From Tubulanus polymorphus (Eukaryota; Animalia; Nemertea): a stretch of DNA of 64,000 nucleotides. The stretch is from contig NC_134030.1 of assembly GCF_964204645.1 (NCBI RefSeq), forward strand, positions 8,893,222 through 8,957,221, written 5' to 3'. The position numbers and the translations under genes are program-made. This document shows positions 1 to 64,000 of this stretch, one piece after another; position 1 is the stretch's first letter, and each line of letters starts with the position of its first letter. The notes below the pieces were generated by a model that did no database searches, had not been told where the DNA came from, and was given only the letters and a program-made list of their open reading frames with translations.

Positions 1-1
1 G

Positions 2-1687
2 AACAACAATGCGTCAACTAGTCTGAACTATACGCCGCCGAATTCGCGGCGGCATACGATGTCCGAAAATCCGAACGCGCCGGGTCAATTCGCGGCGTCG
101 CATCGCAGTCAGGCGGCGAGCGGTTCCGTCAGCACGAACGCTAGTGAAAGCGTCTGTTCGTTATTGTCGTCTTATTCGCCGTTTCAAAGCTTCGATTCAA
201 ACATCGAAGCCGATCTGATGTCGAGCCAGTCGTCGTCAGTGGCGACGAATTATTCGCACCTGGGCGTGCCGGACACCGAACACAAGCGTCGATTCCTGCA
301 AGCGGGCGCCGAACGACCTCAATACTTGACGGTGTCGAGTTCGATGACGCCGCCGGACAATATGAAATATCAGAATGGCGCGAACAGTATACGCGACGAT
401 CCGCGCAATCGCAGTCAAACGCGTTCGCCGGTGAATTTCCGCGAGGGTCGCCGCGCGTCCGACGGTCTCGTGTCGCAGGATCTGATCGCATTCCGTCAGC
501 GATTGAAGGACAACATGAAGGTCGCCGGCATGCAAGAGTTGTACGCGAACGTGGAAAAAACGAGTCTATGGAAAGCTGATAAGACGTTGTGGGCGCCGGC
601 GAACTCGAATAACGAACAAACCTTTCCGCCGCCGAACATGGGCGCATTAAAAACGAAACGGTTGAGTTTTCCATTGGATAACAGTTTTAATCAACAAGTC
701 GTGCCTAATAATATGTTCCAGGGCATACCGGACAGTATTACGAGTAACGTCGACGGACTGGGCTTGTCGCCTCCGCAGAATATGACGCAAACGCCGACGA
801 CCGTGGCTACGTCGGCCGTCGGTTCGATGGAGTACGAAATGAAACCTCTTCAACAGAAATTGTTGCAACATCGTTTACAACAGAAACGCCAGTCGTTGCA
901 CAAAGCTATCCAACTGCAGCAACAGTTTCAACGCATGCACCTCGAACAGGGTCAGATACAGATGGCGTACCAGTCGGGTACATCTGCTCTGTCGCGGACT
1001 CCGTCTGCGACGCAGCAGTTAGGAGTAATAACGCAAACTGAATCTCAGTTCGTCGCCCAACAGCAGCAACAACAGTTAGTTCAGCTTTCTCTGTTACCGC
1101 AGTCGGAATCTCACTTCACCGCGGCGCAACATCAAATGGCGTCATCGTTGGTTCAACCGCACTCGTTCCTGACGCAGTCGGAATCGCAATTCATGCCACA
1201 ACCGATCGCGCCGTATACTCAACTACACACGGGCTCGTTGTTACAGCAATCTCATACGGGACTCTCCGACAACTTCATGGCACAAAAATTACATATAGAC
1301 AGTGCTGCGCACATCGGTCGCGGCGGCGCCGACATTCCATATCCGCGCAATTGTTCGCCGCCGCTCGTGCAAGTTCAAGGTCGTACGTCGCCGAATCAGT
1401 TAGTTCCGGGACTTCAGCCGCCGATTATCGGCAGCGGTGCGGCGGCCAGTGTTCGCCAGTCGGCTCAGCCGTCGACGATGTTGATGTCTTCGTGCCCTCC
1501 GTCGCGGTTAGCGATGCTGCGTAAACACGTCATACGGCAGTCGTCTTACAAACTCGCCCAGCAACAGACGGTCATGCCCCCGTATCCCGGAGACGAGATG
1601 GCTCTCTGGGAGTACGACTCGAGTATGGCGTTGTTCTCGTTTACGCCCGAAGACACGTTGTTGGAAGAATGTATGGACATCAACTAG
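2..1687 (+). CDS. SIK2: Salt-inducible kinase (SIK1/2-type), C-terminal coding region (5'-partial; kinase domain lies upstream of the window)
   Basis: The frame is open from nt 2 (NNNASTSLNYTPPNSRRHTMSE...), so the ATG at 59 is internal. It contains the SIK PKA/14-3-3 motifs RRHT(M)SE and SPVNFREGRRASDG, a Q-rich tail and RQSSYKLAQQQ. Stop TAG at 1685-1687. Paralog assignment (SIK1/2 vs SIK3) is less certain than the family call. Confidence 0.85.
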   Translation, partial: NNNASTSLNYTPPNSRRHTMSENPNAPGQFAASHRSQAASGSVSTNASESVCSLLSSYSPFQSFDSNIEADLMSSQSSSVATNYSHLGVPDTEHKRRFLQAGAERPQYLTVSSSMTPPDNMKYQNGANSIRDDPRNRSQTRSPVNFREGRRASDGLVSQDLIAFRQRLKDNMKVAGMQELYANVEKTSLWKADKTLWAPANSNNEQTFPPPNMGALKTKRLSFPLDNSFNQQVVPNNMFQGIPDSITSNVDGLGLSPPQNMTQTPTTVATSAVGSMEYEMKPLQQKLLQHRLQQKRQSLHKAIQLQQQFQRMHLEQGQIQMAYQSGTSALSRTPSATQQLGVITQTESQFVAQQQQQQLVQLSLLPQSESHFTAAQHQMASSLVQPHSFLTQSESQFMPQPIAPYTQLHTGSLLQQSHTGLSDNFMAQKLHIDSAAHIGRGGADIPYPRNCSPPLVQVQGRTSPNQLVPGLQPPIIGSGAAASVRQSAQPSTMLMSSCPPSRLAMLRKHVIRQSSYKLAQQQTVMPPYPGDEMALWEYDSSMALFSFTPEDTLLEECMDIN

Positions 1688-1798
1688 ATCTATATTAGGG
1701 GCTAGGCTACGTGTAGTACGTATATTCAATGTCAGTAATGTTCAAATAGAAAATCTTTATTCGTATGTAAGAAAATGTCGGGATCTATTGCAATCATT

Positions 1799-2108
1799 CA
1801 GGGGTGGATCAAGGGGCAGACTTCGACAGGAGCACAATGAAATGAAAAGGGCTGAAAAAGGGCAAATCAAGTATCCGCACAGCCAAAACTGGGGTCTTAC
1901 ATACTTTATAATTAGTGCATTTTGATACAATTTCTAGGCACTTGGGGGTCACTTGGGCTAGAATAGGCCTATATTAGCTAAATCTTATGCCGCAGACTGC
2001 TGTCTCATTAGTTGCCGCTGGAAAAAGTGCCCTGAAAAATATTGCCATTGTATTTTTAAAAAGGGTATAGGAAAATTGCTGCAGGAACACGTCTGGATCC
2101 ACCCCCTG
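1799..2108. mobile_element. Non-autonomous DNA transposon (MITE) with CAGGGG termini
   Basis: TIRs CAGGGGTGGATC ... GATCCACCCCCTG; flanks TCATT/TTATT (5-bp TSD with one mismatch). Confidence 0.6.
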
Positions 2109-3012
2109 TTATTTGTGTGTGTGTGAGAGTGGTTGTTTAATGGCAGTTGCTATGTTTTAACGTGTCAATTGTATATCACCAATTAATTGGGCTTTGATTA
2201 TCGTCAAATCTCGGATGAATATGGCGCGATCTCACCCTCATCCATTTGCTTAATGAACAGTCGTTTGGATGCATTTCACCGGTTAGAAAATTTGGACTGA
2301 TGAAAAAATTTGTGATACACTTCATTAGAAATGGAAAGTCCTATTCCAGTAAGTACAGGCAATTCCCAGCCTGTACTCAAATGGTTATTGACACAATCCG
2401 GATTTCCAAAGTTCATGATCGTTTTGATTATTCATCGATGATTCAACTTGGGTAAATATGTAGGCCTATCTGTTCTAGGATTCGATAATTTTCCAGTGCA
2501 GTTGAATGAAATAAATTTGCATTTACCGGGTATGTCAGAAAACAAGTGAAATTAATTTCAAGGACGTGAAATTTTGTTAAGTACTAATTCTAAATACGCT
2601 CGGATTCCAGTGTGTTTCCGAGGATGTTTTCATTGTCAAAATCTTAATAATAACAGCAGAATTTCCACCGAGAAATCTTGAAAAAATGTCATCGTGTTTT
2701 CGCCAAACCCCCTCCCCCTGGTTCAATCAAGGTTATAAATGATCTATTCGAAAAGTAAATGCCCCAGGCCTCACCAGATGAAATCAGTAATCGTCGGTGC
2801 CATTTGGAAAATCTATGCCCAATTTTACCTAATCGAAGCACATACAATCACATGATTGATTTAAAGTCTCAAGCTAACAATGAAGAATACCCCCGGTTAT
2901 AGTTTATTTTCAAATATTTGATACCTGGTAGGCGTCAAATGTTTATCCAGTTACTTTGGCCAGCTCATTTTAAGTCTGACCCTAAGATTGAATCAATTAC
3001 CATATACCAATC

Positions 3013-3298
3013 CATCCTCCCCGGCATACGAACCTGATGGCATTGCTAATCTCAGCCACGGCACGGACCCCTGCCACACTGCCACACTATGCGCAGGTTT
3101 GCCACAAGTAAACTTGCGGCACCAATCAGATTGTTTGTTGTGTAAATGGGAAAACCCGGGCTGAAATAAAACAGGATTTGCTAAAAATGACATCATCTAT
3201 GCTGCGCATGTAGCTGCTCACTCAGTCTAGTGTGGCAGGGTTTTGTACCGTAGCCAGTCTCGATTCCATCAGGTTCGAATCCTTGCCGAGGGAGGATG
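3013..3298. repeat. Inverted pair of ~70-bp tRNA/SINE-like segments (3013-3080 minus, 3229-3298 plus)
   Basis: The reverse complement of 3013-3080 aligns with 3229-3298 (AGTGTGGCAGGG...CCATCAGGTTCG...GGGAGGATG). The plus copy has a B-box GGTTCGAATCC at 3272-3282. Confidence 0.55.
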
Positions 3299-3860
3299 AT
3301 ACTAAGCCCGCGCCAAGCTTTTTTGAGAGGCTGTTCTATTTCAAGCAAAAGGGATTTTTTCACCATGAAAATGGGCATTTTCTTATTCAAAAAGGACAGC
3401 TCTCAGATATGTACCTGAATGAATCATTTGAGAATGGATTACTTTTCATTTCCCTCAAAAAAAAACCCAGAAAATTGTATCCAAATTCAAAAACAGTAAT
3501 CCCCTCGGCACGGGCCTGTATAGTGGAACTCAAGAACTAAATGTCGGCTTTCTGTTAAACATATTATTAATATCATTTAGAAGCAAACAGCATTTATACA
3601 TTACATGTACGGTTTAACCAAAAACAAGTCAAAGCAGGTGATAATGTATGAAATTTGCAGTTTAATATGCACTCAGATGTGAATACCATTGGTGTAATTA
3701 TACAACGTTTATCTCATACATTATAGAGACGTGTCATTTATTTGTTTATACAATCAGTTGTTGACTCTTGTTTACAAGTATTCAAAGTTACTTTTACAAC
3801 TACGTTAATCTTCAATGTCTTACATAAAAATGCGCGATAACAAAAAATACATCTGTTACA

Positions 3861-3900
<40 letters not shown>

Positions 3901-3911
3901 TATTATTATTA
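3861..3911. repeat. (ATT)n microsatellite
   Basis: Near-perfect ATT run read directly. Confidence 0.95.
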
Positions 3912-4363
3912 GAGAAATATATTGTATTTTTACAGATGCAAATTAGATTTGTATTTCGTCGAAGATAATGTATGTACGTTGATAATGCGTGTTTGACAAA
4001 GGATTTTAAACTTTGTCAGCTTTACGGCGGCGAGGTCGCGTATTGATTTTTGACTGCTTTTTGGTATGGTCAGTTCTACTATGCCTTTGTATATTTCAAG
4101 GGGTTATAAAGTATTCTTAATTCAATACCGATAGTTAATTAAAACCTCTACGGAGGCTGTTCCATGCTATGGTAATTTTCCGTACATATGTATGCGTGTA
4201 TCTGGTCAAAGCTAGAAGTTTCAATAAGGGCCTATCGGGTATAATTGACTCATCTATACTTAGTTCCAATATCTACAAAATAACTTGTACGCATGATCAG
4301 TGATAGCTATACTTCGGTATGATTACCCTCGATGTATAAGCTATGTTACAATCATCTCTCCCC

Positions 4364-4471
4364 GGACCCAGTTCCACAGTTGTAAGTTAAGATTTGACTC
4401 TGAGTTAACTGAAACTGAACTGAACTTAAACTCAGAGTTAACACTTAACTCACAACTGTGGAACCGGATCC
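4364..4471. mobile_element. Short palindromic MITE (related copy at 28558-28660)
   Basis: GGACCCAGTTCCACAGTTGTAAGTTAAG ... CTTAACTCACAACTGTGGAACCGGATCC form inverted ends; a similar element recurs in an MCT intron. Confidence 0.6.
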
Positions 4472-4492
4472 CGAAGAACTGTCATTCAGGAT

Positions 4493-4701
4493 CAGGGTCC
4501 CTACAGATCAGTCACTCCAGAATTCAAGGACTTTTCACGGGGAAAATTTCAAATTTTGACCTGAACATTTTCTGATTACCAATTTCTTAAAATTCTAAGA
4601 GTTTTCAAGGACTTTAGGGCATTTTGGTCAAATTCTAGGATATTCAAGGACCTTGAAAAAAATTTTTGGTTTCAAGAAATCAAGGAGTCATGGGGACCCT
4701 G
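4493..4701. mobile_element. MITE with CAGGGTCCC TIRs and 5-bp TSD (hAT5-like)
   Basis: TIRs CAGGGTCCC / GGGACCCTG; AGGAT direct repeat at 4488-4492 and 4702-4706. Confidence 0.75.
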
Positions 4702-6371
4702 AGGATGCTGAACGCCTCACATAGAGATGTGTTCAGTTAAACTCAGCCGATACAAGGCTTATCGGAAGAAATATCTTCACCTTTTGCCTGATTGTAATGT
4801 GTAAATATGTCGATTGAATGTAACCGTTCGTTAAATTGAAACGGAATTGCTGTATGTTGTGTAGACTTTTGTAAATATATTTATTCGGAGTACACTGATG
4901 TTAAACGTGGGTTGATTAATCATTGAATAATCTGCTTCATTTGCTGATATGAGAGCCAAATTTACGATTGTGTTCAACTGATTGTTGTGTATATAATGAA
5001 TGCGATCTTGTGCGGACTGTACATTCTAATTGAAAAACACATGTGATGTTACCTCTGATTAATTTCATGCCCATCTCTCTACTAAACTGTTTATGGGTGG
5101 TTTTCACAATGTCCAGTTCCAAATTATGGGTCTTTATGGGTTCAAAACAGATTGTAAATAAGCCTTCTTAATCCTAATCTAATGGAATTCATTGGTTTCT
5201 TATATCTATGTACTTCTGGTCCTCAGTTGCAGATCAGAAATGATTTCGAACAGTATTTTGTATAAATTCACTGACTTGATTAGTTTTCCAAGTACATCGT
5301 ACCGGTACAAGGAGCCTGAGCTTGTCTATTCTGTGAGCTTGTCGATTCCGCATGCATTGTTCATGTCATGTGTTAATTTTCAGTTAGTACTTAGTAAACA
5401 CTCGTACAGTAAACAACCTAATCCCCTCTACAAGTTGTATTTTATGTTAGAAATGAGGATTTGTATGTTTCATGTACAATACAGTCAGTTGATGTGCTAG
5501 GTGTTAACACCGACTTAATGGATATTTCTTAAGAAATAAAATCGAAATATAGATCATTATTAGAGTTTACTTGATGCTTTTCATGGTTTGTAGTAGGTCT
5601 ACATAGCTACATTTTGGAGAAAAAGTGTTAGTTAAGGCCCTGATTTGCCCTTACATGATCAGTAAGTGATGTCTGAAGGGAAATGGGTGGTTCTAAGGGT
5701 GATGAGTGATGTTTCTTCATCAACCTGCACTACCAATCAAGATATATCCTTATGGTATGTTCCTTTGGACTCATTTACACTACCAATCCTGGAACATCAA
5801 ACAGCCATAAACCAGTTATCAGGCAGCGCACCGCCACCAGAGCTACCGTTGTCTGGATTTCCCCTAACTATATTGCAGAACCAGAGTACGCGCAACAGAA
5901 GCCTGTCATATTAAAACTACACAAAATGAAAGAAACATCGAATGAAAGTGACCAAGCTTGTTTTAAGTTATCTTATATTGCTGTATTAACATAATCACAA
6001 TGAATGCTACAACATAAACAATACATCACACATATCTCAGACTTTGAAAAAGTCAGCTAAGTCTATATCATAATAAGTTTAAAAACCCACTATTATACAG
6101 AATTTAAGATTTAAATAAAATTCTGTATATTCTGCTGTTCTCTTTGTCTGAGTGTGGTTATTCTTCCACAGTCTATCATTATGTTTTAATTTAATGAACA
6201 AGCATTGACCCTGCAGTCAAATTGAACCCTAAAATATGTCATAGTGTCTTGTTCCAAAGGGAAAGATACCTGTGATCAGTCTACAGTTAAACTATAAGAG
6301 AAATTGATGGTTGACATTCATTATTTATAACAGCGGTGAATTGATGTGATTACTCATTAGTTTTAAGCTAT

Positions 6372-6514
6372 AATGAAAGATGGCAGCACCTATCAAACGG
6401 TGTAGATGCATCATAGCAGTACTGGTGTGCCTGTTATTCAACACAGGGGCGGAATTTTTGAAAATCCTTAAATTATCCCCAGCGCTGGTGGGTATTGATT
6501 AATCACTGGTAGGG
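6372..6514 (+). mobile_element. Truncated copy of the piggyBac-type MITE family
   Basis: Shares GAAAGATGGCAGCACCTATCA, GTTATTCAACAC and the AGGG-TTAA end with the complete copy at 63527-63783. Confidence 0.6.
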
Positions 6515-6592
6515 TTAAACCCTAATGTGTCCCGTTCCAAAGGAAAGATACTACACGCGATCAGTTCACAACAGTCACGATAAAAGAGGGAT

Positions 6593-8227
6593 TCATGTTT
6601 GACACTCATTATTACATATGACTCGCCGAGCTTCGATCGGATCGATGCGTAACATGTTATAGTAAAGTTTCGCACGCTCCTCCAGATCGACAGTATTAGA
6701 ATCGCTCAAGCACATCTCGAACAGCTTACCCAACGCGTCCTGGCACTGCGCCGGCTGCGCGAAAAACAACTTCATCGCCGAATGCAACACGCTGAATTTC
6801 ACTTTCGCGACTTCGTTGTCGAGAGAATCGTCGTCGCCGTTGACGAAGTCGTCGATGACGTACGCGCCGTCGTCGAACTCGCCGCCATGTTCGCCGAGCA
6901 GATACAAGAGGGCGCTTTTACCGCCGCCGTCTTCGACGTAACTCGCGCACTCGCGAAGTCGACTGACGAGTCGTTTGACCAGCGCCGCGTCGGCTAACGG
7001 AATCGACTTCAATACGCAAAGAACGTTCGACGACAAACTACTCGATCGCAACTCGAGCATTTTCAGCAGTTTTTCGACGCAGACGTCGTAACAGTCTTTG
7101 TTTTGACGCGCGACCGCGATTTTACCCAAAGCGGCGACTGCGGCCACCGAAACATCGACGTTTATATCCAACGAATACATCGACAATTCTTCAACGATCT
7201 CGGTGACGTTTTCGTCCGTCGCGATCTTCGGGAGCATGGCGATTTTTTTCGTTTTTACGTACGTCGGTTCGTGAGCTTTGCAATAGAAGCTCGTCGCTTC
7301 TAAATCGACGGCGCGCGGCGAACCCACGTCTCCGCTATCGCTCGTCGTAGATGGCGCCAAAACCATACGATCGATATATTCCAGAACGGCGTAAACGAGT
7401 TCGCGATTATCCGACCCTAAAAAAGAAACCAACGCGCGGTGCGAACGTTTGAATATGTCCACTTGTAAATGCGGCATTTCAGCGACTAATCGCAAGAATA
7501 GTTCGACCGTTGCCCTGACAACCGACGCGTTGAAGTGATTCAGATACTTATCGAGAATATTCAGAATGTCGAAAACTTCGTTTTCATCTTTCGTCTCGTA
7601 ACGCTTCAAGACGTCGAACACGCGTATGACGCCCCACTCGGAGAACGACGAAACGCGATTCAACAACGAATACGCTATATTCTTATTGACGACGATGCCA
7701 CCTTCCGGTCGTAATAACTCGTCGAGCGTGTGCAAGCAGTTGACGACGACGATCGGATCGGTGTCGCGTATCATCGCGTAGAGCTCATCGACAATGCCGC
7801 ACTCGACGAGGAAACTCGCGTTCGACCTGGCGACGGAAACACAGTTCGAAACGGCGATGCGGCGCACGTACGCGCTGCGATCTTTCAGACCGGCGACGAC
7901 CGCGTGGCTGACGTAATCGCTGAAACTGTCGTCGCGCAATGCGCAGATCGTACGCAGCGCTAAACCGCGCACGGTCGGATTCGGGTCGGAGCAGTCTTTC
8001 ACCAGTGTGTTTATCGCCAGCAGTAACGTCTGCGGCGCGACGCCACCATACGACGACACGAACAGACATGCAAACTTTTTCACGCGCAGATCGTTGTGCG
8101 CGATTAACTTGACGATCGTCGGGAACAACGCTTCGATTTCGTTGTGGGAAAGTTTCGGCGACAGCGCCTGCTTCAAGAGACCTTCGAGTTCCTGAGCGCT
8201 GACATTCACGTCGCCTTTCGACTGCAT
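6593..8227 (-). CDS. AP4B1: AP-4 adaptor complex subunit beta (trunk only, intronless, 544 aa)
   Basis: Adaptin N-terminal trunk with beta4-diagnostic motifs DPNPTVRGLALRTICALR, GLKDRSAYVRRIAV, DPIVVVNCLHTLDELLRPEGGIVVNKNIAYSLLNR, FDILNILD and ERAKLYYNML (beta1/2 have DPNPLIRALAVRTMGCIR instead). In-frame TAA 12 nt upstream of the ATG; A at -3. Confidence 0.9.
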   Translation of the reverse strand: MQSKGDVNVSAQELEGLLKQALSPKLSHNEIEALFPTIVKLIAHNDLRVKKFACLFVSSYGGVAPQTLLLAINTLVKDCSDPNPTVRGLALRTICALRDDSFSDYVSHAVVAGLKDRSAYVRRIAVSNCVSVARSNASFLVECGIVDELYAMIRDTDPIVVVNCLHTLDELLRPEGGIVVNKNIAYSLLNRVSSFSEWGVIRVFDVLKRYETKDENEVFDILNILDKYLNHFNASVVRATVELFLRLVAEMPHLQVDIFKRSHRALVSFLGSDNRELVYAVLEYIDRMVLAPSTTSDSGDVGSPRAVDLEATSFYCKAHEPTYVKTKKIAMLPKIATDENVTEIVEELSMYSLDINVDVSVAAVAALGKIAVARQNKDCYDVCVEKLLKMLELRSSSLSSNVLCVLKSIPLADAALVKRLVSRLRECASYVEDGGGKSALLYLLGEHGGEFDDGAYVIDDFVNGDDDSLDNEVAKVKFSVLHSAMKLFFAQPAQCQDALGKLFEMCLSDSNTVDLEERAKLYYNMLRIDPIEARRVICNNECQT

Positions 8228-8275
8228 GTTTGAGAGTTATTTAGCGATTTAGCGGATGGTCCCCAAGAACGGCAG

Positions 8276-8503
8276 TTAGTTGTTGCTCGACGGAACTGGG
8301 TTTTCGTGAAGGTTCGACAATGCGACGTCCGTCCATTTCTGCTCTTGTTCGAACAATGTTTCGTTGCTATTGCCGTTGTCAGGCTCCAATTCGGGAAGTT
8401 CCATCTGAGGCACGGCGATATCTTCCATCGGTAGTTTGTCCGATTGCCACTGGGGGTCGCACAAGTCCATCAAATGACCGTCTCGCATCACTTCACTATC
8501 CAT
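8276..8503 (-). CDS. ANAPC13: Anaphase-promoting complex subunit 13 (75 aa)
   Basis: MDSEVMRDGHLMDLCDPQWQSDKLPMEDIAVP...ELPELEPDNG...EQEQKWTDVALSNLHE matches APC13 as I recall it (MDSEVQRDGRILDLIDDAWREDKLPYEDVAIP...EQEMKWTDLALQYLHE) over the full length. Strong Kozak context AAAATGG. Confidence 0.93.
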   Translation of the reverse strand: MDSEVMRDGHLMDLCDPQWQSDKLPMEDIAVPQMELPELEPDNGNSNETLFEQEQKWTDVALSNLHENPVPSSNN

Positions 8504-8574
8504 TTTCTATTCCTATTTCGATCAATTTGATGAGATGTGAAGTGCTGTTTCTCAACTGCTGTTGTCTACTGAAC

Positions 8575-9498
8575 CTGAAAAAGAAATGTTTACAAATTCA
8601 CGCGGGGAAGCCTAACCACCATGGCGCGGGACAAGAGCTCTGTTTGAAATAACCGAATTGAATGCGTCATTGGGGCAATTGACATTGTTGTGACAGACAT
8701 CAGCAGACTTGATGCTTTGCTTGTGGATAGATTTAAGCATTACGGAGTGTATAGTATTGGTAGATGGAGCGGAGGGCGCGTACACATAGGATCATGAGTA
8801 AATCTATTTTTTGGAATAAGGATGACCGAGAATACGTATCACTCAGTTATTCGGTATTCCCCCTATTATCAACTATAATTGCAAATTGGATTTACCAAGA
8901 CAAAATGACTTTTGTGCCAAAAAAAATGTCAAAGCGTATACATTACACTATTACTATATTACACAGATAGTAAATCTGTGATACGTGAAAAGCCATACAT
9001 GATGAAGATAAAGGGCCTGAATAAGCCCCCTCACCTGAATATTTCTGCCAAAATAATAATCTAGTTAAAAACGAATTTCATCGATCACAACTGGATGATT
9101 GCGCATACAGTTTCGCTGGAGCCACCCTTTCTCGAGCTATATCAATTCAATTCAATAAACTCTATATAGCGCGGAATACGGAGCGGACATCGGACCTAAA
9201 CGCAATATTGTTGACTTGTTCCAAATTTTGTACGATATTTCATTTTGCATAAGACTCTGAGTCGAGTAATTTTGAAACGATCATTCAAATAATGACTCCA
9301 AGCATAAACGTATTGTTGCTGAAAAGATGTGAACTTTTATTCAACGGGTCAAGGGCCAGTTTTTGCCACAGCGCAACGGCACACAACTTTGGAAGTTCGG
9401 CGTTATTCTTAAAAAATGATATTCCCAAAAATACAACCAGGAACTGTGCGCACAAACGCCCTTTCAAGTGAAACCTAAAATTCATTTCACGATCTTAC
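8575..9498 (-). other. Predicted 5'-UTR intron of the ANAPC13/AP4B1 transcript
   Basis: Acceptor CATTTCTTTTTCAG|G (exon starts 8574, 71 nt before the APC13 ATG); candidate donor CTAG|GTAAGA (upstream exon ends 9499). The pairing of the two sites is inferred. Confidence 0.55.
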
Positions 9499-10397
9499 CT
9501 AGTTCTCATTCTGGTTTTAACTGTCACAGCGGTACTGACCGAGTCTGTTTTTCAAGCGGCTACGTTATCATTTTCATTATACTTATCTCTACGGAAAATG
9601 GTTTTAATTGCTAGTATTAAGTTTGAAAATCAAGTCATAGGCCTATATACAATATGACTCCCGAAAACTCGAAGATTGATTGGGTTTGAAGGATTTTCTG
9701 ACCAGTTTTTCAACAGACAGTGCATTTTGATCACACGTTCGATGTTGCGTCCGGGAGAGAAAATATTCAGATGGAAGAAGAAACAAATCTAGTATACTAA
9801 AAATCGAGTATGACGACCATTTAAACCAGTAATTAACTATAACTTCAAATGTGCAGTTGTTTATGTATAGTAATTAATGGGAAAACCTGTACTTCATTCA
9901 ATAAAGTTGACGAGTTTTGTCCAAAGCATTTACTTTCTAAGTAGTTTATTTCCAATTAAAAATATTGCAGATAAAGTACTGGTACTCAACACACGTGAAG
10001 TGTGGACGAGCACCCTTTGAAAGTGCGCTGATTAAATCCTTTCCAATTGAAAATATATCTGGATGTCTTTCATACATGTGAGTATAGCCTCTACGAAATG
10101 ACGTTGATTATCGAATTGTATGCAGTAGCAGTGGAGGGGAGTCCCAATTTACGATAACGGGTTGGAAAAGAACAAAAATTAATTTCATCTGCTGTGCTGA
10201 CATCAATTAATCTTGCGAAGGACATGAGTGCGGCGATGCAGGCATCGAAAATGTTATGTATAGAATTGTAAGAATGACTCGTAGTTTGGACAGTGCAAAA
10301 CCCCGAATGATTTTGGTCAATGTGCCACAACATTACAATGAGTCTATCACTACAACCGCTCAAAACAAATATCCGACTTGACAACTGTGATGCCATC

Positions 10398-10470
10398 GGT
10401 TTCGTAGTGTAGTGGTGATCACGTCCGCTTCACACGCGGAAGGTCGCGGGTTCGAGCCCCGCCGAAACCT
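10398..10470 (+). tRNA. tRNA-Val(CAC)
   Basis: 73-nt cloverleaf: acceptor GGTTTCG/CGAAACC, anticodon arm TCCGC-TT CAC AC-GCGGA, T arm GCGGG-TTCGAGC-CCCGC; T5 terminator at 10481-10485. Confidence 0.95.
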
Positions 10471-10821
10471 TTCACTCAACTTTTTGAACCCCAATTTTTC
10501 GACCATATCTCAAATTCTATTTTTCCATCCAGCAGATAGTGTGATGGTACGTTTCTATGATTCAGCATTATTATTTGTCCAATTAAGTGGAACCGATTTG
10601 TTGTTTTTGATTGGTTCTAAAAAATGTCTTGATCACTCATTCAGATGTTATGCCATACAAACGGGTTTTTCTGCCTATAGCGCATCATTAATATACAAAC
10701 CTTTGGGAGTTATAAACAGATATAAAAAATTGTTCTCCAATGAAATTCATCGGATTATCTTGACTTCTACAATGTAATAGGCAATTATTCACTGAAATAA
10801 TCAAAATTTATGTACCGTGAT

Positions 10822-10960
10822 GTTTCGACGTTCTCTCCGGACATCTTCCTCAGAAGAACTGAGACAAAGATGGCATTAGGTGACATCCGAAGAACGAACT
10901 AAATTGTGAACGCTGGCTGAATGGTTCTGAGGTCTCAACTATAGTCCCTCGACATAGCAT
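10822..10960 (-). mobile_element. Possible decayed Penelope-like retroelement terminus with hammerhead-like core
   Basis: The minus strand reads CTGAGGA-A-GATGT-ccggagaga-ACGTC-GAAAC (CUGANGA / stem II / GAAAC), preceded by a degenerate ...MSRD...HNLVRSSDVT* reminiscent of PLE GIY-YIG C-termini. Stems I and III are not intact. Confidence 0.35.
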
Positions 10961-11149
10961 ATGGCCTGGGACCTCTAAAAACTGGAAGCTGGTCTAACCA
11001 AAGTTTTACTGTAATAAGCGTGACATAATTGTAGTTTTTGACGCTTTCTGCAGTATTGTATACAGCAATTATGTGCGATGGACCTCTTCATTTTCCACAA
11101 GTTACATTCTTCATTCTTCATTTCCCGTTGCATTAGAAGTTGTTTAAAA

Positions 11150-11186
11150 GGTTTCGGTGGGGCTCGCCACTACACTATGCAAAACC
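11150..11186 (-). pseudogene. Internally deleted tRNA-Val pseudogene
   Basis: GGTTTCGGTGGGGCTCG (complement of the tRNA 3' end) is fused directly to CCACTACACTATGCAAAACC (complement of the 5' end). The flank (GACAAGTCGGAT...) resembles the upstream flank of the intact genes. Confidence 0.75.
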
Positions 11187-11629
11187 GTCAAATTTGAAGC
11201 TGACAAGTCGGATGTTTATTACGAGTGTGGTAGTGGTGTAGAAAACTAGCCTGTACTACTACCTGGACTACATGTACGTGCCATTTCTTTCAATGTTTTT
11301 GGCATTCTCGTTACATTTATAAAACATTTAAAATTCACCTTACTGACTACCTAATTTACTGGAACAACCTGGACGATACGCGCCGTATCAACACCGTCAG
11401 CCGAAACCTTCCCGTGAACAAGCGAGGCTTCATTACTAACCCCTCCGTAAACGCGACCCTCGCTCGTACCATATCTAGATCCAGAGATCCGTGTTTATTT
11501 AGGCTACATGATAAGATTTTACAATTAAGAAACACTATTCGTATCACAATAATGAAATAGGTTTTAAAGTAATTGCTACGTGAAAAGCCAAATGTTGAAG
11601 AATGCATTATCAAATACGGATCACTGGTC

Positions 11630-11847
11630 CGTATTTCTAATTCTGAAAGTCCCTCGCAGCATATGGAACTACTAGATCTGGAACTACTGATCTTAAAATG
11701 GAAAGTAAAAAGTTGCTCAAAAGGTTTCGGCGGGGCTCGTATTTCTAATTCTGAAAGTCCCTCGCAGCATATGGAACTACTAGATCTGGAACTACTGATC
11801 TTAAAATGGAAAGTAAAAAGTTGCTCAAAAGGTTTCGGCGGGGCTCG
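11630..11847. repeat. Perfect 108-bp tandem duplication carrying the tRNA-Val 3' end and terminator
   Basis: 11630-11737 equals 11738-11845; also visible as a repeated 36-aa string in ORF 11573..11881. Confidence 0.95.
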
Positions 11848-11902
11848 AACCCGCGACCTTCCGCGTGTGAAGCGGACGTGATCACCACTACACTACGAAA
11901 CC
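11830..11902 (-). tRNA. tRNA-Val(CAC), identical to the copy at 10398-10470
   Basis: Exact reverse complement of the first copy, ending in a TTTT terminator. About 190 bp of diverged upstream homology (10213-10397 vs 11903-12092). Confidence 0.95.
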
Positions 11903-12286
11903 GATGGCATCAAACTTGTCCAGTCGGATCTTTGTTTGAGCAGTGGACGTAGTGGAAGACTCAAAATGTGTAGCGTCGTGGCACATTAACCAAAATCATT
12001 CGGATTTTTGTGTGCACTATCCTGAACTACAAGCAATTCCTTTCAATTTTATGACATTTATTATGCCTGCACCACCGCGCTATGTCCTTCACACAGATAC
12101 AGTAGCGAGGGTATCCAAGTTAACGATATAGGGTCGGGAGAACAAAAATGAATTTCATATCATCACGTTTTATTCAAAATCTATACAGTGAACTGTTGTA
12201 CAAATGCTGAGGAAGTCTGGAAATACATTTAATAGAAGATTGCGTATAAACGGAATCTAGAATAGCACGGTTCAGTTCTTTGTAAA

Positions 12287-13949
12287 TCATTTCTTGTCAT
12301 CTTCGATGATTCTCAAAAGCTGTTTTTCGACCTGCCCAACGAATGCCGGGAAGGCGCTATCGCTGAGGCACAATCTGATGTAAGAATTCAGCTGAGCCGT
12401 ACTCGGTGCACTTTTCTGCTGACTGTAGGCGAGAGGCAAGTGATAGGGGGTACCTCGGTTTGAGACTCGTTTTGGTGTTGCTATGCACCTGGCCAAATTA
12501 GGAATCGTTACAACGCCTTCCATCCGAGTACTTTCTTCTTCGCCCTAAGTGAAAATAAAAGAAACGTGAACCGTCGTGTAATAAACTCGGCGAGAACACG
12601 AGAAGCGCTCTTTTAGCGGGAAATTCGCCGGACTAAATTGAGAGTTCGCCGAGGAATCGCCCCTAGTCCGTCCGTTGGCCCGGATGAAGAATGCTCCCGT
12701 CAGCTACGAGCAACATCGCCCACGCGCGCTCCTTCTCAAGGGTGGGCAAACAGAAAGGGCTGTATTCACCCATTTCCTGAGAGGGGCACTGTTTAGAAAA
12801 TTTTAGACTATTTCACATTTTTCATATAATAGTGGACTCCTCTTTCTTTGACCTCGGATCTGCCCCTGACGTGTCCGTGGTCGTATCCACATTTTCATTG
12901 AATGTATACATGTATATACACCTGTACCTGAATTGGAACATCGCCTTGACCGACCTGGTGACAGTCAGGAGATATATCCTTTATCGTCAAATACCCAGTC
13001 AAATGTTGACAGAGGATTTTGCAGTACTGCGCGCCGCTTTTCACTTCAGACGCTGCCAACATGATACGAAATTTCCGAGTTTCTTCCTAGATAAAGGTTA
13101 CCAAAATGCCAAGAATGCCATAGATAACTTCTTCAGTTCAGCAAAGCCTAGAAATCAAACTTACGTTTATTTTATAAGCGAACAATATGCTATCTCCTTT
13201 ACAAACCGCTCTCCACTTATCGACGCGGTTTATCAAACTGTGGTTCTCCTTTTTCGAAAACAAAATATTACACATAATTTGTCATCTGAGATTAAGTTTC
13301 AGTCTAACGACATAAAAGGCTAAATAATTAGTTGTTTGTATATAAAACCTGAAAACTGTACACGCGTATCACATCCAGTCGTTTCCAGGGCCGTACCTAG
13401 GCCTAGCATTTGATTTTTGGGGGAGCTAGGCACCCGAAAATGGGAACAATAATATATGCAAAATGGGTACTATCCAAAATGTCTGGGGAGGGAAACTGCC
13501 CACTTTCCCCGCTAAATAGGTCCACCGGGCCCAGATTTTTTAGGGGGGGGGTAGGGACAGACTTACGAGTATCTCTCTTCCGTGGTGAATCAGTAAACTG
13601 CCACTCCTCAACAGCGATAGAGACAAAGGTTTAGCGTTACTTGCATCCAATATCTGGCAAAAATTAAATACGGTTTTTGGAAATGATTGACTCTAGATTT
13701 GCCATGATGTACACCCGGTTCCTCGATGACTTGATTGAAAAGTTTCTTTACCTTCCAATCACCGTCTTTTTTCGCGATGTCACCGGCACCACCACTGGCA
13801 CCAGCCCCTCCAACTGCTCCTGAACACCCGACTCCTCTGGAACTCTCCCCAGAACCACTCCCATCGCCAGTTACTATCGCTGTTCGTAAAAAGCGCGCGT
13901 ATTTGCTTAATTTCCATTGGCCTTCAACTTTCAATAGGGATTCGGCCAT
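12287..13949 (-). CDS. REC114: Meiotic recombination protein REC114 (~261 aa, 5 coding exons)
   Basis: Exons, all phase 0 with GT-AG introns: 13949-13752 (WKLSKYARFL...WK), 13653-13567 (ILDASNAKPLSLSLLRSGSLLIHHGREIL), 13248-13165 (ENHSLINRVDKWRAVCKGDSILFAYKIN), 13086-12928 (EETRKFRIML...), 12544-12287 (LPLAY...YIRLCLSDSAFPAFVGQVEKQL). Matches REC114 signature motifs WPLQRYARC, SRLFRVQF and LRLCLMDQNFPAFVEEVEKEL. AATAAA on the minus strand at 12174-12169. Confidence 0.9.
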
Positions 13950-15291
13950 CTTCTCCAGTTTGAATTCACCGCGCCCATGCGCGCGCGCGCTCTAGCGTAA
14001 CGCCTTTGAATTTTTTTGGCGGTAACTAATAGTAGACTGGTCGCCAGTCTATGAGTACATATTGTTTGTTTGAGCAATTGCCGCTGTAGTTTGTAGTACT
14101 TCTATATCGACCGTATCGCCCAAAAAGGCGCTTCGTAATTCTTGGAGTGACGTTCAATCGTTGGTAACCCGAATCTCGTTCAAATCACACCTGGAAATCA
14201 CAAGGCCTGGCACAACGCAACTAATTTGAGTCATCGCCGCATGGCCCGAGGGGTGGACACGTAAATTCTTGATCTTTAAAATTATTTCAGTCACGATCTC
14301 GATTTTTGCCGTAATTTGATTCGACTACTTTCGACAGAATTCAAGAATCTGTAGAAGTGTGTTATAAATGAAATTGATCAATAGTTTATATAGATTCATA
14401 GAATTATCGGTAGCCACACTCTGACTCTGGAGAAAAGAAGTTTAATACCCGTTATAGTTTTCAACTTATCTGGAATTCTTTTTTTTCTTCTCTTTATTAT
14501 CAAAAATTGAATACTCGGTGTTGAAATCCGACCGTTCTCTTTCCATGAATAATTTCCGCATTAAAAGAACTGCACCACGTGTTTTTATTTTTCCGCTCAA
14601 AGAAGCTTACTGTTCAAAGAAAGTAATGTTATCAGATGCCAAGGCCTCGTTACCAAAGCTTCTTATGCGGTGCCAGGCTTGCTTATGCAACAGATCGTTA
14701 TCGAAATGCTCTAGTTCTTGTCACGTACGAATCTGTGTCGCAGATATAAAAAAAACGACAAAATGTCCTGGTTTGTGGACTATAATTCGAGTAACTGTTA
14801 TGTGAATATCCATCGCTCGGCTACCACTTCACCGGGATAAATAAAGACCCTAGATATAAAACTGGTAATTCCTGGAATCTAGATCTGCCGGTTTACTGTA
14901 AAATCAATAGGCCATTCAACCAACCCGAAGTTAACTGCAGGACCAGGGTAGCATAGCGATTGAACTGCAACGGAGAAATATGATTCAATGACAACCTTTA
15001 GAAGTTCAAATTTTTCTAGCACCCAATCCAGGTCTGAAATAGAATGTAGCACCTTCAGAGCTCCCTAAGTAATTCCAGGCCCTGGACAGTTCTTGGAGGA
15101 TCCAGGGACTATCATCGTGAAAGCGAGGGTCGATGGTAAACCCGTTGCGAGCTGCCCCCTTCGTATTACGTTGCAGTACTCCGCTAAAGAAATCTCCAAA
15201 TGTATGATTCTCTACATCATTGAATTCCGAAAGCCTCCATATTTCGCACATCTACTGTGGACATCTGCCGGATCTCTACAAGATTCCCGTT

Positions 15292-15549
15292 CAGGGTGGC
15301 CACTTTTCGCGCCGTATTTACAAATTCCGAGTTGATTTTTCCATGTGATTAGGGAGTGAGTCAGAGAAATTTTTAGGTTTAAAATGTTACACAGCGTTTC
15401 ATTTTCATTGAATCACGAACTGATAAAGCAGCAAGTGGGTCCAAATTCCCTGGGTTTTCCGTTCTTTTTTGGTTAAATTTGTCAAATGCCCCGATTTGTT
15501 TCGAGATTTTTCCGATTCCCTAAATTTTTCCAGGTCAGTGGCCGCCCTC
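15292..15549. mobile_element. MITE with CAGGGTGGCCAC TIRs and 5-bp TSD
   Basis: TIRs CAGGGTGGCCAC / GTGGCCGCCCTC; CCGTT duplicated at 15287-15291 and 15550-15554; related to 52734-52978. Confidence 0.75.
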
Positions 15550-18500
15550 CCGTTTGACTACCTCCAGTCTAATGGATCGGGACTTCGCTTCCTAAGTGCA
15601 TTTTTGACCTACCGGTACCCTTAAAGTGTGGTAGTTTTCCACCACGCGAAAACTCATACAATTGATTTACCCGACCATGAAATATGAACTAATGCAAAAC
15701 GATCAAACAACGCATATCTTTGGAGTTTTTCATGGAAATATGTTTATTTTTTATCATCAGTTAAAGTTAATTCATTCATATCGATCATCACGGTTTATAT
15801 ATATGGCATACAAATAAGATGGTTTTATTTCAAAATCGCAAATAATCTTCCAGAGACACAACATTCTCGGGACAACCAGACTCTTTTAACAATGGATATT
15901 GAACAGCTTAAACACAGATCAGCTTAAAAAACAGATGTCAACCAACATGCTTTTGCTACCTTTCAAATTTTTATAAACCCTAGGCTGTTCGATAAACGTG
16001 AAAAGCAGATTTCTCACGCACAGTACAAAGCACGATACAAGTCTTGGTCTGTCAAGTTATGTTCGGTTAGTTAATTGAACTCACAGATTGATGTTGTTAA
16101 CACATCGCTATTCCACCGAACACGTGGAAAACAATATCGAAAATAATAAAATATAAATGTGAACAAAAGATCCTTATCACACAAATTCGGTTGTACGTGG
16201 ATTTAACAAACCAGACAACAATGAAACCGCGACCAAGTTTTACATTTATCTGTACGTTGAAACTTTCAAGTTTAACAAATGAAAAAGCACAAATCTTAAA
16301 CAAACTCAACTTACAACTACGTAACTTGGTCCTGTGGTTAGCCTACCTCAATAACGCACTACTTATCGCGCGAAAATCATTCATCTTTTTTTTACAAATA
16401 AAACAAATTCTTCACATTACGCAAATAATATATACATAACCAACTATATGATAATAATAGCAGAGACGAACAGCACGAAAATAAAGCATTTGTTAAACAC
16501 GTTTACGTTAAAGAGCACACAAGAGCTAGCTACATAGTAGTATACGAATATGTAGTACTTCTACTAGTACAACGAAGTCTATTTTATATTGCATTAAACC
16601 AAAAAAAAATAATACGGGAGATTAGCGAATTTCTTATACGTCGAGACATTCATATGATCACATTCGATTGGGAGAAACTATACATTTAATTGGAGAACAT
16701 TTTAGGCACCTCTTCTTCGAATCTACAGTCTATCATTTAGCAAGTGTACTTAGGAAATACGGGCTACGTCCCACTAATGGACAATCTTGCCGCTTGCCAA
16801 TGATAATGAAATATATACTGAAGCACAATTGTTACGGCGCTGGTCATTTACAACTGGCTGAAATCAATTGACTAATTAACCAACCTGTTTTGTATATGTA
16901 CTTGACCACTGGGCTGTTCATAGACTACCGAAATTGCTTGGCAAATTATTTGCAATCTCCTCAACGTAGGGCTTATGTTTTTTCATAGTTTATGAACAGT
17001 TCCTAAAGCGCATAGTTCTGACTAGTTAAAAACACCTGTACAAAACTATATACATTACACACTTCGAAAACGTAATACATTCGTATTCGAATTTGTACAT
17101 CAATGCCGCACAGCGAAAGCCATTTTAATAATCATTATTCGTGCAGTTCTTAATAGTATGTACAAAACTATATTTACACTGTACATTCATACCTATATAA
17201 ACATATACATTAAGGTTAGGTTCCTTAAAATCAAATACCGGTACAAATAATTATCAATTCCACACGCTTATACGAGAAAGCAGTCTTACACAAATCTTAT
17301 CGTAACTACAAAAGGTCCATTTCTAGATTGCAGTTATCGTATTGTAGTGCTGCTTCATATCATTTCTAAAATACACCGTGGCCACCATAAGAAATTTTCA
17401 CTAAATTTGTAGAAAGGTCATACTAACGCAGCAGAAAGTATGGCACCAGAAGTGAATCACTCAGTTCTCAGTAGGCGATTGAATTATAAAATGACAACTA
17501 TCAACACGCACCCACCAAATGCCAAGGCGTCATAGTTCAGAAATTGGCCCGGGTGTCATACATTGAATTGATGCAAAAAATCAACCTAACTAATGATAAT
17601 CACTTCTCATTTCTATACGTACTGGTATGTAATTCCCACGAGTAACTTTCGGTTTCATTGTACCACTCTTGGAGTGAAAAAATGAATATAATTGAATGAA
17701 AACTGGCACATCCGAGTCATCGGGTACATCGAGCTAGGTTCACCGAGGACTAATCATTAGCTAAATCCATACGTACACTAAAGTATAACAACCAGTGTAG
17801 GCAGAGAGCCTTTTCGAACAGCTGCGTAGTTGCGATTCAAAAACGGAACATATCTATCAATCAACATCTTACGTCATCTTGAGGCTTCCAACTGTAGACA
17901 TAAAGTACATACAAGCTCTTACTTGCCGGGGGACATCTGGTGCATACCCAGAACCCCCGAGGTGCAACTCTTTCGCAAAAACCACAGCTGTTCGAATTCT
18001 TATAAAAGAACAGTCACCAACCTTTGAAACGAACAACATTCTTATCGCGGAAATAATTTTTTTCCAACTGCTAAATTAATATCTACTGTTGAAAAGACTA
18101 GGACAATAACTTATCAGTTTTCCACGAAACTAAAACGCCAAGAGAATCAGGATAACTATAGACTTCCAGGAATCTACTAATAGAGATTTTACCGATAATA
18201 ATACTAATAATAATAATACCACTATATATAATAATCATAATAAGATCATTTATTCATAATGAGTCAGTAATTAGTACTGGCTGGATCATTTTTCATAAAT
18301 AAAGCACATTACATATAAACTATAATACGTAATAAGGGTTCTCGTTTTACATATAGAAATGAAGAATCACTCTGACGCTAGAGAAAGTAAAGCTATACAT
18401 ATAAATATGTAAACTTAAGACTTTGTACCAATCATAAAACTGATCGGATCATTATGATTACATATGCGCGATAGTTAACATCGAGGACAGCGAGATTAAG

Positions 18501-19093
18501 TTTCAAAAATTCAACAACGGTGATTAATTAATTAGCTCTGTATTATTATTATCGGATGACACACTAGGGAAAGTGAAATAGAAAGTACACATAACCCCGA
18601 TATTGTCAGGCTTTCAGCACACGAACTAATGCATCAATTATTCATACACATAATTAGCACAGATCTATGACAATTGAAGACATAGGAGGGGAGAGAGAGA
18701 GAGAGATAGTAAACGATCCACCCGTGTACTTCCCTAGAACTAGTCAAAATAACACCTCATATCCAGGAAAGAACTGCATCTGATTCTTGCCGGCGCACGT
18801 AAGCCACGGGGATAATGGCAAACGTGACCCGACATTCATCTCGGAAAGCGAATATTCGAGGTAGAATCATAAAATATACGTTGAGATCAGATATATGTTA
18901 ACTTGTCAATATAATATTTCTATCTAACACAGGAATACATAGTCTACAATTCAACATAACAGGGTAGCACTCGAAGACAAATCAGCCAACTGCATTAGGC
19001 GAATACAAAGCCTAAGACAAACTAACATTTCGCACTCTACTCGCGCGCTACTTGTCAAAGAAAGAAATGAAACAGGTGGTCACATATGTCATT

Positions 19094-19398
<305 letters not shown>

Positions 19399-22300
19399 CA
19401 GTCTGAATTGCGTTGATAGCAGACGTTATAAAAAATCTAAGAATGCATAGACTAAGTGCACAGATATACACATATGCACCTAGACACAAAAGTCACAAAG
19501 TTCTGGCAACTTCAGAAATATTTCATCTGAAGTACCAATCCTACTAATTGATATATTCATGGCTGAAAATAATCAATAATTATTGAAATCAGATATACAC
19601 GATGTACAAACTACAATGATATTTGCCTAGATAGCAATGGTCCGATCTTCCAAATATATTACAAACTGTGCTATTCGAACTTGCGGCGCGTGCAACTCAC
19701 TAGCAATTCAACTTTTCGAAAAATACCTAGAAATATACTTTTCTTTTTTTTTTTCGAAATTCAACCGGCAAACTAGAATTAATCGTATCTTTCGTAGTAT
19801 CTACCGGTAGTATATGTCACGATGCAAGACTCGGTCCTATCTGCCAGAGACCAATAAGCGGTAAATACCTTTTTCTTCGATATAAATATACATGAAGTAC
19901 CGGTATATAATTCATACGTAAATAATGTACAAACATCGACCCACTCAACGCATTCACATCGTCACTAGTTACTTTAGTTATCAAGTAGTTTCATTTTATA
20001 TCTATACTCATATAGCATATATTTAATATACAACAATTGTGCGTAAAATTCGTTTTTGTATGGACACTACCTTATATAACACATATATCATCATCATCAT
20101 TAATCACCGAAATTACGATAAAGACTCATTCTCTCCAAGGATAGCATACATGGCCACGATACAAGGAGGGAAACTATAAAAAGTAATATCTATTGCGTCG
20201 CTGCTGAAACCAGGTGGGAAAACGACCCCAGCGACAATCATCACTCAAAATCAAGACGGGTACATTGCCGGAACATTGATCCATCTTGAGAACAGTGGAA
20301 ATAACTGATAACAACAATATTGACAATACACAATCTTATTCTTTTCTTTCTCATCTATCAGTCTACATATATTTCTCATTTACTCATTGCTTTTTACTGC
20401 GAGAGATGTCACCAGGGTTCCAACAGATCAGGGAATTGAAAATTCCCTAATATTTCCCAGACCATTGCCAAAAACTACCCATATCAAATTACAAGATATC
20501 CTCGGTGGGAGCCGTTTCTTTATGAGAGGTTCCTTGTGCCATTCAGCAATGACTAACGACAAGAGAACAAAATATTCAAATTCCCTTACTTAACCTCGAT
20601 TTTCAAAAAGAGTCGGAATTCCCTGATCTGTAAAACCAAGTGTTTTACGTAGTGAACCGTCTTTAAGATAGCCGACTTAGAAACTGTCACCCTTGATCCG
20701 TTTCAAACGATCGTCCACAAACCCGATAGATAATAGTCAAATATCGATATCTCGGGTGACCTTAAAATAATTCATTGAACAGATCAAGTTTACTCGGAAT
20801 GCTTATCAACAGTGTCTAGCATGCTTTGGAGTATACGATCAGATAATGGATAAGGCGACTGAGTTCCGTAATAATCAACTCTCCGTTCCAACGATCTTGC
20901 AGCACCTGATAATATGCAAAACTACAGTATTTAATTCAAACAACTCGTAATTGAATTTCGTCAAAAATATGCAAAGCTGAACTCTTGAAAATTGCATATG
21001 TTTGAGAGTCTATTCTAACCTCGCGTTGCATACAATTGATCCAACGACCTTAACGAACCACCTTACTAATGCAGCACAGTGTCGTAATATCTTCTATAAA
21101 AGCGATTTTTTCTGAAAGCCGCGTCACATCCAGGGCCTTAGCGCAGGTGGCTCCTGCGCATATACCAAGTGCTATCCATAACGCCAACCAGTCTTACGAG
21201 GCGATGTTTTTCGCGAAATCAGAAAAACAAGCAACACCTGGGCTAGGCCTGAATAACACTTAGTATCAGGGGGGGGGGGACGTTTGAGGAGGGATGTTAT
21301 ATCAAGTGATAATGACTATCGCTCCGTCATAGCTTAATTTCAACTAATGATAAACAATCGAAGGGATATATGGGAGATAATAATCTATACTAGTCGAGAT
21401 AACTACGACTAGTAAAGGTTTGTTAAATTCTACTGGCTGATGAATCCCATGTCATGAGTCAATCGACTTTCTTCCACACAACAACTAAGAGAACTTCCCT
21501 TCTTACATCATTCCGAATTTAAGCGCGTAAAAAGTACAAACTAGCCACATGCCAGGCAGCAAAAATATTTGAAATCTGAACAACTGACTTCTCAAACACA
21601 GGCTTATAATACAGAATCTGTGACAGTTATCATAATACACTTATCAATATAGACAGACAACAATCGTATAATTCATCAAACATTTCTATCCGTCGCATCC
21701 AAGTTAAATCAACGAATCAACGCGCGAGCGCGCACATGACAAGTTCGTAAAATGACCAAATATAGAGACTGTCGTAGTAAATACTTATAATCTCTATGAG
21801 AAAAAAAAATTGTTGCTACCCGCAACAACGAGTTTATCAATCCTATATAACCAACGTATAATCATCGCGATCGTATCGTAACGAGTCATCTCGATGCGCG
21901 ATGTTGTCAAATTGGTTTTATTATGCGCCGCACGAAAAATACTTGACCATTTCTATTCCCCGGATCGATCCACCCTGACCAAAAAAACAAACAGAAAAAA
22001 AAATACGCAGCTAAAAAGATCGATAATCATTTCAGTAGATGATTTACATTTTTCTTTTACATATATAGACATATCAGATTCTATTTCTTTAAAATAACAT
22101 ACTTTACGTTCGTATTTCTTAAACAAACATAGACACACGCCGACATATATATATATTCTTGGTATCTTTCCATACTATAATGAGACATTTTTCTGTCACA
22201 ACGAAGAATTAAGCGTCTTTCATACATAAACGCAAGCACGCAACTGAGTTCAATGTTAACAGATCGTGACATCGTCATCATTCGATCGCGGTAGTTGTTG

Positions 22301-22470
22301 ATTGTAACACACACACACACACTCTTACACGCACAGCAATATCCAGCTCTCATTCTTTTTGTTAATTCTCACAATGCACCATTTTAAATCACAGATATAA
22401 TCCAGTAAGTTTTTTTTATTTTTCGTTATCGATAATCGCGACTGGCTTTTGCGCGCGCGCGCGGGCGTCT

Positions 22471-25400
22471 CTACACGCTCGTGATCATCGAATCGATCTG
22501 ACACGAGTCGGTCTCGTCGCCGTGATAGTATGTCCGATTGCCGAGGCCTTTCTGGCGGTTCTCCCACGCGTTCAGCCGACGCAGCGGCAAGCACATCAGC
22601 CCACTCATCGATATCATACCGCCGGCGAGGTAAAACGTAATATCATATGAGCCGGTAACATCTTTGAACGCGCCTGCAAGAAAAATTCACAATCAGTACG
22701 GTATATTAAAATACGACATACATTGAACATGGTAACCTACTGAGGGTCCCAGGTCTTAACAGATCAGCCATTCCTAGATACAAGGTGTTTTCAAGGAGTC
22801 TTATAAAAGGAAATTTCAAATATCGAGGAAGCACCTGCTTTCATATTCCAATTACTGTAGACTCCTAAATCGGTACGGTTTATCTCACTACACTATTTTT
22901 TCAGTGATTTTTGTAAGCCAATTTTATCCTGTACACTACATAAACCTGGTTTCTAACTAACTGCCTAATAAGGTAAAAACAAATCCCAATTGTACCAATT
23001 TAGGGGTAAATTACTTTGTTCTACGAACTAGATGAAAAGATATAATTGCCTTTTTCTCAATGTGAAGGAGTTCAAGGCATTTTGCTCAAATTAAGAGCAC
23101 CTTTACAAGCATTTTTCATTTGGAAGGAGTTTTTAACGAATCAGGGATTGCTAGGGACCCTGTAACATAAGATTACAAACAGCCATGTGTGTTCAACAAG
23201 TATTAACGTTTCATCGCTGCTTAGGCACGGGATATCATTGCTACCGAAAGCTGCAGACTTATTCGACCTTCTAGCACTGAAAATCTGGAGCACGGGGAAA
23301 ACATTGACCTTTCATTAATTCATCACGTATGTATATCTTACCAGCGAGTGGAGTGCCGACAATCGTAGCGATTCCTTGGAAAAGAATCAAAATGCCAAAT
23401 GCGTTCGTCAACTTTTCCAGTCCCATCAACTCAACCACGAGAATAGACCTCAACGATACAAACGCGGCTGAAAAATAAATTAAGACACATTTATTGTTCA
23501 AGCAGCTTGTCCGGCTGTAATATAGCAGTTATAGGGGCCATCAAAGTGTGCAGCAGCATTGGGCGACTTTTCTAGCACATTTTGTGGAATATCTAACATG
23601 TTTGATAATTTTCATCGCAGTGCTAAGGCGTACTCGGCGGTAGGGGAACTCTGCGCACTTAACGCTGCTTTTGTCATCAATGCGATACACAATCATTCAA
23701 AAATGATTATTAGCAGCGAGAATAATTCAGGAAAACAAGATCATTGATTTATTACGTTGATTATTATCATGAGTACCGGTATCCCTTTCTGCATGATATG
23801 GGATTACCAGAACTACTAAAATCATGCTTTCCCTCGCAAGAACCTCTATTTGTATTTTATTTCTCGCAATGGAGATGCAATAGGCAGGAACAGAAGAATT
23901 CCATCATATTCAAATAAGATAATTTGATTAGGCCAAGAATAGCCACTTTGAAAATGCTGCAGATATGTACATGTAGTAACTATGGTTATATGATGCATAC
24001 ACACTTGCCACAGCTCCCCTTTGTTGAGCGCATTTTTCGCCAGGTGTGCGGGGGCTCTACATTCTGTGCTATACATGCAAAATTTGCGCAATATTCGCTC
24101 CGTGCAGGCTAATGAACGGACATACGCTCAATCATGTACATTCGTAGGTGGCATAACCATGATGATATTCCTATGTCACGACCACCAATTATGAATTTGG
24201 AAATCATCGCACCTGGGTCTAAGTTTTCCTAGGTGTGAGCTGATTTTAACCAACTGGTTCCTAAACGACGACACCAGGGCCACGGTCAAATTGTGCAGGA
24301 CCCAGAAGGGAGCACAAGTGCACGTATATGCTACTGTCACAATTCTCTTACATGCCCTTTCTGACAATACAATAGCATATTCTTTTCCAATGTACTTTTT
24401 CCACATACAACTAATAATAGAGCAGCAGTACGCGGCACAAGATTCGAAATCGCATAAAAATGCACTGAATTTCTAAATATCCAAACCCCTGTTTTCGACT
24501 GATGGTCGCAACGTGTGGAAAAATTGCCCCTTTTTAACTGTATACCTCAATTTTTTGTCAGTCTGCCCCTGGACCCGCTTCGATAGTGTACTTACCAATG
24601 CACAGTCCAAAACCGGCAACGTAAAGCATCAGGTGCACGAACGTCGAACAGAACGGACACAAAGCCGTCAGTATTCCGGCGATGATCAACGCAAAACTGT
24701 TGATGATCAAACAGTCGGCCCACGGCCGGTCGGAGATGAACCCGGTCATCACGCGGCCGATGATGTTCATGAAGCCGAGCGCCGAAATGAGATAGTACGC
24801 CAAATCGGGGTCGACCTCCAATTCCAGCGCGTTGTCGACGATGAACGTGAACGGTACGAAAAAACCTGCAAAGTCGAGAAAAAGAACGCGTTATCGGTAT
24901 TTCATTTCGTGGACACCGTTCGAAATCGTTAAATTATAACAAAACTGCTTGCAATAAGAGACGATTTAGAACAAGAAAGCTAAACTTGAAAGTCTTTTGA
25001 CGCCCTGAGAAATAACATTTATAAATAGGAAAAATATACTCATAATCAGGAACAGTTGGCAGCTTTAAAAAAATATTTCTTTGATTTTGCTTTTATGAGA
25101 CCAGAGAACCTTCGACCAAGATGCTCTGTTGCCACCAGGGTTTGAACCCATAAAACCAGGATTGACAAGACCAGTGACAGCCACTCGGCCACTGCACCTC
25201 TCTTGTTGGCAGCTCTGATGACTGCAAAGGTGCATACGCTGTGGAATATCGCTATTTATTGTAATACACTCATTCATAATCGGGCGTATTCATAAATTTG
25301 CCAGTTAAATTCAACCGTTGCGATTTGGCGAAAAATATGTTCGAAGTGCACAAAGCACCTTTTTTAACGCCCTGTGATAACTTCAATAATTCAGTCTATG

Positions 25401-28400
25401 ACAGCAATTCCAGTTAGGCAACTAATAATCATTTTCACTCTATTTAACTTTAATTGGGTTTGTATCGCGTGCATGATGATTTCGATCTGCATTTAAATAC
25501 AATATGCAGTGTCACGTTATAAGGACTTAAGGAAAATGTGTTAATGATTGAATATGAAAATGTCAAATGTACGTACTAAAATGGAACTAATCCAATACCA
25601 GTTAAAATTTCAAAAGTGTAGTTAGTAGTAATATGTTATGAACATCGGGCATATTTCATGGGCGGATTTAGAGGGTGGTCTCGGGGGTCTGGACCCTGCC
25701 TTCCCATTGAGGTTGCCCTTTTCCTCAAGACAAATATCGTTTAAACCTGAAATTGGGTTTTCACAAGATCGAGAGAGGAAAAGTTAGCTAACTAAGATAG
25801 GAGAAGACGGATGTTTGGTATCTTGCCAAACAAATGTCAGGATTCTGATCTGTACCCTGGATTGGTGGTACACACAAACACACACACAGGGTGATGATAT
25901 AGACAGGAAAGAACTTGATACTGAGAAGAGCATTATATTAATTACCCAGGGTCGGTTAAGGTTATCGCTATCAATAGCTAGCGAATACAGGTTACTAGGC
26001 CATGCTATTCAAACAAATGTACATGGTTTTATATATAATGCCATGTAAGCCCTATAGGCTACTAGATCAACCAAGCCGACAGTTCAATTCATATTTCATC
26101 TAAAGCATGGGTCAAGCGTTGGTCATTATCAAGGGGTCAGATGTTTAAATCAACTATGAAATTCTATCCCGCTAGAATTTCAAGAATTTCCAGGGATAAA
26201 CGAATGGCTTCTGAGAAGAAGCCACATTTAGAGTGACATTTAAGCGATCAAATACAGTCATCTTCCCTCCATTTAGCTATACTTATATTTGCAGCAACAA
26301 TGCAACTGGGGCTCGATATTGATGAATAGGTAGGCCCTAGTCTATTATTCTTCACAACTTCATTTGCTTAACATGCCCGAAGTAAAATCGCTATATACCT
26401 ATATAGGAAGTTAACGGCACGCATTCGCAAACCAGAAGTATAACATTATTTCATCAAATGCGGCCATGCGATATAACAACAACAACGTCGAGAGCTCCGG
26501 AATCTATTCGAATCTATTAAAGTAAAAAATTTCCGCGGTTGTTTTTATCGATCGAGGCACTTGTTGTGATCTAACAACGCGTCGTTGGGGAAGGGTTTAA
26601 ACCAGATAACACCAGTCGATGTCTAGTACACCGCACGCGCATATATAAATATATATATACACATTCGACATATGTTTCCAAATATGTAACAATATGAATT
26701 ATAGTTTCCCTCTAGGCCTATAGCCGCATAACGTCAATACAGTGCCACGCAGGGGCTTACTTACGAACAATAATGGACATAAACTGAAGTCAAACAGGCG
26801 GCTATTGTTCGGTTGTAATGCCTTTGTTTAGAATCGCTCATCCGCTCAATCTATGCTCTAGTCGATATTCCCACATATAACCCTAGATGAAGGCCCAGGG
26901 TGCCTACAGATCGGTCATTTCTGTCTAAAGGGGAAAATTCTCAAATTTCATGGAATTGTCGTCTGCATCACTACAATACTTCGGGTACTGTTAATCTCGA
27001 TAAACCGGTACTTCAGTGGTTTCGTAAGCAATTATTATCCCACTAAATTTTTGTATCAAATTCAGTAACCACCTAGCGGGGTGAAGAAAAAATCCTGGTC
27101 CCAACTGTTCTGATAAAGGTTTTGTTTTCTGTACACGAGAAGATTTTCAATTGCCTATTTAGCCTATTTAGCAAAGGAGAGTTTTAAAGGAGTATTGGAC
27201 ATTTCACTCAAAAAAAGTTTGAAGCACATTTAAAAGTGATCCCAGTTCGGGAGTAAAGAGTTTTCAACTAGGAATCAAGGATTCACACGGACCTGGGAAG
27301 CGCGGGTACTACTCACCTAACATGCTGAACACACTCGACAAACAGAAAACAACAAAAGTCGGACTGCGCAACAAATGGAAGTCGAGCATTTCCTTAATGA
27401 CGTCCATCATCGCTTTCAAAGACGGGCAATATTTATTGAACATCGAGTCGGTGTAATACTGGTTTTCCGGTATGGAAGTCACCGACACGACGTACTCCTT
27501 GACGTCGGGCGTTGACACGTACTGCGGCACGCGCATCATGCTACCGCTGTATAGAATATCCTTGCGATACATCGGGCGCGCCATGTCCTTGCTGATCTGC
27601 TCGACGATCATGTCCTTCTCCTGTTCGAGACGCTGCTGCTCGGCGTACGGGTCGAGCTCGCCAGCGCTGCCACCCGCCGTGTGCAGACTCGACGCGCAGC
27701 TAGCCGGCAACGAGCCGCCGAACTTCAAACCGTTCGCGTTGACGAGCGGATTCGGATCGGTTCCGCGACGCGTCAGGCAGACCTGCAATGACTGCGTATC
27801 ACCGTCGGGACTTTGTTTTGGCACAGCGTAACCAGCCTGGCTGGTCGACGGATCGTTTGCGCCGTTCTTCGGCGACGGCCCGGCGCCTGGAGTTCGATTT
27901 CCGGACATGTTGTCCTGCGCGATACGGTTCATCATTTGATTACTTAAACTGATTCGCAAATGAGCCGGCAACTTGACTAATTCATTGTTTCGAGTGATCA
28001 CGCACCCGTCGAGAGAACCTTGCGATATCGTTCGTTGACGCGCTTTCTCCTCGATTATCTTTTGAAAGATCGACCCGCGGCGAATCTTGCTGCGCGGAAT
28101 GTCGCCCTCTTTGCGATACTTCCCGCGGTTTTTCGGTTTTGTATATTCCAACGGCCGGAACAACGCGCCGCCGATGCAACAGTTCAACACGATTCCGGCC
28201 ATGATCAGCAAACTGCCCTTCCAATCGTACTTTTCCAACAACGACTCGGCCAACGGCGCGAACACCAACGTTCCGATTCCTGAACCGCACACGGCTATTC
28301 CAGTTGCAAATGCGCGACGTCGCTCGAAGTAAAATCCAACGATGACGATCGACGGCAAATAAATCAAACCGAAACCGATTCCTACAATGGAAAATTCGAT

Positions 28401-31400
28401 AGCGCCATTAGAAAATATTTGTTAAACAGGGCGATAACTTTCTGCCCATTCATAAAATCCCTTGAGCGAATCACAAAAAATGTTACGATTCATTCATTCG
28501 TGTGTTGATTGATAAAGGAACACTTCGACAATAGCATCATCCAAATTCCGTTTTCCAGGACCCAGTTCCCCAGTTCTGAGTTAAGATATGACTTTGTGAA
28601 AATTAACTAATTTTAACTCACAGAGTTGACTCTAACTCACGATTGTGGATCCTGGTTCCTGGTAAAATTTGACTAATTCCCCAATTCCCTGAGAGGTTTC
28701 CAGGTCAGCAGCCACCCTGTTTTAGCGACATATCATTTCTTCAGGGATATATAATCACGAGATGGGATCGTGAACGGTCGTACTCTCCCACGGGGAGTAA
28801 TATTACATACCTCCAAATATTCCATACGCGACGATCAGAATCTCAATATTTGGAGCCATTATCGCCATGACGAAAGCGATCGTCGTAATGATCGCTCCCG
28901 CTATGGTAATGACTCGGCACCCGAATTTGTTTGCAAGGGCGCTGGCAAGTGGACCTGAAAAGCAAAAAAATAAATAACCAAAATGAACATCAATTTCATT
29001 AGCCTCAAAACCATTCATCTACATAATTTAAGCACCATGTAACCCTTCGTGTTCAACCAACCATTTAAACTCAAAATTGGGGAATAGGATACAATTAAAA
29101 TGTAAGTTGGATGATCCACTGATACCCGACTAGATAGAAGTGTCTTCTAAAACATGGATATCAGCTCCGGACTCAGGCACCCGGGACTGCCGTTTATTAA
29201 ACTGGGGGGGGGGGGGGATTATCTACTTCCTTTTCAATTGGGTTAACCCACTGGTCAAAGTCAAAGTCGATACCTCTCTATGAGACCAGTCGCAAAGTTA
29301 TTTCCTATGAGCAGCGGGGGCTTGGCATTCAACGATCTTCGCACGAAAATGCTGCAGAATTGAACGGCGATTTCGACGTATGTGGGACACAAAGGGTTAA
29401 TCACATTGAGCGTATAACGCGTTTTTAAACTGAAATACAATTTCAGTTCCCGTGTCGGGTAAATTATGAATTTCCGAAGTTACCAGTTCCGTTATAAAGG
29501 ATTATCATTCATCTTTTCATCACATTGCTGCGTTTCGTTTCGTAACTAGAATCCGTAGCACTGCTTACCCATAATGAGATAAATGCCGATCAAGAGGGAA
29601 CCGACCCATGATGTCGCCGATGTCGTCGAATGGAAGTGCTCTTGAAAAGCGATGAAGAATATGCCGAAACTGAAGCACACGCCATCAACGATTATATTGC
29701 AGAACAACGACGCGATCACGACGACCCATCCCCAGCCGCCGTCCGGAGGTACCGGCGGCACGAGATCGTCGTCGGCGACGATCTCGTCGTCTTCCTCTTT
29801 CGGTTTGTCGATCAAATTCTTCGTTACACCCATCGTTTTAAAATGAACATTTCTGGTTCTGAAAATAGATCGCGACACTGATTACAAATTTCCAATGCGG
29901 GCTCCCTACAGTAATATCTTGAGAAAATTTCACACTTCATGGAAGCACCTGCATCGCTTATATCCCATTTACGACAAGACGCCTCCAAAATCGGTACTGT
30001 TCATCTCAGTAAACTGTTAATTCAGTGGTTTCAAAAAGGAGATATTTATCTTTGACATAACTAACTCGCTAACCGCTTAGGGTTATCCAGCTTCCAACAG
30101 TTCCGAATCAGTCTTTTATACAACTTCGAAAACTAATTGCCCATTTCTCAAAACTGATGGAGTTTCTGACATTTTGCTCGAATTGGAAGAGTTTCAAGCA
30201 CCTTTTAAAAACATTTTCCGCTTTTCAATAAATCTTTTTTTAAGGAATCAAGGAATCGTCGCGACCTCGCAGTTACATCATATTTTCCATATTAATACTG
30301 TAATAAACCAGGCAGCAGTGAATTATTCAGTGACCTATTAATTTATTTCGAGTCAACGATCCTGGCTGGTAGCTTCCTGGAATTCATATCAAATATTGGA
30401 AGCATCTGACATGAACTATTACATATTCATTGACAGTATAAATTTCCCCATTGTGTTTACTGGATAGCCCTCCTGTAGTTGCCCCAGGTTACTACTTCAA
30501 TAGGGGTATATCAGTTCACTATAGAGGTATAGACCAATGGGAGGGATTGATTCGATCCACCGATCCAGAGCGCCTAGACGGAATTCTCGATAAAAACAAG
30601 GTCACCACGAGTTAACAGTAACCGATCAATATAGTGGCGGCAATATCCTGATCTGAACATCATAACATTTCTCAGAAAATGCTTCACGTTATTGTCAATT
30701 TACTTAATTCATCAATATCGCAGCGACACAAACGCAGACTAAATACAAACATAGTTTATGAAAAAACCACTCGGATTCATAATGAGACGTTTTTCACTAG
30801 GAATGCAAGAGGTAGTTCAGTTTGAACCAGTGTCATTCTCTCTTCACAATTTGTTTTAGAAGGGCAGCAGCCCCCTATTCATTTTTACATCCACCCCTCT
30901 GATAATCAGCCACTCCCTATATAATATCTGCTGCCCCCATATAAGTTGTTGACATTCTATCAGTGCATAATTGCTTTAAGAGTATATTTGAAAAATAGAA
31001 GATTACTGTACACCAAAATCAAGCTTAATTTTCTGTATATTTTTTAGGGGGAAGGGGATAGGGGATCAAAAGCCTCGCTAGTTCAGCAGCCACAATGTCG
31101 AAATGCAGCCCCTAAAAAATCCCATCATATGGAGAACATCGCGAACGGAAGGAAGTCGGGGGCTGGAAAATATTCCGTCTTTTTTTACCTTCTAATCCAA
31201 ACCTCTTCGGTGTATTCTTCTTCGAACGAAGAAATTTCATCATCCAAAAGTGAATAATTCAAATACGCTTGCATTTAGACCCGAATTCCTCACGCTTAAA
31301 ACGATTTAATATCCGAATGCGATTACAATATCGTTCAAAAAACCTGCGAAACCTCTTTCATACAATATCCGAAGTCAGTTTATGATTGTATTGTGAAAGC

Positions 31401-34076
31401 GATACTAGTCCTGAAACTTTCCCAACCTCGACCGGACATATTTCTGCGCGAAGCGGCACTCTCCGTCTCTGTCGGGGAAAGCTAACTAGCCGTCAGAATC
31501 TACGAGCTGATATCAGGTGTAATATACACCATTCGCCTAGTTAGGCAACCCGGACAAAGTTCGCGTACAGAGGCTTGATTAATGTAAGAACAATACGACA
31601 ACCAACGTCCAGAGTGCACGAAATCAGAACTGACACGGTTTGATAACTTTCTAACAATACGAAAAGCGAAAACATTTTCTAGGAGGTAATGTGACCAGGA
31701 TTGATTGACTGATTGACCCAATTGGTCAACAAAGTGTCTAGGATATATTGATCAATAAAGTCATTAATAAAGTCAATAGATCAAATCATAAAAATGCCAC
31801 AGGCCAACTGTATTCAATAGGTTATCGGGAGACAAAATTATTTGCCAACGACAATGTTTAAAAATTCATTATGTCAACAATTAACTCGACTTAATTGCAT
31901 TCCTCTCGGGCCTGAGAGGAGAGCTTAATACCTTACGATAAAATCGAGCGCGTAGCAAGTTTTTACAGGGCTAGGCCACGAGAAAATAATGAGAACATTC
32001 TTCGGAGTTAGCAATGTAATTAAAAGATTATTTATGTTATTCTGACATAGGCCTAATATGCACGGTAGTAGAAGTCATAATGCGAAAGCGTAGAATGAGG
32101 TTTAACCCTGAACGCAGCAAATCAATGTGCCTAGCACAAAGAAATTTAGCCCGACTTACTGATATAAAAAGAGACAGAATCAACGATTGCTACTTCCAAC
32201 AACAATCGAATGGCACGAAAACTAACTACTACTACTACGAATAACTCGGGTATTACTCGGGTAGCACCCACACTCCCACGTCTCAATAAAAACGGAAGCC
32301 ATAATGCATTCGTCAGCGCCGATTGAGTAATGGACGAATCGAATGATGAAACACGCGACGAGAGGGTATTTCCGGGAAAAATCGTTTTTCGCCGAAACGA
32401 CCAATCGAACAACGTACCTTGTTTTCGTACTTTTGTCATACATCGATAGACGATTTCAAACGAACGTAACATCAATACATAAGAAGCTCATTTACGTTTA
32501 TAATAGAGAGAGAGTTTTAGCACAACATGGAAGACACCATTCATACGTTCGTACGGCTATACTACACATACACGCGTGCATACGGCGTAGCTATTTATAA
32601 CGTATTTCTAGGTCACACGAAATCACGTGATGGCACCACTTGCAATGCAAGAGTGTCTACATGGAAAATCTCTGAATGTACGTTACACTACACTTTATAC
32701 TGCCTGCCTGCCTACCACCTCCGCGCTATAAACCAGGCGAACGAACACTATCTTAATCCGAAAACAAAGCCGATACAGGTTTATAAAAGGTTTTAAATAA
32801 AAATAAGTACATTACCGCCCTGACTGTCGAAAATATATCATATAAAATTTCAACCGTTAAACGAACCATCTCAGAGAGAAATGTTATAGCCAACTTTCAC
32901 TGCTCATGAACTTTTGCGATGGACGCTTAAAGCCACAAAAAAAACTTCGAAGACCGAACCCAAAATATATGAAAGTATTGCCATTGTTGACATTTCTAGG
33001 TAAACATCTTCATAGGTCTACCTATCTTTAATATGCCCTATCGAAGGCCCAAAATATCACATATCAGATTGAATTTGTCAATGATCAGATAGGCCCTACC
33101 AAATGCAGGGCAGAGTGACAAAAATTATGGCCTCAAACAGGGGTATATTCTGGCATCGCAAAAACAGTAGCAAAATGTCAAGTCTCAATCAAATTTCAGC
33201 TACATGCCAATATCACTGGTAGCCTACTTATCCTAATGTTACTACTTGAGGAGGGGAAGTTTAGGCAGGCTGGTTTGAGGTCCCTTTAAGTAAAAAATCT
33301 TTTAAGAGACCGTATGAAGAAATCCTTGCACGTCACGTCTAAGATTTCTCAATAAATAATACAAAATTTAAGAGAAAATCAAATAATCAAACAAGCAGAA
33401 GACGAAAAATCACCCCAGATGACAAGAATGTAACGCAACTGATTTTCTTCTGATTCAATGTAAAATAAATTTAACACAAAAATCAGAGGAATTAGGCCCC
33501 TCCTCATTAAAAGTGAATTTTTTGACAAAAATGACAGTCGACAAGAAAATTAAACCAACTAGCCTAATAGCAATTTAACTGATGTTCTTAGATTCAAAGT
33601 AAAACAAATTAACACAAAAATCAGAAGAATTAGGCTGCTCCTTGGTAAATGAATTTTTGACAATTGACATCATAATTTGTCTTGACAAGTATATAAATAA
33701 AACCAACTGACCTAATAACAATTTAAGTGAATAACCTTCGACAAGAATTTAGCCAATATATCCAGTCACAACTTGACACTTGTCGAAGTGGTGTAAGGAA
33801 GCAGGGTAGAGGCCAGTCAGCGGTGGTTGATGCCGATGGTGTCACGCACACACACCGGACCGGGCGAACGGCGGGAGAGAAGACTTTCTATCTCCTTATT
33901 CTCAAAAATTGCCGACGAATTCCGTGACACTCACAAAATCTAACTACCTCACGAAAAACTTATATTCGACGAAACGTATTTAGCAAAAATTAGACTTACC
34001 CGCTATTGTGATATTCGACTGCGTCGAACAAAGCCGCCTCGGAGCAGCGATCAGCTGTTCTTCCAGGCGCTGACAT
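22471..34076 (-). CDS. Monocarboxylate transporter (SLC16/MCT family, MFS), ~724 aa, 7 coding exons
   Basis: Exons 34076-34000, 29858-29569, 28954-28811, 28381-27317, 24865-24596, 23467-23342 and 22673-22471 are all GT-AG and phase-consistent (total 2175 nt). Motifs [44 protein letters not shown] in the large loop, and NIIGRVMTG; C-terminus ...DSMITSV*. The first exon is the least certain. Confidence 0.92.
22742..23162. mobile_element. Dispersed ~400-460 bp non-autonomous DNA element (other copies ~26896-27295, ~29898-30268, ~50660-51123)
   Basis: Shared internal blocks (TTTCAAGGAG, CACCTGC, GTAGACTCCTAAAT, GGAATCAAGG) and CAGGGT../..GGACCCTG-like ends across four loci. Boundaries approximate. 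Confidence 0.7.
25095..25200 (-). mobile_element. tRNA-derived SINE-like head
   Basis: Minus strand A-box TGGCCGAGTGG and B-box GGTTCAAACC at tRNA-like spacing, without a closed cloverleaf. Confidence 0.45.
33437..33726. repeat. Diverged ~140-bp tandem duplication
   Basis: AACTGAT..TCTT..GATTCAA.GTAAAA...TTAACACAAAAATCAGA.GAATTAGGC...AAACCAACT..CCTAATA occurs at 33437 and 33577. Confidence 0.75.
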
Positions 34077-34492
34077 GTGCGATATGTTAATCAGTTTCGA
34101 TGCGCGCTAGAGAGACCCCGCCGCCGTTGTGACTTCGCCGTTCAACTACGACTCGAAACCGATTGATATTTCGTGCATATCTCGCGGCGCGACTGTTTGC
34201 ACCGCTGCCAGTATTACTCCGGCGAAAAGATTTGTATTTCGACTAAATTTCATACATTTTCAGTCCTAGCAATTCCATAGCTCTCTAGCCTGCATCGAAA
34301 ATTAATTGACGCCTGTAAGCTCCGCCTACCGGGTTATTTCATGAGGATTTTTAGCGGAAAAATTTATTTTCGCATAACATAGAAACAAATTAACCGGGCT
34401 CTAGTTGTGATTTAGCTGGTTTTTAAACCTGCTTATGGTTAGTTTATCAATTTCCGATATCTCTTATCGGTGAAAATTGTTTCGGTTTGATA

Positions 34493-34500
34493 TGACGTCA
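34493..34500. promoter_or_regulatory. Full palindromic CRE (TGACGTCA) ~420 bp upstream of the MCT start codon
   Basis: Exact consensus 8-mer; function not shown. Confidence 0.3.
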
Positions 34501-34526
34501 TTTTAGTCGACTGCCAGAGTTGGATT

Positions 34527-34680
34527 TGCAATAGACTGTTGACCGGTCTCTGTCTTCGGGACAGGCAACCAGTCTAGATATGCAACAGCTGCCAGAGCCG
34601 CCTCAGCGAGCGGTACGGAATCGGCGCCCGGACGGTTCTTGGATGAACCTCCGAGATCGGCTCCTGGACCCGCCTCGTCA
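34527..34680. ncRNA. GC-rich multi-hairpin element of unknown identity
   Basis: Nested complementary helices read by eye (see findings); no match to snRNA, 7SK, SRP, RNase P or MRP signatures that I can recall. Confidence 0.3.
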
Positions 34681-37600
34681 CTTGAATACTATCAATAATT
34701 CGTAAAGAATATGAATTTATGGTCCTATCGTTAGAAAAGTCTTGAAATAATATAAAATCCCCAAAAGAAACGACAAGACACCAGAGCAATGAGAAAAGAC
34801 AAAGACCAACAAGAAACAAGAAATGTTTTTTAAAATTTTTTGGTTAATTTAATAAAATCATACAATATACACTGACACATATCTTTGTTTACTAAAATTG
34901 AAACATCGTTTTATACAAATGATGCAGAAGCTATTATCATTAAATACAAAAAATTTCAATTGCAAAACCAGAAGAATTGGTGGCTCGAGTATCTGTCCAA
35001 AATATTTTAGGGTCTTTCAATGTCTAATGATGCAAACTTTTGGTACAGTACACATATCTGACCAAAACAATGAAATTACAACATCCTCGAACATTTGGTC
35101 TCTTTTACTTGTATAAGACACATCAAATCAAGATAATAAATAGACCGATGAATAATGAAATTGATGCTTTAGGAAGTATCAGGACTTTCTAATCGTTATT
35201 CTCTAGGAACTCTACGAGATGCAATTTGTTTCCTAAAATGTTTGCTACGCGCTGTTGACCACAATAATATAAAGCAGAGCGCAACTACAAAGCGAAATCC
35301 CAATCCACAGCCCCGACACTGGCCACACACGCAGCGAGCTCAAGGCAACAAAGTAAAATATTCAGCCTACTTAAGCAGACCCCACACCCCCATCTTATAG
35401 GAAAAGGGAGCGATGAAGACCTAAATGGAACTTTAATTCGTGTTCAATTTCCATATTTAGTTAACTAAAAATGTATGCCTATTTTATACCTGGCCTGTTT
35501 ACTGGAGGCATATTACACATGAATACGCACATTCCATACATTACTTGGCACAGTGAATTCATAAGGGCCGACGTGGAGACAAGAGCTTGAAACTCGTGTC
35601 ATCGGGCAGCCCATTATCTATAACATCGCGTAATTTTCACCAGTAAGCGTTATTATCCAAAACAACAAAGAGCCGGGTTTATAGAATCTAGATACACTTC
35701 TTGCAGTTCAAGATGGTAAACCCTGTTTCGTGTAAAAAACCGAGCACTGTCACCCTGGAACGACACAGCTGTGTGAACGTAGGCTTATCCATAAGCGAGA
35801 TCTTTTCACAGTTCCACGCATTAAACTTAACGCGGTTAAGGGATTACCAGGGATAATCGGCCAGATATTCATCGATCAACAATGTCATTAATCACACCCA
35901 ACCCACTACAACAATGCCGATTATTGGCTCATTTTTACAACAGTCAGCGAGAATATTTAACACCTAACTAATATATACCATCTAATGGCCAGTGTTTTAT
36001 TCATTGCGGTCAACAACAGCCATATTGCTCGATAAAATCTGACAGCAAATTTTTCATGAAATCGATTTTTTTTATTTTGTAGCTACCGCTGTTCAATTCA
36101 TTGCGTCGAGGAGCAAACCAGTGCCCAATTGACGCGTACATCGTCTCAAGGAAGCGAGGAGTTCGTTGAGAGTGTTACAGTTGTCGAGATTACGAGATCG
36201 GCACACGAACACGTGCGCGCGGCTCTCGTTATCTTTCATTCGAACCATAACCGCGTGCCTTTCGTGGTGGTAATCCAGCTACATAAGCCGCGATCACAAG
36301 TAGACGATTTGGCACGAGCCAAATTTGGCCCGGGCCAAAAACGCTCGTGTGACCGTGGCTATAATCATTCCGTTCCTAAAGCAGAAAAAAGTACCCGATC
36401 AAGAGCGTAAATTATCGTTGCCGTAAAACAGTACAATTTCATAAATTTCAGTGATGTGATCTAACTGTTACGAGACAAACTATATACCGAACGGGATGGA
36501 AATACAAGCATCACTGATCAATGCGTATGAATACAATCTGATGAAGACGGGTGGTGGAAAATTAAAATTCAACTACGACAACTCTTTATGTATACACATA
36601 TTTATACCGGTTATGTAACATGAAATTACGTACATGCGTATGAGGAATAAATTTGTACAACCAACCAGAATGTTCATTCGTTACGAGAAAACAAGAATGA
36701 CGTCTTCAGATAAAACAAACAGCTACGCTCACTTCATTTAACAATGTTAGCCGAATCGATCAAGAAAAATCGCGCTGAAATGATTCATTTTCCTCACAGC
36801 GTCCGCACATCGAGTGACAATTAAACAAGCCCTATGTATCTTGACAATATGACATCGATAAACGCACCGACGGTTTATACACGTGATTCGTATATATGAA
36901 TTTCAATCAGCAATGAATTTGATTGTATACATTCTTAGCCGCGTGTTCACGCATTAAAAAGCCGTTAACACCTTATACAATAAAAACCTAAAACATAATA
37001 ATAATAATCATAATCACATCAACAATTTCTCTAAAGTTTAAGAAACTAATAAATGGTTTCGGGTAAAAAAAAGTAAAACAAATCTCATTTTGAATATCTG
37101 CGCATCGATTGGCATTTTTGATTTGGTGGTTTTTAAACTGCTCGTCGCAGATGCAAAATTTTCCGACGTAAATGATTGACATGGTGTATGCACTAGAATA
37201 CAGACACTAATCTCACATCGAATATAGTCATCATCATTAAGGATTGTTATTGTCATCATTGTTACTATCATTACCGTTATAACTACTACCGTTAATACGG
37301 TCACGGTCACAGGAATGACGAAAAGACGAATTCAGTTAAAGAGCGTACGAGATGTAGAAATGACAAAAAATAACAGTCGCAAGAAAGAGCTAGCCTACGG
37401 GGGTGCTCGGCAGTGACGAGAGCTCGAGCTTCCTATTCAGAAGGAAGAGACACGATTTTGTAGGCGATTTCAATCGATTTTAAAACATACATCAGTATAA
37501 CATAGAGCTTACAAATAGTGGATATAGTTAATATTCAATAATATAATCAATACACACAATACATTGTTTATCATTTGCGGTGTATATCAATACGAAGGGT

Positions 37601-37875
37601 AATAACATATCAAAAGCTATCGAGTACGCGATGAGGCCGAACGGGCGAGTCTTTGATCAAAACTGGTCGTAATAATTTTGATTAAATGCGATGGTGTATA
37701 TATGAATATACTTGAAAAGATTTTTCGTATTATTTCCTCGTCGCGGTAGTTAAATAGCTACTACAATTCGAATTAGAAAAAAAAAAAATTGGCGACGATA
37801 TTCGTCATCGTTAAACACGAGAATTAGATATCACGGTACACACATGTTAGCTCAATTCAAACAGCGACAGTTGTA

Positions 37876-37916
<41 letters not shown>

Positions 37917-38944
37917 GAGTTATACATCGATAATAATGATTACAATAATTCTATAGAATCATCGGTTTATTCGTTTTTAATTATTCATCATTATTCGTTA
38001 ATTACGTTATCAATATCTTTACTTATATTATCGTAGAACTGCGGGACATAGTGTTTCGATCAAAGGAACATCTCGGCAGACGGTTCCGTTTGTCCTAGTA
38101 CTCTGTTTGTATATACATACGCGTAACGTCGGCTGGGGACGATGGATAGAAATTTAGCAGAAAAAGCCGGCGACAGAATTTCACCAGTGACGAGAATAAA
38201 ATCACGTGCGTTCTATTTTTCACTTATGAAGAGTATTTTTGGTTATATGTACACCATCAGGACAGAACTGGTCCTTAAAAATGTGAAACTACGGAGAGAT
38301 TTCTCAAAAACGCCCCCCCCCCCCCCATCTTAGGGCGCAGTAAATATTCACTATGTATGGAACCACTTTTTCCAACGTACGGCAATTTGGTTGAAACTGG
38401 CTGAGAAAATACAAATGAAACATCGATAACATTGTTTTATCATTATCTGCAAATTAATCGCTGGTTTTAAGCTAGACTTTTCATTTGATGGCAAGCCATT
38501 TACGTCGAGCCGTTAGCTGGAAAAAATGGTTGACATAAGACCGACGATCTCCATCTTAGTAGAAGCGACGTTCGTGTACAGATTCACACATTTTAAGTAC
38601 GCATTCGATCGAGCTGCTCAAATAACGGAATAGTGCAGCCTCGAATGAACTTCCATCGGCTCGAACAAGCCGATAACCGGAAACGACATGGAGTCAGATG
38701 ATGAATTCGTTTCTATAAAGTGCATGCGAAAATTGTCGACGAAAAACAAGTTGATAAAACGCACACGACGTAGTTTTACTGCACGCCGAGAGTTCTGACC
38801 AATCGCGGGAGGAGGAACTGCAATCTGACAATAACGGTCTCGATGAAGATTATTATAAATCTAACAACATCGCTCGATGAAAACTAAAGCGCTCAAATTC
38901 TCGCGTCGTTGTTCGCCGTTGTTGCACAAGCACGCACGCGCAGC

Positions 38945-41900
38945 TTACGCCGTTGCCGTCTCGAAGTATTTATACGTCGGATTTTCGTATCCATTCATTT
39001 GCATATTGGCGACGTGTCGTTCTTCCGGCGAGCTCGTCGATGCTGGCGGCGGCTGGTCGACCTCGACGAAGCCGGTGTTGGTCGGCGTGCGAGTGATCTT
39101 CTTGCGTAGGACGACGAGCGTTATGACGATTATCGCGAAAACGGAAACGCTGCCGATGGCGATGCCGAACGAACTTCCCTGGTGACTGGAGGCCACGATC
39201 TGCGATTTGTGGTTCGACGACGACTGTACAGACTGCGTGAAAAGTAAGAGAGAAAATAAGATATTAGATTTGTAATTAGATCATCTGCAGATACATTTAT
39301 CATAAGCTACTTATAAATTTTTTGTTGTTGTAACATCTTTAAGGTGATATATACCACAAGCTTGTTTTTTTTATATGTCCCCTGCTGTTTATTTATAACA
39401 TCATTTAATGTACAACTCTTTGTAATTATTTTATCATATTTTTCCAGCTCTAACATTTAATTTGTGTATCTCAATATAATCTACAGGAAATAAAGATTTA
39501 TTTGTAGAAAGAAATCGAGCATAAATAGATTAAATCAATTCTTAACCATTGCGAGATGGTAATAAAATCATATGATTGGAACCCATGTATCTTGACTGCA
39601 GAGCTTTTGTAAAGTGGTTCTTATCCCTGTACCCAGGTTTAGGCTCGAATGTCCATTAAAGATCTAGAATGAATTAACGCTATCTATACTGTTGAAACGT
39701 AAAATCGCCAGTAGAATTGTTTCCAGTAACTGAGATAATAACAAATGCTGTGAAAACAAAGGCAATCCTTGATTGATTTCAACCCGATTGATTATTGGAT
39801 TCTTCTTTACCGAAACTAAAGAATAAATTCTGTTGGTAACCTCCACAATGTATCCGACATACATAGAATAACTTGAAGTTCTGATACTGCGCACAAAACA
39901 AACCAAACAAAGATATCCTTAATCAATGTAAAATGTACACGCATACAAAATATTATGATCAAGTCAAATCTATCAAAATAGGTCAACGATCTAAACTTAG
40001 TGAAATTGCTTACCTATTTAATAGCTTGATAATTGTATAAATTTTCATTAGCTGATAAGATTGAAGTAGAGGACGCTAGTGGCACAACTGTTGATTAAGT
40101 TGATTTATCCATTCGAAGTAAGATTTAACTCATAACTCTCAAGCTATACCGACCCCAATTTTATGTACGTACTAGAAGCAACTAACCCAACAGAAAATCT
40201 TTTGATTTATCTCAATTTTTCTCAAAATTAATGGTAATAGTAATAGTGATAGTATAAATCTACTTTCTATAGCGCCCTTTTCACTGTGATACTATGTTCA
40301 ACGGCACTTTCTATTAAGTCGGTATTATTACCCCCAGCTTGTAACTCTATAAACCATTTATCAGTCATCTCTCCCTGGGGAGAAGTAACATCCGGCCAAC
40401 TACTGGCGCTCAGGAATCAACACACAACCTGGCTTCCTAGAGTTGAACGCAGAAATAACTGTCAAACTTGACGTAGTAGGAATACGCACCTGTTCCAGTG
40501 ATTGCGGGTCTCTCATATGATTTGAGTGTTTGATATCTTTCTGAATATGTACGTATGGAATGTGTTCATCCTCGTCGGTTTCCGGGTCGAATTTTACTTG
40601 TCGCGGCGCGCTCGGTTGGATAATTTCGACTCGCGGAGCCGGGTCCTCGTCTTCGTCGCTGATCAATGGCTGTTTCTTGGATGATTCTTTCGCCGGAGCT
40701 GGCTTCTTCTTTTTCTCGACTGGTTTTTTCGCTGATAGAACAAAACAGTTATAAATGGTTTCACAAACTTATCTTAGTAAGCATTTAACAGGGGATAGTC
40801 GGATATTGATCAATAGAATCCATTTTAATCATTGAGAGAAACCCACAACATCAATTAAAACAACCGTTATTGTTTCTTTCTCATATTTCGGGTGAGAGTT
40901 TATTTCATAATGAGGTATAGCTACTATTGTAGGGGGTCGCTTAGTGACACCAGGAACTTCCCTTGAATAGATATTAACACAGGGTAGGACAAAATCATAT
41001 GACGGTTACAACTGAAGAGAAAAACCAGGACTTATATTAACAGCATTTCTACAATTTGGAATAAGGTGTCTACGCCTTATATTAGTGTTGGCACAAGGAT
41101 AAAGAATTTTACTGTTTTCAAAGTCAAAACGATGATATAAATAAGGAATAACAGTTGTTTGAATTGATATTGTTGATATTCATCACGACTGAAAAATGGC
41201 AATTATTTTAATTACAATCTATCTACCTTTAGGTTTTTCAGGTTGTGGTTTAACTTCGGGTTTCGGTTCTTTCGGCTGAGGTAACGGCATCGACATGATA
41301 TCCTTAATCGACTCTTCAACGCTTCGGTACGTCTTCATAAATTCCTCTGCAACAAAAATGCGTGAGAAATGGTCATCTTCTATCTTATAATATAGTTATT
41401 TCCAAAATCCCGATCTACTAAATAAGACAGCCAACACAATCAACCCCAATCAGTTGTTTACTGGTTCAGGCTGGTTGGAAGATTATTTAAATGAACCGGA
41501 ACCAAAATTTCAAATTAAGTACTTCGATTTCCACCTAAGTCTGTAAATTTGACCCCCGATCGCACTACTATCTATATCAGTACTTAGATTTCCGATTTCA
41601 AAATCAATCCCCCTGTTTCATTCCCAGCAAGTGTGACGAGTTTGTAAGGGACACCAAATCAGACAAATGAGACCAAATCTACCAATCAAATAAATAACAG
41701 GGTCAATCCCTAGTTCAAGATCAACAAAACCTAGCCAATGTAGTTATTCGCTTCATGATAGATTAATGCTTCGTTATTATTCTTCTAGCAGTCATGATCC
41801 GCCTAAAAATCTGAACCCGTGCCAGGGCAGTGCTGCCACCTTCGTTGAAAAATTGATCGAAACATAGACCATTATAATGCTGTCACACACAAGCTTCCAT

Positions 41901-44900
41901 AACCACGAATATGATGATGACGTACACGTGAATGATGATGCATTTGGATGAGTAAACCACAAGGATTGATCAAGCATGCATCAATTTCAATGAAGGGGCA
42001 ATTTCATCTTCTTAGCAATTTCAACTCGAGTTTACACCCTCATTTTTTCACCAATAAATGATGACACGACTTTTCAGTGATGGGTAAAACGAAACAAAAA
42101 TTCAGAACTTATCGAAATGATTATAATCAAGATCACCAATACGTAGAAAATGTAAAATTCCAAACCTGAAATGACTTAATGGGATATATGAAATGCGTGT
42201 ATGAGCATGACGCGAAGAATATCATGAACGCTAGCGTATAAAAACTACAAGACACCAGCAACTCGTGAGCCAGTATGAGAATATCTTACCAGTGAAATTA
42301 AATCTTTTCACTAGACATAAATAAAAACATAGAGAGAAATGAACATGGAACAAATGACAACAGTGATAATCGGCACGCTATATTCTTGTTGTATTAGTTC
42401 AGGATTAGAATTGCCCGGCGTGGAAAATTCTGCGCCATCAATAACTGATCAGAGGAAATGGCGTGGCGGCATAAACTGAAGCTTTGCCGAACGAATTGAA
42501 ATCATCGCATTCCACTGGCATACGCGAATACAAGCGCAGTATGTGCATACGCGAATACAAGCGCAGTATGCGCACATGTGAAGTAGTATACTTACTAATT
42601 TGGATGGTAATTTTCTCGCGGAGTTGCGGGACTCGCTGTAACATCTGCATCGACTGCTCGATACGCTTGTCGATAACGTTCAGGTGTTCACGGATGTCGG
42701 CGTATAAACGTTCGGCCTCTTCGGGGTCGACCTCGCGCACGTGTTCAAAGTGGTTGATGGTGTGAATGCGGTCCTTCTGTTCGGCGCGGATGTAGTGTTC
42801 CAGTGCACGAGTAATAGCATGAGGCTGTAACGTTAATAGATATCATGTTAGCAGTAATTAAACCATCCAAGACATTGATTTAAGTCTTGAATATTTCATT
42901 CAATTAATCCTTTTGTTGCTGACTAATTAATACCCGAAAATGCTGGATATAATTTGAAAGTTAAGAAAATATCCACACTAGTGTGTTGAATAGCGGGCAT
43001 ACTGCTTTAGTGCGTTTTACGCAGCTGTGCGGTGCATTGTTAGTTACTAACGTTTCACTTTGGGGTCCTGCCATCTTTTAATACAGATAAAAACTAATTA
43101 CTAATAAAATCAATACACCGCAGTGCCATGAACTAGCAAAGTCCATCACCGATTTATACACCACGCTGTGGAGCAGATGCAATGAAAGGGTTAATTAAAA
43201 AATAGAGATCATAGTTGGGGGGTAAAGATACATCTATGACATGGGGCTGGTTTCACAGACTAGTTTAGACTTTAGCCTCGGAGTTTGAAGTTAACCACTG
43301 GGTAAAAACCAGTCTATAAAACCGGCCATATATGCTAAGTGGGCAAAGTGTACTCTACTAACCTGTGGGTCCACCATTTTCAATTGTTTGATGTATTCGT
43401 CCATAGTTTTCCTCTTTTGCTTGTTGAGGTTGGCCTGAACGTGTTGCTGATGAATGGCAACCAGTTGACGTTTTCTGGCAGCGCCGTCTTGTTCCATTGC
43501 TTGGTACATTTTCTGGAAACGCTGTGGAACGAACAAAAAAAGAATAAATACATTTCATTCCTTTATTGGGTACAATTTCATCAGATATTTCGTTTTGACT
43601 CCATATATGCAACTATGAACACACAATATCGGTTCGGCGCTCGCTGCAGGCAGTTTCTTTTTTTACGGAAAATTCACTCCGACAACAATCAGCGTCTGCT
43701 AGTCTGCGATGACTCATATGGTCACGACTGCGAAGAATAACCTCATTTTACCAATCAGTCGCATGACAAACTCAATCTTTTCCGCCAACCTGATTCATCC
43801 CCGATAAATCAGTCTGTCGCCTTCTTTAAGACATTGTCGAATACCCGATGCGACGAACGCAAAAAGGCAAATTGTTTTTGTTACGCGAACGCTACTGACT
43901 GTAGTTGGGTGCATGAATACTAGTTACCCCTTCTATTCGTCAATCTACAGACTGGGATTAGATCTAAACCTTTTGATGTGGCTTTTATAACAGCCACAAT
44001 ATAGGGCATAGAATAGAAAATATATCATTCTCTGTACATGTACATATTTTCCTACTCTTTTTTTCACACCAAGTGGATGATGACTATGAAACAAAATTAT
44101 GATTAGTCGCTAATGACAGCCTTCTCACTTTCGATGAACTCACAATCAAAACTAACTGTCATTACGCTTGGTAGCTCTTTTGAAACAGAACCCTGGACGA
44201 GAAAAGGTAACTACATGTACTGGCAATGTGATTCAGGGGTGACTGGGGATATTTTCAAGGTCACGAACATTAATTATTAACATGCAAGGCCACAAAATGC
44301 TTTATCCATGTATATGAAAAGGAGCAGAGGGACTAATTTTTTACCGAGTCAGGTCTGCTACTAGTTAATCATGTATAGAATGATGGTCTCTGGTGGTTGC
44401 GTTATGTATAGAAATGGCTTAAAGAAAGAAACAACAAGCATACCTCGGTGATCTCCATGTTTAGTTTGTCAGCCGCTTTTCGGTCGTTCGATCTTAGCTG
44501 TTCAACGTGTTCACGTGCCGAGTTCCAATCTTTCATCATCTGTTTGAAAAGAAAGTATAGCCTTGATGAAAATCAGTTGATTCAATTTTATCGGTTCGAT
44601 TATCGGTTGCATATAAATATTCTAAAATTGCTAGAAATATTCTAGAATTGTCTGGTTGAACAGTTTCAGAGAAACCAAATGGACTTAGTATCAATCAACA
44701 GGCTTGAGGCTGTTCCTCATTGCATAACAGCTAATTCACAATTCAAGGACCAGCTTTCTATTAGTATTGATTCGTAACCTTAACCTAGTTGATAATCCCG
44801 TGTTAAAAATGAGGTTCAAGGACGTAATTTAAGCATAATTTGGTTGATTTCAAGTACAGTGGGTAACTCTATACCCTCAATTGGATTTCTTACTGCAGAA

Positions 44901-47900
44901 TGAAACTAGTTATAGAATCTGGTGTCGATATGGTCTTGTCACCTTACTAATGATATTAGAAAACCAAATCCGAGCTACCTGCCGTACTTGAAATCAGTTC
45001 AATAACATGGTTCATACAGTCAATTGCGCACGGACTCATGAAAACATGACTCGAAATGCCACTTCTTGTTTGCACTTGCTTCCGCCAAACAAAAAAACGG
45101 ATGTGATTTTTTAGTTGGGAACATGTTTTTCAGCTACAGTGCATGTCTGGCTTCAGTGTTATATGCCCATACAGTAGACACCCTGGACTGTTCTACCGAT
45201 ACTATATACACATATCCTAGATATTGAAATTTCATCGACCGCTGCATCTACGTACCCTAGTTATCTTCTCATGATGAGAATTCATCCATGTTTTCATTGC
45301 AGCCTTGAATCGTTCGTGTTCGTTCAGTTGATGGTTTGGATCTTCGCTGAAGTGTAAATACGCCGTATACGCGTCCTCTTTCTCCGGATGCGGGTCGGCT
45401 TTCTTAACGGTTTTCTCCGGTTTAGCGGCCATCGGCGGTTTCTTTGCTTTCTCCACGTTCTCATCGCTTCCTTCGGAGGATATCGCCTTTTGCACGGGCA
45501 TCGTAGCTGCAATCAGATTGAAATGTGAAACTGTTTATCAACCCAGTCAGTAATAATACCCAAAAGTACTGGAGATTATTTGAAAATTCCATCCCAGTGC
45601 AGTGTATAACAAGTACCACGCTATTGTGAATTTACACTTTGGTGCGTCGTATGGTTACTAATATTTCATTGTTTGGAAGTTGTTGCCATCTATCAATTGA
45701 GATAAAAAAAACTAATTACTAAGTACATTGATGTTCTAGCAAAGGCTATCAATGATTTATACATGGCACTGCGGTGTAGACACACTGAAAGGGTTAAGTA
45801 CATGATAAATATATACAATTTATGATATATTCTGGACTGCTAGGTCTATTAGCCACAATACGGGTTATAGGCCTAACGTTCGTTACCAGAAGTAGGTATC
45901 AGTTTTCGCATCAGCCAACTACATTTCAATGAAAATCCGTCGGTTCAAGTAAGCATTTTCTAAAAAAATTGGGAAATCTTGGAAAAGGTGAGTGCGTGTA
46001 TAGTTTTTGAGAAAATGCTTACTGGAAACTTGAACCGACGGATTTTCATTGAAATATAGTTGGTTGACGCGAAAACTGATACCTACTTCCGGTAACGAAC
46101 GTTAGGCCTATAACCAGTATTGGTAATAAGGTAGAAAATTTTCAATCTTATGGTTTGGCTCTGCAGGCCTTAAACAACAAAGACAAGTGACAGCAAATCA
46201 CGCGGCACTTGCCGTAGCGAGAAATGTTCGGCGCTCAGTGAGGTGAGATATGAACCGAACAAAGAAACTGTTTGTCAGCGATAAGACGTCCCTGGAAAAT
46301 CAAATTAACAGAACACCGGTTTCCCGGTATAAGATCAGGTGTATTTCCTTAAACAAGAAGATGTTTTCGCCTTTTGAATAAATCTCATCTGCTGTGTCAA
46401 CTTTTGTTTCCAAGCGGGAAGCATTAAGAAAAACAGCTTTTCCCCCAGGTAAGCGAAGGCAAACATTCACGACCTCAGATTGTCACCAAGCATATTTTGC
46501 GAAACGATTCCGTCGCCTTTTTCGAAACGTTCAACATTGGGCTGACCATGTCACGGAACAAACGGACCTATTTTACTGGCCCATCTTGTTCCGGATAGGC
46601 GACAGGCCTTGAAGGACAATCAGTCCAATAGGTGGCAATTAGTTGCCATAGTAACGCTCATCTGGGACGTTCGAGTGTCCATCAGACGCCATGGAAACAA
46701 TTCTAGAGCGGCAACAGTTATGACTGTTACCGTTAAACGCACGCATATGCCGGCTGCGTCCGAATCGACAGACGGGCAATAATTAATCGTCGGCTATTAC
46801 CGATGTTGATTTAACGCAGCAGCACTCGAGAGCACCGCGGCGGCGGCGGCAAGTGGAGAATATACGAGCCCGCGCCAATATCATCAACACGCGATTTACT
46901 TATTACAATAGCGACAGGAGGAACCGTCGTTCGTAAGCAATTTATGCACAACCAATTTTGACGAAGACACGTCGGTATCAAGTTTGAAAAAGAAGTTCTT
47001 AACCCATTCAGTGTGTCTACTCTCCGGTGCAGTGTATAAATCGGCGAAGTTAGCTAGTACACCGCATTGCGGTGTTTTGATGCTATTCGTAATTAGTTCT
47101 AATCTGTAGTGGAAGTTGGCAACAACTGACAATCATAGTGAAATATAAAGCCCAACGCACACGGCACCGAAAAAACGTTTTTTCATAGTGAAAAAACGTT
47201 TTCGATTGTTTTTTGTTATGCAGTGTGCGGGGAAGCAAATCAAAAAACGCCGAACTGAAGAACGTTTTCCCCGAGAAAAAAAGGTTTTCTGAAAAACGTG
47301 TTTCTGTTTCGGCGAAAGAAACGTTTTGCCGTGTGCGTTGGGCTTTAGTAACTAACAATACACCGCACCAAAGTGTAAATGCACGTAAGCTGTATGCCTG
47401 TTATTCAACACACTGGATTGGAATTTTAAAAACTTTTCAAATCATCTCCAGCACTTTCGGTTATTATTAGTAAGTCAGCACTTGGGCGTTGATTTTATAT
47501 CTATCATAAAATCTCGGCTCATCAGATGCCGACTAAAAAGCTCGTTGACTGATGAAACTGAAAACGGTGTTTCACATCGAGATTGATCTTTGTCGTCGTC
47601 TGATGGGCAGATGGGTCTCCGAAAGAACAATCGTTGCCGCGGTAACCATGTACTGCGTGTTCGCGATAAGTGTCACGTTCAAACAAAAAGCAGCCACTTT
47701 CAGCCGGGTGAACAATTTAATTAAGAATGACGCAGGTTGGCGAGGCTTCATTTCAGAGAAAACGCGAGACTTACTAAAGAGATCGTATAAATAATCTGTG
47801 TATTTAAAGTTCTGTGAATATGAAGTTAATCAATGTGAGTGTCAGTATAGAGTCGCTCAGAATAAATTCAGATAAAAAAGTTATTAATCTTTCCCGTGTT

Positions 47901-50900
47901 GGTCTTATGCTTTATTGAGTGCACCCGCGTTAAATAGACTGGTATTACATGTACCTTTAAACTGGGTATGAAACCAAACCTCCACCGGGTCAAAGATAAA
48001 TCAATAAAACTGGGTACTGTGTTTTATGTATGCCTCATGTGAGCTTATAATTTTGATTTTTTCTTGATACTAGAATTGGCTCTTTAAGGCCATAATACAT
48101 TTTATAATAAAACACCTAATCTCTTAAGTTGCATATTAATCCGTCAATGAAAACAAATCTTCAACGTTAAGGGGTGTCAAAACCGGGGTAGTTCATTTCC
48201 CGAATCACGTGGAAACTTGCATTATTGAAATAGTCAGCCAAAAAATCGCGGCAAAATCATCAGATCGACTTCACACACAAAATCGATAACGATTATTTTC
48301 GACAAGTCTTGTCTGACGACGACGACGAAGCGTATGTTCATAACGCCTTGAACGACGGATATAAATCTCAAGTGATCCGTGAACGAGCTGAAATCCCGTA
48401 ATAAAGCCTGTAATAACCGATGCAGTAACCGTGGTAACAGTGTCGTTTAGCCGGCTGCAGTGGCGCGCAACAAGTCGTTAAGCGAACTGTGAGTAATACA
48501 GTCAACAACCACCGACGAGTCTGACTCAACAGATCCTACGAAAACATCACCGACACTGACTAACAACGATGACAAAAATTCAATCTCTCAACGCCGAAAC
48601 AATATCTAATCGTCCGTTAAGACTCGTTATCTCGTCTCAAAACAGGCGTTCATGGAATCTCGCAGCTTGGTTTACAGTCAGTCGTAACTAACAGCTTTGC
48701 ACGCAATGTGACTTGTTAGCTATCTCTTTCCACCGGTAAAAGTAAACCAGCTAATGAATTGAGCAACAGCTCATTCCCTGTTTAAGAATTATAAAAGCAA
48801 AAAGAACAGTAGACCGAATAAGAATTTAAGTAGTGGTGATTGAACCCTGAAATGGGTGGATGGATAAACTGAGAGTCATATGGAAAACTGTCAGACTGTA
48901 TCAATTAGAACCACTAATATTACCACCAGTCTGAGGAAAAACCTATTGATTCTTAGTGACTTGGTCAATGATGGTTCTTCTCACTCTATAGAATGGGGAA
49001 AAAGACACTTGACCGCTCGTAATGAGCCTTGAGTAGTCCTTGGTAGGTGGAAGAATCTAAAACAGTTATAATCCGAGATCAAAATGCTGATAAAATCTTA
49101 ACGAAAGGGACAGATTTCGGTTTGAAAACTTATTGTTCTATAGGGAGAAAGGGTTAAAACCATCATCACTCATTATATCAGTTGATAATACGGATGACTA
49201 ATTGGGTAGTGATGACTGGACCTGTGGATGGAATACGATTTAGCACTTAAGCCGGCGGAGAAAGAATGTAACCTGGTTGAATGAATTGACCACGGCGGTA
49301 GTCGATGATTTTTCAGCTAACATACGGAGAGAGAGAGTCTACCGATCGATCTGAATACCGCCTCTCGAAGCCTGCGAATTAATCATCGTCGGACGGCGAA
49401 CTGATAAAACATGCATTAGCGAAGGATAGCGCACCGCCGTGCAACTCGCATGATGACATGACTAAGACATTAAGATTCAAAGATGTATGCCGTATCACGC
49501 GCTGTAAGGCTCCAGACGGAAATAGCCGAGAAATCAATCCGTCGACGATTCAGGGATGAAATTAATACAAGGCCCGGTGGAGAGTCTATTCACTTCGCGT
49601 CCGCAATTGTAGAATACGTGAAAATTCATCGCTTGACTTTTTGAGTGGAAGGTCACTCGGAGAATCACAACCATCGGAATTCACAACTGTTGATCAGTCA
49701 ATACAACTCAGAAAACTAGAGCTTCACTAGCAATAAATACCCCTCAACCAAAATATGAAGGCTCTACAAATATGGCCGTGGCAGCCATCTTGGATCAAAA
49801 TCGTATAACCGAGATACTAACTTATGAGAAAAATGGTCCAAAACTGCAGACTTTACAGGGGGAAAAGGTGCAGAGTGTTGAATTCGAGCAGAAACAAGGC
49901 TGTGGCAGCCATCTTAGATTACTTGCAGTAGTCAAAAACGATAAAGCAAATCCTCCTCCCATCCATAATCCGTCAACTAAGTTATGAGAAAAGTGGTCGA
50001 CAACTGTGGACAATAGAGCAGGATTCTTACTGGATGCACGCCGGCCAGCCTGGATAGACGGATGGACGAAAGCGACACAAAAATACAGTCTGAAGGGTCA
50101 AAATCCATTACGATGTAAATGACTGGTTTGGTTAAACATTCTACCTACCATTGGATCCAGTTATCAAGCTGTTAAGATTTCCCGCTAGTGCTAACTGAGG
50201 GTATTACTACCAGGTTTGAGGATTTTTTATCGTTATAAGGAAAAAGGCGAGAGAAGAAGTTCCAGCGGGTTTCACAATTCTCAATGGTCGAGAATGAACT
50301 AATATCGACCCTCGGGTGAATCAAACTTAAATCGAAACTGCGGTAAAGGATACCGATTCGTTGACCTCTGCAACCAAAAATGGGAGAGGCGGACTACTAC
50401 TTACTTTGAGGAGGAATCTGTGATTTGGGGCAGCAAACGAACTCAACACCGGCGAACAGGTCGGTACCGCATGGTTGCAACATCGCGTAGTTCTTTTTAT
50501 GTAAGTGCATGTTACGTTCGGCGCATCTCTTCATCGCCGACTGGGTCCAAGCGTCGAAACCTAGACATTTCTTCGGGTCGTGTTCGTGGCTGAAGTTGCA
50601 GTGTCGGGGTACGAGCAGCGCGTCACTTTGGAACGGTCCAACTGCAAAATAATAATAGAACCGTCACTACCGGTTAGTCATTCCTGGATATAAAGGGTTT
50701 TCAAGGAGTTTTATAGGAGAAAGCTTCAAATTTCGAGGAGGTGTCTGCATCACTTTCATATCCCTTCATATAACTGTAGACTCCTCCTAAATAGGTACTG
50801 TTTATCTCCGTAAACCATTAATTCAGTTGTTCTAGTAAACCATTAATTCAGTTGTTCTAGTAAGCTAGTAAGTTTTGGTTTCTTATTTGATAACCGCCTA

Positions 50901-53900
50901 ATTGGGTAAAAAACACCCAGGTCCCAACTGTATCGATTTAGGCGTTGTCCACTGTACAACTACAAACTAGACAAACATTTCTAATGACCTATTTCTCAAA
51001 ATTGAAGGCGTTTCAAAGGAGTTTTGGGCATTGCGTTCAAATTAAAGGAGTTTCCGAACACCTTTGAAAGCATTTTCTGTTTTGAAGGGGTTTTTAAGGA
51101 ATCAATGAGTCGTAGGGAACCTGAATACACATCGGAGAATGTTAGAGAGATATTTTTATGGAAAGAGAAATATCAGTTTTCCGATTTCCGAAAAACTCAA
51201 TGGGTTACTACTCGAGGCGTACTACCGTATATTGGTGGTCTGATAAACATGGATGAAAGTATTTGAATACATTTCATAAATAATTTAAAACGAACCTCTC
51301 ACATGTACACAGCGGATTCTAATTACCAGTCGGATAATTCAGGTTCTAGGGGTTGATTACAATGCAAATCATGCTTTTATACATTTTTTACGAAAAATCG
51401 TTTTGCAGCCAAGCACTATAGAGATATCATCGTCTGAAGCATTATACAGTGAATCAGAACTGTTTTCATTTATGATTACTTAGTCTTGGCTCCTACAATA
51501 TCTATCACCCCTCGCACAAAAAAGGCTACGAACTTAGTTTGACAATTCTGATTAAACTTGGGCATCTGTATCTGAGAAACGGTACGTGCGTATAATATAA
51601 AGTTCATCCTTTTCAGAACGACCAATTCGCTCAGGCGAGGCCATAGTAGAGCCATCGACTAATTTCCTATGAAATATTATCAACCTAGATGATGCGACGC
51701 GAGCTATTACTGAAATATGAACCAGGGCCGATTCAGGACGGATTCAGGACAGAGCCGATAATTACCCATCATTTATACGCGGCTTTCGACAATAAGCCGT
51801 ATATAAGCCACTTCATTAGCAATAGCCGTAGATATAAATAGGAATTCGCGTTGGTATATTATCTGATATCCGATAATTAGTCTGTGTTGTATGTGTTTAG
51901 GATCTTCCGCTCGAATCGTTTTAATTGACATTTACAGCATTCTTTTTTTACGGTTTATTTATCGCGACGGTATAATAGCCCGATGGTAGTGTTCCAAATC
52001 TACCCATAATCTCGCAGCCCAATGGTAGAGTTCCCAATATTCCCATAATCTCGCAGCCCAATGGTAGAGTTCCCAATAATCTCACAGCCCAATGGTAGAG
52101 TTCCCAATCTTCCGAAAACCTTGCAGCCCAATGGTAGAGTTCCCAATCATCCCATAATCTCGCAGCCCAATGGTAGAGTTCCCAATCTTCCCATAATCTC
52201 GCAGCCCCATGGTAGAGTACCCAATCTTCCCATAATCTTGCAGCCCTATGGTAGAGTTCCCAATCTTCCCATAATCTTGCAGCCTGATGGTAGAGTTCCC
52301 AATCATCCCATAATCTTGCAAAATTTCAGTTGCGACTGTTCAGGCCCAATAGAGTAAAGCATTCAAACTCAAAATATCATGCTTTTCAAAGGCTTTCCGG
52401 GTGATAATAATGACTTGAAATATGTCTAGACATTTCAACGCCAAGACGGTAAAAAAATTGTTTATAAAATATTTCACTTTTCCATCATAACCGCCTTCAA
52501 AAAAGTGTCTCGAACCGCTGCCAAACGAACGGCCTACACACGCGGGCGGGGGCGGCAGAGACATTTACAATAATGACAGATGCGAGACTAGGAATAAGAG
52601 CGAACCAATTACGGCAAGTGCCTGGAATTTCCCTGTCGGAATCGTTACAAATTCTCCGCTAATTATCGTCGTTGCGTTTCAGTCGGCCCGCAGCTCAGCT
52701 AATATACAAACGGATGTCCATCGGGAATATTTACAGGGTGGCCATTACCGCCCGTTTATAAATCCCTTAAAAAGATTTCCCCAATTTTTCCATGCAATTG
52801 CCCGAAATTCCTTGAGTGAATCAGAGAAATTTCATGGAATCACGTACTGATAAAGAAACAAGTGTTGCGCAATTCCATGACTTTTCCAGGTTTTAGGTAA
52901 ATTTGTCGAATTCCCTGATTTTTTCTAGACTTCTCCGATTCCCAGTTTTCCTAGTTTTCCAGGTCAGTGGCAACCCTCATTTACTGTTGGTGCATATACC
53001 AAATTAATATAGGTTCTTATCTAATAGATTATTTTCGAAATTTGAAACTTTGAGTTTATCAAAAGTTATACATGTACATCGAAGACATACAGGGATATAT
53101 AATGACATACACACTAAAAATGGTCAATGAAATCTTCTGGCATTAATTTCCTCTAAACTCGTCTCGCGACATCAATTCTACCTCGAGAGGAGAAAAACTG
53201 TTGATGGGCAAATTAATTATTCTACTCTTGGCAACAGAAGAGCAAGCGCTCTTCGAGCGCTCATAATAATCTCGCATTGGCTCAATGCATTTCCTTATTG
53301 CGGATTATCTGAAATCTTAATCGGCGAACGCTGAAAAAAAAAAACGATCTTCTCGATTAAATCGATTCCGCTTTCTCGACACAGTTGAATCTTTAGTGGA
53401 AGAAGTATAACAGTTTTTAACGATGATTTCAGCGGAGTGATGAGTACAGCGGACTCCACTCGAGACAGATCCGGGCAACTGGGATAACGCGTTAACTCTT
53501 TACTTGTTGGTACATTTTCCCAACGCTGAATTATATAAGCCATAGGCGATAATGGTCGTTGGGCTCAGGCTGCAATCTAGAACTTCAAAATTACCATATG
53601 TTCGTTCCCATTTTTGAAATGTCGTATCTACTAGGGCCAATAGCTAAATTTTGTCGAGACAACTTTTTAAATATAGATTACATTCCTCAATTATGAGCTC
53701 ATCTTCAAAGTCAGGTCACAGAAAAATAGGGTTTTTAATGCCTAGTTCTGTCATTAGGTGGCGCACTGGGCCTATTGTTCACACTGCACAACTAGACCCT
53801 ATACTATGAATTGTATCCAAGTTTCATCAAGATCGATCTGAAAGACAGACGGACAGTGGAAGCTTGAGATCTAATACGATCCAACTTGGATATCGCTCAA

Positions 53901-54226
53901 TACTCAAGTTTCCTAGTCCAAAATGATCCATGAAGCAGAGTCTTCTGCACATCACTTTTCGATTGACATTAAAATCATCGATTTCTTATGAATAATCAAC
54001 CTCTCAGGCAATCATCGCGTTTCATAGTGGCCTACGCGATGAAAGCGCCACCTGGCGACCATACCCGGTAGCCAAACTATAAAGCATACGTACCGAGACA
54101 TCGGATTGGTCGTATTGTGTATTCTCCGTTTCGGTGACAATGTTTGTGGTTACGTTTGCACCAGTTGCTGATCGTCTCGAAATGTGTCGCTTCGACGATG
54201 TTAGTAATGTCCATACCGGGATACAT
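38945..54226 (-). CDS. APP: Amyloid precursor protein family member (APP/APPL), 5'-partial
   Basis: Phase-consistent GT-AG exons: 54226-54094 (GFLD: YPGMDITNIVEA...NWCKRNHKHC...RPIRCL), 50641-50405 (CuBD: DALLVP...MLQPCGTDLFAGVEFVCCP), 45506-45256, 44539-44444, 43521-43363, 42824-42596 (E2: HYIRAEQKDRIHTINHFEHV), 41346-41227, 40731-40490, 39232-38945 (TM, FVEVD, NGYENPTYKYFE). No KPI exon seen. Signal-peptide and first GFLD exons were not found before 64000. Confidence 0.95.
42290..42310 (-). CDS. APP: Candidate 21-nt symmetric microexon of APP
   Basis: TTTCTCTCTATGTTTTTATTTATGTCTAG|TGAAAAGATTTAATTTCACTG|GTAAGA; phase 1-1 like the flanking exons, no stop. Confidence 0.6.
42908..43190 (-). 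mobile_element. piggyBac-type MITE (TTAA target)
   Basis: TTAA|TCCTTT ... TGAAAGGG|TTAA; internal homology to 63527-63783. Confidence 0.75.
45541..45793 (-). mobile_element. piggyBac-type MITE, diverged copy
   Basis: Ends CTGAAAGGG|TTAA; internal homology to the other copies. Left boundary approximate. Confidence 0.65.
45856..46122. repeat. Foldback element with ~115-bp inverted arms
   Basis: The arm CAATACGGGTTATAGGCCTAACGTTCGTTACC...AAGCATTTTCT is near-perfectly mirrored at ~46002-46122 around a ~30-nt loop. Confidence 0.9.
47003..47488 (+). mobile_element. piggyBac-type MITE interrupted by a nested MITE
   Basis: TTAA|CCCATTCAG start. Host sequence (consensus GTGAAATATTAGTAACTAAC) resumes after the insert; right end degenerate. 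Confidence 0.7.
47149..47344. mobile_element. PIF/Harbinger-type MITE nested in the piggyBac MITE
   Basis: Perfect TIR AGCCCAACGCACACGGCA / TGCCGTGTGCGTTGGGCT flanked by TAA and TTA. Confidence 0.8.
51977..52320. repeat. 39-bp minisatellite, ~9 units
   Basis: Unit ~CAGCCCAATGGTAGAGTTCCCAATCTTCCCATAATCTCG; one unit shortened. Confidence 0.95.
52734..52978. mobile_element. MITE with CAGGGTGGCCA TIRs and 5-bp TSD
   Basis: ATTTA duplicated at 52729-52733 and 52979-52983; homologous to 15292-15549. Confidence 0.75.
53631..53836 (+). repeat. Dispersed repeat (second copy ~61080-61264)
   Basis: CTAGG.CCAATAGCTAAATTT.GTC.AGAC...GCCTAGTTCTG....TAGGTGGC.CACTGGGCC...CCAAGTTTCATCAAGATC is shared by both loci. 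Confidence 0.8.
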
Positions 54227-57200
54227 CTGGAAAATACGAGAAGATAAACGTGTGAATATACTTTTTTTTTAAAGGTTTACATAATGGTAGCAAGCAGAAA
54301 AGAAGTACCCGGTAATGAATATGACAATATGTCACTTGAAAGCATTAATATGCAGTCAGCAGATCATCACCCTGTCTTTACCTACCCGCAATTTTATATC
54401 CATATTTGGAAATTTCAATCTTTCTTTATTCGAAAAAAATTCCATCAATTTGTTTTAAAATAAAATCATCTTTATTTTCCTTTACAATTTCAGTTACATA
54501 TAATGCAAAATCTGTTGTTTTTAATAGAATAACGAAAAACACCAGCCTGCCTGGTCACTTTGGTTGGTAGAGAAGGGGGAGAAACATGGTAGCATTTTAC
54601 TAAGCCTCGAAATACATTTTCTTTTTAAAAAAGAGCTAACATACAGGCATCTGCTATGAAAGTAAAAATCATAATATTCTATTTATTTACCAAACAAGAT
54701 GCTGCACAAAGTTCTCAGGTTTTAGCGACTCGGAGGGAGTTAAAGTTAACATTTGTTAGAGGAAAAAAAATACCCGCAGCGAGCATTCTCAAGTCTAGAT
54801 ATACAAACGCTAATAGGAAGACTAGACATTTCAGTTTATCATGTCGAGGGAGATGAAGAAAGATCAAAGGAAGGCGAAAAAGATTTCGGGAACCAGAGCC
54901 ACGCCTCCCATTGTGCAGGTTAGTACCGGGAGATAATATTGAATACGAAAATTGAATACGAAAACTGTATCCGGGTACTGCTACATGAAGTATCTCTCAC
55001 ATGGAGTCATCGCCCCGATAATGCGTGACTCAAATGACAATTTAGACCATGATTGTTCATTATATTATCTTAAGCAAAACGCAGAGGTCGCACTAAGATC
55101 GATCTGATTGTCTACGATTTGGTCCTAAGAACACTCGCCAACTCGCCAATTCGGCCAAGACTTGTTTTGTAGGATCTTAGCCCTACACTCGGGTCACCTG
55201 AGATCCACGATCGTTTTGAACCGACTGCTTAAGTCATGTGATGTATACATCGCCGTTTATTGGCTATGACCTTACGATCGGTCGTAAGTACACTCTGGTC
55301 ACGAAAGATCCGATCCAATCGTCGTAAGAAATAGAACACGTCTGATCGGCGATCAGTACAATGTTGTAAAAATTCCCCGACTGAAAAATGGGCGACTGGT
55401 TGTGGATTCCTTACAACCTAACAATTGGGTCAGATCTAATGCGACCTGAGTTAGGCCATGGACTCTGGCTCCATGGTTAGGCTTAGGGTATTTGCGAGCA
55501 GATCTACAGCCTGCGCTCACACGGAGACGATTAAGCACGGGCCAAGAAATTGCCACCGATCGGACCCGGACAATTTGGCCCGTGCCTAATTAGAGAGCGC
55601 GCTCACACATAAATCACTCACTCAATACTATGTAAACAATGCTGAAACAAAGCGAAATGAGTCACTTTGTTGCAATTCACATGCAATAATTTGACCTGTG
55701 CTATAAAATTTTGGCCCGGGCCCATTTGGTACCCCTGCAAACAGAGTTGTTCCGGGTCTAACTTGGCATGGGCCAAAAATACTGGCGTGATCGTATAAAT
55801 TCCTGCCAGGACGCATAACAGTCACAATTCGCTACTTATTACATATCGCGCTTCGTAATTCATTGTTCGGTCGGTCCTGCTCGCGATGATTCGATTTGTC
55901 AACATTTTTGTCATCGCCCGCACGAAAAATTAAATCCGCCGATGAAAAGGCTGCGATAGATGTATCGAATGGCAGTTGTTTCATCTGTGTAAATCAGTTT
56001 AACTGTCGCAGAGATAATTGAATTAAACGGCGATGAAATTCATCAGTCTACACTACTAACCAGCACAGCATCAACACTGATTTTTCTCAGGTCTCAGAGT
56101 GGCACATCGCTGAGAAAACAACATATCGGGAAATGTTAAAAGGTGACTTAAACTTCTTGTTCACGCTTACTTAGACGGTTTTTTTTAAATACTTGCAGTA
56201 CAGATTTCTCCGGAAGGGCCAAAGGTATAAATAAGAAGATTTTGTTCTTTTACACGCATTTTAAATGGAAAAGAACAGGGTAAAATTATTTCAAAACTGT
56301 ATTTTCCTAAGTCAGTTTCTAAAAAACAACTGTGATATTTATAGATTTTCAGATGAAAATTTCCGACCATCAGAGGGATGACATTTCAGATCGAAATGAT
56401 ATCAAGAATCCACGAGGAACTGCGTTAAATACGAAAATACCGCGTAGTGAAGCGGACTTAGTATCCATCAATTGAATTGACATCGGGTACATTCAAGTTA
56501 AACGACGCCAGTCATTCCATCAAAATGCGATTTGTATAAATCCTTTTTTCCTCGTCGTCCCAAATCTCTCGTCGTTCGCGACGGCGAATGATCGAAGATG
56601 AAATTTACCATGGCAACCGACGGTTATTTTCGATTGAAGAAGAACGCGACGAAGCTGACACCGAAGATGACCCTCATCGTCGTCGCGCGGAGCAAGTCTC
56701 GTTGAATTTCCCGGGAAATTAATTGGAGACATAGCCTTTTGTCTATAATAGGAGTATGATTATGAAATATGAAATCTTGTCCGAGCTTCCCTGGTGGAAG
56801 ATAGGATATTAAGAGGCAGCAAAGCAGTCAATAGATTTTAAGATATCGCTTTTAATGACTATTGAGCCCAAATTCAATTCTAGTCTTATGTCATCTAAAC
56901 TACAATCCTTTAAAATCAATGAATCATACCATCGGAGTTAAAACTATTGCTGCAGACAGACTACTCCCCCTCCCATTTCACCCATTTATTTTTCCGAAAA
57001 ACAAAAAAAAATTAAAATAAATTTCAACGTTTCCATTTTAACTTTTTGGCTTAGTGATTGAGGAACTTCTATCTAATGCGCGCAGTTGTGCAGTCAAAAA
57101 GCCTCCTTTCATCTGGACACTCGCACCATTTATATAGCAAAAGGGTCAGCCTACGGCTGGCCTAAAACCTTGATGTCAATATTGTCTCAAGAGACTAAAA

Positions 57201-58279
57201 TTTCCTAAAGTTTCCGTTTCAATTTCAAACTTTTTTAACACATATCTCAAACCATTACCGATCAACGAACTCCTTTAATTTCGCTTAGCTTTAGAATCTT
57301 AACTTCATAAAAGAAAAAACTGATAACCGTACATAGCCTACTTGTGCTATTGTCTTTTTTTCATTGTTGAATAACCACCACAGAGAAATAGAGGATAGGC
57401 ATCGATTTACATGAAACGGCTTTCAGAAACGGCTTTCAGACGGTACTGAAATTAGATCGGACTATCGGGCGAAATGCGCAAGTTTAAGATTTCTCTCATA
57501 GACAGGTAGGCCGCGGTACAAGCGAGATACACGCGTGTATCTATCTAGAAAACCAGAAATATGAACGCATTTAAAAGAAAAATAACAAAAAACCTTCGTA
57601 ACAAGATTCACGACGACGACAGGACGTATTCTAGCAGGACGAAGTTTCGGTCCGTGATTCGAAGGAAATTGGACCGGATGCAAAACAAAGACGACGAAAG
57701 AATTTCCCGGGAGAAAATTAGAATATACGAGACCCTGTTTCAAAGAATGTTTCGTTTCATCGCCGATACAGAGGGAAATTACACCGGGCTTCGTATTACT
57801 ATTTTTCTTATTTCGCGAGACTTTACAAAAAACGACGAAATTGAACTTTCTGAAACACGCCGGGAATGACCACCCGTGCTTCCAGAAAATGATTAACACT
57901 ACCTAAGAAAAGTTCAACCATAACGAATCTGATTTCAAACTATTTACTGCCTAATTACATTGTGATTTCGCTAGTATTTATTCATATTTTTTAATAATCC
58001 AATTCGTTTTGATCAACAGTTCCATCGAACCGTCATCTTGTTCTCGAAGCATCAAGAAAAATATTTCCGAGAAACCACGTTCACTATCACGATGTCACTC
58101 TGAAATAAATTGCAACCATCTCATACAATATTGTCTTAAGTCTTTAGTCGACATATCCACACCCGACTACCTGGTATTTCCATTGTGGAATAGTTTTCAG
58201 TAATATTTCGTAATACTTCGACGTAAAAAATAACAGTTTAATTGAAAATGAACTAGAAACCTTTTTGATTTTCAGTGTA

Positions 58280-58477
58280 CAGTCAACCCCCCATATACCG
58301 CCCACATCGGTGCAGAACGATTTTGGCAGTATAGAGAGTATGGCGGTATATCGGGGGCGTTTGACTATGTATTTGTATAGAGATGTACATCGAGAAAACC
58401 TGGCGATAGGCGGGTATATGGGATGGCGGTATATGGGAGGGCGGTATATGGGATGGCGGTATATAGGGGTTGACTTG
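58280..58477. mobile_element. Tc1/mariner-pogo type MITE (TA target)
   Basis: TA|CAGTCAACCCC ... GGGGTTGACTTG|TA, with subterminal GGCGGTATAT repeats. Confidence 0.8.
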
Positions 58478-59556
58478 TACTATGTTGATTTTGAATTTTG
58501 GTACAAATTTAGCTCTCAGATGAGTAGGATCACTACTCTCTCAAATACTAGTGGTAGTCAGGTTTGCGTATCCATAAACGAAGAGATTTCAGAATTATTC
58601 ACGATTGAAAAACAAATAACACGGGAACACTTTATTGGAGGCAATTTGGAGATTGAATCATATCGGCTTAGTGTGTTTGTATCCACTGCCAAACCTCCAC
58701 GAATAAAATCAATATCGCTGAAGTTAAGAAGCTTAAAATGGAAAAAAAATGCCTAGCATATTTATAATCTGCCAGTATTTTTGAATACGTTCGAATTAAA
58801 TCTCCGAGCTCGTTCGTCATATACACATTTTTTTCGCGTTTTTCCCGCCTACGTCGTCGTCGTCGTTGTCGTGGTGACAGTTACGGTCCCTATCATCAAC
58901 TGTTTTGCGAACGTACGCGGTTGACATTTGTAAATGAAATTATGATTTCTGTATGAAGCATATTACGCCGACGTATAGTCGGGGTGTGCGCGCGCTGCTT
59001 CGACGATCAATGAGTACTTCGTCGTATTATGGAAGTCAAGTTCGCCTAATTCGTAACTTTAGGGATGAACGAATACGTTTAAATCGACTGAAATACTAAA
59101 CGATCGCGATACGGCCGAGAATGTTTTTAAGTTATTCGTCACGAAGGCTGATTGGTCGACGAATGAAAAATTCCCGTTTAAATCTTACCGATAAAATCTT
59201 ACCCTTCAATCGGTTTGAAAGGAAAGATATTAGATAATCGGTTTTTGGATATCTTCAAGATATCTGTCGGTCCAATACACGATGTTTGCCCCCATGCGTC
59301 TCCGAACGAGGAGAACATTAATTTGAACACTTAAAAATCGAACTGCAGTTGATACGTTATGATAATTGTTGATATTTGTTCTCTGCTGTGACAGAGTATA
59401 TAAATTGGAAATTGAAATGTTCCAGAACACTTTATATGTTCCAACTCAATGTTCCCACTGTGCCGGCTGCTCTAATGGGTGTTCTGAGTTTTAACAGCAT
59501 AAGATGGTATTTGTCACGGGATCAGTTACTCATTAATGACGGTCGAGATCAATGAG

Positions 59557-59860
59557 TGGATGACTGATTGTGACAATCAACATATGGATGACTGATTGTG
59601 ACAATCAACATGCGGATGACTGATTGTGACAATCTAACAGCGGATGACTGATTGTGACAATCGACCAGTGGACAACTGATTGTGACAATCAAACAGTGGA
59701 TGACTGATTGTGATAATCCACCAGTGGACGACTGATTGTAACAATCAAACAGTGGATGACTGATTGTGACAATTGACCAGTGGGACAGTTGATTGTGACA
59801 ATCAAACAGTGGATGACTAATTATGACAATCAGACAGTGGTAACTGATTGTGACGACCAG
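59557..59860. repeat. 28-bp minisatellite with palindromic core, ~11 units
   Basis: Unit TGGATGACTGATTGTGACAATCAAACAG; starts at 59557, 59585, 59613 and so on. Confidence 0.95.
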
Positions 59861-62814
59861 AACGGTATCAAATGTTTATCCATGAAATGTAGACAGCTTT
59901 TCACCAGCTGGTACCCGATAATTAAGGGGTTAACCGTCCATTAACAGCTGCAGTGCCAATCCACTTGACCGTGGTGAAAGTTAGAGCATAGCCACTTCGC
60001 GAATCAACAAAAAAAACGCTAATGTAAAAGTAGATGTAATAAGACACGACTATAGTGAGACACGATTCTGTGACACTGTTACGACCGAACGTGCATCAAT
60101 TACTTCATTGTATACAGAACTGGAAACTGGATATCAGAGAAAAGTGTCACTTCTACTTCAAACCGCTTGCCATTAGCCAACGTAGTTCCCACACATGTAA
60201 GTTACATATGACGAGAAGCTAAAATCAATTCGATCCTCAACAACTGACACAGCTGAGCTGTAAAATGCTTTCCAAGTAAAAGACAGTTACAGGCTATATG
60301 AATGACGAGTCAAATAAATCTCATCAATATAAGGCTGACTCGTAAATAACCAATGAATCAAACTGTTGAAATCTAAATCCGCGAAATCTTTCGGTCCCTA
60401 ATCTTTCCTTAATTGCTCATCAATTTGTCTATAACTTTTTGAAATAATCATGCTATTACTGGGAGGGGGGAGAGGAAACCACAGAATCCATGAATATTTA
60501 TGAAGAAATTTTCCCCGCTCAGGTTTTTTTAAATAAATTTAAAATTCCATGACTTCAATTAACGGTTTATTCTTCTTCCGAAGTACTGTATGCCCACGCT
60601 GGTATGACTGATATGCGCTGTTTTGAAGAAATCAACTTTCAAGTGTTGCCAGTTAAAGCTACATGCCGGCATCATTGATTTAGTTGCTGTTGTACGAGTA
60701 TTTATTTCCTGCATCATCGATAAATCCATATTCATTGTCGTCCGCTTGCATGATGCAATCGCGGCAAAGTTACACATCGTCGAGCATTGCTTGAATTGAA
60801 ATTACTCCAACCTGAAATCACAGATAGCTTTGGGCCCTGTATGAATATCATCTGTATTAGCAATCTTATCTTGTACTCAAATCAAATTGAATTTAATACA
60901 TTTGAGACTAAACCATTGATCGAAACTCCAGACACTGAAAAAGCTGTATTCAACTTTCAATTCCATGAATTAATACGAAAACAAGCCACAGATGACAATG
61001 ATTCTCGGGCTTAGGCTCGAATCTGGAACTCCGAAATTCCCATGCGTTATTTCCCAGTGCATTTTGGATATGTTTGTATCTAGGACCAATAGCTAAATTT
61101 AGTCAAGACCACTTTTCTTCAACCTTTCCTCAGTTATGAAGTCATCTTCAAGGTCATGCTGCTGAAAAACAGTCTTTAGTGCCTAGTTCTGCTGCTAGGT
61201 GGCACACTGGGCCCGCATTCTCTGCACTTACTAACATTGTACCCAAGTTTCATCAAGATCCATCCACTAACAACGAAGCTAAGTTTTAGCTGAAATACAG
61301 ACACTACACACAAACAGACAGTATTTAAATAAGGGCTTGTAATGGAAGCCCGAGATTTGTTTAAAATTTCAACATTCATTTATGAATTCAATGAAATTTG
61401 ACAGAACAAAAATCGTAATGGGAAAAAGCCATTTGGGAACTACTTTGCGATGAGGTGATGAAGTCTTCCATATCTCATATCAGAAATAAAAGAAATCAAC
61501 TTCAACAAGGGAGTTTGAAAGCAGCTCGAGAAAATTGAAACACTTTAAATCGAAAAAGAGAATTTCAAATAAAAATCTCATCGATTTCAAAGCAATGTCG
61601 ATTGGCTTAAGACGGAAACTTATTTTCAGAGAGATGTGACGAATTTTTTCCAATTATCCGAAAAACTAAATTATAGCTTATCGGGTAGAGAGACCTTCCT
61701 GAGATGTCGCGATACTAATAACATTCAAAGCATACCGATACAATATCATATCAATCGGCGCTAATAGAAAAAATAATTAATCAGAGACATCCTTCACAAC
61801 AACGCCGTGCAGAGCAGATAATGTCCGGAGGGAGAATCAATAGCCTCGAAATGATGATGATGATTCACTACGCGATAAGATTTCAACTGAAATGTCAAAT
61901 TTACAAAGTCACTATACAACGTTTTATTTGGCCCTGATGAAGTTTGTCAAGTTATCTAATGACTACGAAAAAAAAAAATAAAACACAACAAAACAAAAAA
62001 TAGTACGATTTTGTGTATTTTCCCGAAAAGTCATTACATGGATGCGCCAAAAAAGTATTTGCAAACAAGGCCGCGAGCATCTAAACAGAATATTCATATT
62101 TCTACTTGAACGGGTTATGAATGAATAGTATTATCAGGTGGGGGTATATTTTCTACTATACATAGTAGAAAGTATTCCAAATGACGTTATGACTTTGTCG
62201 TTGCCAATTCACCACGCTGTTTGAAGGCCCACGTTCGACATTTTTCGTGGTATTTCACGTTTTTTTTTCCACGCAAACGTTTTCAATGGTGAATATCATT
62301 ACGTATATATTTTACTATTCGAATCAATAAGGTTACTCCACGCGACATTAACCCTTTACTCTTCACCAGTTTCAAAGCGACGATTATAGTTTCTAGGATG
62401 AAATTCAAATTCACATGTATGTACATGTACGTATATATGTATATTGTACCTATTTAAGGTCAGGCGACCTTATATCTCTAATTGTAGTGAGTTTCACCAA
62501 AAAATCAGAGTAATGTGAGACAAAAAACAGTATTTTGATAAAGAATTAATTAGAAATGGTTCTGATTTTGAGAGTATTTTGATATTTTTGGTAGTAGTTG
62601 AGCGTTTAAAAAGTGTAGAAACTACTCTCAAATAGCAGTCATATGGTCAGGTATGTATATTTACTGTTCAAATGGAAAAAAAAATTTCCCAGCAACGGAA
62701 GAAATTATACCTATTTCTCAACGTGTAAATGTAATACACGTTCATACATAGTCCTAGTCTACTGACTAAAATCTGGCAATAAGCAGATTCAGATTTAAAC
62801 GTTAAAGTATGTTT

Positions 62815-63065
62815 GTAAATTAATGAAATAATTTGACATTTCAGATTAAACAATGTTGAAAATTTCAATTGAAATAGGGAGCGAAAGTCAGTGTTACTAG
62901 TATGGCTTTTAATTAGCAAAATAAGTTACATTTCGAACTTAAAACAATGTTAAAAATTTCAAAATCGGTGAGAAAGTCAGTGTTGCTATTGTACGGCTTT
63001 TAATTAGTAAAATACATTGACATTTCGAACTGAATACAACGTCGAAAATATCAATCGATCGAAAT
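62815..63065. repeat. Diverged ~90-bp tandem repeat (~2.5 units)
   Basis: ACATTTC..A.T..A.ACAA.GT..AAAAT.TCAA and GAAAGTCAGTGTT.CTA...GGCTTTTAATTAG blocks recur. Confidence 0.65.
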
Positions 63066-63526
63066 AGAACATTTCCTCGAAGAGTCAACAACCGAGAATC
63101 GTAATGACACATCTCTAATCGAATCTGACAAATCGTCTTTGACGTGCGCGTCGTAGCTCCTTGTAGATTTGATTAATTAGCCCAATACGGTTTCTCTCAT
63201 TAAACACCTGGTTGTATCGATGCTCCTGGCGGCGGCGGCCGTGTGGTATACTGAGTGAACCGGTCGTTGTAGCTGATAATTCAATGATTTTCACTATAAC
63301 ATCAACTACCACGACGTATACAGCTGATTAGATTAATCTCTCGTAAAATGCTGACAAAATTCTGACGGTTTATTCGGATTGAGCTTGTTCGATTGAAAAT
63401 GGAAAAAATAGTTTTCAAATCCCACGCACAATCCATCGACTGTTAGAGCCTTGTTTGCGCTACATTATTTACGAACGGTCTGAATTTGGCCTGTTCCAAT
63501 TAAGTACGGACCAAGTAATGGTTTAA

Positions 63527-63783
63527 CCCTTTCAGAGCGTCTTCACCGCAATGCGGTGTATAAATCGGTGATAGATTTTGCTAGTACACCGCACTGCGGT
63601 GTATCGATGTAATTAGTAATTACTTTTATCTCTATTGAAAGATGGCAGCACCTATCATTACTAAGTGAAATATTAGTAACTAACGATACACCGCACCACG
63701 GTGTGGACTCGCTATAGTGGTATTCCCGTTATTCAACACATTCAAATTATCTCCAGGGTATTAATTAGTCAGCAATGAAAGGG
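63527..63783 (+). mobile_element. Complete piggyBac-type MITE (257 bp)
   Basis: TTAA|CCCTTTCA ... TGAAAGGG|TTAA; at least five family members in this window. Confidence 0.85.
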
Positions 63784-64000
63784 TTAAGTGGATTGAGCCC
63801 GTTTGACGTTTGATGGAAATTGAAAAAATAATGTTTTCAAATCACACGCGGAACCCATCCATTGACTTGATGTCTGTACAATCTATTTGCCTTCGCAACA
63901 ATAAACGTGTCTGTTCAAGAGAAATAAACAACTTCAGGAGTCGAATCGAGTTCGATTTTAAGCGTAGCTACGTGAATAACTTTCCGGGATTCAGAACCTG

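What the first reader, a model, noticed from the sequence alone, without database searches (positions are those of the whole stretch)
6593..8574. Apparent bicistronic ANAPC13-AP4B1 mRNA: two unrelated conserved proteins on one exon
Seen: the complete ANAPC13 ORF (8503-8276) ends only 48 nt before the ATG of an intact AP4B1 ORF (8227-6593) on the same strand. The spacer (CTGCCGTTCTTGGGGACCATCCGCTAAATCGCTAAATAACTCTCAAAC) has no AG dinucleotide, so it offers no cis- or SL-trans-splice acceptor. It also lacks AATAAA/ATTAAA and ATG, and two further in-frame TAA codons exclude a readthrough fusion. The only clear acceptor (8574) is upstream of ANAPC13. Known: animal dicistronic mRNAs are rare and typically pair a small conserved upstream protein with a large one (ASDURF-ASNSD1, SNURF-SNRPN, MOCS2). 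I am not aware of an APC13/AP-4 beta pairing. Inference: one mRNA encodes an APC/C subunit and a vesicle-coat subunit, with AP4B1 translated by reinitiation or internal entry, since the APC13 ATG has a strong Kozak context and internal Met codons follow.
Basis: partly seen in the sequence, partly recalled or inferred. Interest (0 to 1): 0.88.

Follow-up and report, generated by a model that had tools for sequence, protein, structure and literature searches.

The report
APC13–AP4B1 two-protein mRNA in a worm
In this marine invertebrate (probably a ribbon worm) the only gene for one subunit of a vesicle coat starts 48 letters after the end of a small cell-cycle gene on the same RNA; two-protein mRNAs of this type are known, but I found no report of this pairing, and the same small gene sits directly in front of other, unrelated genes in other animals.

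Summary
The anatomy is confirmed. APC13 (8503-8276) and AP4B1 (8227-6593) are each single-copy and lie 48 nt apart in one exon. Assembled contigs from two studies, RNA-like by their coverage, run unbroken across the spacer. One run splices a 5' exon (ending 9035) to the acceptor at 8574, and no joint falls between the ORFs. AP4B1 has lost an intron kept in four other spiralians and about 15 N-terminal residues; the spacer resembles the decayed remains of those residues (p 0.002-0.008, post hoc). This fits a known class, retroposition-born bicistrons (PMC13303939; Drosophila Apc11 lmgA-lmgB). APC13 and AP4B1 were not adjacent in any other locus checked. New here: APC13 also sits 6-97 nt before ZFAND1 in insect-like and before CIR1 in other animal contigs, and those copies have lost most internal AUGs. 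The window copy keeps five, so leaky scanning is unlikely and reinitiation is my best guess. Not shown: a full-length mRNA, the transcription start, or any AP4B1 translation. An internal promoter is the main rival.

The parts
9035..9083 (-). 3' part of non-coding exon 1 (true 5' end unknown); donor GT at 9034
   Evidence: X3 contig carries 49 nt on this side of the joint; donor sequence
9061..9081 (-). 6-codon uORF in exon 1, weak AUG context
   Evidence: lies inside the stretch covered by the X3 spliced contig
8575..9034 (-). 460-nt GT-AG intron in the 5' UTR
   Evidence: joint 8572/9033, ends CT..AC, run X3
8504..8574 (-). 5' UTR part of exon 2, behind the only T-rich acceptor of the region
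8276..8503 (-). APC13 (ANAPC13) ORF, 75 aa, single copy; start AUG with A at -3 and G at +4; four internal in-frame AUGs
8241..8336 (-). Out-of-frame 31-codon ORF inside APC13, good AUG context, ending in the spacer 13 nt before the AP4B1 start
8228..8275 (-). 48-nt spacer: no AG, no ATG, no stable fold, no TGGGA; read in the AP4B1 frame it resembles the missing first helix of AP4B1 with two TAA
   Evidence: resemblance
6593..8227 (-). AP4B1 ORF, 544 aa, intronless, single copy, trunk only, N-terminus about 15 aa short
8225..8241 (.). 17-nt direct repeat (14/17) whose partner is 6594-6610; the two copies hold the AP4B1 start and stop; possible target-site duplication or chance
   Evidence: p 0.007-0.011, post hoc
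5978..6592 (-). 3' UTR; RNA-like contigs end at 6097 (X2) and 5978 (X3); ATTAAA at 6195 and 6190, AATACA at 5987

Best explanation
One promoter upstream of 9083 makes a spliced mRNA of about 2.6 kb that carries APC13 and then AP4B1. The arrangement arose in this lineage when an intronless cDNA-derived copy of AP4B1 came to lie just behind the APC13 stop and the old AP4B1 locus was lost. The first 16 or so codons decayed into the spacer and a Met further in became the start. APC13 is made by ordinary scanning. AP4B1 is made at low level, most likely by ribosomes that reinitiate after stopping at the APC13 stop or at the short internal ORF that ends 13 nt before the AP4B1 AUG. Shown: anatomy, single copy, splice joint, contiguous RNA-like coverage, intron loss. 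Inferred: one molecule, retroposition, translation, and its route. My odds: RNA carries both ORFs about 0.9; AP4B1 protein comes mainly from it about 0.65; reinitiation is the most likely of three routes.
For: X2 contig 7730-8524 spans all of APC13, the spacer and 498 nt of AP4B1; X3 contig 7697-8384 crosses the spacer; the only joint near the ORFs is the 5' UTR intron. No canonical poly(A) signal before 6195. No T-rich acceptor after 8566. It is the only AP4B1 found in the genome, and exons of AP-4 sigma, mu and epsilon are present. The 544-codon frame is open, keeps 62 of 70 conserved columns, within the range of other homologues, and models as a full trunk, pLDDT 92.6. A phase-0 intron after codon 25-36 in Solemya, Lineus, Lingula and Owenia is absent here. 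No upstream ORF overlaps the AP4B1 AUG, which has A at -3. Published class with intronless second ORFs (PMC13303939).
Against: Only assembled contigs were available; the run types are not on record, and overlapping monocistronic RNAs would assemble the same way. Reinitiation after a 75-codon ORF is usually poor; viral cases need a TURBS element and under about 30 nt between stop and start (PMC10275272), and neither holds here. In the closest precedent LmgB protein was not detected from the dicistronic RNA and a monocistronic isoform exists. Polymorphism in AP4B1 is only weakly constrained (8 non-synonymous, 6 synonymous, pN/pS 0.40, P 0.08) and its branch is twice as long as that of Lineus. 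No poly(A) remnant or parental locus was found to prove retroposition; simple intron loss plus relocation fits too.
Confidence: 0.5

Rival explanations
1. AP4B1 has its own start site inside the APC13 coding sequence or spacer, and the long RNA is an APC13 mRNA whose 3' UTR happens to contain the AP4B1 ORF.
For: Contigs cannot show starts. Drosophila lmgB has an alternative promoter, and 114 of 159 fly dicistronic loci also make a monocistronic RNA for at least one member. Six AUGs precede AP4B1.
Against: No sign of it in the contigs, which are unbroken from inside or before APC13 into AP4B1 in two studies. A start after 8336 would leave a leader of about 110 nt at most, lying in coding sequence.
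Confidence: 0.22
2. Bicistronic, but AP4B1 is reached by leaky scanning or internal entry rather than reinitiation.
For: Leaky scanning is the tested route in green algae and in fly stoned and Snapin (PMC11892635). The window APC13 has only one out-of-frame AUG against 2-8 in unpaired copies, although its high GC3 could explain that.
Against: Strong first AUG and five internal AUGs, in the range of unpaired APC13 copies (4-9, median 6), whereas closely paired copies have 0, 0, 0, 2 and 2. The spacer has no stable structure (z 0.0 to 0.9).
Confidence: 0.12
3. A minor cis-splice (exon 1 to a weak AG at 8296 or 8286) or spliced-leader trans-splicing yields a monocistronic AP4B1 mRNA.
For: Those AGs lie after the last upstream AUG; contigs drop rare variants, and 79 loose ends were not displayed.
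Against: Both AGs have only 2-3 T in the tract against 9 at the real acceptor; no such joint or leader-like loose end was listed; the spacer has no AG.
Confidence: 0.08
4. AP4B1 is a barely translated, decaying passenger in the APC13 3' UTR.
For: N-terminal loss, long branch, pN/pS 0.40, and the lmgB precedent.
Against: Open 544-codon frame with conserved residues and coding-type GC3 of 0.67; no other copy found; partner subunits present.
Confidence: 0.08

Closest known systems
Retroposition-born human bicistrons, e.g. STREMI-SLC35A4 (PMC13303939); also MIURF-MIEF1, PYURF-PIGY, ASDURF-ASNSD1
   Same: Small conserved upstream protein plus larger unrelated intronless downstream ORF; both genes older than their union.
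   Different: Those are backed by long reads, ribosome profiling and conservation across vertebrates. This pair was found in one species, has no translation data, and the downstream protein is shortened at its N-terminus.
Drosophila lemming, lmgA (Apc11)-lmgB (PMC3372440)
   Same: A small APC/C subunit as first cistron, a spacer under 100 nt, internal in-frame AUGs.
   Different: lmgB is fly-specific, dispensable and was not detectably translated. AP4B1 is an ancient, single-copy complex subunit.
Drosophila dicistronic set (PMC4528330) and green-algal bicistrons (PMC11892635)
   Same: Unrelated partners; stop-to-start distance within the fly range of -34 to 319 nt.
   Different: Tested cases use leaky scanning with weak or few upstream AUGs, which this locus lacks. 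The fly list has a CG33981-fab1 pair 88 nt apart; I recall CG33981 as fly Apc13 but could not verify it.
TURBS termination-reinitiation (caliciviruses, influenza B; PMC10275272)
   Same: Second ORF starts shortly after the stop of a full ORF.
   Different: No TGGGA core, no structure, and 48 nt exceeds the usual limit.

Membership tests
Bona fide bicistronic mRNA (criteria of PMC13303939) | Two ORFs each matching a known protein over most of its length | tested here: met
   APC13 full length; AP4B1 544 aa against 522-540 aa in named spiralians
Bona fide bicistronic mRNA | Both ORFs on one mature RNA molecule as the main form (long reads) | tested here: inconclusive
   Unbroken RNA-like contigs in two studies, but contigs only
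Bona fide bicistronic mRNA | Ribosome occupancy or peptides for both ORFs | not testable with these tools
   No such data reachable
Bona fide bicistronic mRNA | Purifying selection on both ORFs | tested here: inconclusive
   Conserved columns kept; AP4B1 pN/pS 0.40, P 0.08; no listed variant in the APC13 ORF; no close species for dN/dS
Retroposed downstream ORF | Loss of an ancestral intron | tested here: met
Retroposed downstream ORF | New genomic location relative to relatives | tested here: met
   No APC13 within 6-10 kb of AP4B1 in six loci and no AP4B1 near APC13 in about 60 loci, many of them short
Retroposed downstream ORF | Poly(A) remnant or target-site duplication | tested here: inconclusive
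   17-nt flanking repeat, p about 0.01; no A-tract
Leaky-scanning bicistron | Weak first AUG and few AUGs before the second ORF | tested here: not met
TURBS reinitiation | UGGGA core in a structured element and stop-start within about 30 nt | tested here: not met
SL trans-spliced operon | Acceptor before the second gene and leader on its mRNA | tested here: not met
   No AG in the spacer; no leader-like loose end listed. Whether the species trans-splices at all was not determined.
Readthrough or edited fusion protein | Single leaky or edited stop | tested here: not met
   Three in-frame TAA; RNA-like contigs match the DNA at all three
AP-4 beta subunit | Beta-4-type trunk | tested here: met
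AP-4 beta subunit | C-terminal appendage | tested here: not met
   Absent here and in Lineus, Lingula, Owenia, Solemya and Pomacea; the genome's only PF09066 matches adjoin the AP-1/2 beta gene

The most novel reading that the evidence does not exclude
The APC13 coding sequence is a recurrent host cistron that has independently captured unrelated single-copy genes in several animal lineages (AP4B1 here, ZFAND1 in insects, CIR1 in another group). In this species it delivers ribosomes to an essential coat subunit past six AUGs by a reinitiation mechanism that needs no TURBS, possibly helped by the acidic APC13 peptide, and the spacer preserves the fossil of the passenger's lost N-terminus.
Probability: 0.2. 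Interest if true: 0.75.

Novelty: new member of a known kind. Interest (0 to 1): 0.5.

Why it matters
It extends retroposition-born two-protein mRNAs to a phylum for which my searches found no report. It offers a natural comparison: the same small first cistron with purged AUGs (arthropod-like pairs) and with unpurged AUGs (here), so leaky scanning and reinitiation can be compared on one host sequence. It also warns annotators: such pairs get fused or misnamed (a beetle model joins Apc13p and the ZFAND1 domain).

Tried and rejected
Conserved APC13-AP4B1 synteny: not found. Second AP4B1 or APC13 copy: none. Readthrough fusion or editing of the stops: rejected. Structured spacer, IRES-like fold or TURBS: not seen. 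The NCBI name 'AN1-type zinc finger protein 1' on a Mactra APC13 suggested a mollusc APC13-ZFAND1 pair, but no ZFAND1 match lies within 10 kb downstream. Literature searches for ANAPC13+AP4B1, Apc13+dicistronic and ANAPC13+bicistronic gave no report of an APC13 bicistron. The identity of fly CG33981 could not be confirmed. Searches on trans-splicing in nemerteans were uninformative. The epsilon appendage family gave no match, but its control was silent too. The long ORF after APC13 in L072 stayed unidentified. The bacterial promoter scan is irrelevant and at chance level. The careful tree did not finish; only the quick tree is cited.

Full report
OBSERVATION. The 75-aa ORF is APC13 (Pfam; human APC13 E 4e-25). 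The 544-aa ORF is closest to AP-4 beta-1 (E 2e-107 against 2e-63 for AP-1/2 beta). Each is found once in the 268-Mb assembly. The spacer is 48 nt, in frame, without AG or ATG, with two further in-frame TAA; there is no AATAAA or ATTAAA until 6195. On a quick tree AP4B1 groups with the nemertean Lineus (SH-aLRT 92, below the starred level). Earlier AI notes also call this a ribbon-worm genome; I take that as a lead only.

TRANSCRIPT EVIDENCE. Four runs were laid, all as assembled contigs and none with its type on record. X1 covers everything and behaves as DNA. X3 (study P2) shows a GT-AG intron 9034-8575 joining a 5' exon to the acceptor at 8574, so it is RNA. X2 (study P1) has the same exon-limited coverage and is probably RNA. 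An X2 contig (7730-8524) spans all of APC13, the spacer and 498 nt of AP4B1. An X3 contig (7697-8384) also crosses the spacer. No joint or leader-like end was listed between the ORFs, and the three TAA codons match the DNA. Coverage ends at 6097 (X2) and 5978 (X3). Limits: contigs drop rare forms, cannot show starts, and would merge overlapping RNAs; 79 loose ends were not displayed.

IS AP4B1 ALIVE? The frame is open for 544 codons, with GC3 0.67 like neighbouring genes. It keeps 62 of 70 conserved columns; other homologues keep 49-70. It models as a complete trunk (pLDDT 92.6; TM 0.83 to the AP-4 core). Exons of sigma-4, mu-4 and epsilon are in the genome. Against: pN/pS is 0.40 on 14 variants (P 0.08) and the branch is twice that of Lineus. 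The missing appendage is shared with the other spiralians examined and is not a defect of this copy.

ORIGIN. Solemya, Lineus, Lingula and Owenia share one phase-0 intron near the start of AP4B1; the window gene has none. None of six AP4B1 loci has APC13 nearby, and none of about 60 APC13 loci has AP4B1, though many of those contigs are short. The window protein is about 15 residues short at the N-terminus, and the spacer is 16 codons long. Read in frame with X at the stops, the spacer aligns to helix 1 of AP4B1. It beats 99.2-99.8% of shuffles against three profiles and 99.7% of random genomic 48-mers, while the other two frames score at background. The first TAA faces a mostly Glu/Asp column. 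Pfam Adaptin_N also extends 21 nt into the spacer. The gain is only 2-3 bits and the test is post hoc. A competing clue is a 14/17 direct repeat holding the AP4B1 start and stop (p about 0.01), which could be a target-site duplication; both cannot be right. I put the decayed N-terminus at about 0.45, the duplication at 0.15, and neither at 0.4.

APC13 AS A RECURRENT FIRST CISTRON. Among 54 APC13 loci from metagenome contigs, several have another gene just behind the stop. AN1 zinc-finger ZFAND1 follows at 6 nt and 36 nt, with no AG, in two beetle-like contigs, and a relative follows at 82 nt with an acceptor. A second run carries the same 6-nt junction, and a firefly gene model fuses Apc13p to the ZFAND1 domain. 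CIR1 follows at 68, 69 and 97 nt in three contigs of an unidentified animal group; L104 is spliced relative to L103 and L116 and still holds both ORFs. Two of those three spacers contain an AG, so trans-splicing is not excluded there. Looser cases are a ketoacyl synthase at 292 nt and an unidentified long ORF at 165 nt. In this genome CIR1 and the AN1 zinc-finger genes lie on other contigs. Internal AUG counts in APC13 are 0, 0, 0, 2 and 2 in the close pairs, 4-9 (median 6) in 30 unpaired loci, and 5 in the window. The unpaired set is not independent, as many sequences are close kin.

MECHANISM. The first AUG is strong and five more follow, so leaky scanning, the tested route in algae and flies (PMC11892635), is unlikely here. 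There is no TURBS core or fold, and 48 nt exceeds the viral limit (PMC10275272). Every upstream ORF, including a 31-codon out-of-frame one, ends before the AP4B1 AUG, which has A at -3. That layout permits reinitiation, and low output may suffice for a scarce coat (my inference). A 6-codon uORF in exon 1 could modulate this. An intronless second ORF also avoids a splice junction after the APC13 stop, which would favour mRNA stability (inference). The review notes peptide-dependent reinitiation in cellular mRNAs; APC13 has 17 acidic residues in 75, but a link is speculation. The main rival is an internal promoter, as for fly lmgB.

COMPARISON. It works like the retroposition-born bicistrons of PMC13303939 and resembles Drosophila lmgA (Apc11)-lmgB; flies have 159 dicistronic pairs. 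Membership is met for ORF homology, intron loss and relocation, inconclusive for the single molecule and for selection, and untestable for translation. The genome has other such pairs: I confirmed an AK6 C-terminus ending 49 nt before an intronless KIN17, and an open frame of unconfirmed identity ending 2 nt before SBDS.

VERDICT. A real locus and probably a true two-protein mRNA: a new member of a known kind. The recurrence of APC13 as first cistron and the probable fossil N-terminus add interest; translation of AP4B1 is unproven. Interest 0.5.

Noticed in passing
L102:45-1073, L107:127-1179, L126, L108:3001-3889, protein P0369: APC13 lies 6, 36 and 82 nt before an AN1 zinc-finger (ZFAND1-type) ORF in insect-like contigs, with few or no internal AUGs; a firefly gene model fuses the two.
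   Followed up: partly
L103:579-2350, L104:41-1548, L116:2455-4580: APC13 lies 97, 68 and 69 nt before CIR1; L104 is a spliced contig that holds both ORFs, and no AUG lies between the two starts in L103 and L104.
   Followed up: partly
L072:358-2330; L105:110-1603: APC13 followed at 165 nt by an unidentified ORF of over 525 codons (mollusc-like APC13), and at 292 nt by a ketoacyl-synthase ORF.
   Followed up: partly
L140:1068-2517; L139:1283-2145: Same genome: AK6 stop 49 nt before intronless KIN17; an open frame ends 2 nt before the SBDS start. Close stop-start pairs may be common in this species.
   Followed up: partly
L004, L007, L008, L064 and proteins P0103, P0105, P0110, P0124: Spiralian AP-4 beta lacks the C-terminal appendage and is encoded by one short and one 500-codon exon. 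No epsilon appendage match was found in this genome either, but that search had no working control.
   Followed up: partly
window 6515-6642 and 6222-6350: About 130 nt covering the end of AP4B1 and the start of its 3' UTR are duplicated about 290 nt downstream, around a multi-copy element.
   Followed up: partly
window 59-1687 (+) and 4500-5522: Gln-rich 542-codon ORF without Pfam match, probably the tail of a SIK-type kinase (from memory of a short motif); RNA-like contigs at 4500-5522 may be its 3' UTR, converging on the APC13-AP4B1 3' end.
   Followed up: no
window 10398-10470 (+) and 11830-11902 (-): Two tRNA-Val(CAC) genes in opposite orientation upstream of exon 1.
   Followed up: no
window 27309-29878 (-): Exons that look like a monocarboxylate-transporter-type MFS gene.
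   Followed up: no
L127:10001-10231: A Mactra APC13 is named 'AN1-type zinc finger protein 1' by its source, with no ZFAND1 match within 10 kb downstream; probably a name transferred from a fused model.
   Followed up: yes
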